NCBI GenBank assembly: GCA_048882385.1
Contig: JBHLRQ010000019.1
Coordinates: 1-40,783, forward strand
Direction of reading: 5' to 3'
DNA: 40,783 bases
Origin: Candidatus Thorarchaeota archaeon
GTDB lineage: Archaea; Asgardarchaeota; Thorarchaeia; Thorarchaeales; Thorarchaeaceae
Shown: positions 1-40,783 of the stretch, piece after piece
Layout: every line of letters begins with the position of its first letter
Position numbering within the stretch: position 1 is the first letter of the stretch
Translations under genes and position numbers: made by a program
The notes under the pieces: model-generated
Told to the model about the DNA's origin: nothing
Database searches by the model: none
Seen by the model: the letters and a program-made list of their open reading frames with translations, nothing else

Positions 1-245
1 TGAAGCCGGGGACGCCGCTTCGCCTTCCACCACCAACTTTCAAGTGCATCAATCGCATTGTCCAGGAACTCAATCGCATACTGTGTATGTTTATTCAAAC
101 CAGTTTCGAAACCTACCAACTGAGTTCGTTTTCGCATGAATTTTGCTATTGTACCTTGCTTAATGTCCCCTGACTCTGTTGGAATAGGTGCAGGTTTTGC
201 CTTTGGTTGGTCCGGTTTATTTGACTTCTTTTCGGATGGACTCAA
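1..245 (-). CDS. top6B: DNA topoisomerase VI subunit B-like GHKL ATPase, N-terminal part (truncated by window edge)
   Basis: Own translation from TTG at 245 (GGAG upstream): MSPSEKKSNKPDQPKAKPAPIPTESGDIKQGTIAKFMRKRTQLVGFETGLNKHTQYAIEFLDNAIDALESWWW. 'KFMRKRTQLVGF' followed by the 'EFLDNAIDA' N-box resembles the Top6B N-terminus. Confidence 0.7.
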   Translation of the reverse strand, partial: MSPSEKKSNKPDQPKAKPAPIPTESGDIKQGTIAKFMRKRTQLVGFETGLNKHTQYAIEFLDNAIDALESWWWKAKRRPRL

Positions 246-532
246 TGTCGATCGCTCCAATTTTGGTATACCCGAGTTAGTGCGTTAAGACGGGTTCCCC
301 CGTTCTTTCTGCGCTGAATGGATGGATGTATTCTATTTGCATAATATTCTTTTCCGTTACTAACCCTATCAGAAACGCCCCATTCTGTGATTTTGTAGCC
401 TCTGGACTGCTTTTTAGGTTATATTGCACTAATGAAATCATCAACAGAATGATACTTGGAACATATGTTCTAAATAATATCTACGATGAACATCCTTTTT
501 GGCAGGTTCAGCTTCTCATCAAGAGTATCAGA

Positions 533-1273
533 ATGAAACCAGCAAAAATCCAAGCAATAGCAGTTTCTAATCTTCCAATCTTTAATGTAGGTGACGATAT
601 ATCTAGGATAATACTGGACAACTTCGAGCTCAAAGAGGGCGATATTGTCGTTATTACTTCTAAGATCATATCAAAGACCGAAGGCAGATTAGTGAAGGCA
701 TCTGATATTACTGTTTCATCAAGAGCCAAAGAGATTGCTGACAGAAATGGATTTGATCCAAAACATGTTGAACTAGCCCTGAGAGAATCTGTTGATATAG
801 TTAGGGAAGAGGGAGTTCTCATAACAGAAACAAAATCGGGGATTGTTTGTAATTTTAGTGGAGTCGACAGGTCCAATGCACCTCCAGGGGAATATGTTCT
901 ATTGCCAGTCAATCCTGACGAATCAGCAAAGGTAGTCCGAGATGGTTTGATTGAGAAAACGGGTTTGAATGTCGCAGTTATTATTTCCGACACTCATGGA
1001 AGACCATGGAGGAAAGGGTCAATTAATGTGGCAATAGGATGTGCAGGGATTGACGCGTTCAAATATAATCAGGGTAAGAAAGACCTCCGAGGCAGGATTC
1101 TAAAGAGATCGACTATTTGTCAAATTGATGAGATTGCTGCATATGTTGAACCACTTATGGGACAAGCAAATGAGAACAGTCCAGTAATTATTGTAAGAGA
1201 TTATGATTACACAGAGGGAAATGCTAGAGGAAAAGACATTCTGAGGAAGAAAGAGGACGATATGTTTAGGTAA
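533..1273 (+). CDS. cofE: Coenzyme F420-0:L-glutamate ligase
   Basis: Motifs GDIVVITSKIISKTEGR, GVDRSN, LLPVNPDESA, ISDTHGRPWRKG, DEIAA. Start moved from 326 to ATG 533, where homology begins. Confidence 0.9.
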   Translation: MKPAKIQAIAVSNLPIFNVGDDISRIILDNFELKEGDIVVITSKIISKTEGRLVKASDITVSSRAKEIADRNGFDPKHVELALRESVDIVREEGVLITETKSGIVCNFSGVDRSNAPPGEYVLLPVNPDESAKVVRDGLIEKTGLNVAVIISDTHGRPWRKGSINVAIGCAGIDAFKYNQGKKDLRGRILKRSTICQIDEIAAYVEPLMGQANENSPVIIVRDYDYTEGNARGKDILRKKEDDMFR

Positions 1274-1327
1274 TCATGGAAAAAGAGGACGATAGGCTTC
1301 CATCAAGGAAGCCCATTGCAAAGTTAA

Positions 1328-2005
1328 TTATCCTATTGGCTGTCCACAACCTCCGCAGAATCTTGCTCCAGCTGGGTAGCCTTTTCCACAGTTATGGCAA
1401 TAACCTGCTGCAGCGGTTCCAGCACCAGATTGTTGGACTTCAAAAGATTCATGTGCGCCTCTACCTCCGCCACCACCCTCGATAATCCCACCACAGTTAG
1501 GACACGAAGGAACATTTCCTGCAACTGTCCCACAATAGGGACACTTGCCTTGTTCTTGAGCAGAAGTAAGATTGGCAATAACTGATGGAATGACTTTCTT
1601 CTGTTTGAAGTGGAACTGCATATCTCCGCCAGATTTCAATGAAACAATCAATCGATCACCACTTTGTGTTGCCTGACTGATTGCCAAAACAGGTAATGCC
1701 ATACTCTCTGTATTGCCATGCTCATCTTTATTGAAATAAGAATCCCTTGTCCAAGAAGAAATCGCTGTTCCAACAGCTGCATATGTTATTCCTCGAGCCA
1801 AGGAATGTGTCACACTTCGGCCTAATCCGCCCATCTGCCTACCTGCTCCTTCAAGGAGTGCGGCTCCAGCAACTGCACCAGCAATGGCTCCCCACTTCTT
1901 TGCTCCACCCCATTTGCTAGGTTTTTTGTACCATACAAGACGAACATCGGTCACTTCTATTGAACCATCTTCTCCGTCAAATTTGACATCTTTTTCAAGG
2001 ACCAT
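1328..2005 (-). CDS. Zinc-ribbon protein with PH-like region and glycine-rich hydrophobic insert
   Basis: CPYC..CPNC and CHNC..CGGC zinc knuckles; glycine-zipper-like GAIAGAVAGAALL. GAGG precedes ATG 2005. Confidence 0.65.
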   Translation of the reverse strand: MVLEKDVKFDGEDGSIEVTDVRLVWYKKPSKWGGAKKWGAIAGAVAGAALLEGAGRQMGGLGRSVTHSLARGITYAAVGTAISSWTRDSYFNKDEHGNTESMALPVLAISQATQSGDRLIVSLKSGGDMQFHFKQKKVIPSVIANLTSAQEQGKCPYCGTVAGNVPSCPNCGGIIEGGGGGRGAHESFEVQQSGAGTAAAGYCHNCGKGYPAGARFCGGCGQPIG

Positions 2006-2144
2006 TTTCCTCTCGTGCTTCATTGTGTCTAGTCCAGAACCAGAATAGGAAACGGTCAGAAACTGCGGTCTATCACTCAATTGTAAGCACCAATGTTCAA
2101 TCGACGAGAGCAAGTATTAACTTTGTGCTGGCAAACATAACGAA

Positions 2145-2172
2145 AAGAGGCCGCTTAGTTTTGCGGCCTCTT
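2145..2172 (-). terminator. Stem-loop terminator after MFS gene
   Basis: Perfect 10-bp inverted repeat AAGAGGCCGC/GCGGCCTCTT just past the stop at 2180, ending in a U run on the minus strand. Confidence 0.65.
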
Positions 2173-2179
2173 ATCCAAT

Positions 2180-3709
2180 CTATTCTTCTAGATGAATTCC
2201 TTCAGCAATTTCCGCTCCACCTGCTGGAGTTTCAATCTCAGCATCAAGTTCAGACTCTTTTGGAGGAGCTGTGACATCACCAATCGCCAATGTTTCTTCA
2301 TCAAGTGCGGGAGGTTCATGTCTGAATCCATGGATTATGAGGAGGACACCTGTAAAGGATGTGACTCCGCATGCTGCTAGAGTAAGTGGGAAACCAATCA
2401 CCGTGATCAGCCACCCAAACAGAGCGATCTGTGGAATCGCAAATAGTGTTGCAAGGGTCGGGAAAAGGGAGTACATAGAATTCCTAATCCTGTTTGGTAT
2501 AGCATCTATCAACACTCTCTGAGTCAAAATCTCAGCAAAGCCTCCAAAGAAACTAGTTGAAACAAATGTTGTGAAGATTAGCGCTATAGGAACAATATTC
2601 TCTACAGGGAGAGTAAGAAGCGCAATATTCGACAAAGGCCAGTAGAGTGTCAGTAAACTAGTGCTCTCTGCAGCAGGGGGAAATATCAGCATGATAGCAG
2701 CGAACACCCAGAAGAAGATGAAGCCACAGGTTTGCATCAGACGAAATCGGGGTATCCACTTCTTTGGCTCGAATCTACGAGACCATACTCCTGATCGCTC
2801 CTGTGAGAAGATACCAGGAATGAAGAGCAATGTTCTGAAACTCGCAACTCCAACATCTGTGATCAAGTAGAGATAATACATAGGGAACAGAATGAGATTA
2901 CCCCAGACCATGATACTACTAACTGCAAGCATTGTTCCTACTGCGATGTAACGTACAAAGGCATGTTTGAAGAGATAGGTGACTCCGCCTTTTAGAATGG
3001 AAACGTACTCACCCATATCAGGGCGTCCACCTTCCTGCATCCTCTGCTCTTCGACCTCAGGGAAATCACGTACAAGTCTGAAAACTGCCATGGCAAACAC
3101 GAAGGCCAAGATTCCTTGCAATTGAAACACCCAAGGTCTCGAGAATATTACTGCTAAGATACTTCCAGGAATCAAAGAGGCAGTCGACACAATCTGCATG
3201 ATCATACCCATTCTTCCCCAGAAGACTCCATACTGCTTCCTGTCAGTATCTCCTGGCATTGCAACACGATAATTGTTGTCGAACCATGCACCCCAGGCTC
3301 CACTCGCTTGTGATTGAGCAAAGCCCATCAGTGCATATACGCCTACTAGATAGATAAAAGGAGTATCAACGGTGACAAAGGAGATTAGAAGGAATGCCAC
3401 GCCAAACGAAATTTGTGCACCCGCAATTATGTATCGCTGACCAATCCAGTCACCAACCGCACCTGTTGGATAGTCGAGTAGTATTTGAACAACCATCTGT
3501 ACAACGACAAGAGTTCCAACAAGTCCCATTCCTTGGAGATACATTCCAGGACCACCACCAAGAGCCTCTGCAACGAATATCACCCAAAATGTAGTTGATA
3601 ACGTAAAAATGACATTAGCGAGTGGTCCCAAAATCCCCATTATTTTTGCAAGTCTTATGACCTTGTCAGTAGCATCTGGCAAGCCCAGAAAGGATTTCAT
3701 TCTGCTCAT
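2180..3709 (-). CDS. MFS transporter
   Basis: About 12 hydrophobic segments; motif-A-like DYPTGAVGDWIGQR; 'IPNRIRNSMYSL' in the C-terminal half; GAGG upstream. Confidence 0.85.
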   Translation of the reverse strand: MSRMKSFLGLPDATDKVIRLAKIMGILGPLANVIFTLSTTFWVIFVAEALGGGPGMYLQGMGLVGTLVVVQMVVQILLDYPTGAVGDWIGQRYIIAGAQISFGVAFLLISFVTVDTPFIYLVGVYALMGFAQSQASGAWGAWFDNNYRVAMPGDTDRKQYGVFWGRMGMIMQIVSTASLIPGSILAVIFSRPWVFQLQGILAFVFAMAVFRLVRDFPEVEEQRMQEGGRPDMGEYVSILKGGVTYLFKHAFVRYIAVGTMLAVSSIMVWGNLILFPMYYLYLITDVGVASFRTLLFIPGIFSQERSGVWSRRFEPKKWIPRFRLMQTCGFIFFWVFAAIMLIFPPAAESTSLLTLYWPLSNIALLTLPVENIVPIALIFTTFVSTSFFGGFAEILTQRVLIDAIPNRIRNSMYSLFPTLATLFAIPQIALFGWLITVIGFPLTLAACGVTSFTGVLLIIHGFRHEPPALDEETLAIGDVTAPPKESELDAEIETPAGGAEIAEGIHLEE

Positions 3710-3759
3710 TTCAGCTTCCTCATTTTGTTAATAGGTCAATGTTTGTTTCGTAGTAGGAT

Positions 3760-3795
3760 GCAGCGGTCCCCGGATCACACTTCGGGGACCACTGC
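3760..3795 (-). promoter_or_regulatory. GC-rich hairpin between small ORF and MFS gene
   Basis: GCAGUGGUCCCCG pairs with CGGGGACCGCUGC (13 bp, one G-U) on the minus strand. Confidence 0.6.
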
Positions 3796-3844
3796 GGAGA
3801 TAGGAGATTTGTCCGGTTAACTATAATGTGAAAGCATCATTGCT

Positions 3845-3964
3845 CTATCGGGGCAAAGTGTGACCAGCATTGCATAATGCTCCGAAAGATTGAACCCTGA
3901 TCGACCTGTTCTCAACTGTCAAGCAGGGCTTGTCCATTGATTGGGTCGTTAGGATTGTCATCAT
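3845..3964 (-). CDS. Small peptide, array member 4 (39 aa; 38 aa from second ATG)
   Basis: MMTILTTQSMDKPCLTVENRSIRVQSFGALCNAGHTLPR*. GGTGA RBS; LTTQS and ALCNAGHTLPR align with member 1 (LTTNS, ALTYAYKTIIR). Confidence 0.6.
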   Translation of the reverse strand: MMTILTTQSMDKPCLTVENRSIRVQSFGALCNAGHTLPR

Positions 3965-4012
3965 CTTTCACCACGCCATTTTCTTTTATCGCACACTTTT
4001 ATAGTTTGTGTG

Positions 4013-4046
4013 TCAAACCATTATTTATTTATGGTTTGATATAAGC
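4013..4046 (-). promoter_or_regulatory. TATA box with adjacent palindromic operator
   Basis: Minus strand reads CTTATA followed directly by TCAAACCAT-N9-ATGGTTTGA, with perfect 9-bp arms at 4013-4021 and 4031-4039. Confidence 0.6.
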
Positions 4047-4138
4047 ATTTTCCTCACAGCAATATTTTGTTTGTTGTACTTAAATTCCGTAATTTGTTGA
4101 TAATATAAACCAAATTCAGAATGAAGTACTGATTTCAT
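4025..4138 (-). CDS. Possible small ORF (37 aa), not of the peptide family
   Basis: MKSVLHSEFGLYYQQITEFKYNKQNIAVRKMLISNHK*. Has an AGGAG RBS, but is AT-rich and overlaps the promoter. Confidence 0.25.
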   Translation of the reverse strand: MKSVLHSEFGLYYQQITEFKYNKQNIAVRKMLISNHK

Positions 4139-4143
4139 GATGT

Positions 4144-4218
4144 CTATCTCCTAAAGTAAGCATCAGCGATTGCTCGAGTTGAGATCTTTCGATTGTGTTT
4201 TAGGTTAGTAATTGCCAA
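4144..4218 (-). CDS. Small peptide, array member 3 (24 aa)
   Basis: TTG start after AGGAGGT; MAITNLKHNRKISTRAIADAYFRR*. Confidence 0.65.
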   Translation of the reverse strand: MAITNLKHNRKISTRAIADAYFRR

Positions 4219-4223
4219 GCTTC

Positions 4224-4328
4224 TTACCTCCTGTAAGTATAAGCATGAGTTAGAGCACAAGTTCGCAAACCGTTACGAGTGCGATTGTTCTTGATCATCG
4301 ACCAGTTATTATTCCTTGATAGTGCCAT
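4224..4328 (-). CDS. Small peptide, array member 2 (34 aa)
   Basis: MALSRNNNWSMIKNNRTRNGLRTCALTHAYTYRR*. Start context TTGTGAAATATC-ATGGC is shared with member 1. Confidence 0.7.
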   Translation of the reverse strand: MALSRNNNWSMIKNNRTRNGLRTCALTHAYTYRR

Positions 4329-4344
4329 GATATTTCACAACCGT

Positions 4345-4473
4345 CTATAGGTTGGTCACATGATATGCCATTTCTGAGACTATCTGACCACTCTTATGAC
4401 CACTGAGTGACCAGCCATCACAAACCTCTGCCGAAGATGAAATCCAACAGACTAGTTTCTCAGAGTAGCTCAC
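4345..4473 (-). CDS. Possible small ORF (42 aa) between array members 1 and 2
   Basis: AGGTGA then GTG; MSYSEKLVCWISSSAEVCDGWSLSGHKSGQIVSEMAYHVTNL*. Fills the gap almost exactly. Confidence 0.4.
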   Translation of the reverse strand: MSYSEKLVCWISSSAEVCDGWSLSGHKSGQIVSEMAYHVTNL

Positions 4474-4478
4474 ATCAA

Positions 4479-4583
4479 TCACCTTATGATTGTCTTATAC
4501 GCATAGGTCAGAGCCTCTGTGGAAACCTTTGCATTCTTGTAATTCTGGAGAGATTTTCTTTGTGAGTTAGTTGTTAGAGCCAT
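4479..4583 (-). CDS. Small peptide, array member 1 (34 aa)
   Basis: MALTTNSQRKSLQNYKNAKVSTEALTYAYKTIIR*. Context TTGTGAAACATT-ATGGC; TATA-like TATATATA about 35 nt upstream. Confidence 0.7.
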   Translation of the reverse strand: MALTTNSQRKSLQNYKNAKVSTEALTYAYKTIIR

Positions 4584-4615
4584 AATGTTTCACAAGAAAT
4601 ACTGCTCACTTTTAG

Positions 4616-4623
4616 TATATATA
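4616..4623 (-). promoter_or_regulatory. TATA-like box for peptide array
   Basis: TATATATA about 33-40 nt upstream of ATG 4583. Confidence 0.4.
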
Positions 4624-4742
4624 GCGAAGCCACTTGTTAGGGTCACAAAATGAAGTCACATATTGTTACTATTATGTCAACACAGACAAGCATATCAAGG
4701 ACATAGATAGAGCCCTAGATAGCCTCCGGAATGTGATAAAAC

Positions 4743-5369
4743 ATGTCCGATGACAATCAAATTCAACAGCTGATTGATTACTTCTCGTTATTTACAGAAA
4801 AAGAACTCACGAATCAATTTGGAAATAAAGGCACTTCAATGCATAAATTGTTCAAGAGGCAATTCAAAATCCACTACAACAATTACGAACACATGATGCC
4901 GGATGATTTGTCAAAGCGACATGGGATCAACTCGATTTTTGTTATGGCTCTAGATGATGTGATGTGTGAAGTTAGAGCATCATTCACTGAACTCAAGAAT
5001 ACCGTACTGTCAATTTATCGAGCGATGTTGAATGATTATTTCACAATTGAAACTCAGAAACTTAAGCAAAGTCAAAATCCTTGGAAAGAATTTGTGGATT
5101 GGATAAAGAAAAATAACCAAGCGAACTACGCCAATGATTACTTCCAAGTCATTGAAGTCGAGCAGGAGGCGGGTTGCTACGGATTTGACATAAGGAGATG
5201 TCTGTACTTCGACATCCTAAGAGAATCTGGAAAGCCTGAACTTGGACCAATACTTTGTGAATATGACAATATCCTAGCAGATTTCGTAAAGAGTTGGATA
5301 GGATTCACTCGGTACGAAACCATTGCCACTGGGGACAAACGCTGTGATTTTAGATATTGCAAAGCGTAG
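4743..5369 (+). CDS. L-2-amino-thiazoline-4-carboxylic acid hydrolase (ATC hydrolase)-family protein
   Basis: C-terminal signature FDIRRCLY..PELGPILCEYD..TIATGDKRCDFRY. Confidence 0.8.
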   Translation: MSDDNQIQQLIDYFSLFTEKELTNQFGNKGTSMHKLFKRQFKIHYNNYEHMMPDDLSKRHGINSIFVMALDDVMCEVRASFTELKNTVLSIYRAMLNDYFTIETQKLKQSQNPWKEFVDWIKKNNQANYANDYFQVIEVEQEAGCYGFDIRRCLYFDILRESGKPELGPILCEYDNILADFVKSWIGFTRYETIATGDKRCDFRYCKA

Positions 5370-5376
5370 GTAGAAA

Positions 5377-7029
5377 TCAGACTCTTCTTCTTCTCACAAA
5401 TACTGCAATGACCATAATCAGTCCGGCAGAAACAGGTATTAAGACAGCCAAAATCAACGGATCTATTTGAAAGCCTTGCGGGTTTCCAGAGCCGTCCAAA
5501 GTTGTAACATAGACATTCATCTCAGTGGGGTCCATAGTCACTTGAAATCCAGCATCATCCAGAACGCTTCTGGATCTATTCAAGTAGTTATGAAATGATT
5601 CGTCCATTGCGTCCGTACCGTAATACTGCTCACTCAGAGGGGCGTAGTCTGGATCGAGCGAGGAGTACTCTGTATATCCAAGATACTCAGCTGTGGGGAT
5701 AAGAACATTCTTTGATGCCCAATAGTCCAGCGCTACGGGGTCCTGACTTAATCCGACGATATCAGTGAAGCTCGCAGCAGAATAGGTGGTCGATGGTCCT
5801 CTCTGAGAGGAGCTTTCTAAGGGATGTGCATTCACCCAAATCATGTCAAGAATATTGAGAATGGGCATTCGTGTTTCAGCCATCAAAGTTCCCATACCGC
5901 CCAAGGCAATTGAGAAGTGTTCGTGGGGTATATTCCCATCTAGCGCTTCAACTCCTTGGGGGACACCCATGTAGTGTTTTATGCAACCAGTCACGCCATA
6001 ACGGAAATGTGATTTCAATACAGGCATGTTTATGATTTTCAATCTGTCCGAATCAAAACCCGTTGTGTTATCCCATACGCCGTTCTTGAAGCTGACATAA
6101 AGACCTGTATCAGTAACAAATTTCGGATATGATGTATAAATCTCTGTTTCGGAATTCCAACTGCTGCTTCTAACGTATCCTTCAGTGAAATCGCCAAGAT
6201 CATAATCGTCAACAGTATTGTATCTCAATGTATCCCAGAGAATTGTCGATATATCATAGTCTGGAAATTGTCGCGCTACATCCTCCATTGCTTGGCTGTT
6301 ATTGAAAGCGTTTGCATAGTACGGATTCAAGTTACCAAGACCTTGTCCATTGTCCGCAATGATTAACTCCCCAGAGAATCCATCAGGATGGTTGGTTATT
6401 GCCCAGATTATTGCCTTGACGAGATCAGTGTTAGTACCTCCTCTAAAAGCCCATTGACCGTTCACTTTGAGAAGGACAACATCATCGTGTTCTATGAGGC
6501 CACTAGGGTCTGATGTTGTATTGTAGAATTGCAACCCTTCATCCGCCATCATTTCAAGCAAAGCAATGATAGCACTTGTAACATTTCCTTCATCATCTGA
6601 AACTCCTTGTGCAATGAATAGATCAGATGTATGTTCAGTAGCTTGTGCGATACTCCCCTGAAGCTGAAGAGGAACACGATTATAATCGGAGTAATCCTGT
6701 GCAAATACAAAGCCAAGAGCCTGCATTCCTTCACTACTTGTAATGAAAACAGAGCCTACTAAAAGTACTGCTAGGATTCCGACAGGTTTCAAAGGTTTGA
6801 AGGTTAACCGAATTGATGCAAGAGAGGGTATAGACGCTAAGAGTGCGAGTTTGAAGACCTCAATATTGGTCAATGCGGCTTGTTGACACGGATAGTGAAT
6901 ACGCGAGGGTTTCTCACCAGTTCGCAAAAGAATCCAGATTGCACTGCCTATAGCAAGAAGGCCAAGAGTCCAAAGACGTTTACTAGATTTCTTTGAATTA
7001 CAGGATTGTGATTGGCCATCGTGAGGCAT
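5377..7029 (-). CDS. DUF362 domain protein, membrane anchored
   Basis: DVVLLKVN, TNTDLVKAI, IINMPVLKSH..GVTGCIKHYMG, SQDPVALD; N-terminal KPSRIHYPCQQAA; C-terminal TM plus RRRR. GGAG precedes ATG 7029. Confidence 0.8.
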   Translation of the reverse strand: MPHDGQSQSCNSKKSSKRLWTLGLLAIGSAIWILLRTGEKPSRIHYPCQQAALTNIEVFKLALLASIPSLASIRLTFKPLKPVGILAVLLVGSVFITSSEGMQALGFVFAQDYSDYNRVPLQLQGSIAQATEHTSDLFIAQGVSDDEGNVTSAIIALLEMMADEGLQFYNTTSDPSGLIEHDDVVLLKVNGQWAFRGGTNTDLVKAIIWAITNHPDGFSGELIIADNGQGLGNLNPYYANAFNNSQAMEDVARQFPDYDISTILWDTLRYNTVDDYDLGDFTEGYVRSSSWNSETEIYTSYPKFVTDTGLYVSFKNGVWDNTTGFDSDRLKIINMPVLKSHFRYGVTGCIKHYMGVPQGVEALDGNIPHEHFSIALGGMGTLMAETRMPILNILDMIWVNAHPLESSSQRGPSTTYSAASFTDIVGLSQDPVALDYWASKNVLIPTAEYLGYTEYSSLDPDYAPLSEQYYGTDAMDESFHNYLNRSRSVLDDAGFQVTMDPTEMNVYVTTLDGSGNPQGFQIDPLILAVLIPVSAGLIMVIAVFVRRRRV

Positions 7030-7164
7030 ATTCTGCAACTCCAATGGAAAATGAAGATACAGGATGTAAGTAATAATGGTGATGCTCTCAGCATTAGTTT
7101 GGATAGTCAAACATATTTGGTAGAAGTCATGAGCCCAACCTAGGTTCTTTCACAAAACGGAAGG

Positions 7165-8055
7165 ATGTTAACAATGGAGATAAAAAAGATTGCTGTTTTG
7201 GGTGCAGGTCTCATGGGAAATGGAATTGCCCATGTATGTGCTCAAGCAGGCTATGAAGTTAAGATGCGAGATATTGACCAGAAGTTCATTGACAATGGTT
7301 TGAGTATGATTAAGAAGAACTTGGAGCGAGGGCTCAAGAAAGGTAGCATCACTCAAGAGGAGATTGATACCATCCTTGGAAGGATAAAAGGAGTTCTAGA
7401 TCTCAAAGAGGCTGTCAAAGATGCAGATCTCGTAATCGAAGCAATTCCAGAAATCGTTAGCCTAAAACTTGACAACTGGAAAATGGCGGAGGATGCTGCA
7501 CCAGAACATGCCATTTTTGCTTCAAATACTTCAAGCATCAGTATCACGCAAATGGCGGCCGTTACTAAGAGACCTGAGAAGTTCATCGGGATGCATTTCT
7601 TCAATCCAGTTCCAGTTATGGGACTTGTCGAAATAATTAGAGGGCAAGCCACCGACGACGAGACCGTGAAAGTAATTGTCGATGTTTCCAAAAAACTTGG
7701 CAAAGAAACCGTGTTAGTCAATGAAGCACCAGGTTTTGCTGTGAATCGGATACTTGTTCCAGCATTACTTGAAGCTGTTTTCGCTATTCAGGAAGGAGTA
7801 GCAACAGTGGAAGATATGGATACATCGATTCGGCTTGGATTGAATTGGCCTATGGGTCCATTGACATTGCTTGACTTTGTCGGTCTTGATACAGCGCTCC
7901 ACATTTCAGACTATTTTGTTGATGAGTTCAAGGACAGCAAGTATGGAGCACCTACTTTACTCAGGAAAATGGTCCGGGCTGGATGGTTGGGCAGGAAATC
8001 AGGAATGGGTTTCTACGACTACTCAAGCGAGAAACCAAAACCAAATAGATTCTAA
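7165..8055 (+). CDS. hbd: 3-hydroxybutyryl-CoA / 3-hydroxyacyl-CoA dehydrogenase
   Basis: GAGLMGNGIA, EAIPE, ASNTSS, GMHFFNPVP, PMGPL, GRKSGMGFYDY. Confidence 0.93.
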   Translation: MLTMEIKKIAVLGAGLMGNGIAHVCAQAGYEVKMRDIDQKFIDNGLSMIKKNLERGLKKGSITQEEIDTILGRIKGVLDLKEAVKDADLVIEAIPEIVSLKLDNWKMAEDAAPEHAIFASNTSSISITQMAAVTKRPEKFIGMHFFNPVPVMGLVEIIRGQATDDETVKVIVDVSKKLGKETVLVNEAPGFAVNRILVPALLEAVFAIQEGVATVEDMDTSIRLGLNWPMGPLTLLDFVGLDTALHISDYFVDEFKDSKYGAPTLLRKMVRAGWLGRKSGMGFYDYSSEKPKPNRF

Positions 8056-8142
8056 TTCACTAACTCTGAATGGCCTATACGGGCCAGTCATCCTCTTGTT
8101 TTCATACGAGGATACATATCTGGTAAGGAAACATGACTCGAT

Positions 8143-8994
8143 GTGGTTGTATTGAAGTACGAAGAAAGCAAGTACATTGGTTTCGATGGCACACGGATGT
8201 TCATGGCAGTGTATCGCCCGGATGACGATAAACCAAGAGCACTAGTGGTTCTCCTTCATGGTCTGGGAAGTCATGCAGGGGATTTTACCAATGTGGGAGA
8301 GTATTTGGCAGAGAGGGGAATTGCAGCTTTCGTTCCAGATCTGCGTGGATTCGGACATTATTCTGGAGTGAAAGGGCATGTGATGAGTTTTGAGGAGTAT
8401 ATCGAAGACATCCAGAACCTTGTGATGCAGGTCAAGGACAGATACCTGAACAAGATTACCTACCTGCTTGGATCCTCAATGGGAGGAATAATTGCTGTAG
8501 GGTATATTACGAGATACCCGCGAACACTGGATGGTTTACTCCTTCAATGCCCTGGAGTCAGTACAACTATAGAAATCGGAAAAGGCAGCTATGCCGCTAC
8601 AAAGGTCCTATCTGTTCTCAATGTGAAGCGGTTTTTCCCATTAAATCCCGATTATACTGAAACATCCCGTAATCATGAAACTGTGGAACGCCATAAAACA
8701 GATCCTCTAAGATTTGAGATGATTAGTCCACGATTTGCCATAGAAATGCTCTCAGCATCGAGAGAGACCTTTCGCTCAGCTCCACGGATTGTTCTGCCGG
8801 TGCTCATCCAGCAAGCAGGTCAAGACAATGCCACGATGCCTGAAAAGAATAAGGAGTTCTTTGACAACATCTCTTCAGCTGACAAGACATGGAAACTCTA
8901 TGAGGACCTTTTTCATGAAATTCATGAAGAACCTGAGAGTAAGCAGGTACTAGGAGACCTCTATCATTGGCTTGATACCCGTCTTCCTTCTTAG
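8143..8994 (+). CDS. Alpha/beta hydrolase (lysophospholipase/monoacylglycerol lipase-like)
   Basis: HGLGSH, DLRGFG, GSSMGG nucleophile elbow, HEIHEEP. Confidence 0.88.
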   Translation: MVVLKYEESKYIGFDGTRMFMAVYRPDDDKPRALVVLLHGLGSHAGDFTNVGEYLAERGIAAFVPDLRGFGHYSGVKGHVMSFEEYIEDIQNLVMQVKDRYLNKITYLLGSSMGGIIAVGYITRYPRTLDGLLLQCPGVSTTIEIGKGSYAATKVLSVLNVKRFFPLNPDYTETSRNHETVERHKTDPLRFEMISPRFAIEMLSASRETFRSAPRIVLPVLIQQAGQDNATMPEKNKEFFDNISSADKTWKLYEDLFHEIHEEPESKQVLGDLYHWLDTRLPS

Positions 8995-11813
8995 TCTAGT
9001 TTTTCCCTTGACTGTCGAAACCTCCCAAAGATAATGTGAGGTGGAATCAAGAGAGCTGGAAGACTTGTTAGGAGAATCACACCCCAGTCAATTGCATTGA
9101 TTGGGACAGTTTCAAACAACGCAGCCATTGGTGGAAAATAGATTGTCATTAGCGTGAGTATCACTGATATTGCAACCGCACCCATCAGTACCTTGGAACC
9201 TCTGATTTCAGTTCTCCAGACAGGATGGTATTCGTCTCTACAATTCCAAACGAACAGTAGCTCGAAACAGACAACACTAGCAAAGACTGTTGTACGAGCA
9301 TGTGTTAAAACATGCTCCCAAGATAGTCCGGTGATTGATGATAGGTCAGATTGCCAATCAACTACAGGACCCGTAATTCCTGGGATCCAACCACCATAGA
9401 TTTGCAACGACCAAAAGAACACTATAATTGAAGCAAGGAATGCTGTGAATCCAGCAACAATGATGAAAGATGCCATCCCCTTATCCATCATTTTTGCTCC
9501 AGGTTTTCTAGGTTGTCTTTCCATTACTCCTGTTTCGGGAGGGTCGACTCCAAGTGCAAGTGCGGGAAATCCATCAGTAGCTAGATTGAGCCAGAGAATC
9601 TGTATAGCTGTGATTGGTAAAGGTAATCCCAGCATAATTACTGTGAATATTAGAAATACTTCATCGAAATTAGCCGCAAGGAGGAATCGGACGAACTTTC
9701 GGATATTGGAATAGATCTCTCTTCCTTTTTCTACAGCTGAAACAATAGTTGCGAAGTTGTCATCCGTGAGGATAACATCAGATGCTTCTTTGGTAACATC
9801 TGCGCCTCTGATGCCCATCGATATACCCACATCTGCGGTCTTGATGGCAGGAGCATCATTGACACCATCACCTGTCATAGCTACTACTTCGTTATGGGCT
9901 TTCAGCACACTAACAATCTGTAATTTGTGTTCAGGAGCAACCCTTGCAAAAACATTGCAACGTTTGACAGCTTCATTGTATTCTGGGGGAGACAATCGAT
10001 CCAACTCAGTACCGCTAAGGACCTCACCTTCACGGTCAATCAATCCAACATCAATGGCAATGGCCTGAGCTGTCAGCTTATGGTCTCCAGTAATCATAAT
10101 TGGTCGAATACCTGCCATTTTACAGATTTTCATTGCAGTGCGAACTTCATCACGTGGTGGATCAATCATCCCAACGAGTCCAACGAAAATAAAATTCCTT
10201 TCAACTTTTTCAGGCTCCCAGTCAGGAATCTCCTCCTCAAGTGGACGATAAGCAAATGCAAGAACACGAAGTGCATTCTCAGCATAACCCGCATTTATTT
10301 CTACGATAGATTTACGCTCTTTCTCTGAGAGAGGACGGACTTGATTATTCTCGTAGACATGAGTGCATAGAGGTAATAGGACTTCTGGAGCGCCTTTTGC
10401 ATAGGCGAAAAGCTCACCTCTCCGATTCTGATTAATAGAGGTCATCCTCTTTCTGGCTGAATCAAAGGAGATCTCAGTCAGTTCAGTAAATTCAGAGAGT
10501 GTTGATTCATAGGTCTTACAAGCTTTCTCTGCCAAGACGAGTATCGCACCCTCAGTAGGGTCTCCAACAATACTAAAATCAGCTTTTCCCGAAACATCCG
10601 GTTGCAGAACAGAATTCGAACAGAGTTGACCTATTTCAAGAAGTTTGACAACATGTGGATCGTCGAGTGGGTCAAATCTCTCGCTGGCTCGAGTGAAAAT
10701 ACCCGCTCTGTTGTATCCTACTCCGCCAACAGAGATAGTCATACCATTGACAAACAAAGTAGTTGCAGTCATCTCGTTCTTCGTAATGGTTCCAGTCTTA
10801 TCTGAGCAGATGATTGTAGTTGAGCCCAGAGTTTCGACAGAAGGCAGTCTCCTAACAATCGCATTCTTTTGGACCATCCGTTGGACTCCAATAGCAAGTG
10901 TTATTGTCACGACAGCTGGCAAACCTTCAGGAATTGCAGATACAGCGAGAGCAATTGCAGCCAACAGAGCTTCCATTGTGCTTGCGGCTGCTGACTGAAT
11001 GATCTCAGCTCCAAAGACAATGATACAAAGTGCAATAATCAACAGACCAAGTTTCTTTCCGAGATCATCAAGATCGATCTGGAGAGGAGTCATAGTTCTC
11101 TCGCTCTCCTGAACAAGTTCAGCAATCTTTCCAAATTGAGTCTTCATTCCTGTTGAGGTCACAATGGCATTTCCTTTCCCTGCAGTGACAGTGGTTCCAG
11201 AGAAGACCATGTTCTTCATGTCACCGACAACAGGGCTCTGAAGATGAATTGGATCAATCATCTTTCTAACTGCAATAGATTCTCCAGTTAGTGGTGCTTC
11301 ATCAACAGAAAAGCTAACTGCGTACACCATTCGACCATCTGCTGGTATACGATCTCCAGCTTCAAAACCAATTAGGTCTCCAGGGACTATGTTTTTCGAT
11401 TCAACAACAGTCCATAGTCCATCTCGCATAACTCGTGCTTTTGGAGCGGCCATACTCTTCAAGGCTTCTAAGGCTTGCTCAGACTTGTATTCCTGCACGA
11501 ACCCGAATATTGCATTGAAGATGACAATCGCAAAAATGACGATTGCGTCTATCACACCACTCTCACCGTGACTAGGATCAAGAAATGATGTCATGAGAGA
11601 AATCCCGATAGCGATAATCAATATAATGACCATTGGATCCGCGAACTGTTGGAAAAACATGCGAAGTGGGCTAATACCACCTGTTTCGATTAGCTCATTA
11701 GATCCAAATTTCGTAAGTCTTGCTTCAGCCTCGGTGCTTGTGAGACCCTCATCCATAGAAGAGTCTAGTTGTTTCAAGACATAATCGATATCGTTGCTGT
11801 ACCACTCAGTCAT
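8991..11813 (-). CDS. P-type cation-transporting ATPase (type IIA, Ca2+-ATPase-like)
   Basis: TGES, IPEGL, CSDKTGT, KGAPE, TGDH, TGDGVNDAPA, LNLATDG. Confidence 0.95.
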   Translation of the reverse strand: MTEWYSNDIDYVLKQLDSSMDEGLTSTEAEARLTKFGSNELIETGGISPLRMFFQQFADPMVIILIIAIGISLMTSFLDPSHGESGVIDAIVIFAIVIFNAIFGFVQEYKSEQALEALKSMAAPKARVMRDGLWTVVESKNIVPGDLIGFEAGDRIPADGRMVYAVSFSVDEAPLTGESIAVRKMIDPIHLQSPVVGDMKNMVFSGTTVTAGKGNAIVTSTGMKTQFGKIAELVQESERTMTPLQIDLDDLGKKLGLLIIALCIIVFGAEIIQSAAASTMEALLAAIALAVSAIPEGLPAVVTITLAIGVQRMVQKNAIVRRLPSVETLGSTTIICSDKTGTITKNEMTATTLFVNGMTISVGGVGYNRAGIFTRASERFDPLDDPHVVKLLEIGQLCSNSVLQPDVSGKADFSIVGDPTEGAILVLAEKACKTYESTLSEFTELTEISFDSARKRMTSINQNRRGELFAYAKGAPEVLLPLCTHVYENNQVRPLSEKERKSIVEINAGYAENALRVLAFAYRPLEEEIPDWEPEKVERNFIFVGLVGMIDPPRDEVRTAMKICKMAGIRPIMITGDHKLTAQAIAIDVGLIDREGEVLSGTELDRLSPPEYNEAVKRCNVFARVAPEHKLQIVSVLKAHNEVVAMTGDGVNDAPAIKTADVGISMGIRGADVTKEASDVILTDDNFATIVSAVEKGREIYSNIRKFVRFLLAANFDEVFLIFTVIMLGLPLPITAIQILWLNLATDGFPALALGVDPPETGVMERQPRKPGAKMMDKGMASFIIVAGFTAFLASIIVFFWSLQIYGGWIPGITGPVVDWQSDLSSITGLSWEHVLTHARTTVFASVVCFELLFVWNCRDEYHPVWRTEIRGSKVLMGAVAISVILTLMTIYFPPMAALFETVPINAIDWGVILLTSLPALLIPPHIIFGRFRQSREKLD

Positions 11814-11981
11814 TTTCTATACTCCGAGTGCTGACAAAAGTCTACTCCAGAGAGTTGTTTTAATCGCAGAATGTCTGAATAAAAACCTCTCGACATGGGT
11901 AAATTTCCTGAGGGTTCGTTTCGAAAGTGTTAAAGCGAGTTAAAGATGAACGACCCCGAATCACAGTCTATAGGTGATGGC

Positions 11982-12587
11982 ATGACAGAGAAAGCAAAAT
12001 ACAACTTCAAATGTTTGGAGCATAAGTGTGAAACAAAAGCATGTCACATTAGACCTATCATCAATGTTACTCATAGGGACATTGCTAGATGGACAAAATT
12101 AGGATACTTAATGAATATCCTTCCCGGTCTCACATTGAACTTGCCCAAATCAGAAGAAGATCTGATTAGCATTGAGATGCTTCGCAAACCCCTTGAGAAT
12201 GACTCAGACACAACTGCGTGTGTCTTTTATAATGAGGGAGCTAATGCCTGTGAAATCAGATATTCACGCCCCATATCATGCAGAACATATCCCTTAGAAT
12301 ACAATGGAGAGAAGTATGTTCTCAGCTCAAAAGACTGTCCCGGTGTGGGTCAAGGCGAAGTCAGCAAAGAAGCGCTCCAAGAGGCTCGAAGTTTAGCAGA
12401 GCAAGAGTTCAATGAAAGAATTGAAACAATCTCATCATTACCTGTTATCTACACAATAATAATGAACCAGATGCTCAAACAATCCGCAGAAGCAATGCAG
12501 AATCTCTCTGAGAAAGACCGTATGAAGATGGATGAGATTCTTGGAAAGTCTTCAGCAGATAATGAGTCTACAGATCAAGCTGAATGA
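11982..12587 (+). CDS. YkgJ-like cysteine-cluster (Fe-S/Zn) protein
   Basis: C..C..C near the N-terminus, CVFY..CEIRYSRPISCRTYP, CPGVG. AGGTGA precedes ATG 11982. Confidence 0.75.
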   Translation: MTEKAKYNFKCLEHKCETKACHIRPIINVTHRDIARWTKLGYLMNILPGLTLNLPKSEEDLISIEMLRKPLENDSDTTACVFYNEGANACEIRYSRPISCRTYPLEYNGEKYVLSSKDCPGVGQGEVSKEALQEARSLAEQEFNERIETISSLPVIYTIIMNQMLKQSAEAMQNLSEKDRMKMDEILGKSSADNESTDQAE

Positions 12588-13668
12588 GCTCTCGAGATGT
12601 GAATGTTAATACGTCGAGACCAGTTTCTCTTATACAAACAAGGTCCTCTATTCGAATACCAAACTTGCCTTCTAGATAGATTCCAGGTTCAATACTGTGA
12701 CACATTCCAGGTTGAAGTATTTCTGAACTCCCTCTGACAATATAAGGAGGCTCATGTACTTCAAGTCCAATACCGTGACCCAACCGATGAGTGAAATTTT
12801 CACCGAAACCAGCATCGTCAATTATTCTTCTTGCAAGACCATCTGCTGCTCCACATGATATTCCTGCTCGGACCTTCTCCAAGGCGGTTTCGACCGCCAA
12901 AAGAACTGTAGAATAAACTCGTTGAATCTCCTCCGTTGGCTCTCCAACAACCCCTACACGTGTCATGTCAGTGTTGTATCCTTCAAGGGAGCAACCACAG
13001 TCCATAAGGACTACATCTCCCTTTTTGAGTTGCCTACTTCCAGGCGAGGCATGAGGTAGTGCACTGTTTTCACCAAATTGAATTGCGGCAAATGTGGGGA
13101 CGGCACCTTGGCGACGAATCTCTTTCTGAACGATTTCTTGAACATCCAACTCAGTCATTCCTAGTTCTATCTCGGCAAAAGCTTTTGATACAGCATCATC
13201 TATTATATGTCCAGTTTTCTTCATGAATTCGAGCTCTGTTTTGGACTTAGAAACTCGCATTTGGTCAATGACCGGAGTGATTGATGCGGAATCCCTGAAA
13301 CCAGCAATTGCTCTCTCTAGAGACCAATACACACCAAGAGGAATTGAGTCATCAAGAAGAGCGATTTTGTTTGTGCCAACCAAGTCAGCAATCATTTCGT
13401 ATGGATTCTCATCCTCAGCCCAAGAAAGGAATTCTTTGATCCATGTGTGAGAAGAATGGTCAGCAACTTCAAAAGCTGGAGAAACTATGACTGGAGCTTC
13501 ATCCTTTCTAATCACAAGCGCAATAAGCCGCTCATGCATCTCATACTTGAATCCAGCCAAGTATTGAAAACTTGGGGCGGGAGTCAGAAAAGCAAAGTCA
13601 GCACTAGAGGCGTTAATATGCTTCTGTACTTGGTTCATTCTTTTGATGTAAACCGATTCGTCGAGCAA
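12568..13668 (-). CDS. Xaa-Pro peptidase (M24 family)
   Basis: ALPH, MDCG, TDMTR, HRLGHGIGLEVHEPP, IEPGIY, GIRIED. Confidence 0.93.
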   Translation of the reverse strand: MLDESVYIKRMNQVQKHINASSADFAFLTPAPSFQYLAGFKYEMHERLIALVIRKDEAPVIVSPAFEVADHSSHTWIKEFLSWAEDENPYEMIADLVGTNKIALLDDSIPLGVYWSLERAIAGFRDSASITPVIDQMRVSKSKTELEFMKKTGHIIDDAVSKAFAEIELGMTELDVQEIVQKEIRRQGAVPTFAAIQFGENSALPHASPGSRQLKKGDVVLMDCGCSLEGYNTDMTRVGVVGEPTEEIQRVYSTVLLAVETALEKVRAGISCGAADGLARRIIDDAGFGENFTHRLGHGIGLEVHEPPYIVRGSSEILQPGMCHSIEPGIYLEGKFGIRIEDLVCIRETGLDVLTFTSRELIQLDL

Positions 13669-13780
13669 TTCCAGCTCTCACAACCAGAAACAATATAGAA
13701 AGCACTGCAATTAACAATGACGGTTAGCTCATTACAGAAGAATTACAGTTAATAGGAGGACACAGTGCCTCGGTTTCAGA

Positions 13781-15163
13781 ATGGAAGAAGAAGTGACATC
13801 CTCTGAACCAGAGAGCTATAAACTCCAGAAATTGCCTGCGAGTGCGTATATTGTAGGAGCGCTCACTCAGTTTGCCGTAGGTTTGCATTCCCCATTTCTC
13901 TCAGCGTATCTTATTGATATGCAAGAATATCTCTATGGGGCTCAAAATTTCGCAGAACAAGGTGCCTTTCGGAGTGTGGGAAATTTCGCCCCTACACTTC
14001 TGCAGCCTCTTTGGGGTGGGACATCAGATAGGGTTGGACATACAAAGGCATTTGTTGCTTTTGGTACACTTACTGGATTGCTAGTTGTCTACATGTTCTT
14101 GTGGGCATCCACTCCGATTGAATTAATCATCCTCTATACCATTCAATCAATTTTATTCAGTATTCAGATTCCAACATGGCTCTCACTTATTGGAGGTCTG
14201 ATGAATGAAGAGAACCGCGGGATAGAGCTCGGTAAACTTGGGTTGGTAACTAATATTGCTTCTTTAACAGCAACCCTGATTTCCGGTTTTATCGCAGTAT
14301 TACCAGGTCTTGTTCCAATTCTAAGAGGTTTGTTGGGAGAATTACTATTTCCAGTCCAGTCCTCAGCTGATTTATGGCGTGAAACATACTACGGAGCGTT
14401 CTTCTTTGCAGCGGTTGTGGGGATTGTTTCATCTGTTCTTTCCTTAAGAATTAGGGAAAGTCCAAGGAAAAGAGATGGACCTCGAAAATTCCCTCCTATG
14501 CTTAGATTAATTTCTAAGCCAGGGGAGTTTAGACGATTCTGCTTTGTAGCCATCTTCTTCTCATTTGCGATGTCAATGGCTTGGCCCTATTTCATAGTTG
14601 TTCAAAAGACTTGGCTCGGTAATTCAAATCTTGAGATAGCAATTGCATCTGCGGTTATGACCATGTCCATAGTTTTGTTTACAGTTCCTTTTGGCAGATT
14701 GAGTGATAGAGTTGGTAGGAAACCCTTGATAGTTCTTGGACGAGGTCTCCTATTTCTCGTTCCTATAATGTACGCATTCGCTTCAGATGTATACATGGTG
14801 TATGCAGCTAATGTACTCGCTGGCTTTTGTGTTGCATCGGGGATGAATGCTATCACTGCATATATCTATGACATTTCTCCTGATGATGAGCGAGGATCTC
14901 ATCTCGCAGTGTATAATACCTTCACAGGAATTGTATATACATGCGGTACATTGCTAGCAGGTATCTTTGGAGAAGCTATCAGGTTAGTCTTTGGTAGTGA
15001 GTATCTATCTGTTTTCATTATGCTTATTCTTAGTGGATTATTGAGGTTCATTGCATCTTTCTTCTACCTGCTCATCAGGGAACCTCGAGAATATTCATCG
15101 ACTCTGTGGCTCGAATTGAGGGCGATTCTTCCAAGTAGACGTCATGATGCAGACCACGTCTAA
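13781..15163 (+). CDS. MFS transporter
   Basis: GGTSDRVG and GRLSDRVGRK motif A in both halves; about 12 TM segments. Confidence 0.9.
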   Translation: MEEEVTSSEPESYKLQKLPASAYIVGALTQFAVGLHSPFLSAYLIDMQEYLYGAQNFAEQGAFRSVGNFAPTLLQPLWGGTSDRVGHTKAFVAFGTLTGLLVVYMFLWASTPIELIILYTIQSILFSIQIPTWLSLIGGLMNEENRGIELGKLGLVTNIASLTATLISGFIAVLPGLVPILRGLLGELLFPVQSSADLWRETYYGAFFFAAVVGIVSSVLSLRIRESPRKRDGPRKFPPMLRLISKPGEFRRFCFVAIFFSFAMSMAWPYFIVVQKTWLGNSNLEIAIASAVMTMSIVLFTVPFGRLSDRVGRKPLIVLGRGLLFLVPIMYAFASDVYMVYAANVLAGFCVASGMNAITAYIYDISPDDERGSHLAVYNTFTGIVYTCGTLLAGIFGEAIRLVFGSEYLSVFIMLILSGLLRFIASFFYLLIREPREYSSTLWLELRAILPSRRHDADHV

Positions 15164-15219
15164 AATAGACATACTTAAGGAGATGTGGGGGAAAACTAAA
15201 CGCCGTACTTACGAGAGGT

Positions 15220-15582
15220 TTGTGTCAGTTGGAAAAAGGACCGAGCTTTGAAGAGAGCTGGAAAATTGAAATCAGAAGAGGTATTCTTCAGTACGCGGTC
15301 CTGGCAATTGTTAAACTTCATGAGGAAGGAATTCATGGGTATGGAATTGCACGAGAACTCGAAGAGAGAACTGATGGTCTTCTACAGGTGAAAGAAGGTA
15401 CACTTTATCCGATTCTGCACAGACTTCGCAAAGAACGACTTTTCAATGTCCGCACAGAGAAATCCGAGTCTGGACCTAGTAGGAAGGTCTACGTTCTTAC
15501 TGGAGAGGGTGATCGAGTCTATCGCCAATTGACAATCGTCGTTGGGGATATTTTTGAAAAACTGGAGGCTCTTAGGAAATGA
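15220..15582 (+). CDS. PadR-family transcriptional regulator
   Basis: RRGILQYAVL, HGYGI, EGTLYPILHRL, RKVYVLT. Start may be the second TTG. Confidence 0.9.
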   Translation: MCQLEKGPSFEESWKIEIRRGILQYAVLAIVKLHEEGIHGYGIARELEERTDGLLQVKEGTLYPILHRLRKERLFNVRTEKSESGPSRKVYVLTGEGDRVYRQLTIVVGDIFEKLEALRK

Positions 15583-16025
15583 GTGAAGATGAGATTAGAC
15601 ACCTCGTTGAAGGGTATCTAAAAAAGACCGAACGACTCTTGCCGTCTGGTTTTGAAACAGAGGATCTGATTGAAGACTTGAGGTCTCACATTCATGATTC
15701 ATTCAATGACAAAGTCTTGAAACGACCATCTGAAGTATATGTGAAGCTAATAAACGAGGTTCTTGATGAGCTTGGAACCCCTGAAGAGATTGCTGAACAA
15801 TATGGGAAGGAGCAATTAGTTGAGAGAGACAAAAGGGATTTTGCAGACAGGTGGATCTACTACACAATGAGGTTGACTGCAGCTATTCTAGTGGTTGTGA
15901 TTGCATCATGGATTGCATCAATGATAACAGACGGAGCAGTGGATTTCAATCTTGCAGTGATCGTTCTTCTCTTCTTTGCTGTTCTCGAATGGTATGTCAG
16001 AACCCAGCAAACTAAGGATGCATAG
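15579..16025 (+). CDS. HAAS-domain two-TM membrane protein
   Basis: YL..L..IEDLRSHI..VLDELGTPEEIA followed by two TM helices; ATGA overlap with padR. Confidence 0.75.
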   Translation: MSEDEIRHLVEGYLKKTERLLPSGFETEDLIEDLRSHIHDSFNDKVLKRPSEVYVKLINEVLDELGTPEEIAEQYGKEQLVERDKRDFADRWIYYTMRLTAAILVVVIASWIASMITDGAVDFNLAVIVLLFFAVLEWYVRTQQTKDA

Positions 16026-16029
16026 AATC

Positions 16030-16599
16030 ATGGGAGTAAAAACACATTATTTTGATGAAGCATCTCCAGAGCACAGCTCAAAGGTTCTTTCGCTTGTTCG
16101 AGAATATCTGAAAGATAGTCCTGAAGTTGAGCATGTAGTTGTAGCGACAACTGAAGGAACAACAGGAATAGCAGCAGCCAAAGAATTCTCATCCAAGAAC
16201 GTGGTCATTGTATCTCATCAAACTGGATTTGCGAAAGAGAATGAAAACGAACTGAGTGATTTAAACCGTGCAGAGATAGAGAAACATGGAGCTAAAGTTT
16301 TGACAGCAACCCATGTTTTTGCTGGAGTTGCTAGGAGTTTTCGCAAACAGCTTGGGACTTGGATGCCAACTGAAATCGTGGCTGTTGCTTTGAGAATATT
16401 TGGCCAAGGGACAAAAGTATGTGCAGAAATAGCCATGATGGCAGCGGATGCAGGTCTCATTCCTGTAGACAAAGATGTTGTATGCATAGGGGGTACAGGA
16501 CGAGGCGCTGATACAGCTTGGGTAGTTCGTCCTGCAAACTCTGATGCGTTTCCAAAATTAAGGATGAAAGCCTGTATATGTAAGCCTCTTGAGTTCTAG
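16030..16599 (+). CDS. Stand-alone pyruvate kinase C-terminal (PK_C, MTH1675-like) protein
   Basis: [46 protein letters not shown]. Confidence 0.85.
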
Positions 16600-17630
16600 T
16601 CAAAGACTTCATCGAATTTCTTCAAGAATTCTTTCTGTTCTTTGTTCAGCTTTCGTGGGATTTTGATGTTCACTCGTACCAACTGATCACCACTCCGACC
16701 ATCTTCTGTATGGACACCCTTACCCTTCATACGGAACAGAGTTCCACTTTCAGTTCCACTCTTCACCTTAACTTTGCTGTTTCCCCACATTGTGGGTACC
16801 TCAACTTCACCACCCAGAACAGCAATAGAGAACGGGATGTCTGTTTCCATATACACATGTAGACCTCTTCTCACAAAGAATTCATGGGGTTTGACTGCGA
16901 ACATCAAGATGAGGTCTCCATGCGGACCACCCCTCTCGCCTGCATTTCCTCCACCCTGAATCCTAATTCCTTGTCCATCTTCGACTCCAGGAGGTATAGG
17001 AATCTTAGTTTCTTTTCTTTCGTCGACAATTCCTGAGCCACGACACTCAAGGCAGGGAGTATCAATTGACTCACCAAGTCCTCTGCATGTTGGACAGGTC
17101 TGAGCAACACTCATGAACCCACCCATCGATCTGACTACCTGTCCTTGTCCTCCGCAAGTTCTGCAGCGAACTGGTTGAGTACCTGGTTTTGCACCGCTTC
17201 CATTGCATTTGGAACACTGGACCTTCCTTCGAAAGGCAAGCTCTTTCTCAGTCCCGAAGAACGCCTCTTCAAAGGACAGGTTAATCGACATACGCAGAGT
17301 CTGGCCGGAAGGAGGTCCAGCTCGACCTCTCTGACCAAAACCTCCAAAACCTCCAAATCCTCTGAAGATGGAGCTGAATATGTCTCCGAACCCATCCATG
17401 TTTATGCCTTGAAAATCAGCAGTCCCATAGCGATCATAGTTGGCTCGTTTTTCAGGATCGCTAAGCACATCATAGGCTTCATTCACTCTTTTTAGTTTCT
17501 CTTGGGCACTAGGATCAGGATTACGATCTGGGTGATACTCCTTAGCTAATCTTCGATAAGCCTTCTTGATATCGTCTTGCGTAGCACTACGACTTACACC
17601 AAGCAGTTCATAGTAGTCATCTTCAGCCAC
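16596..17630 (-). CDS. dnaJ: Chaperone DnaJ
   Basis: J-domain with HPD, G/F region, four CxxCxGxG repeats. Confidence 0.97.
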
Positions 17631-17650
17631 AGAGTATCACCCATCGTTGA

Positions 17651-19534
17651 TTATTCTAGATCTTCAAAATCTACGTCAACGACGTCTTCTTCATCTCCAG
17701 AAGATGCTGTTGTTGGACCGGTAGGACCAGCTCCCATCTGACTAGTATCAAAGCCAGCTGCACCAGGTCCTGCTCCACCAGGTCCAGCCGCACCATAGAC
17801 TTTCTCTGAAATCTTGTATATGATTTGCTGAAGTTCTTGTGTACCAGACTTCATCTTTTCATAATCGTCTGTTTCCATTGCCTTGGTCAGTTCCTGTGCC
17901 TTTGTTTCGAATTCTTTCTTCAGATCAGCAGGAACCTTGTCTCCAAGATCCTTCAGTAGCTTCTCTCCTTGATGGATCATTTGGTCAGCCATATTTTTGG
18001 TTTCTACTTGGTCTTTCCACTTTGCATCCTCTTCAGCATACTTCTCTGCATCTTTGACCATTCTATTAATGTCATCATCAGAGAGATTTGTGCTTGCGGT
18101 AATTGTTATTGATTGCTCGTTACCAGTAGCTAGGTCCTTGGCTTTTACATTGGCAATGCCATTCGCATCAATATCAAATGTGACCTCAATCTGTGGCGTA
18201 CCTCTGGGTGCGGGAGGAATTCCAACGAGCTGGAATTTCCCCAGCGTCATATTCTGTGCAGCCATTGGACGTTCTCCCTGAACAACATGAATGTCCACAG
18301 CTGTCTGACCATCAGCAGCTGTTGAGAAAATCTTACTCTTTCTGGTCGGAACAGTTGTATTCCTATCAATCAATGGGGTTGAAACTCCACCTAAGGTTTC
18401 AATACCAAGTGTCAGAGGTGTGACATCTAGAAGCAGGATGTCCTTCACATCTCCTGACAGTACACCAGCCTGAGCTGCGGCTCCGAGTGCAACGCATTCA
18501 TCTGGATTGATGCTCTTATCGCCCTCTTTTCCAAACAGGTCACGAATGATTTGTTGGATCATTGGCATCCGAGTTGCCCCTCCAACAAGTAGGATTTTAT
18601 TAATCTGTTCAGGTTCCAACTTGGCATCACTCAGAGCCTGACGTATAGGTCCTACTGTTGCATCAACCAAGTCATCTGTCATCTTTTCAAATGTTGAACG
18701 GTTCAGGTCAATGTTAAGATGTTTTGGACCACTCTGGTCAGCTGTAATATAGGGCAGGTTAATGTTTGTCTGCATGACTGTGGAGAGCTCAATCTTTGCC
18801 TGTTCTGCAGCATCTCGAACTCGTTGCATTGCAGAAAGATCTGATTTCAAATCAACCCCAGTCTGATTCTTGAACTCCTCGACCATCCAGTTAATGATTC
18901 GGTTGTCCCAGTCGTCACCACCGAGCTGTGTGTTACCACTCGTCGAGAGGACTTCATAAACAGTTTCACTATCGACTTCTCCAATGTCTAGAATAGATAC
19001 ATCAAAGGTCCCTCCACCGAGGTCATATACCAGTACTTTCACTTCCTTGCCCTTGTCCAATCCATACGCAAGTGCTGAGGCTGTGGGTTCATTCACAATT
19101 CGTTCAACTTCAAATCCAGCTATTCTCCCAGCATCTCGGGTAGCTTGTCTCTGGCTATCATTGAAGTATGCAGGAACGGTGATAACCGCTTTCTCAATGG
19201 ATTCACCTAAGAACGATTCTGCATCCTTCTTCATCTTTGTCAGAATCATTGCAGAAATTTCCTGGGGCGTGTATTCCTTATCACCTATCTTGACCTTGTA
19301 GTCCTGTCCCATCTTTCTCTTGATGGAGCGGACAGTACGATCGGGTATTGATACCGCCTGACGTTTAGCAAGCTCACCCACGACAATCTCACCCTTCGGG
19401 GTAATTCCAACAACTGAAGGAGTCAGACGCTTTCCCTCAGCGTTAGGAATAATGGTAGGCTTACCGCCTTCCATATAGGCGATGCCACTGTTTGTCGTAC
19501 CCAAGTCAATTCCAACTATCTTACTTGTCATCAT
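17651..19534 (-). CDS. dnaK: Chaperone DnaK (Hsp70)
   Basis: [35 protein letters not shown]; short (archaeal/monoderm) N-terminal form. Confidence 0.98.
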
Positions 19535-20148
19535 TAATCACCATTGTTTTCCGAATTGTTATTATCCTCATCACTACTCGCTTCGACAGGAACTTCTATT
19601 CGGTTCACACAGACCATTGCAGGCCGCAGAACCTTCTCTTTGAGCATATAGCCTCTCTGATATTCTTCAAGAATTAGTCCATCAGGTTTGTCAGGGTCAT
19701 TTGTCTTTTGAACTGCATGCTGATAGTATGGGTCAAATTGTTTACCTAGCGACTCAATCGGACGCACACCTTCTTTTGAGAGAATTGTATCCAATTGTTT
19801 TTGAATCGCTTCGACTCCAGCTTTGGCTTCATTCGGATCCTTCTTGAAGTCTACTTGGAGTGCACGGAGAAGGTTATCATAGACATCTAAAACCTTCAGA
19901 ATGATGTCCTCACTTGCGAACTGTGCAGCTTGTGAGAATCTGCTATCCATCCGTTTCCGGTAGTTATCAAACTCAGCTTGCAACCGTTGAAGTCTATCAA
20001 GCAAATCCTTGGATTTCTCACTCTCATCTTTGACCTGTTCAAGGAGAGGGTCTTCAGGAACCATCTCGAAGACTTCCTCAGGTTCATTGAAAACTTCATC
20101 TGACAGGTCCATCTCAAGATCCTGATTATTTTCGCCTTCATCGTACAT
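19534..20148 (-). CDS. grpE: Nucleotide exchange factor GrpE
   Basis: [35 protein letters not shown]. Start moved to ATG 20148. Confidence 0.95.
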
Positions 20149-20350
20149 TTCAAGTCCACGCTGCCTAATCGTAGTAATCACTGACTGACAATTTGTACAG
20201 AAGGGGGTCGTAATTGGGTTGCTGAATAATACACAGCTCCCCTCGGTGACTCGGGCCAATGCTTTGGCGAACAAATAAAACCTTTTCGACTCGGCAAGTT
20301 TTTGCGAAACCGAAAACAACATCAAGGGGAAGCAATGGATTCTGATTGAA

Positions 20351-21097
20351 ATGTCGATTGACGATGAACTTGAACGAGCGCGGCAACTAGTTGTGCGTAG
20401 TAGCAAGATTACAGCTTTGACTGGCGCAGGTATCAGTGTAGATTCAGGGATTCCTGACTTCCGTTCAGAGGGAGGTCTATGGGAACGCTACGATCCTCAT
20501 GAATACGCAACAATTGAGAGTTTCATGCGAAACCCAATAAAATTCTGGACTATGGGTCGTGAGCTTGCTGAAACAATACTTCAAGCAAAGCCAAACAGCG
20601 CTCATATTGGATTATCTAAATTGGAATCTGATAAGAAACTTCTTGGTGTCATAACACTGAATATTGACAATCTGCATCAGGCAGCTGGCAATCAACGTAT
20701 TGTAGAACTTCATGGCAACTACCTCAGAGCACATTGCATTGAGTGCAACAAGGAGTTTGTAGGAGAGGCAGTTCACAAGAGAGTAGTAAGTGGAGAGATA
20801 CCCCCAAAATGCGATGCGTGTAATGGAGTTTTGAAATCTGAAGCTATTCTGTTTGGAGAACCTCTTCCAGAGAAAGCCATGGAAGAAGCCATTAATCTAT
20901 GCCGAAAAACCGACCTTATGATGGTAATTGGTACAAGTCTGACTATTTATCCAGCAGCATTCTTACCTCAGCTAGCCAAGAACGCAGGAGCGAAAATTAT
21001 CCTAATCAATCTGGAGGGAATTAACAGAGACAATGTTGCAGATATAGTAATTCGAGGGCGAGCAACTGAGATTATACCCAAACTGGTCGAATATTAG
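20351..21097 (+). CDS. cobB: NAD-dependent protein deacylase (Sir2 family)
   Basis: GAGISVDSGIPDFR, NIDNLH, ELHG, two CxxC pairs, GTSL. Confidence 0.92.
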   Translation: MSIDDELERARQLVVRSSKITALTGAGISVDSGIPDFRSEGGLWERYDPHEYATIESFMRNPIKFWTMGRELAETILQAKPNSAHIGLSKLESDKKLLGVITLNIDNLHQAAGNQRIVELHGNYLRAHCIECNKEFVGEAVHKRVVSGEIPPKCDACNGVLKSEAILFGEPLPEKAMEEAINLCRKTDLMMVIGTSLTIYPAAFLPQLAKNAGAKIILINLEGINRDNVADIVIRGRATEIIPKLVEY

Positions 21098-21426
21098 ATC
21101 AACAAAGGAAAGGCAAACCAGGAATATACTGCTAGACCACCTGGAATTATTATCACTGAAAGAAATATCGTGATTACACCAAGTAGGTATAGATTATTAT
21201 CCATCATCCAGAGACCCAGATACGAAAAGGCGTAGGATACAACACAAGCTGTAAAACCCAAAACAATTACCGGAGCTAGGGGGAATGCGATGGATAGGAA
21301 TCCTCCAGCTTGCGTCCAGAGCAATCCTATGTTTAAAACGACGAAAAAACCACGGACGGCTAAATAGACAATAATACAAACAAAAATCCCAATCTGTGAA
21401 AATGTCATGCGTGCAGGTAGACTCAT
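21094..21426 (-). CDS. Hypothetical membrane protein (3 TM)
   Basis: Highly hydrophobic ORF; start uncertain. Confidence 0.55.
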   Translation of the reverse strand: MSLPARMTFSQIGIFVCIIVYLAVRGFFVVLNIGLLWTQAGGFLSIAFPLAPVIVLGFTACVVSYAFSYLGLWMMDNNLYLLGVITIFLSVIIIPGGLAVYSWFAFPLLI

Positions 21427-21522
21427 AGTTTGCTCAGGGATTTTTTGCTCAGACGACCTTTTTACGCTTTCGAAAATGTATACTGCAAATGTCATAAGGA
21501 GGTTTTTTCCCAACCCGGACCA

Positions 21523-22488
21523 ATGAACGACATTGCGTGGAAGCTGGCGAGCCTAGGTCAGCTCTCCATTCTTCTGGAGGCAAGCTCTCCGAAACCCGGA
21601 AATGTAAATAGACAAGTAGGTTTCTCAGATACTGACTATAGGCATTTTCTTGCAAGTGCATCATTAATGGCACAGGGATTACACCTCAGTGCCACAAGAG
21701 GAATCGCTCTTGCAGAAGAGGAGATTCGACCTTCAGAAATCCATTTGGGAGAACTAATTTTCCAATGTGCAAAAGATACTTTCACAGGTATTAACAGGAG
21801 AAATACAATACTTGGCACAATCCTTCTTTATGTTCCACTTGTAGTTTCATGTGCAGCCACAGTGAAACAAGATGGAAAGTTCTCAATCAGTCGTGTTGTT
21901 GAATGGTTAAGGACTATTGTAAAACACACATCAGTTGAAGACACAGTAAATCTGTACAAAGCGTTCCATCTAGCTCGGTCTACTAGTCCAAAACATAATG
22001 AATCAGCAAGTTGGACAGAAGCCCATACTCGATACGACATTGACAATAAGCGAGTTTTGGAAAATATTGTTGAAGATGGACTCACCCTTCAAGGACTCTT
22101 TCAGATGTCTTCGGACGTTGATGAGATTAGTAATGAATGGGCAAATCAGTTTAATTTGACTTTGGCGAAGGTTTTCCCCTACCTCGATAGTATTACTCAA
22201 AACCTTGAGGATTTGGAAGAAGGCATTGTTCAGACTTTCATTTGGTTGCTTTCACTTCGGCCAGATGGCCTCATCACTAAGAAAGCTGGGGAGAATCAAG
22301 CAGAGGATGTGAGGGCTCTTGCTGAGAAAATAATGGCAGCTTGGGATCAAAAATCGGATCCAATGGAGATAATGGTCCGACTTGACTATGAGCTTCGAAA
22401 AGAGGGCAATCTACTGAATCCGGGTACAACAGCAGATTTAGTATCAGCGGCGATCCTGTGCAAATTAGTAGCTCTTGAATTTCCTTGA
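21523..22488 (+). CDS. citG: CitG-family triphosphoribosyl-dephospho-CoA synthase-like protein
   Basis: LEASSPKPGNV, NTILGTILL, PDGLITKK, NPGTTADLV. Start uncertain. Confidence 0.85.
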   Translation: MNDIAWKLASLGQLSILLEASSPKPGNVNRQVGFSDTDYRHFLASASLMAQGLHLSATRGIALAEEEIRPSEIHLGELIFQCAKDTFTGINRRNTILGTILLYVPLVVSCAATVKQDGKFSISRVVEWLRTIVKHTSVEDTVNLYKAFHLARSTSPKHNESASWTEAHTRYDIDNKRVLENIVEDGLTLQGLFQMSSDVDEISNEWANQFNLTLAKVFPYLDSITQNLEDLEEGIVQTFIWLLSLRPDGLITKKAGENQAEDVRALAEKIMAAWDQKSDPMEIMVRLDYELRKEGNLLNPGTTADLVSAAILCKLVALEFP

Positions 22489-22490
22489 AA

Positions 22491-22676
22491 TCATCCGATT
22501 ATTCCACTGAACAAAATTAGTGCCAGTATAAATAGGAGTGCTGCGGATGGTACCAACATAATCATTCCTTCATGACGTTTCACTAGACGCGCTTCGTTTC
22601 TCGGTCCAAAATAGAAACCTATTAACAAAATCACGCCTAGAACAACCAAGAGTAAAGCGAGTCCTTCATGTGCCAT
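22491..22676 (-). CDS. Small two-TM membrane protein
   Basis: 61 aa with two hydrophobic helices; fits the gap. Confidence 0.65.
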   Translation of the reverse strand: MAHEGLALLLVVLGVILLIGFYFGPRNEARLVKRHEGMIMLVPSAALLFILALILFSGIIG

Positions 22677-22758
22677 TCTTAATCCCGAATCTCGTGGGTA
22701 TCTGACTCGTTATTAACATAATCGTCGTATACAATAATTATAGTAAAAACAAGTGGGG

Positions 22759-22790
22759 ATGCTCTGAGCCACAAAGGTGGTCAAGAGCAT
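22759..22790 (-). terminator. Hairpin after wHTH gene
   Basis: ATGCTCT/AGAGCAT plus CCAC/GTGG, followed by a U-rich tract on the minus strand. Confidence 0.45.
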
Positions 22791-22806
22791 GGGTGACAAC
22801 CAAAGA

Positions 22807-23088
22807 TCACACGAGAACCTGCCTGAAAACGTGCTCGAACCTCATTCGAAGTTCTCTTGCACGCTCCATATCGGCCGCATATAGTGGCTGCCGCATATCA
22901 GTCAGATTTGGAATCTTCTTGCACAATTTCTGACCCATTAGTTTACGCAATGCGAAGCTGACGGTTCGAGGTGCAAGGTCCACTCTTGTGCTGATTGCCT
23001 TTGGTGTCATGGGACCCTCTGACGTCAGACGATCCAAAACGATTATGGCACTGCGCGGTAGTTCAATGGACATCTTGTTCTCTACCAT
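22807..23088 (-). CDS. Winged-helix transcription regulator, paralog 1
   Basis: GPMTPKAI..DLAPRTVSFALRKL helix-turn-helix; PNLTDMRQPLY wing. Confidence 0.85.
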   Translation of the reverse strand: MVENKMSIELPRSAIIVLDRLTSEGPMTPKAISTRVDLAPRTVSFALRKLMGQKLCKKIPNLTDMRQPLYAADMERARELRMRFEHVFRQVLV

Positions 23089-23227
23089 CCCTTGAATGGT
23101 CGGGTCTTTCCGTTCCCATCTATTAAGTACACTATATTCAATATAAGAGATAAGGTCACAGCAGTTTGAGTAATTTTCGTGTATTTACTTAAATTTGAGA
23201 GAAAAGATGAGCATTTGAGAATGCATT

Positions 23228-23548
23228 CTAGCGATTGAATGAGTGTGAAGAATGTCTGATCGAGGGTTCCATATGTGCTGATTGTTTCTTAGTGTATAGA
23301 AGCTGAAGCTCACGTACTTTTTCTAGATTGACATGATAGATTGGTTGACGCATGTCTGCTAGATTTGGTGTCTTCTTGATCACTTGTTCCCTCACTAAGG
23401 TTCTTAGTGCAAAAGAGATTGTACGTGGTGCGAGATCAACCTTCTCAATGATGGTCTTAGGAGTCATAGGACCTTCAGATGTGAGACTGTTTAAAACAAT
23501 CAAAGCACTGTTAGGCAAATCTATTGACATATCCCACTCACAATCCAT
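23228..23548 (-). CDS. Winged-helix transcription regulator, paralog 2
   Basis: Near-identical core to paralog 1; probable start 23530 (MSIDLP). Confidence 0.85.
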   Translation of the reverse strand: MDCEWDMSIDLPNSALIVLNSLTSEGPMTPKTIIEKVDLAPRTISFALRTLVREQVIKKTPNLADMRQPIYHVNLEKVRELQLLYTKKQSAHMEPSIRHSSHSFNR

Positions 23549-23623
23549 CTAAACAATATCAACCATTGAATATAAGGGGTTGTTTCAAAGCATAAATAGA
23601 TAATTCGTGTCTAAAAATCGATT

Positions 23624-24607
23624 GTGATGGGAATGGTGCATCGTGTATTTGTCACAAGGAAGATACCATCGGTAGGAATTAATATAATCTCAGAGAGGTA
23701 TGACGTTGATCTTTGGTTAGATGAACGACCACCAACGACTGAAGAGATTATCGAACGAGCAAAAGGTTGTACTGGACTTATCACTCTACTTTCTGATGAT
23801 ATCAATTGTAATGTACTTGAGAAACTCACCGAACTTCGAGTGATTGCTCAGTATGCAGTCGGATATGATAATATTGACATACAAGACGCGACTAGCCGCG
23901 GCATAATTGTGACGAACACTCCTGGTGTTTTGACAGAAACAACTGCAGACCTAGCTTGGGCTCTACTTATGGCAGCTTCAAGAAGACTAGTTGAAGCAGA
24001 CAAATACATTCGAGAAAAAAAGTGGGATGTCGCATGGGGTCCGGAGATGTTACTTGGATCAGATGTGCATGGAGCTACGCTTGGTGTGATTGGGATGGGA
24101 AGGATTGGACAGGCTGTAGCACGCCGCGCATGTGGATTCAGCATGAAGATACTATATCATTCTCGAACTCAACACAAGGAAATTGAGGATAAGCTCGGAG
24201 CTAGAAGAGTCGATCTAGAAACACTTCTGATAGAATCAGATATAGTAACACTTCATGTGCCGTTGAGTCCAGAAACACATCATCTCATTGGAGAGAAGGA
24301 ACTGACGTTGATGAAGTCTGACTCAGTCCTAATCAATACATCGAGGGGCAAGGTCATTGATGAGGATGCGCTCTATAAAGCCCTACGAGAGGGTCATATT
24401 GGATGCGCAGGTCTTGATGTGTTTAGAGAAGAACCAATTTCGAAGACGAGTCCACTTCTCTCTCTTCAGAATATAATCGTCGCTCCTCACATTGGTAGTG
24501 CAAGCAGGAGTACAAGAGCCACAATGTCACGAATGTGTGCAGAGAATCTAGTTGCAGCATTAGAGGGAAATGCGCCACCAAACATTGTCAATCCTGAGGT
24601 GTTATGA
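23624..24607 (+). CDS. gyaR: Glyoxylate reductase / D-2-hydroxyacid dehydrogenase
   Basis: AVGYDNID, NTPGVLTETTAD, GMGRIG, NTSRG, LDVFREEP, PHIGSA. Confidence 0.9.
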   Translation: MMGMVHRVFVTRKIPSVGINIISERYDVDLWLDERPPTTEEIIERAKGCTGLITLLSDDINCNVLEKLTELRVIAQYAVGYDNIDIQDATSRGIIVTNTPGVLTETTADLAWALLMAASRRLVEADKYIREKKWDVAWGPEMLLGSDVHGATLGVIGMGRIGQAVARRACGFSMKILYHSRTQHKEIEDKLGARRVDLETLLIESDIVTLHVPLSPETHHLIGEKELTLMKSDSVLINTSRGKVIDEDALYKALREGHIGCAGLDVFREEPISKTSPLLSLQNIIVAPHIGSASRSTRATMSRMCAENLVAALEGNAPPNIVNPEVL

Positions 24608-25141
24608 ATGAGTAAAGAGTGTCTCAATCAAATCAGAGGTAGACGATCCATCAGAAGGTTCTCTTCTGAGCCTATCGATGAGGGAGATATCAAGGATATT
24701 TTGAAAGTTGGTTTCAGTGCTCCAAGCGCAGGAAACCGTCAGCCTTGGCGTGTCGTCATTGTCAAAGATCAAGAATTAAAAAATCAGCTTAGTGACGCAG
24801 CATTCGGTCAGACATTCTTAGCGCGTGCTCCAGTGGTCTATGTTGTGTGTGGAGTTCCAGAAGAATCCGCAGAGAGATATAAGGAAAGGGGAAGCACACT
24901 CTACTATATCCAAGACACCGCTGCTTTAACTTTGAACCTTCTCCATGCAGCACATATGCTTGGGTATGGAGCTTGCTGGATAGGTGCATTTAATGAGAGT
25001 GAAGTTTCAACAGTTCTCAAAATACCTTCAAATATGAGACCAGTGTCTATTATCCCCGTAGGTAGAATTGAGGGAAACATTCCAGATATGAAACCCAGAA
25101 GAAATGTGTCTGAGGTTGTAATCCAAGAGCATTTTGTTTGA
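24608..25141 (+). CDS. Nitroreductase family protein
   Basis: RRSIRRF, APSAGNRQPW, GYGACWIG. Confidence 0.92.
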   Translation: MSKECLNQIRGRRSIRRFSSEPIDEGDIKDILKVGFSAPSAGNRQPWRVVIVKDQELKNQLSDAAFGQTFLARAPVVYVVCGVPEESAERYKERGSTLYYIQDTAALTLNLLHAAHMLGYGACWIGAFNESEVSTVLKIPSNMRPVSIIPVGRIEGNIPDMKPRRNVSEVVIQEHFV

Positions 25142-25236
25142 TACATATTAAGAAGTTTAGTGAAATGTGACATTTTAGCCCAATCGTAAGACAGGATTTC
25201 CTCGTTGATTACTGAAGAAATTAAAAATAGGAAGGG

Positions 25237-25256
25237 ATGGAGGCCGAAGCCTCCAT
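25237..25256 (-). terminator. cUUCGg-capped hairpin terminator of large subtilase
   Basis: AUGGAGGC-UUCG-GCCUCCAU on the minus strand, then a pyrimidine/U-rich tract. Confidence 0.7.
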
Positions 25257-25290
25257 TTTCCGTTAAACTAATTGTAACGACTCTACAACT

Positions 25291-28200
25291 CTACCTCTTC
25301 CTGATTAGGAAGAGTATGAGTAGAACCACTACACCGATTCCAAGTCCACCAAGCAGACCAATCAATAGAGGATCTATTCCGGTAGGTGTTGGGGTAGGAG
25401 TAGGTGTTGGGGTAGGAGTAGTCGTCGTTGTCGTCGTTGGCGGTGTGTAGATCTGGTCTCCAGCTTCGAATGAACCACTGACATCATCACTGAATAGACC
25501 TGGCCAGTACGAAGATGGTGGAGTATCCACGCTATTCAGCGGGACGTCTCCTATCAGCGGGTCGCCTGAATCGACATACATTGTAAAGTCAAGGTCGTAT
25601 ACCCTGATTCTGTAATGGTAGTCTTGAATCAGCCATCCCTCTGAATTCCATACGTAGAACGTATCTGTCAGGTTCTGTCGCAGTAGCTGGAAGGTAGAAC
25701 CACCATCTGAGCTAATCCAGACGCTGTAGTATAGCGTATCATCTGCGTTGAGATCTGATGCAGCCCATGTGAAGTTAAAGCGATGGTTAGCAAGGACCAC
25801 CACTGGATTCACTGTGACGGTTGGTACAAAGTAGTTGCCTATGAAGACGTCAGACAGACTTGCTGTGTAACGGAGGTTTGATCCGGTATCGCTGTCAATC
25901 AGGATAGCGAAAGTTCCGTTAAAGAGCAGGTCGTAAGTGTCAATCTCAAAGGTGTGTGTGTAAACCCTAGAGGGTTCAAGTCCCACCCGAGTATCGACAA
26001 CTACATGGAATTGAGTTGAAGCGCCATCATAGTTTAGACACCCAACGTCAATGGAGCCAGACCTACCAGCGGTGAACGTACCATACTCAGGATGACGACC
26101 ACTAGCCATTGACTGGTGTGTTGTAATCCTGTTGGTGTAGGTTCGTTCCTCCATTGGCATGTCAGACCACCAAGCAGCAGCGTCACCGTCCCCACCATCG
26201 AAGTCAACAGTGATTCTCACGAAGTCGTCTTCTACGATGCCAGGAGCAGTAACCCAAGCCCATTCGTCTGGATTAATGACTCCGCCACCTAGCTGAGTAT
26301 CTGGATCGGGTGTATCAACAGCAGGAACTGTTTCGTCAGTGAACGTACCATAGAGTATTTTCATCTCTAGGGACGATATAGACAATTCAGGCATTCCTGG
26401 ATTGACTCCATCAGTCCATGTTGCGTTCATGACAACGTGATCACCAACTGCAGACCCACCATTACCAATCACAGTTGGTACTGGATGATCTCTAGCATAG
26501 TAGCTCACCGTCATTGTTGGGTCATCGATAGCAGCCAATCCGACCACTGTTACCACTATGTCCTCTGGAACGAATGTACCTTCCATTGCATTCACATACA
26601 AGTAGATGCCATACAGACCGGTCCATCCCTCAATCTCAGCCACTGCTAATGCGCTTGTGTCTGTTTCTTTGACAGCGACATAGGACTCTGCCCAAGCCCC
26701 ACCAGTCATATCTATGATATCTACATCCATGTCTGTGTCTGCGCTAGCCCATGTTACTCGTGCAGCCAGGAAATTCACAGTATCGTCAGTCATATTAACA
26801 ATGATTGACGCATGGTCTCCTGCTGTGTAGGTGTATCTTGGGTCTGTGTTAGCTGTGATAGTACCCTGCTCGTAGGGAGTCTGTGCATCACCGACACCAT
26901 TGGCAATCTCCATGATTACACCTTCGGTATCGTATGTACCGATGACATTGTACGTGTATGGGATGCGGTAGTAGTTTGCACCAGTATTATTGACAGCTTT
27001 GATAAATCCTTGATGGATACCAAAGTCTGTACCAACACCAACTGTCAAAGGTACTGTGGCACCAGGAGATGCATCCACTATCGTACCAATATTGCTGTCA
27101 GCAGCAAGCACCCAAGGCTGGATATTCACTTGTAGTGTATTACCAGTTGTGTATGGCCAGCTCCAGATGTTGTCATCATGGACACTGATGATTGCTGTGC
27201 CTGCGAATAGGTCACCAAGTGTTGTTGCACTTGAGAGATCCATCTTCAGCACGTTGGTATCATCAGCATACTGTAGTCTTGTAAGCTCGTCACCGTGTGT
27301 TCCGTTGTAGTAGTTTGGATAGGTATCTGCGGGATCTGTGTCAGACCAATCAAAGATGAATGCCCACAGACTATCGTCAGCAAATGTGGTTTGATCACCA
27401 GCGATTGTGATAGTAGCATACTGATAGCCCATCAGAGTGTTAAAGTCTGTTGTACCAAGTTTAGCTTCTAGATCAATCCATCCGGCTTTCGTACTGTCAG
27501 TCACTGTATCGTTGTAGATGAAGGTCTCGAAAGTGAACGAGAACGGCGCCGAAGCAGCAACATACTGTTCTGCGGTCCACGTAAAGTCGCTAAAGGCCCA
27601 ATTTCCATCAGTATTGACAGTCATTGTGACTGAATCGCCCTCGTTAACAATGCCGAAGTATAGACTATAATCAGCAAAGTCAGTTGGAGCATCTGTTGAA
27701 TTGAACCAAGTGTTTCGAGTATATGGAGCCATGTCGTACTCCCATGCCTCATCTATGGCAACGGCCCAATTCGCCAAGGAGTCCATTGTTGAGAACACGT
27801 TTCCATTTCCATTCACTACATAGTCGACTGCTGCGTATGCATCAACTCGACCAGCACCCTGTGTAAGACCATCAATTCCGATGTCTACTGCTGTGCTTTT
27901 CAGGATTGTCTTGACCTCGTCAGGTTCCAGAGCACTATTTGCCTCAAGCATCAATGCTGCAACACCGGCCACCATTGGACATGCCATTGAGGTACCACCA
28001 TATACAGCATAGTTGTTTCGAGGAGCGTAGAACATGTCACCATAGTCTGGGACAAGTCCGTAGTTGTTCGCACCAGGAGCTAGGATGTCTGGCTTCGCAT
28101 AACCCAGGGTCGATGGACCTCTGGATGAGAAGCTAGCAATCTGATCAAAGCCCTGGCCAGGACCATACGAGCCCTCGAAGGTGTGATAGCTTGTTGAAGC

Positions 28201-30228
28201 ACCCACATTGATTGTCTGAGGAACAGATGGCGGACCAGCTGTACCATATCCGGGGCCAGAGTTGCCTGCTGAGAAGCATATGATTTGGCCTGGATAGTGT
28301 GTAGCATTGAAGAATCCAGGAGTGGCTATAGCTGCATAGATCAGCGAGTAAATGCCATACAGTTCAATGTACTGCGGTGCGACCCAACCCCAAGAGTTGC
28401 TCGTTATGTCCATACGATGGACGCTGTTATAGTTCCAATTCCACCAACCATTGGCATAGTTGGTACCGTTATAATCGAAACCTGCAGCATAGAGCATTGC
28501 TTGGAATTCGGCTACAATGCCTGCCGTCATTATTCCCATAATTGTGCTACCAGGAGCAACACCTGGGAGAGCGACATTAGAGCCACCAGGTCCAACTGGG
28601 TATGTAAGTATACCACGACCAGCAATCTGACCAGATACAAAGGTACCGTGTGAGTCACCGTCGTACATGATACTCAGAGCACGACCACTCAGACCAATAC
28701 CATTCACCATACCTAAACCAAAGATATTGCCTTCCCAACCTCGGCACAAAGTACCAAGTCCAAAGGTCATTGAATCTGCGGGGTAGGTGTACTTCAGAAC
28801 AGTGCGGTCTGCAGTCCCAGCAGTTGCCCAGTAGGTCAAGTCTTGTTCAAGGTCATCCACAAAGCTCCAGTCACCAAGACCTTCATAGTAGTCCCAGTTT
28901 GCTGTGTCATTGAAATCTATTCCGACATATCTGGAATTACGAATAGCGTCGTTCCAGAATGCTGTGTGAGCACGGGTCGTGTTCCAGTCGACGACAAGGA
29001 TTGTGTTATTCAACACCAATGTTGGAGCGAATACCTTGACATATGGGTCAAGGCGTTGTTGGAATGTGTATCCTGTACAGTAGTATGGCATTCCTACAGT
29101 ATCTACGAAGTGATATACCCTTTCACCTGTCGTAGCATTTACAACAGTGTAATCGGAATAGTTGATTCGTGAACTGCCAATGGTTTTTGATGGATCAGGA
29201 ATCTGAGGATCTTGCCTCATCACATCATAGTAGAAGTCAGTGATATTAGCTTGGTTTGGATAACTTGGCCGCGTGGGATTAGTAGCTGTTGGTCCCCACC
29301 ATGATCCTAGATATCCATCGAAGTACCAATCAAGATTTACAAGACCACCCTGGTTGTTTACACGAGGACCATTACCATTGACGTAGTTCGCAGCTGCGTT
29401 CATGGTAGACCAGTTGAGATACCAGTTACCATCTACACCCTTATAGCTCAACATGTTCCATGATGAGTATCCTAGCCAAGCAGTTACATTCTCCACTACT
29501 GTGGCATTTGCTCGGTAGAGGTTAACACCGAAGCCATAACCAGTTGGATCATAGCTTGTAGGAAGACCATCAGAACCAATATCTATGGCATCATAAAGGT
29601 CTGGATGACTGAAATCTACACCTGTGTCAACAGTGGCAACTCGTATACCAGAACCATCAATTCCTGGAAAATCGGTAGCAAATTGGGAGTCTATACCAAT
29701 CCAAGGAAGTGTAGCCCATGCATCGGGTTCACTATCTGGTGGCAAGACATCAGTACTTGCAGCAAAATCGTTTGTCTTCTCTCTGTAGAGACGATCAGCG
29801 AAAACGGTTACGACACCCTCATAATTCTCAAGTGCGACCAAACTCTCAACGTTTCTCACATAAGCACTCGCCATGATTGCTACGTTAAAGGAAACCATCC
29901 AGTTAACGGTTACAATTTCTTCTAGACCAGCCATATCAGCTAGTTCATCTAGAACAATAAGTACTCCGACGTCACCATCATGATTTCTGACAACATCAGA
30001 CGCAATCACACCTGAGTCCCTATAACTTGCGAGTATCGAATCGAGCGGTCCATCTCTACTCTTGGTATCGAGGTAGCGTTCGAGATTCATCATTACCTCT
30101 TCAGGAGTTGAGATTTGCGGGCTCGCAACCGGACTAACGGATGTCATGGGCGTGAATGGCACAAGAACCATAGAGATGGTCAATGTGGCAATCAAGAACA
30201 TGACACCAGCTTTCTTCAGGTTGTTCAT
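25291..30228 (-). CDS. Large membrane-anchored S8 (subtilisin/pyrolysin-like) serine protease
   Basis: Signal peptide; D201 (VDTG), H527 (HGT), SAGNSG, S747 (GTSMA); Thr/Pro linker, C-terminal TM and RKR. Confidence 0.92.
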   Translation of the reverse strand: MNNLKKAGVMFLIATLTISMVLVPFTPMTSVSPVASPQISTPEEVMMNLERYLDTKSRDGPLDSILASYRDSGVIASDVVRNHDGDVGVLIVLDELADMAGLEEIVTVNWMVSFNVAIMASAYVRNVESLVALENYEGVVTVFADRLYREKTNDFAASTDVLPPDSEPDAWATLPWIGIDSQFATDFPGIDGSGIRVATVDTGVDFSHPDLYDAIDIGSDGLPTSYDPTGYGFGVNLYRANATVVENVTAWLGYSSWNMLSYKGVDGNWYLNWSTMNAAANYVNGNGPRVNNQGGLVNLDWYFDGYLGSWWGPTATNPTRPSYPNQANITDFYYDVMRQDPQIPDPSKTIGSSRINYSDYTVVNATTGERVYHFVDTVGMPYYCTGYTFQQRLDPYVKVFAPTLVLNNTILVVDWNTTRAHTAFWNDAIRNSRYVGIDFNDTANWDYYEGLGDWSFVDDLEQDLTYWATAGTADRTVLKYTYPADSMTFGLGTLCRGWEGNIFGLGMVNGIGLSGRALSIMYDGDSHGTFVSGQIAGRGILTYPVGPGGSNVALPGVAPGSTIMGIMTAGIVAEFQAMLYAAGFDYNGTNYANGWWNWNYNSVHRMDITSNSWGWVAPQYIELYGIYSLIYAAIATPGFFNATHYPGQIICFSAGNSGPGYGTAGPPSVPQTINVGASTSYHTFEGSYGPGQGFDQIASFSSRGPSTLGYAKPDILAPGANNYGLVPDYGDMFYAPRNNYAVYGGTSMACPMVAGVAALMLEANSALEPDEVKTILKSTAVDIGIDGLTQGAGRVDAYAAVDYVVNGNGNVFSTMDSLANWAVAIDEAWEYDMAPYTRNTWFNSTDAPTDFADYSLYFGIVNEGDSVTMTVNTDGNWAFSDFTWTAEQYVAASAPFSFTFETFIYNDTVTDSTKAGWIDLEAKLGTTDFNTLMGYQYATITIAGDQTTFADDSLWAFIFDWSDTDPADTYPNYYNGTHGDELTRLQYADDTNVLKMDLSSATTLGDLFAGTAIISVHDDNIWSWPYTTGNTLQVNIQPWVLAADSNIGTIVDASPGATVPLTVGVGTDFGIHQGFIKAVNNTGANYYRIPYTYNVIGTYDTEGVIMEIANGVGDAQTPYEQGTITANTDPRYTYTAGDHASIIVNMTDDTVNFLAARVTWASADTDMDVDIIDMTGGAWAESYVAVKETDTSALAVAEIEGWTGLYGIYLYVNAMEGTFVPEDIVVTVVGLAAIDDPTMTVSYYARDHPVPTVIGNGGSAVGDHVVMNATWTDGVNPGMPELSISSLEMKILYGTFTDETVPAVDTPDPDTQLGGGVINPDEWAWVTAPGIVEDDFVRITVDFDGGDGDAAAWWSDMPMEERTYTNRITTHQSMASGRHPEYGTFTAGRSGSIDVGCLNYDGASTQFHVVVDTRVGLEPSRVYTHTFEIDTYDLLFNGTFAILIDSDTGSNLRYTASLSDVFIGNYFVPTVTVNPVVVLANHRFNFTWAASDLNADDTLYYSVWISSDGGSTFQLLRQNLTDTFYVWNSEGWLIQDYHYRIRVYDLDFTMYVDSGDPLIGDVPLNSVDTPPSSYWPGLFSDDVSGSFEAGDQIYTPPTTTTTTTPTPTPTPTPTPTGIDPLLIGLLGGLGIGVVVLLILFLIRKR
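25382..25443. repeat. Coding repeat for Thr/Pro linker
   Basis: GTAGGTGTTGGGGTAGGA twice, then GTCGTCGTT twice; encodes PPTTTTTTTPTPTPTPTPTPT. Confidence 0.85.
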
Positions 30229-30254
30229 TTTTCATTTTTCTCCTCACTTTTTCA

Positions 30255-30375
30255 ATGGAGAACAAAAACGGTCAAGATACCTCCAATCCGCATTGATGGC
30301 ATCCTCTCTTGACGCAAAAAACCTCCAAAAACTGATCAAGTGTTGACCAGTTGCTTCTCCTCTAGCGTTCTCCAC
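30255..30375 (-). ncRNA. Candidate structured 5' leader (three-way junction)
   Basis: Three nested helices found by eye, with G-U wobbles favouring the mRNA strand (see findings). Confidence 0.45.
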
Positions 30376-30668
30376 GGGTATGTGATTACCACACGCGAGC
30401 GAAACTGTCTCTATTAAGCATTGTGCAAGAATTGTACTATAAGGAACGGTTCATTTTTCCCTATCCTCTCTTTTACTATCTTTGACACTTCAAAAACGAG
30501 TTAAAAAGCGCTCATATACGTTATTGTCAACCAAAAAGGAATATCAAGCCTTAAAACTTGTCTATGTGTAGGTAAAAACACCTCTATTTCGTTTGTTCAT
30601 TCTAATAATACAACACTTAAGCTGGTGTTGAAAATATGAGATTACATGTTGAATATTCCGTTTTGGTT

Positions 30669-31724
30669 TTATGAACGAACGAGTTTCTTCACAGTATCAA
30701 CAATCTCATTGACCATAAGGATTGCTCCGATCATCTCAACCTTGGGTTCTTCACCATGAGAATCACCAACCTCTCTTGAAACCCTCGTCATGGAACGACC
30801 TAGACTCTCAATCAATGTGACGAGAGCTCGCTTGGCTCCATCATCTTTCCCACTTGATTCAACTTGTGATATCAGCTCAACAAGATCAGAAATCACGCTA
30901 TCTGAAACCTCTGATGCAGCTTCGGCTCGACGCCCCAAATCTTCCCATTTCTTTTGTGCATCTTTGAGCTTACTAGAGAGCTCAGTAACTATTCCATCAT
31001 CTGCTGCAAGAGGTGCTACTGTTGTTCCTGCTGCCGCAATACGGAGATCCGCAATCTCCGATTCTAAGGACGCAATCAAATGGTCCTTCATCTTGAGCTG
31101 TTCATCCAATCCTTCTCCTGGAGCAGCCACTGGTGCAGCCTGTGTCTTCAGCTGTTCCTCCATGAGCTTGATTGAGGTTTCTCTCTCGCTAATTTCAGCT
31201 TTGATTGCTTCAAGTTCCCCACCAAGGGCTGCTAGAGAGTCTTCCTTTTCAGAAACGAATTCTGTAAGTCGTTTATTCTCAGCTTCAAGCTTCTGAATGT
31301 CACTCTTTATTGTCTTTGATTCTTGTTTTGCGTTCTTCAGCTCATCGCGCAAAGATGTCAAATCTGGGTCAGGTGGTGAGATTACATAGTAGGCGATAGC
31401 AGAAAGAATAGCTGTAAATGCTAGAACGTAAATTAACGAGCTTTCTACTGAACCAAAGAAGAGATTTGTGAGTAATTGAAGACCATTAACAAATGTAGTC
31501 CAAGATCCAAAACCAAGCATTCCTCCTAGGCTTGCGTATAGAACTGCTACTACTGCCAAAGCAAAGCTGAGGATTCCAATAAGTAGGATGAAGTTACGCT
31601 TTTTTGTTTCATGTTGGAGATGTCTCTGATAGAGAAGCAAAAGTACACCCAGTGTTAACATTGGAAAGACATAGGGTAATGAGGCTACGATATCATCCAT
31701 CGGAAGTTCAAAGGTTACTAACAT
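30669..31724 (-). CDS. Membrane protein with long coiled coil
   Basis: About 3 N-terminal TM segments followed by a heptad-rich charged region; GGAGG upstream. Confidence 0.75.
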   Translation of the reverse strand: MLVTFELPMDDIVASLPYVFPMLTLGVLLLLYQRHLQHETKKRNFILLIGILSFALAVVAVLYASLGGMLGFGSWTTFVNGLQLLTNLFFGSVESSLIYVLAFTAILSAIAYYVISPPDPDLTSLRDELKNAKQESKTIKSDIQKLEAENKRLTEFVSEKEDSLAALGGELEAIKAEISERETSIKLMEEQLKTQAAPVAAPGEGLDEQLKMKDHLIASLESEIADLRIAAAGTTVAPLAADDGIVTELSSKLKDAQKKWEDLGRRAEAASEVSDSVISDLVELISQVESSGKDDGAKRALVTLIESLGRSMTRVSREVGDSHGEEPKVEMIGAILMVNEIVDTVKKLVRS

Positions 31725-31809
31725 AAGGAATCCTCCTTGTGACGCGAGAAGAGATGAACTCTTGAAGGATAAAACTATTCTCTGTGTGTAACAAGATAGA
31801 GACTCAGGA

Positions 31810-31836
31810 CTGTCCGGGATTGAAAGAACCGGACAG
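31810..31836 (-). terminator. Inverted repeat after 95-aa gene
   Basis: CTGTCCGG-N11-CCGGACAG; no clear U tract. Confidence 0.4.
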
Positions 31837-31852
31837 AACCCATTGATTTACA

Positions 31853-32140
31853 CTAATTTTTCCACAACTCTGCTTTCTCAGCTTCGTGATCTGTTAACAT
31901 TATGTCCAACGCCTTGACAAGTCTCGCTGCTTCTTCAATCGAAAGAAGAAATGACCCCTTGACGTCACGGTCCTCACCTATTGCGATTCGAACCTTTCCA
32001 TCATTGACCCAACCTTCATCAGTCTGCTCAGGAGCTTTGAGTTGGAGCTCAAGCCAAGTCCTTCGCGACTCTTTCGTATCACGATCTTCGAAGAAGTGCT
32101 TCAACTGAAGACGGCGCTCATATTCATATTTGGTACCCAT
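31853..32140 (-). CDS. Hypothetical protein (95 aa)
   Basis: GGAG upstream of ATG; protein-like composition with beta strands followed by a helix. Confidence 0.75.
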   Translation of the reverse strand: MGTKYEYERRLQLKHFFEDRDTKESRRTWLELQLKAPEQTDEGWVNDGKVRIAIGEDRDVKGSFLLSIEEAARLVKALDIMLTDHEAEKAELWKN

Positions 32141-32296
32141 TTAATTCATGCACTCCAATCTGGGGCAGACTACGTGTCTTTCCCTCATTATAATATTATC
32201 AAGAAACAATTTACACACATTTCTCGGAGTTTCCGAGCTAGACTGTTCTAGCAAAATAAAGCACTCAAGAAAACCCTTATCTTAACTCTGGAGGTC

Positions 32297-35236
32297 GTGC
32301 GCGTGGAAGGACTCTCCACTATGCTAGCTATTCCTAAATCTTTGACACGGCAATTTGCAGCCTTTGTGATTTTTATACTCCTATTCACACCCATGACAAT
32401 ATTTGTTGGAGGAGCTAAGAACACATCTGGAGCTGATACTCTCATAGGTCCAAGTCTAGCATCTGCTATACTCAGTTCAGAATCCAACGATGTACTTCCA
32501 GTTGTTGCACAATTTCCAGAGGGAAGCACTCCTGATGCAATGATAAATGAAATTCAAAAATCAAACTTGCAAAGCATCGAAATCAGGTATGCCTTCAAAC
32601 TGATTCCTATGGTTTCCTTGTATATAGGAAGTGGCGATGTTGAGGAACTAGCAAAAAGTACGTACATCAGTGGTCTAATACTTGACAGGAACAGACAGAT
32701 TCTCGTAGAGAATGAGCCTGTTGAAGATTATGTAATTGCTCAGAATGGGAATGGATATGTGCACTTTGACACTATAACAGGCGCAGACTTGATGTGGGAT
32801 GAGGGATTCAATGGCTCAGGAGTTACAGTTGCTATTCTTGACAGTGGCATTGATGGTAACCATCCTGATCTTGAAAACCGTCTTATTGGTTTCAAAGATT
32901 TAATCAACTCAAACGATGACATGCAACCATCGGATGGAGTTGATGCATATGATGACAATGGTCATGGAACAGCATGTGCATGGAACGCAGTTGGTGATGG
33001 CACAGCAAGTGGAGGCAATATTACCGGAATTGCACCAGGCGCAAACCTGCTTGGAGTCAAAGTCCTAGATGCTACAGGATCGGGTGATGATTCAGTTATT
33101 GCGCGGGGCATTGAATTCGCTGTTCTTCAGGGTGTTGATGTGATAAGCATTAGTCTTGGAGGAGAATGGACTGACAATACTTTCGTCATCGAACCTTCAG
33201 TTGCTGAAATTAAGACAGCCATTAGTTCAGGCGTATCTGTTGTCGTTGCTGCAGGAAACTCTGGACCAGCGGCTTTCACAATAAATTCTCCTGGTATTGT
33301 AGAAGAGGCAATTACAGTTGGATCATCATACAGTGCTAGTGGTGTAATCGCATTTAGTAGTGTAGGACCAGTATACAGGACTATTTCCAGCCCAAAGGGA
33401 TATGTTGTGAAACCAGATCTTGTCGCTCCAGGATATCAGGTTGTATCAGGAAGAGGCGCTGGAGTTAACACCATTGAGTATCCAGTATACAATTTCACCC
33501 AGTTTGGTTCATACTATACACAATGGTCTGGAACATCTGCGTCAACTCCAATTGTTGCCGGTCTTGTTGCAATATTGCATCAGAAGTACTTGTTGTTGAC
33601 ACCTATAGAAGCAAAGGCCGCCCTGATGAAATCTGCAACAGATCTTGGAGTAGACTCAATGAGTCAGGGATGGGGTCTCGCAAATGTGTCTAGAGCTTCG
33701 TTCTTGTTGACGAATTCATCACGAGACATCACATTAATGACACCTCGTAGTTTTCCAACATTACCTTGGAGCTCACAGGTTCTTATCGTTGGAGATGAAC
33801 GACCTCCTCTTAATGTGACTGTGATTTCTACACAGCCGATTGGCATAGCAAATATCACATTAACTGGAAATGCTACTCAGTTCATCGAAACAAGTGTTGA
33901 CCAATTGAGTGTGGTTGTAGGATATTCTCATTTTGGACTTGCGCTTGAAGTACCTGAGGACTTACCAGTTTCAGCAGCTGGCTTCTATTCTGGTCATCTC
34001 AACCTAACTCATAATGGAGATATCGTCTCATCAATCGAGATTGGATTCTCGGTATCCCTCTTTGGTGGACGAATGATGGTCGATATGGAACATCACGAAA
34101 CAGGGGGTCTAAATCCAGACATTGACGATCCATCATACTATGGGTATTTTACCGAATACCTTCGTGATCGGGGAATGGTAGTGTCTGAGTTTGGTAGTCC
34201 TGAGGACTTGAGAAGAAGTTACATCGACTTAAGCACAATATCAAGTGCAGACGTCTTCACCATCATGGACACCGAAACAACCTATACCGCTAGCGAAGTT
34301 ACAGCACTTCATGATTTCGTAGAAAATGGCGGAACTCTCCTAGTTCTTTCTGAATCATTCTCACAAGAAACAGGGGAACCTACTTTTGCTATCGATTCCT
34401 ATAATCAGATTTTAGAGCCTTTTGGAATCCAATGCGAAGAAAGAGCTATAGGTTTTGGTCCAGGCAACTTTGGTATACCGTATGGTGCAAACTACAGTGG
34501 TTATGTTGAGAATGATCCATTGATGGATGGAGTATACAATCTCTATGTGCTTCAGGGAAGTACCCTACATGTGGATTCAAGTGTTTCAAATGCCAAGGGT
34601 CTCTTGTGGGAAGATTCTGAGAGGACTCACGCAATTGTAGCCACTGCAGAATATGGTTCTGGAAAAGTGTTTGTGATTTCCGATGGTTCAACACTCTATG
34701 ATGATGTTCTTTATGACGCAATTAATTCGGGTGCGGACAATTTACGTTTGTTAAGAAACTTGGCAAATGCAATTACTCCTGATTCACCGAGGATTTTCGA
34801 TGTTGCATTCGAATTCGGAAATCTTGGTGATCCAGCCAACGTAACAGCATTTGTATTCGATGATGATCTGGAAAGTGTTTCAATGAGCGTCATTGGACCC
34901 ATTGGAAATAATCTTACAGGTTTAGTAACCGAGGAGCTAGGCTACAAATTCTCAACGAGTTTCACATTTAGTAGTGGTGGATTCTATTCTGTACAAGTTG
35001 TAGCTACTGACTCAGCTGGCAATATCCGAATCTTTCAGAAGGTAATTCTCATTCCAGTAGATGCGGCCGATGATCTTATCGTTTTGTCAGTCATCTATAC
35101 TTTGCTTGGAGTAGTAGGAGTAGGTCTCGCCTATGTACTGATTGCCAGAAGGAGTGGTAGACCGAAGCCACCTCCACGACCTTCTGTGGAACCCAAAGAG
35201 GACGAGTGGGAACTTCCACCACCATCTATCGAATAG
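32297..35236 (+). CDS. Membrane-anchored S8 protease with GATase-like (DUF4350/GIFT-type) domain; Site-1 protease-like architecture
   Basis: LDSG, HGT, AAGNSG, SGTS triad motifs; '[20 protein letters not shown]' and '[10 protein letters not shown]'; C-terminal TM and Pro-rich tail. Start may be GTG 32303 or ATG 32321. Confidence 0.88.
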   Translation: [979 protein letters not shown]

Positions 35237-36494
35237 GTCCATAGGTCGACTCAAGGTATTCACGGAAACGTGCATGTTGTGGCTTCAATAGAGGATTTTC
35301 CTTTAGGATTGCTCCGGATTCGACTCTATCAAGTATCTCATATCCCAGCCTTGCTCCCATCCGAGATGAAATCACTTGTCCTCCAATCAATTGGCCAGTT
35401 TCGTTGGTCACAAGAGCCACCTTAGCAAACTCGGTTGGATCCTCCCAAAAGTGAACATCGGTCTTTACACCAAGTGCTTTCGCGCTGGTTGAGGAAAGGC
35501 CAACAATTACAATGTCTGTATTGAAAATGTGGTCGTACTGAAGTCGACGTATAGTATCGTCATATATCTTAGATCCACCTGCTGCTTTGACTCCTGCTTG
35601 ACGTCCTGCACGTGCAGCAATGCTAGCAATAGGAAGTAAGAATGGTTCATTTGTCATTGTGTCTTTCAACTCTACACAATCACCAACTGCAAACACGTCT
35701 TTCACTGAGGTCATCATTGTATCATCGACCACAATACCTCCTAGATTTCCAAGCTTTACACCAAGAGATTCAGCCAGTTTGATATTGGGACGGACTCCTG
35801 TCATGAACAGGACTGCATCTGCTGATAGTTCCTCATCACCTAGATTGAGTCCCTCCACCTTTTCTTTGCCCAATACAGCTGATGGAGCTTTTCCTGTGTG
35901 GACTATCAACTTTTCAGGAAGTCGGGAGAGAAGCTCTTCACTCATCGATTCTTCAAGTTGTTTACGCATAAGTCTCGATCGAACAACAAGATGAACCTCT
36001 TTACCCAAGGAGAGGAGTCGTTCCGCAGTTTCTAATCCACTGAATCCAGCACCTACCACAATGATGCATTCCATAGTCGATAGTTGTTTCCCAATCTCGC
36101 TTGTATCCGCCATTGTCTGAATTGTGAAGACACCAGGTAGTTTTACTCCAGGTATATTTGGAACAGAAGGAATGCCGCCTGTAGCAAGAATAAGTTTGTC
36201 ATACTCCAGGGTTTCTGAACCAATCTGTAGTGTCTTTGCTTTAGAATCTCCTCCTGTAACTTCAGTACCTGACATAATCTGAATCCTATTTTTGGCAAGT
36301 GTTTCAAAAGACCATTCTTCAATCTTGAGCTCTTTTGTTGCTGGAAACTCTAAAGCCATGGCAGCACCGGGCTTTCGATGAGATTCATAGGTCTCGTCGG
36401 TGACGATTTTGATTTCTGCTTTTGAGTTAAACCTTCTTGCAGTCAGAGCTGCTGTAGCTCCTCCCGGACCATAGCCAACAATTACTATTCTAAT
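35226..36494 (-). CDS. FAD/NAD(P)-dependent oxidoreductase (NADH oxidase/CoA-disulfide reductase-like)
   Basis: GYGPGG, ATGG, GAGFSGLE, TSVKDVFAVGDC. Start uncertain (ATT 36494 or TTG 36536). Confidence 0.88.
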   Translation of the reverse strand: MRIVIVGYGPGGATAALTARRFNSKAEIKIVTDETYESHRKPGAAMALEFPATKELKIEEWSFETLAKNRIQIMSGTEVTGGDSKAKTLQIGSETLEYDKLILATGGIPSVPNIPGVKLPGVFTIQTMADTSEIGKQLSTMECIIVVGAGFSGLETAERLLSLGKEVHLVVRSRLMRKQLEESMSEELLSRLPEKLIVHTGKAPSAVLGKEKVEGLNLGDEELSADAVLFMTGVRPNIKLAESLGVKLGNLGGIVVDDTMMTSVKDVFAVGDCVELKDTMTNEPFLLPIASIAARAGRQAGVKAAGGSKIYDDTIRRLQYDHIFNTDIVIVGLSSTSAKALGVKTDVHFWEDPTEFAKVALVTNETGQLIGGQVISSRMGARLGYEILDRVESGAILKENPLLKPQHARFREYLESTYGPIR

Positions 36495-39400
36495 TTCGAT
36501 CTGCCTCCTCGACGTTGAATAATCGCATAAACACAAACACCAGCAATCAAGATACCTGCACCCAATGTTACAATTGTGTAGTCTTGAACAACTGTCAGTG
36601 TAGCAAATTTCATTTCTGTACCAGGAACCTCCTGCCCTATAGCGATTGCGTAAACCTCGTGAGTACCAAGTTGGAAATACGATGGCGGAAAATCAAAGCT
36701 ATAAACACCTGTTCCGCTATTCAATGTAAGATTGAGCCAAGAGCCTGTTTCTGAATGAAATGCTAAGTATACAACATATGCCAAAGCAAATCCCTCGAGC
36801 ACAACCTCGCCAGCAACTCTATCAGCAATAAAGAGTCCAATTCGCACTACATCCTGGTTAAGACTGGCACTTGTGAACACTAAATGTGGTCCAATTTGCG
36901 TTGAAAGCATTATGGGAGGGAGAGAAAGTGTAAATCCTTCAGCTGTGATATTGATTAGCAGACTGTTTATGAATTCAGCACCAGTCAAGCTCTCAGGAAC
37001 TGATATTGTAAAAGTACTTTCTCCGACTCTGGAAGATGAGTTCAGAACCGTGAACGGACCATCAACTATATCCCAGTCGATTGAGAGAGATGCAGGAAGT
37101 GTGTCTCGATCTTTTGCTTTCAGATGAGCCAATATCGAACCATCAACGAATTCCAAACTCACATCTTCCATTAACGGCATCAGGGTATCAACCAAGGTGC
37201 CCGGACCAGCTTGATCAGCATTTGCGAGTGTTGTATTATGAGTTGAAATTGATATCTCTCCACGAGTTCCTAAGGCAACACCATCAATTCTCAAAATCAC
37301 TGCTGACTCATTATACCACCAATTAGATGTCAAAGAGGACAATATGTATGAACTGCCCTCCCACTCAAAAACTTCTGAAATGCCTCCAGTGATGTTGACT
37401 ACATAGTCAGCACCATTTAGACCAGTACCTAGATTTGAATCAGTGTCCCAACCAACATAAAGTACATTGGCACCCTGAAAGTTTGGTGTTCCGCGCGTGA
37501 CAATTGCCAATCCAAGAGTATCATTATCAAGAAAAGCCTTCACTGAGCGGATATCAAGACCACTCTCAAGAGCAATATCCGCAGGGTCACCAGTCAGTTC
37601 ATCGACACCAATCCAATTGGATAGCGGAGAGTTATCGGATGCAGGAGATTCTAAAACTTGAGTAACAGACCACAAAGCGTCAACGAGTCCATGCCCCCAA
37701 CTCGGAGATGCTAATTCATAATGACTCGATTGCCCCCCAGCTCCATTTACCAGTGCAGAGTAATCCAACCATGCTGATCTCTCACCCGATGCCTGACGAA
37801 TTAAAGCTAGCACACCAGCTACATGAGGTGCAGCCATGCTTGTACCATCTCTCCTAACCCATAAAGAACTTGAGAATTCATTCAATGCAGCTTGTATGTT
37901 AGATCCTGGAGCAGCAACAGTTGGTTTCAAAGAATCATCAACTCTTGGACCTCTACTAGATGAAGCCAGGATATTTGATGACGCTTCACTGTAAGCTGAT
38001 ACTACGATAGCCAGATCTGCTGTTCCTGGAGAGCTTAACGTACGTTCAGGATCAATGTGTGTTGAAAAAACCATGTTATTGCCATCCCAACTTCCATCCC
38101 AAGCAAACGCATCAACCCAAACAGTAGCTCCTGCTTGATTTTTGATTGTAACAGTCCATGAACCTGAATCCCATTTATGCTCTTGTTGTGATATTTGAAT
38201 AATTATATTGTTTAGTCCTCGTGCATTGATATCTGTAAATACGTAAGCTGAGATTTCATCTTCATCAAGAACCCAAGCTTGGCGTGCAACTTCTACAAAT
38301 TCTCCAAGATCTATATCTAAGCCAGTAGGAGTTGTAAGAATGATCTGCTCATCCCTATCGGAGGAATGCCAGAGAACACTCAAGAACGAATTATCTGGAG
38401 GATTGCTAACTTCAAGATTAACTGTCCCATTTCCTCCAGATGCAGCACTGAACATTGCATGTTTCTCCTTATCCCCAAGATTTCCAGCAGCTGTTACTGA
38501 TAGGACACCATATCTAACGAACGCCTCGGTCACAGCAAGATCCTCCAGATCGGTTCCATCTAGAAATCCAAGATATGAGGAGAAGGACATATTGATTATG
38601 TCAGCTCCATTTTCAACTGCAAAATCAATCCCATCGAGGATGTCTGCAGATTGGAGGTCACTCTTGATGACAATCAAATCAGCTCCTGGCGCAGCAGCTA
38701 CATAGGATGTTAAACCAACTTGACCCCCTGCAATGGTTGAAGCAACATGTGTGCCATGACCGTGTGGATCAACTACAGAAACTCCTAGAGTGAGGTTTAC
38801 ATCACGAACATACACATTTGATGTTGATTGGTCATAAAGAATAGCAATCTTACTTTCATCCAGCATTACTGCATCTTCAACACCGAGTGTGATGATGTTA
38901 TCATCATTAGCATCAATCCCACCAATCCATCGGTCTCCAGAAGGATAACCGAAGCCAGGAATTCCATCCACATCAATATACATGTAATCCGAGGCGTATG
39001 AAAAAGTAGAGCCACTAAATCCATTCACCGACCTTATAGGACCTTCGTTTGGATCTGCAACCGAGTCATCATCCAAGTCGATGTAGTAATTACCAGTGTC
39101 CTGTATTGTATGGTATTGACCAGGAGACTGTCTCCAGAAACTCGGATGCAACCAGCTGGTACCTGTGTCAATAACAGCGACTGTGACTCCTGAACCATCA
39201 ACTGGTAAGCCGTCCCTCTTGATATTAGTCCATACATCATCTGCGTTGATGGTTGGAATTGAGGAAGTAATTGAAGGAATGAACTGTTTTGTGCCAGAAG
39301 TCGCACGAACCAAACCCAGAGTATACAAGTTACTCAATGAATCTATATCACTGACCTCTGCAGAGTAGATCTTTCCAACATTAACAATTGAACTGCCCCT

Positions 39401-39643
39401 ACGAACAAACTCAATTCCGAGAGATTCTGCTGCACGAATCTGGTCGAAGGAGAGTTCATTTTCAAACTCAAGAAGTGCTACCGCTCCTTTCGGACCAGAG
39501 GTTTGGATTTCCATACGCAATCGGGACTCAATTAGGGGTGTTGATCCTTCGATTGGACTCAAAACTATCCGTGTTGCTGTTGATGTTGGTGCAAAGAAAG
39601 CTGGCGCGAGTAAAATAACCAGTATCAGATATCTCTTGTTCAT
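36485..39643 (-). CDS. Membrane-anchored S8 serine protease
   Basis: Signal peptide; D159 (IDTG), H296 (HGTHVA), AAGN, DGTSMAAPHVAG; C-terminal TM and RR. Confidence 0.92.
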   Translation of the reverse strand: MNKRYLILVILLAPAFFAPTSTATRIVLSPIEGSTPLIESRLRMEIQTSGPKGAVALLEFENELSFDQIRAAESLGIEFVRRGSSIVNVGKIYSAEVSDIDSLSNLYTLGLVRATSGTKQFIPSITSSIPTINADDVWTNIKRDGLPVDGSGVTVAVIDTGTSWLHPSFWRQSPGQYHTIQDTGNYYIDLDDDSVADPNEGPIRSVNGFSGSTFSYASDYMYIDVDGIPGFGYPSGDRWIGGIDANDDNIITLGVEDAVMLDESKIAILYDQSTSNVYVRDVNLTLGVSVVDPHGHGTHVASTIAGGQVGLTSYVAAAPGADLIVIKSDLQSADILDGIDFAVENGADIINMSFSSYLGFLDGTDLEDLAVTEAFVRYGVLSVTAAGNLGDKEKHAMFSAASGGNGTVNLEVSNPPDNSFLSVLWHSSDRDEQIILTTPTGLDIDLGEFVEVARQAWVLDEDEISAYVFTDINARGLNNIIIQISQQEHKWDSGSWTVTIKNQAGATVWVDAFAWDGSWDGNNMVFSTHIDPERTLSSPGTADLAIVVSAYSEASSNILASSSRGPRVDDSLKPTVAAPGSNIQAALNEFSSSLWVRRDGTSMAAPHVAGVLALIRQASGERSAWLDYSALVNGAGGQSSHYELASPSWGHGLVDALWSVTQVLESPASDNSPLSNWIGVDELTGDPADIALESGLDIRSVKAFLDNDTLGLAIVTRGTPNFQGANVLYVGWDTDSNLGTGLNGADYVVNITGGISEVFEWEGSSYILSSLTSNWWYNESAVILRIDGVALGTRGEISISTHNTTLANADQAGPGTLVDTLMPLMEDVSLEFVDGSILAHLKAKDRDTLPASLSIDWDIVDGPFTVLNSSSRVGESTFTISVPESLTGAEFINSLLINITAEGFTLSLPPIMLSTQIGPHLVFTSASLNQDVVRIGLFIADRVAGEVVLEGFALAYVVYLAFHSETGSWLNLTLNSGTGVYSFDFPPSYFQLGTHEVYAIAIGQEVPGTEMKFATLTVVQDYTIVTLGAGILIAGVCVYAIIQRRGGRSKLE

Positions 39644-39980
39644 GAGAGTCCCTCTAGAGTAGTGGCTATGTCATTTTTAATGTTCAACTGATATGCATTT
39701 CTGTTGAGTAGTTGTGTAGACATGAAAGTTATGACAATCGTGAGGAAAAACAACTGCAGACAATACTGCAACTATGAATGAATTTTGTCAGCGTGGATAT
39801 ATTGAACCGGAAGAGTAAGAATATCCAGTAGAAATCAGCAATCGAGTTATTGTTACTTTAGAATATGAGGGTGTAGATATTATTGTCAAGAAAGTTTACA
39901 CTGGAACTACACTCTCACTGGACTTGTGAGAGGGCTTATAACCAATCAATAAAAACAGTAGCAGACACGGAGCATCATTT

Positions 39981-40783
39981 ATGACATCCCCAGATGAGAT
40001 TCACAAAATCCTACGGATAGGCGAGAATCGGAATACCGAGTTCAAAAGAAAACTCACACGAGCAGATTTGAAAACTGATAGAAGGCAAAAGTTGGTAACA
40101 CGTATCCGTTACATGACATGTGAAAACCCTTTCGAGGGAATCTTTCTGATTGGTATCGAAGATATCGGAGGCAGAGAATGGAAGATTCTTGGAATATCTG
40201 AGAATTCATTAAAAACATCAGAACGAGTTCTTGCTGAACTTTGTAAGGAAGCGGCTGTTGAGATTGTAGAGGAGGAGCAGGTTGAAACACCGCAGGGAAT
40301 GGTAGGCATCTATCTCCTGAAACGACTTGCTGATGATGAGGTAAAGGAAACCTGTTCAATCAATGTAGCTGGCAGAGTGAACTCAGGAAAGTCAAGTCTC
40401 ATTGGTGCGCTCGTGACAGGAAAACCAGACAATGGTAGTGGTAGTGCTAGATCATTTCTTTTGACTCATCCTCAGGAGATAACTCGAGGGCAAACAGCTG
40501 ATATTCATCTCGCATTCATGGGTTTTGATGCCAATGGCAATACAGTCTATCCAGATAATCCACTTAGTAAGGAGGAATCAGCACGAGTTCTTGACCAGTC
40601 TGTCAAAGTCATTACTTTCTTCGATGCTCCAGGTCACAAAGAATATAGTAAGACAATGATTAGGTCCATTCTTGGTGCAGATTCTCAGTATGGACTAATT
40701 CTAATCCCTGGACCTGAAGAAGCATATCTGATTCGTCAAGAAGAGAAAAATTTTGGAATCCCTAGACTTGATGAGATTACACG
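39981..40783 (+). CDS. GTPBP1/GP-1-family translational GTPase (truncated by window edge)
   Basis: Own translation: MTSPDEIHKILRIGENRNTEFKRKL..LIGIED (AlbA_2-like N-domain), AGRVNSGKSSLIGALVTGKPDNGSGSAR, HPQEITRGQT, DAPGHKEY. GGAG RBS. Missing from the ORF track because there is no stop in the window. Confidence 0.88.
   Translation, partial: MTSPDEIHKILRIGENRNTEFKRKLTRADLKTDRRQKLVTRIRYMTCENPFEGIFLIGIEDIGGREWKILGISENSLKTSERVLAELCKEAAVEIVEEEQVETPQGMVGIYLLKRLADDEVKETCSINVAGRVNSGKSSLIGALVTGKPDNGSGSARSFLLTHPQEITRGQTADIHLAFMGFDANGNTVYPDNPLSKEESARVLDQSVKVITFFDAPGHKEYSKTMIRSILGADSQYGLILIPGPEEAYLIRQEEKNFGIPRLDEIT

What the first reader, a model, noticed from the sequence alone, without database searches (positions are those of the whole stretch)
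3845..4583. Hidden array of paralogous micro-peptides upstream of an MFS transporter
Seen: the 1-kb gap, empty in the ORF track, is tiled on the minus strand by tiny ORFs. Four are related: MALTTNSQRKSLQNYKNAKVSTEALTYAYKTIIR (4583-4479), MALSRNNNWSMIKNNRTRNGLRTCALTHAYTYRR (4328-4224), MAITNLKHNRKISTRAIADAYFRR (4218-4144) and the more diverged (M)MTILTTQSMDKPCLTVENRSIRVQSFGALCNAGHTLPR (3964-3845). All have A-[LI]-x-x-A and end in Arg; the first three also start MA[LI] and share T-x-A-[LI]-x-x-A-Y. Conserved residues use different synonymous codons (Thr ACA/ACT, Ala GCT/GCA/GCG, Leu CTG/CTA/TTA, Tyr TAT/TAC), as expected from protein-level selection. Three share the start context GTGAAAnATn-ATG. 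Inference: a diversified family of basic peptides (exported signals or antimicrobials, regulators of the transporter, or leader peptides) co-oriented with an MFS gene. No RiPP-modifying enzyme is adjacent, and I recognise no described family.
Basis: partly seen in the sequence, partly recalled or inferred. Interest (0 to 1): 0.88.

Follow-up and report, generated by a model that had tools for sequence, protein, structure and literature searches.

The report
Conserved micro-peptide array before a transporter
The apparently empty 1-kb gap holds a conserved string of tiny genes, most of them for about 30-residue basic peptides found in many copies in one archaeal family, and their function is still unknown.

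Summary
All four ORFs exist at the stated coordinates.

- **Family membership.** pep1, pep2 and pep3 belong to an unannotated family of about 22-37-aa basic peptides (MA[LIF], basic middle, S-T-x-A-[LIV]-x-x-A-Y-x-[YF]-R-R-stop). pep4 is not a member. It is a separate conserved ORF that also shows a coding signature.
- **Distribution.** The family has 9 copies in this genome. It occurs in 56 of 59 genomes and all 16 genera of the same taxonomic family. It was found in 0 of 124 genomes of 26 other families of the phylum.
- **Coding evidence.** Conserved residues use all synonymous codons. NG86 pN/pS is 0.38-0.54 in frame against 0.87-2.17 in shifted frames.
- **Coupling.** The terminal AGG-AGG-stop doubles as the Shine-Dalgarno site of the next ORF.
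- **Array conservation.** The whole six-ORF array is conserved in order in 11 species. Two interleaved ORFs are constrained at nucleotide level and look like promoter/operator DNA. A covarying RNA hairpin precedes the MFS gene.
- **Related loci.** Elsewhere a family member is followed in frame, across a conserved TAG, by a third peptide. Natural Gln-codon fusions of the two exist.

No Pfam, NCBIfam or Rfam match was found. Function is unresolved; I favour trans-acting micro-proteins over arrest-type leader peptides.

The parts
4616..4669 (-). Promoter P1. It has an inverted-repeat operator GT[CA]AC-N5-GTGAC (4669-4655), then TGTGACCCT..AGTGGCT and a TATATATA box (4647-4616). This is about 32 nt before the pep1 ATG.
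   Evidence: The pattern scan of the own genome found 4 copies of the TGTGACCCT..TATATATA block, on C2, C19, C20 and C50. It found 4 copies of the operator, on C2, C6, C19 and C20. In 22 related loci the half-sites are conserved and the 5-nt spacer varies. Promoter and operator function is inferred, not shown.
4479..4583 (-). pep1 (pepA type), 34 aa plus stop. It is a member of the MAL..ST.AL..AY..R family.
   Evidence: ORF; HMM E = 9.8e-16. Orthologues in 11 of 11 species. pN/pS 0.54 in frame against 0.90 and 1.12 in shifted frames.
4345..4482 (-). ORF45 / element 1. It is an open frame of 41-45 codons. Its 3' half (about 4416-4350) carries TGGTCA three times, then TGTGACCA and CTATAG. I read this as probable internal promoter/operator DNA for pep2-pep3, possibly also translated.
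   Evidence: The frame is open in 10 of 11 orthologues, while the shifted frames hold 38 and 27 stops. pN/pS is 0.89, against 1.00 and 0.79 shifted, with pS only 0.32, so the constraint is at nucleotide level. A DNA copy without an intact frame lies on C50 before a GNAT gene. RNAalifold found no covariation.
4224..4328 (-). pep2 (pepA' type), 34 aa plus stop; family member. It ends in AGG AGG TAA, which serves as the Shine-Dalgarno site for pep3.
   Evidence: HMM E = 3.4e-16. Orthologues in 11 of 11 species. pN/pS 0.54 against 0.95 and 0.87 shifted.
4144..4218 (-). pep3, 24 aa with a TTG start; a short family member (..STRAIADAYFRR). It ends in AGG AGA TAG, which serves as the Shine-Dalgarno site for the next ORF.
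   Evidence: HMM E = 1.2e-7. A regex found it in 9 of 11 orthologues. The start at the homologous place is ATG or TTG. pN/pS 0.42 against 2.17 and 0.93 shifted. A 151-nt metatranscriptome contig covers 4110-4260, which is only a weak hint of transcription.
4025..4138 (-). ORF37 / element 2. It is an A/T-rich open frame that carries TTTATAT and the palindrome CAAACCA-N11-TGGTTTG (4014-4038). I read this as probable promoter/operator DNA for pep4-MFS.
   Evidence: It is conserved in 7 of 11 orthologues by regex. pN/pS is 0.73, against 0.59 and 0.78 shifted, with pS 0.27, so there is no coding signature. The palindrome occurs once in the genome. No covariation.
3845..3964 (-). pep4, 39 aa plus stop. 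It belongs to a second, Cys-containing mini-ORF family and not to the MAL family.
   Evidence: Present in 10 of 11 orthologues. pN/pS 0.38 against 1.06 and 1.59 shifted. It is not an HMM hit. Similar ORFs (MMT..LT.EN..I.VQS..) lie in L029-L031 before pepB and the MFS_3-like gene.
3760..3795 (-). Conserved RNA hairpin in the leader of the MFS gene. It has a 13-bp stem and a loop holding an invariant GTGTGAT. The conserved stretch CTCCTATCTCC comes just before it.
   Evidence: Inverted repeat I1. RNAalifold on 9 orthologues gave -29.3 kcal/mol. 5 of the 13 stem pairs show changes on both sides that keep the pair, and G-U pairs fit only this strand. It occurs once in the genome. No Rfam match.
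2180..3709 (-). MFS transporter gene, 509 aa. It is the last cistron behind the array.
   Evidence: Pfam MFS_1, E = 3.2e-16. Orthologues follow the array in 11 species.
4743..5369 (+). Divergently transcribed 208-aa gene (ATC_hydrolase family). It bounds the gap and is not part of the array.
   Evidence: Pfam PF14196, E = 2.5e-19.

Best explanation
**What is there.** The gap is a conserved, densely coded leader region of an MFS operon. It reads, in order:
- promoter P1 with a palindromic operator;
- pep1;
- an operator-like block that is also an open frame (ORF45);
- pep2 and pep3, coupled to each other;
- a second promoter-like block (ORF37);
- pep4;
- a structured RNA hairpin;
- the MFS gene.

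**Shown.**
- pep1, pep2 and pep3 are members of a lineage-wide, multi-copy family of about 22-37-residue basic peptides.
- pep4 is a second family.
- The last codons of each family member (AGG AGG/AGA + stop) form the Shine-Dalgarno site of the next cistron, 4-9 nt away.

**Inferred from the coding signature.** All four ORFs are translated.

**Inferred.** Each downstream start is served by ribosomes that have just finished the peptide (termination-reinitiation coupling). This would give fixed stoichiometry.

**Inferred, moderate confidence.** The peptides are functional micro-proteins that act in trans.
- The conserved S-T-x-A-[LIV]-x-x-A-Y segment forms a short helix with a small-xxx-small packing face.
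- In sister loci it works together with a third, acidic peptide (pepC).
- pepC is joined to it either by a conserved in-frame TAG or, in some lineages, by a Gln codon in one 70-aa protein.

**Inferred regulon.** The array is co-regulated, through the shared operator, with two MFS transporters, a GNAT acetyltransferase and a membrane protein. I read this as an efflux or detoxification-type regulon.
For: **Real family.**
- Regex: 6 of 6 hits.
- HMM: 9 hits, then a gap to E = 0.94.
- 24 of 24 genomes of the genus, with 3-14 matches each and open frames of 31-42 aa.
- 56 of 59 genomes and 16 of 16 genera of the taxonomic family.
- 0 of 124 genomes of 26 other families of the phylum.
- 65 representatives among 1.84 billion predicted proteins, mostly 29-36 aa and full-length.

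**Coding.**
- In 63 distinct gene sequences the invariant Thr uses ACC 28, ACT 25, ACA 9, ACG 1. The Ala uses GCT 36, GCC 12, GCG 8, GCA 7. The Ser uses six codons.
- pN/pS in frame against shifted frames: pepA 0.54 vs 0.90/1.12; pepA' 0.54 vs 0.95/0.87; pep3 0.42 vs 2.17/0.93; pep4 0.38 vs 1.06/1.59; pepB 0.44 vs 1.09/1.48.
- ATG and TTG interchange at the pep3 start.

**Coupling.**
- The final sense codon is AGG in nearly all of the 63 sequences.
- Shine-Dalgarno-like pentamers precede 477 of 1907 long ORFs (25%), against 4.9% at a control offset.

**Trans-acting product.**
- 7 of the first 60 representatives are natural pepB-pepC fusions with Gln at the stop position.
- Of the 50 best full-length pepB-pepC matches across the taxonomic family, 47 have exactly one in-frame TAG, 2 one TAA, 1 TAG plus TAA, and none lacks a stop. 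Genome-wide TAG usage is 615 of 1876, or 33%. pepA stops are TAA 18, TGA 4, TAG 0.
- 13 of 32 loci end with pepC and have no large gene downstream; 4 hold a single peptide.
- AF2 predicts a helix over the conserved motif, with pLDDT about 82 for those blocks.

**Array conservation.** The order is conserved in 11 species.

**Regulon.** The operator or promoter lies before genes on C2, C6, C19, C20 and C50.
Against: - There is no direct evidence of translation, and no raw-read transcription data. One 151-nt metatranscriptome contig on 4110-4260 is only a hint.
- pN/pS of 0.4-0.55 is weak purifying selection. The middle of the peptides is free to vary.
- The first 8 codons of pepA are conserved at synonymous sites too. 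That points to an RNA- or DNA-level role for that part.
- The peptides sit at the 5' end of operons in most loci. The C-terminal dozen residues up to the stop are the best conserved part. Both are expected of cis-acting arrest peptides.
- The AF2 model of the fusion has pTM 0.28 and shows no contact between the two helices.
- No structural or sequence relative gives a function.
- The promoter and operator assignments rest on sequence pattern alone.
Confidence: 0.5

Rival explanations
1. The peptides are cis-acting regulatory leader peptides, that is, nascent-chain arrest or sensor peptides like TnaC and SpeFL. The conserved C-terminal residues would act inside the ribosomal tunnel at or near the stop codon. 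Stalling or efficient termination would then set how much of the next cistron (MFS, pepC) is translated or transcribed. In archaea this could act through termination-reinitiation, or through polarity on untranslated RNA.
For: - The ORFs are short (22-37 codons) and come first behind a regulated promoter. They lie in the leader of two unrelated MFS genes.
- Conservation is strongest over the last 12 or so residues up to the stop.
- The downstream Shine-Dalgarno site lies inside the last codons, so a terminating or stalled ribosome sits on it.
- A conserved, covarying hairpin lies between pep4 and the MFS gene.
- SpeFL is a 34-aa leader ORF before a decarboxylase-antiporter operon. It stalls at its stop codon, and all three stop codons occur across species (passages of 10.1101/604074).
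Against: - 13 of 32 loci end in a small ORF with no regulated large gene, and 4 hold a lone peptide.
- In several lineages the stop after pepB is replaced by a Gln codon, so the motif becomes internal.
- The distance between the conserved N-terminus and the C-terminal motif varies; family members run from 22 to 37 aa.
- The N-terminal MA[LIF] is conserved at protein level with varied codons. That is unusual for arrest peptides.
- I found no alternative RNA structure that overlaps a peptide ORF or hides a start site. RNAalifold on 5 type I leaders gave only invariant pairs for the one long-range helix.
- Strong operator conservation suggests that control is at least partly transcriptional.
Confidence: 0.3
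2. The peptides are exported: leaderless multi-peptide antimicrobials ('archaeocins') or signals. The adjacent MFS would serve as exporter or immunity pump.
For: - Tandem genes encode two to four cationic peptides of about 30 aa with an A-x-x-x-A helix-packing motif, next to an MFS_3 ('transmembrane secretion effector') gene in 9 of 32 loci.
- There are many diversified copies per genome.
- The resemblance to two-peptide and leaderless multi-peptide bacteriocins is recalled from my own knowledge and comes from no call.
Against: - The distribution is core-like (56 of 59 genomes), and orthologues are syntenic across 11 species. Bacteriocins are usually patchy.
- The peptides are hydrophilic (N/S/T/K/R-rich) with no amphipathic or hydrophobic stretch long enough for membrane action (sequences).
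- Most loci (19 of 32) have no transporter directly behind the peptides.
- No maturation or immunity gene was recognised among the neighbours tested.
Confidence: 0.1
3. The small ORFs are not translated. The conservation would reflect only DNA operators and promoters, or a structured non-coding RNA.
For: - Promoter P1 and the first 8 codons of pepA are conserved at every position, synonymous sites included.
- ORF45 and ORF37 show no coding signature.
- There is a covarying hairpin.
- There are no expression data apart from one contig.
Against: - pN/pS is specifically low in frame for pepA, pepA', pep3, pep4 and pepB.
- Invariant residues are encoded by all four codons across 63 genes.
- The profile matches begin at ATG and fill open frames of 31-42 codons in 24 of 24 genomes.
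- Indels come in multiples of three.
- No Rfam family matches.
Confidence: 0.07

Closest known systems
Metabolite-sensing arrest leader peptides of bacteria (SpeFL before speF-potE; TnaC before tnaAB)
   Same: - Both are short basic ORFs (SpeFL is 34 aa) that come first in the leader of an operon including a membrane transporter.
- Conservation runs up to the stop codon.
- The stop-codon identity is free in SpeFL (passages of 10.1101/604074), as it is in pepA (TAA or TGA).
   Different: - This case is archaeal.
- Several paralogous copies lie in tandem, and there are 3-14 copies per genome.
- The next start codon lies 4-9 nt after the stop, inside the ribosome's footprint. There is no Rho site or pause hairpin over the ORF end.
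- Many loci have no regulated large gene.
- Natural in-frame fusions to a second peptide exist.
- Stalling has not been tested.
Leader peptides before inducible resistance or efflux genes in bacteria (erm, cat/cmlA, tet(L), msr/mef type)
   Same: Both are an upstream mini-ORF translationally linked to an efflux or resistance gene. The regulon here also holds a GNAT acetyltransferase and two MFS pumps. This comparison is largely recalled; only search listings and abstracts were seen.
   Different: - Those leaders work through an mRNA hairpin that hides the downstream start. No such conserved hairpin over a start site was found here.
- Those peptides are not multi-copy protein families with conserved N-termini.
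Two-peptide and leaderless multi-peptide bacteriocins (recalled, no call)
   Same: Both have tandem, co-transcribed genes for several cationic peptides of about 30-45 aa with small-xxx-small helix motifs, with an exporter gene nearby.
   Different: - The composition here is hydrophilic.
- The distribution is core-like and syntenic.
- There is no ABC exporter or immunity gene.
- Most loci have no transporter.
Split or readthrough genes with an in-frame stop (programmed stop-codon readthrough)
   Same: - The pepB|pepC junction keeps the frame.
- TAG is present in 47 of the 50 best matches, against 33% TAG genome-wide.
- Gln-codon fusions occur in other lineages.
   Different: - pepC keeps its own ATG two codons after the stop, with a Shine-Dalgarno site in front. 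Reinitiation therefore explains its synthesis without readthrough.
- No PylS and no tRNA with anticodon CUA were found.
- Readthrough has not been measured.
- This junction is not in the window itself.

Membership tests
Any curated protein family (Pfam-A, NCBIfam) | Profile match at or above the curated cut-off | tested here: not met
   9 mini-ORF products were scanned at E <= 10. Pfam gave 0 families. NCBIfam gave one chance-level hit (listolys_S, 11.7 bits against a cut-off of 33).
Any curated RNA family (Rfam 15) | Covariance-model match at the gathering score | tested here: not met
   0 matches in the whole window at gathering threshold. For 3650-4800 only E >= 0.21 hits far below their cut-offs were found.
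Arrest or attenuator leader peptides (TnaC/SpeFL type) | Short ORF in the 5' leader of the regulated operon | tested here: inconclusive
   Met in the window array and in 9 type I loci. Not met in 13 loci that end with pepC, nor in the single-peptide loci, whose downstream genes vary.
Arrest or attenuator leader peptides (TnaC/SpeFL type) | Protein-level conservation concentrated at the C-terminus next to the stall site | tested here: met
   S-T-x-A-[LIV]-x-x-A-Y-x-[YF]-R-R is conserved with varied codons. The N-terminal MA[LIF] is conserved as well.
Arrest or attenuator leader peptides (TnaC/SpeFL type) | RNA element (terminator/antiterminator, rut site or start-site hairpin) whose state depends on the ribosome's position on the leader ORF | tested here: not met
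   No covarying structure overlaps a peptide ORF or a start site. The one covarying hairpin (3760-3795) lies between pep4 and the MFS start and overlaps neither.
Arrest or attenuator leader peptides (TnaC/SpeFL type) | Ribosome stalling on the peptide, ligand-dependent or not | not testable with these tools
   This needs toeprinting or ribosome profiling.
Multi-peptide bacteriocin-like loci | Tandem genes for small cationic peptides | tested here: met
   Two to three family members lie in tandem in most loci.
Multi-peptide bacteriocin-like loci | Amphiphilic or hydrophobic, membrane-active peptide composition | tested here: not met
   The sequences are rich in N, S, T, K and R and have no hydrophobic stretch. 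This was judged by inspection only.
Multi-peptide bacteriocin-like loci | Accessory, patchy distribution with dedicated export and immunity genes | tested here: not met
   56 of 59 genomes of the taxonomic family carry it. Orthologues are syntenic in 11 species. 19 of 32 loci have no transporter directly behind the peptides.
RiPP precursor peptides | Adjacent maturation enzyme (radical SAM, YcaO, LanM and the like) | tested here: not met
   The neighbours tested are MFS_1, ATC_hydrolase, DUF362, F420 ligase and zinc-ribbon proteins. Only the window and four sister loci were looked at.
Programmed stop-codon readthrough (pepB-pepC junction, sister loci) | Conserved in-frame stop between two conserved coding modules | tested here: met
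   47 of the 50 best full-length matches have one TAG, and none lacks a stop. 10 of 13 loci are in frame with one stop.
Programmed stop-codon readthrough (pepB-pepC junction, sister loci) | The downstream module depends on readthrough (no start of its own) | tested here: not met
   pepC keeps an ATG (or GTG/TTG) zero to two codons after the stop, even in 6 of 7 fused forms.

The most novel reading that the evidence does not exclude
One whole family of Asgard-type archaea carries a previously undescribed translational control system. In it, arrays of paralogous micro-cistrons have conserved nascent or mature peptides that gate the expression of efflux pumps. They do so by termination-reinitiation at Shine-Dalgarno sites embedded in their last codons. 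A conserved leaky TAG makes both a short peptide and a 70-aa two-module protein from one message. This would be the first peptide-based attenuation or recoding system described in archaea.
Probability: 0.2. Interest if true: 0.85.

Novelty: new variant of a known kind. Interest (0 to 1): 0.7.

Why it matters
- **A hidden gene family.** Small ORFs are mostly invisible in archaeal annotation. Here a 1-kb 'intergenic' region turns out to hold four ORFs with a coding signature, two operator-like blocks and a structured RNA, conserved across species. The main peptide family is present in almost every genome of a whole archaeal family (3-14 copies in each of 24 genus genomes) yet matches no curated family.
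- **An entry point to archaeal gene control.** It offers a concrete system for translational coupling, possible nascent-peptide control and possible TAG readthrough in Asgard-type archaea, where almost nothing is known about post-transcriptional regulation.
- **A testable regulon.** The operator GTCAC-N5-GTGAC links two MFS pumps, an acetyltransferase and a membrane protein.
- **Annotation.** The family should be added to gene-calling models for these genomes.

Tried and rejected
- **pep4 as a fourth paralogue: rejected.** It is not an HMM hit even at E <= 100 and belongs to a different conserved family.
- **ORF45 and ORF37 as ordinary coding genes: rejected.** They show no frame-specific constraint. 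I could not show that they are untranslated, because their frames stay open.
- **RNA structure for elements 1 and 2.** RNAalifold gave only weak, invariant helices: -7.4 and -2.8 kcal/mol with no compensatory support.
- **Type I leaders.** RNAalifold on 5 of the 9 type I leaders proposed a long-range helix between the pepA 5' leader and the pepB end. All its pairs are invariant, so it is not evidence.
- **Rfam: nothing**.
- **tRNA genes in the window: none**.
- **Pyrrolysine as the meaning of the conserved TAG.** No PylS match was found in a 95%-complete genome. ARAGORN, run without intron mode, found only 22 tRNAs in all and none with anticodon CUA. I set pyrrolysine aside rather than excluding it.
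- **ESM Atlas on a fused 70-aa form: no usable hit**.
- **AlphaFold2 of the fused form.** It gave two helices, pLDDT 68.5 and pTM 0.28. That is too weak for a fold search, so none was run.
- **Complex prediction, pepA with pepB, each as an alignment.** The verdict was 'no answer' (score 0.02, mark 0.32). This is neither for nor against binding.
- **Metatranscriptome run X20.** Apart from the two contigs on 4110-4260 it showed no cover on 3400-5000. A part without cover proves nothing.
- **A DNA contig of run X4** joins 3933 to 4300 with 18 mismatches. It probably comes from another species and was not followed.
- **Literature.**
  - Three full-text searches found no description of this family (Asgard / small proteins / small ORF; archaea / leader peptide / ribosome stalling / upstream ORF / efflux; Thorarchaeota / small peptides / micropeptide / sORF / small proteins). 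I saw only listings and abstract starts.
- **Taxonomy.** I did not establish it beyond a profilin match. 'Asgard' and any family name remain inference.
Full report
**1. The observation**

The gap 3710-4742 lies between two divergent genes. One is an MFS_1 transporter (2180-3709, minus strand). The other is an ATC_hydrolase-family gene (4743-5369, plus strand).

So are two more, a 45-codon ORF (4482-4345) and a 37-codon ORF (4138-4025). Every one is preceded at 5-9 nt by a Shine-Dalgarno-like string. For pep3 and ORF37 that string is formed by the last codons of the ORF in front: TAC AGG AGG TAA before pep3, and TTT AGG AGA TAG before ORF37. The window holds no tRNA gene and no Rfam match.

**2. 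Is it more than chance?**

- A strict regular expression for the C-terminal motif was run over all six frames of the organism's 3.70-Mb assembly. It found 6 places, and all 6 are mini-ORFs that start MA[LI] directly after a stop. Three of them are in this gap.
- A profile built from 7 such peptides was run against 139,870 stop-to-stop segments of the genome. It found 9 members at E <= 4.4e-5, and the next hit was at E = 0.94. The members are three in the window (C19), two on C2, one on C20, two in tandem on C31 and one on C23.
- pep4 is absent from that list even at E <= 100. The claim of four relatives is therefore reduced to three.

**3. How widely the family occurs**

| Search | Result |
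|---|---|
| Genus | 24 of 24 genomes, 3-14 matches each, full-length, open frames of 31-42 codons, no internal stop |
| Taxonomic family, 52-peptide profile | 56 of 59 further genomes; all 16 genera |
| Second family of the same order | 0 of 1 genome |
| Rest of the phylum | 0 of 124 genomes from 26 other families |
| Same family, in the phylum sample | 23 of 26 genomes |
| 1.84 billion protein representatives | 65 sequences at E <= 0.001, most 29-36 aa and full-length |

Gene callers have therefore called these ORFs in metagenomes. The two names I could see were 'hypothetical protein'.

Pfam and NCBIfam have no model for any of the mini-ORF products. Three literature searches found no description (listings only, supplements closed).

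I did not establish the taxonomy further.

**4. Coding or not**

- In 63 distinct gene sequences of the family, the conserved residues are spelled with all available codons:
  - Thr: ACC 28, ACT 25, ACA 9, ACG 1.
  - Ala: GCT 36, GCC 12, GCG 8, GCA 7.
  - Ser: six codons.
  - Tyr: TAC 44, TAT 13.
  - The search pattern required the Thr and Ala, so their invariance in this set is by construction. The HMM-based alignment also shows them invariant.
- For 11 orthologous arrays I compared Nei-Gojobori pN/pS in the real frame with the two shifted frames of the same columns:

| ORF | pN/pS in frame | Shifted frames |
|---|---|---|
| pepA | 0.54 | 0.90, 1.12 |
| pepA' | 0.54 | 0.95, 0.87 |
| pep3 | 0.42 | 2.17, 0.93 |
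| pep4 | 0.38 | 1.06, 1.59 |
| pepB of sister loci | 0.44 | 1.09, 1.48 |
| ORF45 | 0.89 | 1.00, 0.79 |
| ORF37 | 0.73 | 0.59, 0.78 |

- ORF45 and ORF37 have low synonymous divergence (pS 0.32 and 0.27). They are constrained base by base, not codon by codon.
- These are crude pairwise figures on related sequences, not a tree-based test.
- Two nucleotide-level constraints also lie inside the family genes:
  - The first eight codons of pepA are nearly invariant at synonymous sites.
  - The last sense codon is almost always AGG.

**5. Anatomy of the gap**

*Promoter P1.* Upstream of pep1 lies an inverted repeat GT[CA]AC-N5-GTGAC. It is followed by TGTGACCCT..AGTGGCT..GCTATATATA. In 22 loci from many species the half-sites are kept while the 5-nt spacer varies.

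- The promoter block occurs 4 times in this genome:
  - C2 and C19, before peptide arrays that lead into MFS genes;
  - C20, before a peptide-only array;
  - C50, before a GNAT gene.
- The operator occurs 4 times, on C2, C19 and C20 and also on C6 before a 363-aa membrane protein.

*Element 1.* The 3' half of ORF45 carries three direct TGGTCA repeats, an inverted TGTGACCA and CTATAG, about 21 nt before the pep2 ATG.

*Element 2.* ORF37 carries TTTATAT and the palindrome CAAACCA-N11-TGGTTTG.

I read both blocks as internal promoter/operator DNA. That is inference from pattern alone. RNAalifold gave no covariation for either.

*Hairpin.* Between pep4 and the MFS start lies a 13-bp hairpin (3760-3795). 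It is kept by changes on both sides at 5 of its 13 pairs in 9 species. Its G-U pairs fit only the sense strand. It occurs once in the genome.

*Order across species.* pepA, ORF45, pepA', pep3, ORF37, pep4, hairpin, MFS is conserved in 11 species of the genus. By regex, presence is pepA 11/11, ORF45 10/11, pepA' 11/11, pep3 9/11, ORF37 7/11 and pep4 10/11.

**6. Sister loci**

Among 32 related loci:

- **9 loci:** pepA-pepB, then after 5 nt a 440-446-aa MFS. Pfam gave MFS_1/MFS_3 for the one tested, L002. It has no significant BLASTP similarity to the window's MFS. Four of these loci have ORF45-like inserts, and three of those also have pep4-like inserts.
- **13 loci:** pepA-pepB-pepC. pepC is a 35-43-aa acidic peptide ending ..EVLxxE[AV]T. 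In the loci I looked at closely, a T-run (L003, L005) or a convergent gene (L003, L011) follows it.
- **1 locus:** the orthologue of the window.
- **4 loci:** a single peptide.
- **5 loci:** cut by contig ends, or other arrangements.

*The pepB|pepC junction.*

- In 10 of the 13 pepC loci, pepC is in frame with pepB across one stop (TAG 8, TAA 1, TGA 1). One more locus is in frame with two stops, and two are out of frame.
- Seven of the first 60 database representatives are single proteins of 69-90 aa (most about 70) in which that stop is a Gln codon.
- A profile of the fused form was run over 86 genomes of the taxonomic family. Of the 50 best matches that span the whole profile, 47 hold exactly one TAG, 2 one TAA and 1 TAG plus TAA. 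None is without a stop.
- TAG ends 33% of 1876 long ORFs in this genome. It ends 0 of 22 pepA genes.
- No PylS was found, and no tRNA with anticodon CUA.
- pepC keeps its own start codon, so reinitiation can make it. The conserved frame, the preference for TAG and the natural Gln fusions leave readthrough open.

**7. What it most likely is**

*Shown:*
- A conserved, lineage-specific array of mini-ORFs, four with coding signatures.
- Shine-Dalgarno sites embedded in the stop regions.
- A shared operator-like motif before several genes.
- A structured leader hairpin.

*Inferred:*
- The cistrons are translationally coupled.
- The peptides are functional products.
- The fusions and the in-frame junction suggest that pepB and pepC work together as parts of one protein. 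This speaks for a trans-acting micro-protein rather than a purely cis-acting leader.
- AF2 puts a helix on the conserved motif, whose A-x-x-x-A spacing gives a small-residue face. The model is of low overall confidence.

*Main rival:* nascent-chain arrest peptides like SpeFL or TnaC. Position, length and C-terminal conservation fit this reading. Peptide-only loci, internal motifs in the fusions, variable length and the lack of a ribosome-dependent RNA switch speak against it.

*Weaker rivals:* an exported antimicrobial or signal peptide, and non-translation. Section 4 and the core-like distribution count against both.

I give about 0.9 to 'really translated family', 0.5 to the trans-acting reading and 0.3 to the arrest-peptide reading.

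**8. Expression**

One sediment metatranscriptome holds a 151-nt contig (2 mismatches) on 4110-4260. This covers the pep2 end, pep3 and the ORF37 start. A second short piece is from a relative. Contigs cannot show strand, ends or level, and DNA carry-over is possible, so this is a hint only.

In DNA metagenomes the depth rises about tenfold over 4588-4695, as expected for a multi-copy promoter cassette shared by several strains.

**9. Verdict**

One of the four peptides was mis-assigned, and the terminal Arg-Arg is mostly a ribosome-binding site. The kind of thing (small ORFs, leader cistrons) is known. This family is not described in the places I could search, and neither is its tandem coupled architecture in an archaeon or the conserved in-frame TAG junction in its sister loci.

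Noticed in passing
window 3760-3795 (minus strand): A 13-bp hairpin with an invariant GTGTGAT in the loop lies in the MFS leader. It is kept by compensatory changes in 9 species and has no Rfam match. It could be a protein-binding or processing element in its own right.
   Followed up: partly
sister loci, e.g. L005 2482-2694 (own contig C31:18384-18593), L003 1700-1933: The pepB and pepC mini-ORFs are in frame across a single stop. That stop is TAG in 47 of the 50 best matches across the taxonomic family, and a Gln codon in several metagenomic lineages. This may be programmed readthrough or a recurrent split and fusion.
   Followed up: partly
own genome C2:74733-74786, C6:18882-18909, C19 (window) 4616-4669, C20:26300-26353, C50:3620-3651: A shared operator/promoter cassette (GTCAC-N5-GTGAC, TGTGACCCT..TATATATA) lies before two MFS genes, a peptide-only operon, a 363-aa membrane protein and a 459-aa GNAT protein. 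It is a candidate regulon of an unknown regulator.
   Followed up: partly
L004 about 1540-1640 (own contig C50): A DNA copy of the 3' half of ORF45 (TGGTCA repeats plus TGTGACCA) lies between the promoter and a GNAT gene. Its frame is broken by a TGA. This supports a DNA- or RNA-level role for that block.
   Followed up: partly
own genome C31:20249-20584 (minus strand): A profilin-family ORF (PF00235, 25.4 bits against a cut-off of 25) lies about 1.5 kb from the C31 peptide array.
   Followed up: no
own genome C4:5427-5517: ARAGORN calls a tRNA-Sec (anticodon TCA), so the organism may use selenocysteine.
   Followed up: no
window 5377-7110 and L003 1970-2806: DUF362-domain genes lie next to both the window array and the C20 array. 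This may be chance.
   Followed up: no
window 3933/4300: One DNA contig of run X4 (18 mismatches over 115 nt) joins 3933 to 4300 and skips 366 nt. It is probably a related species with a shorter array.
   Followed up: no
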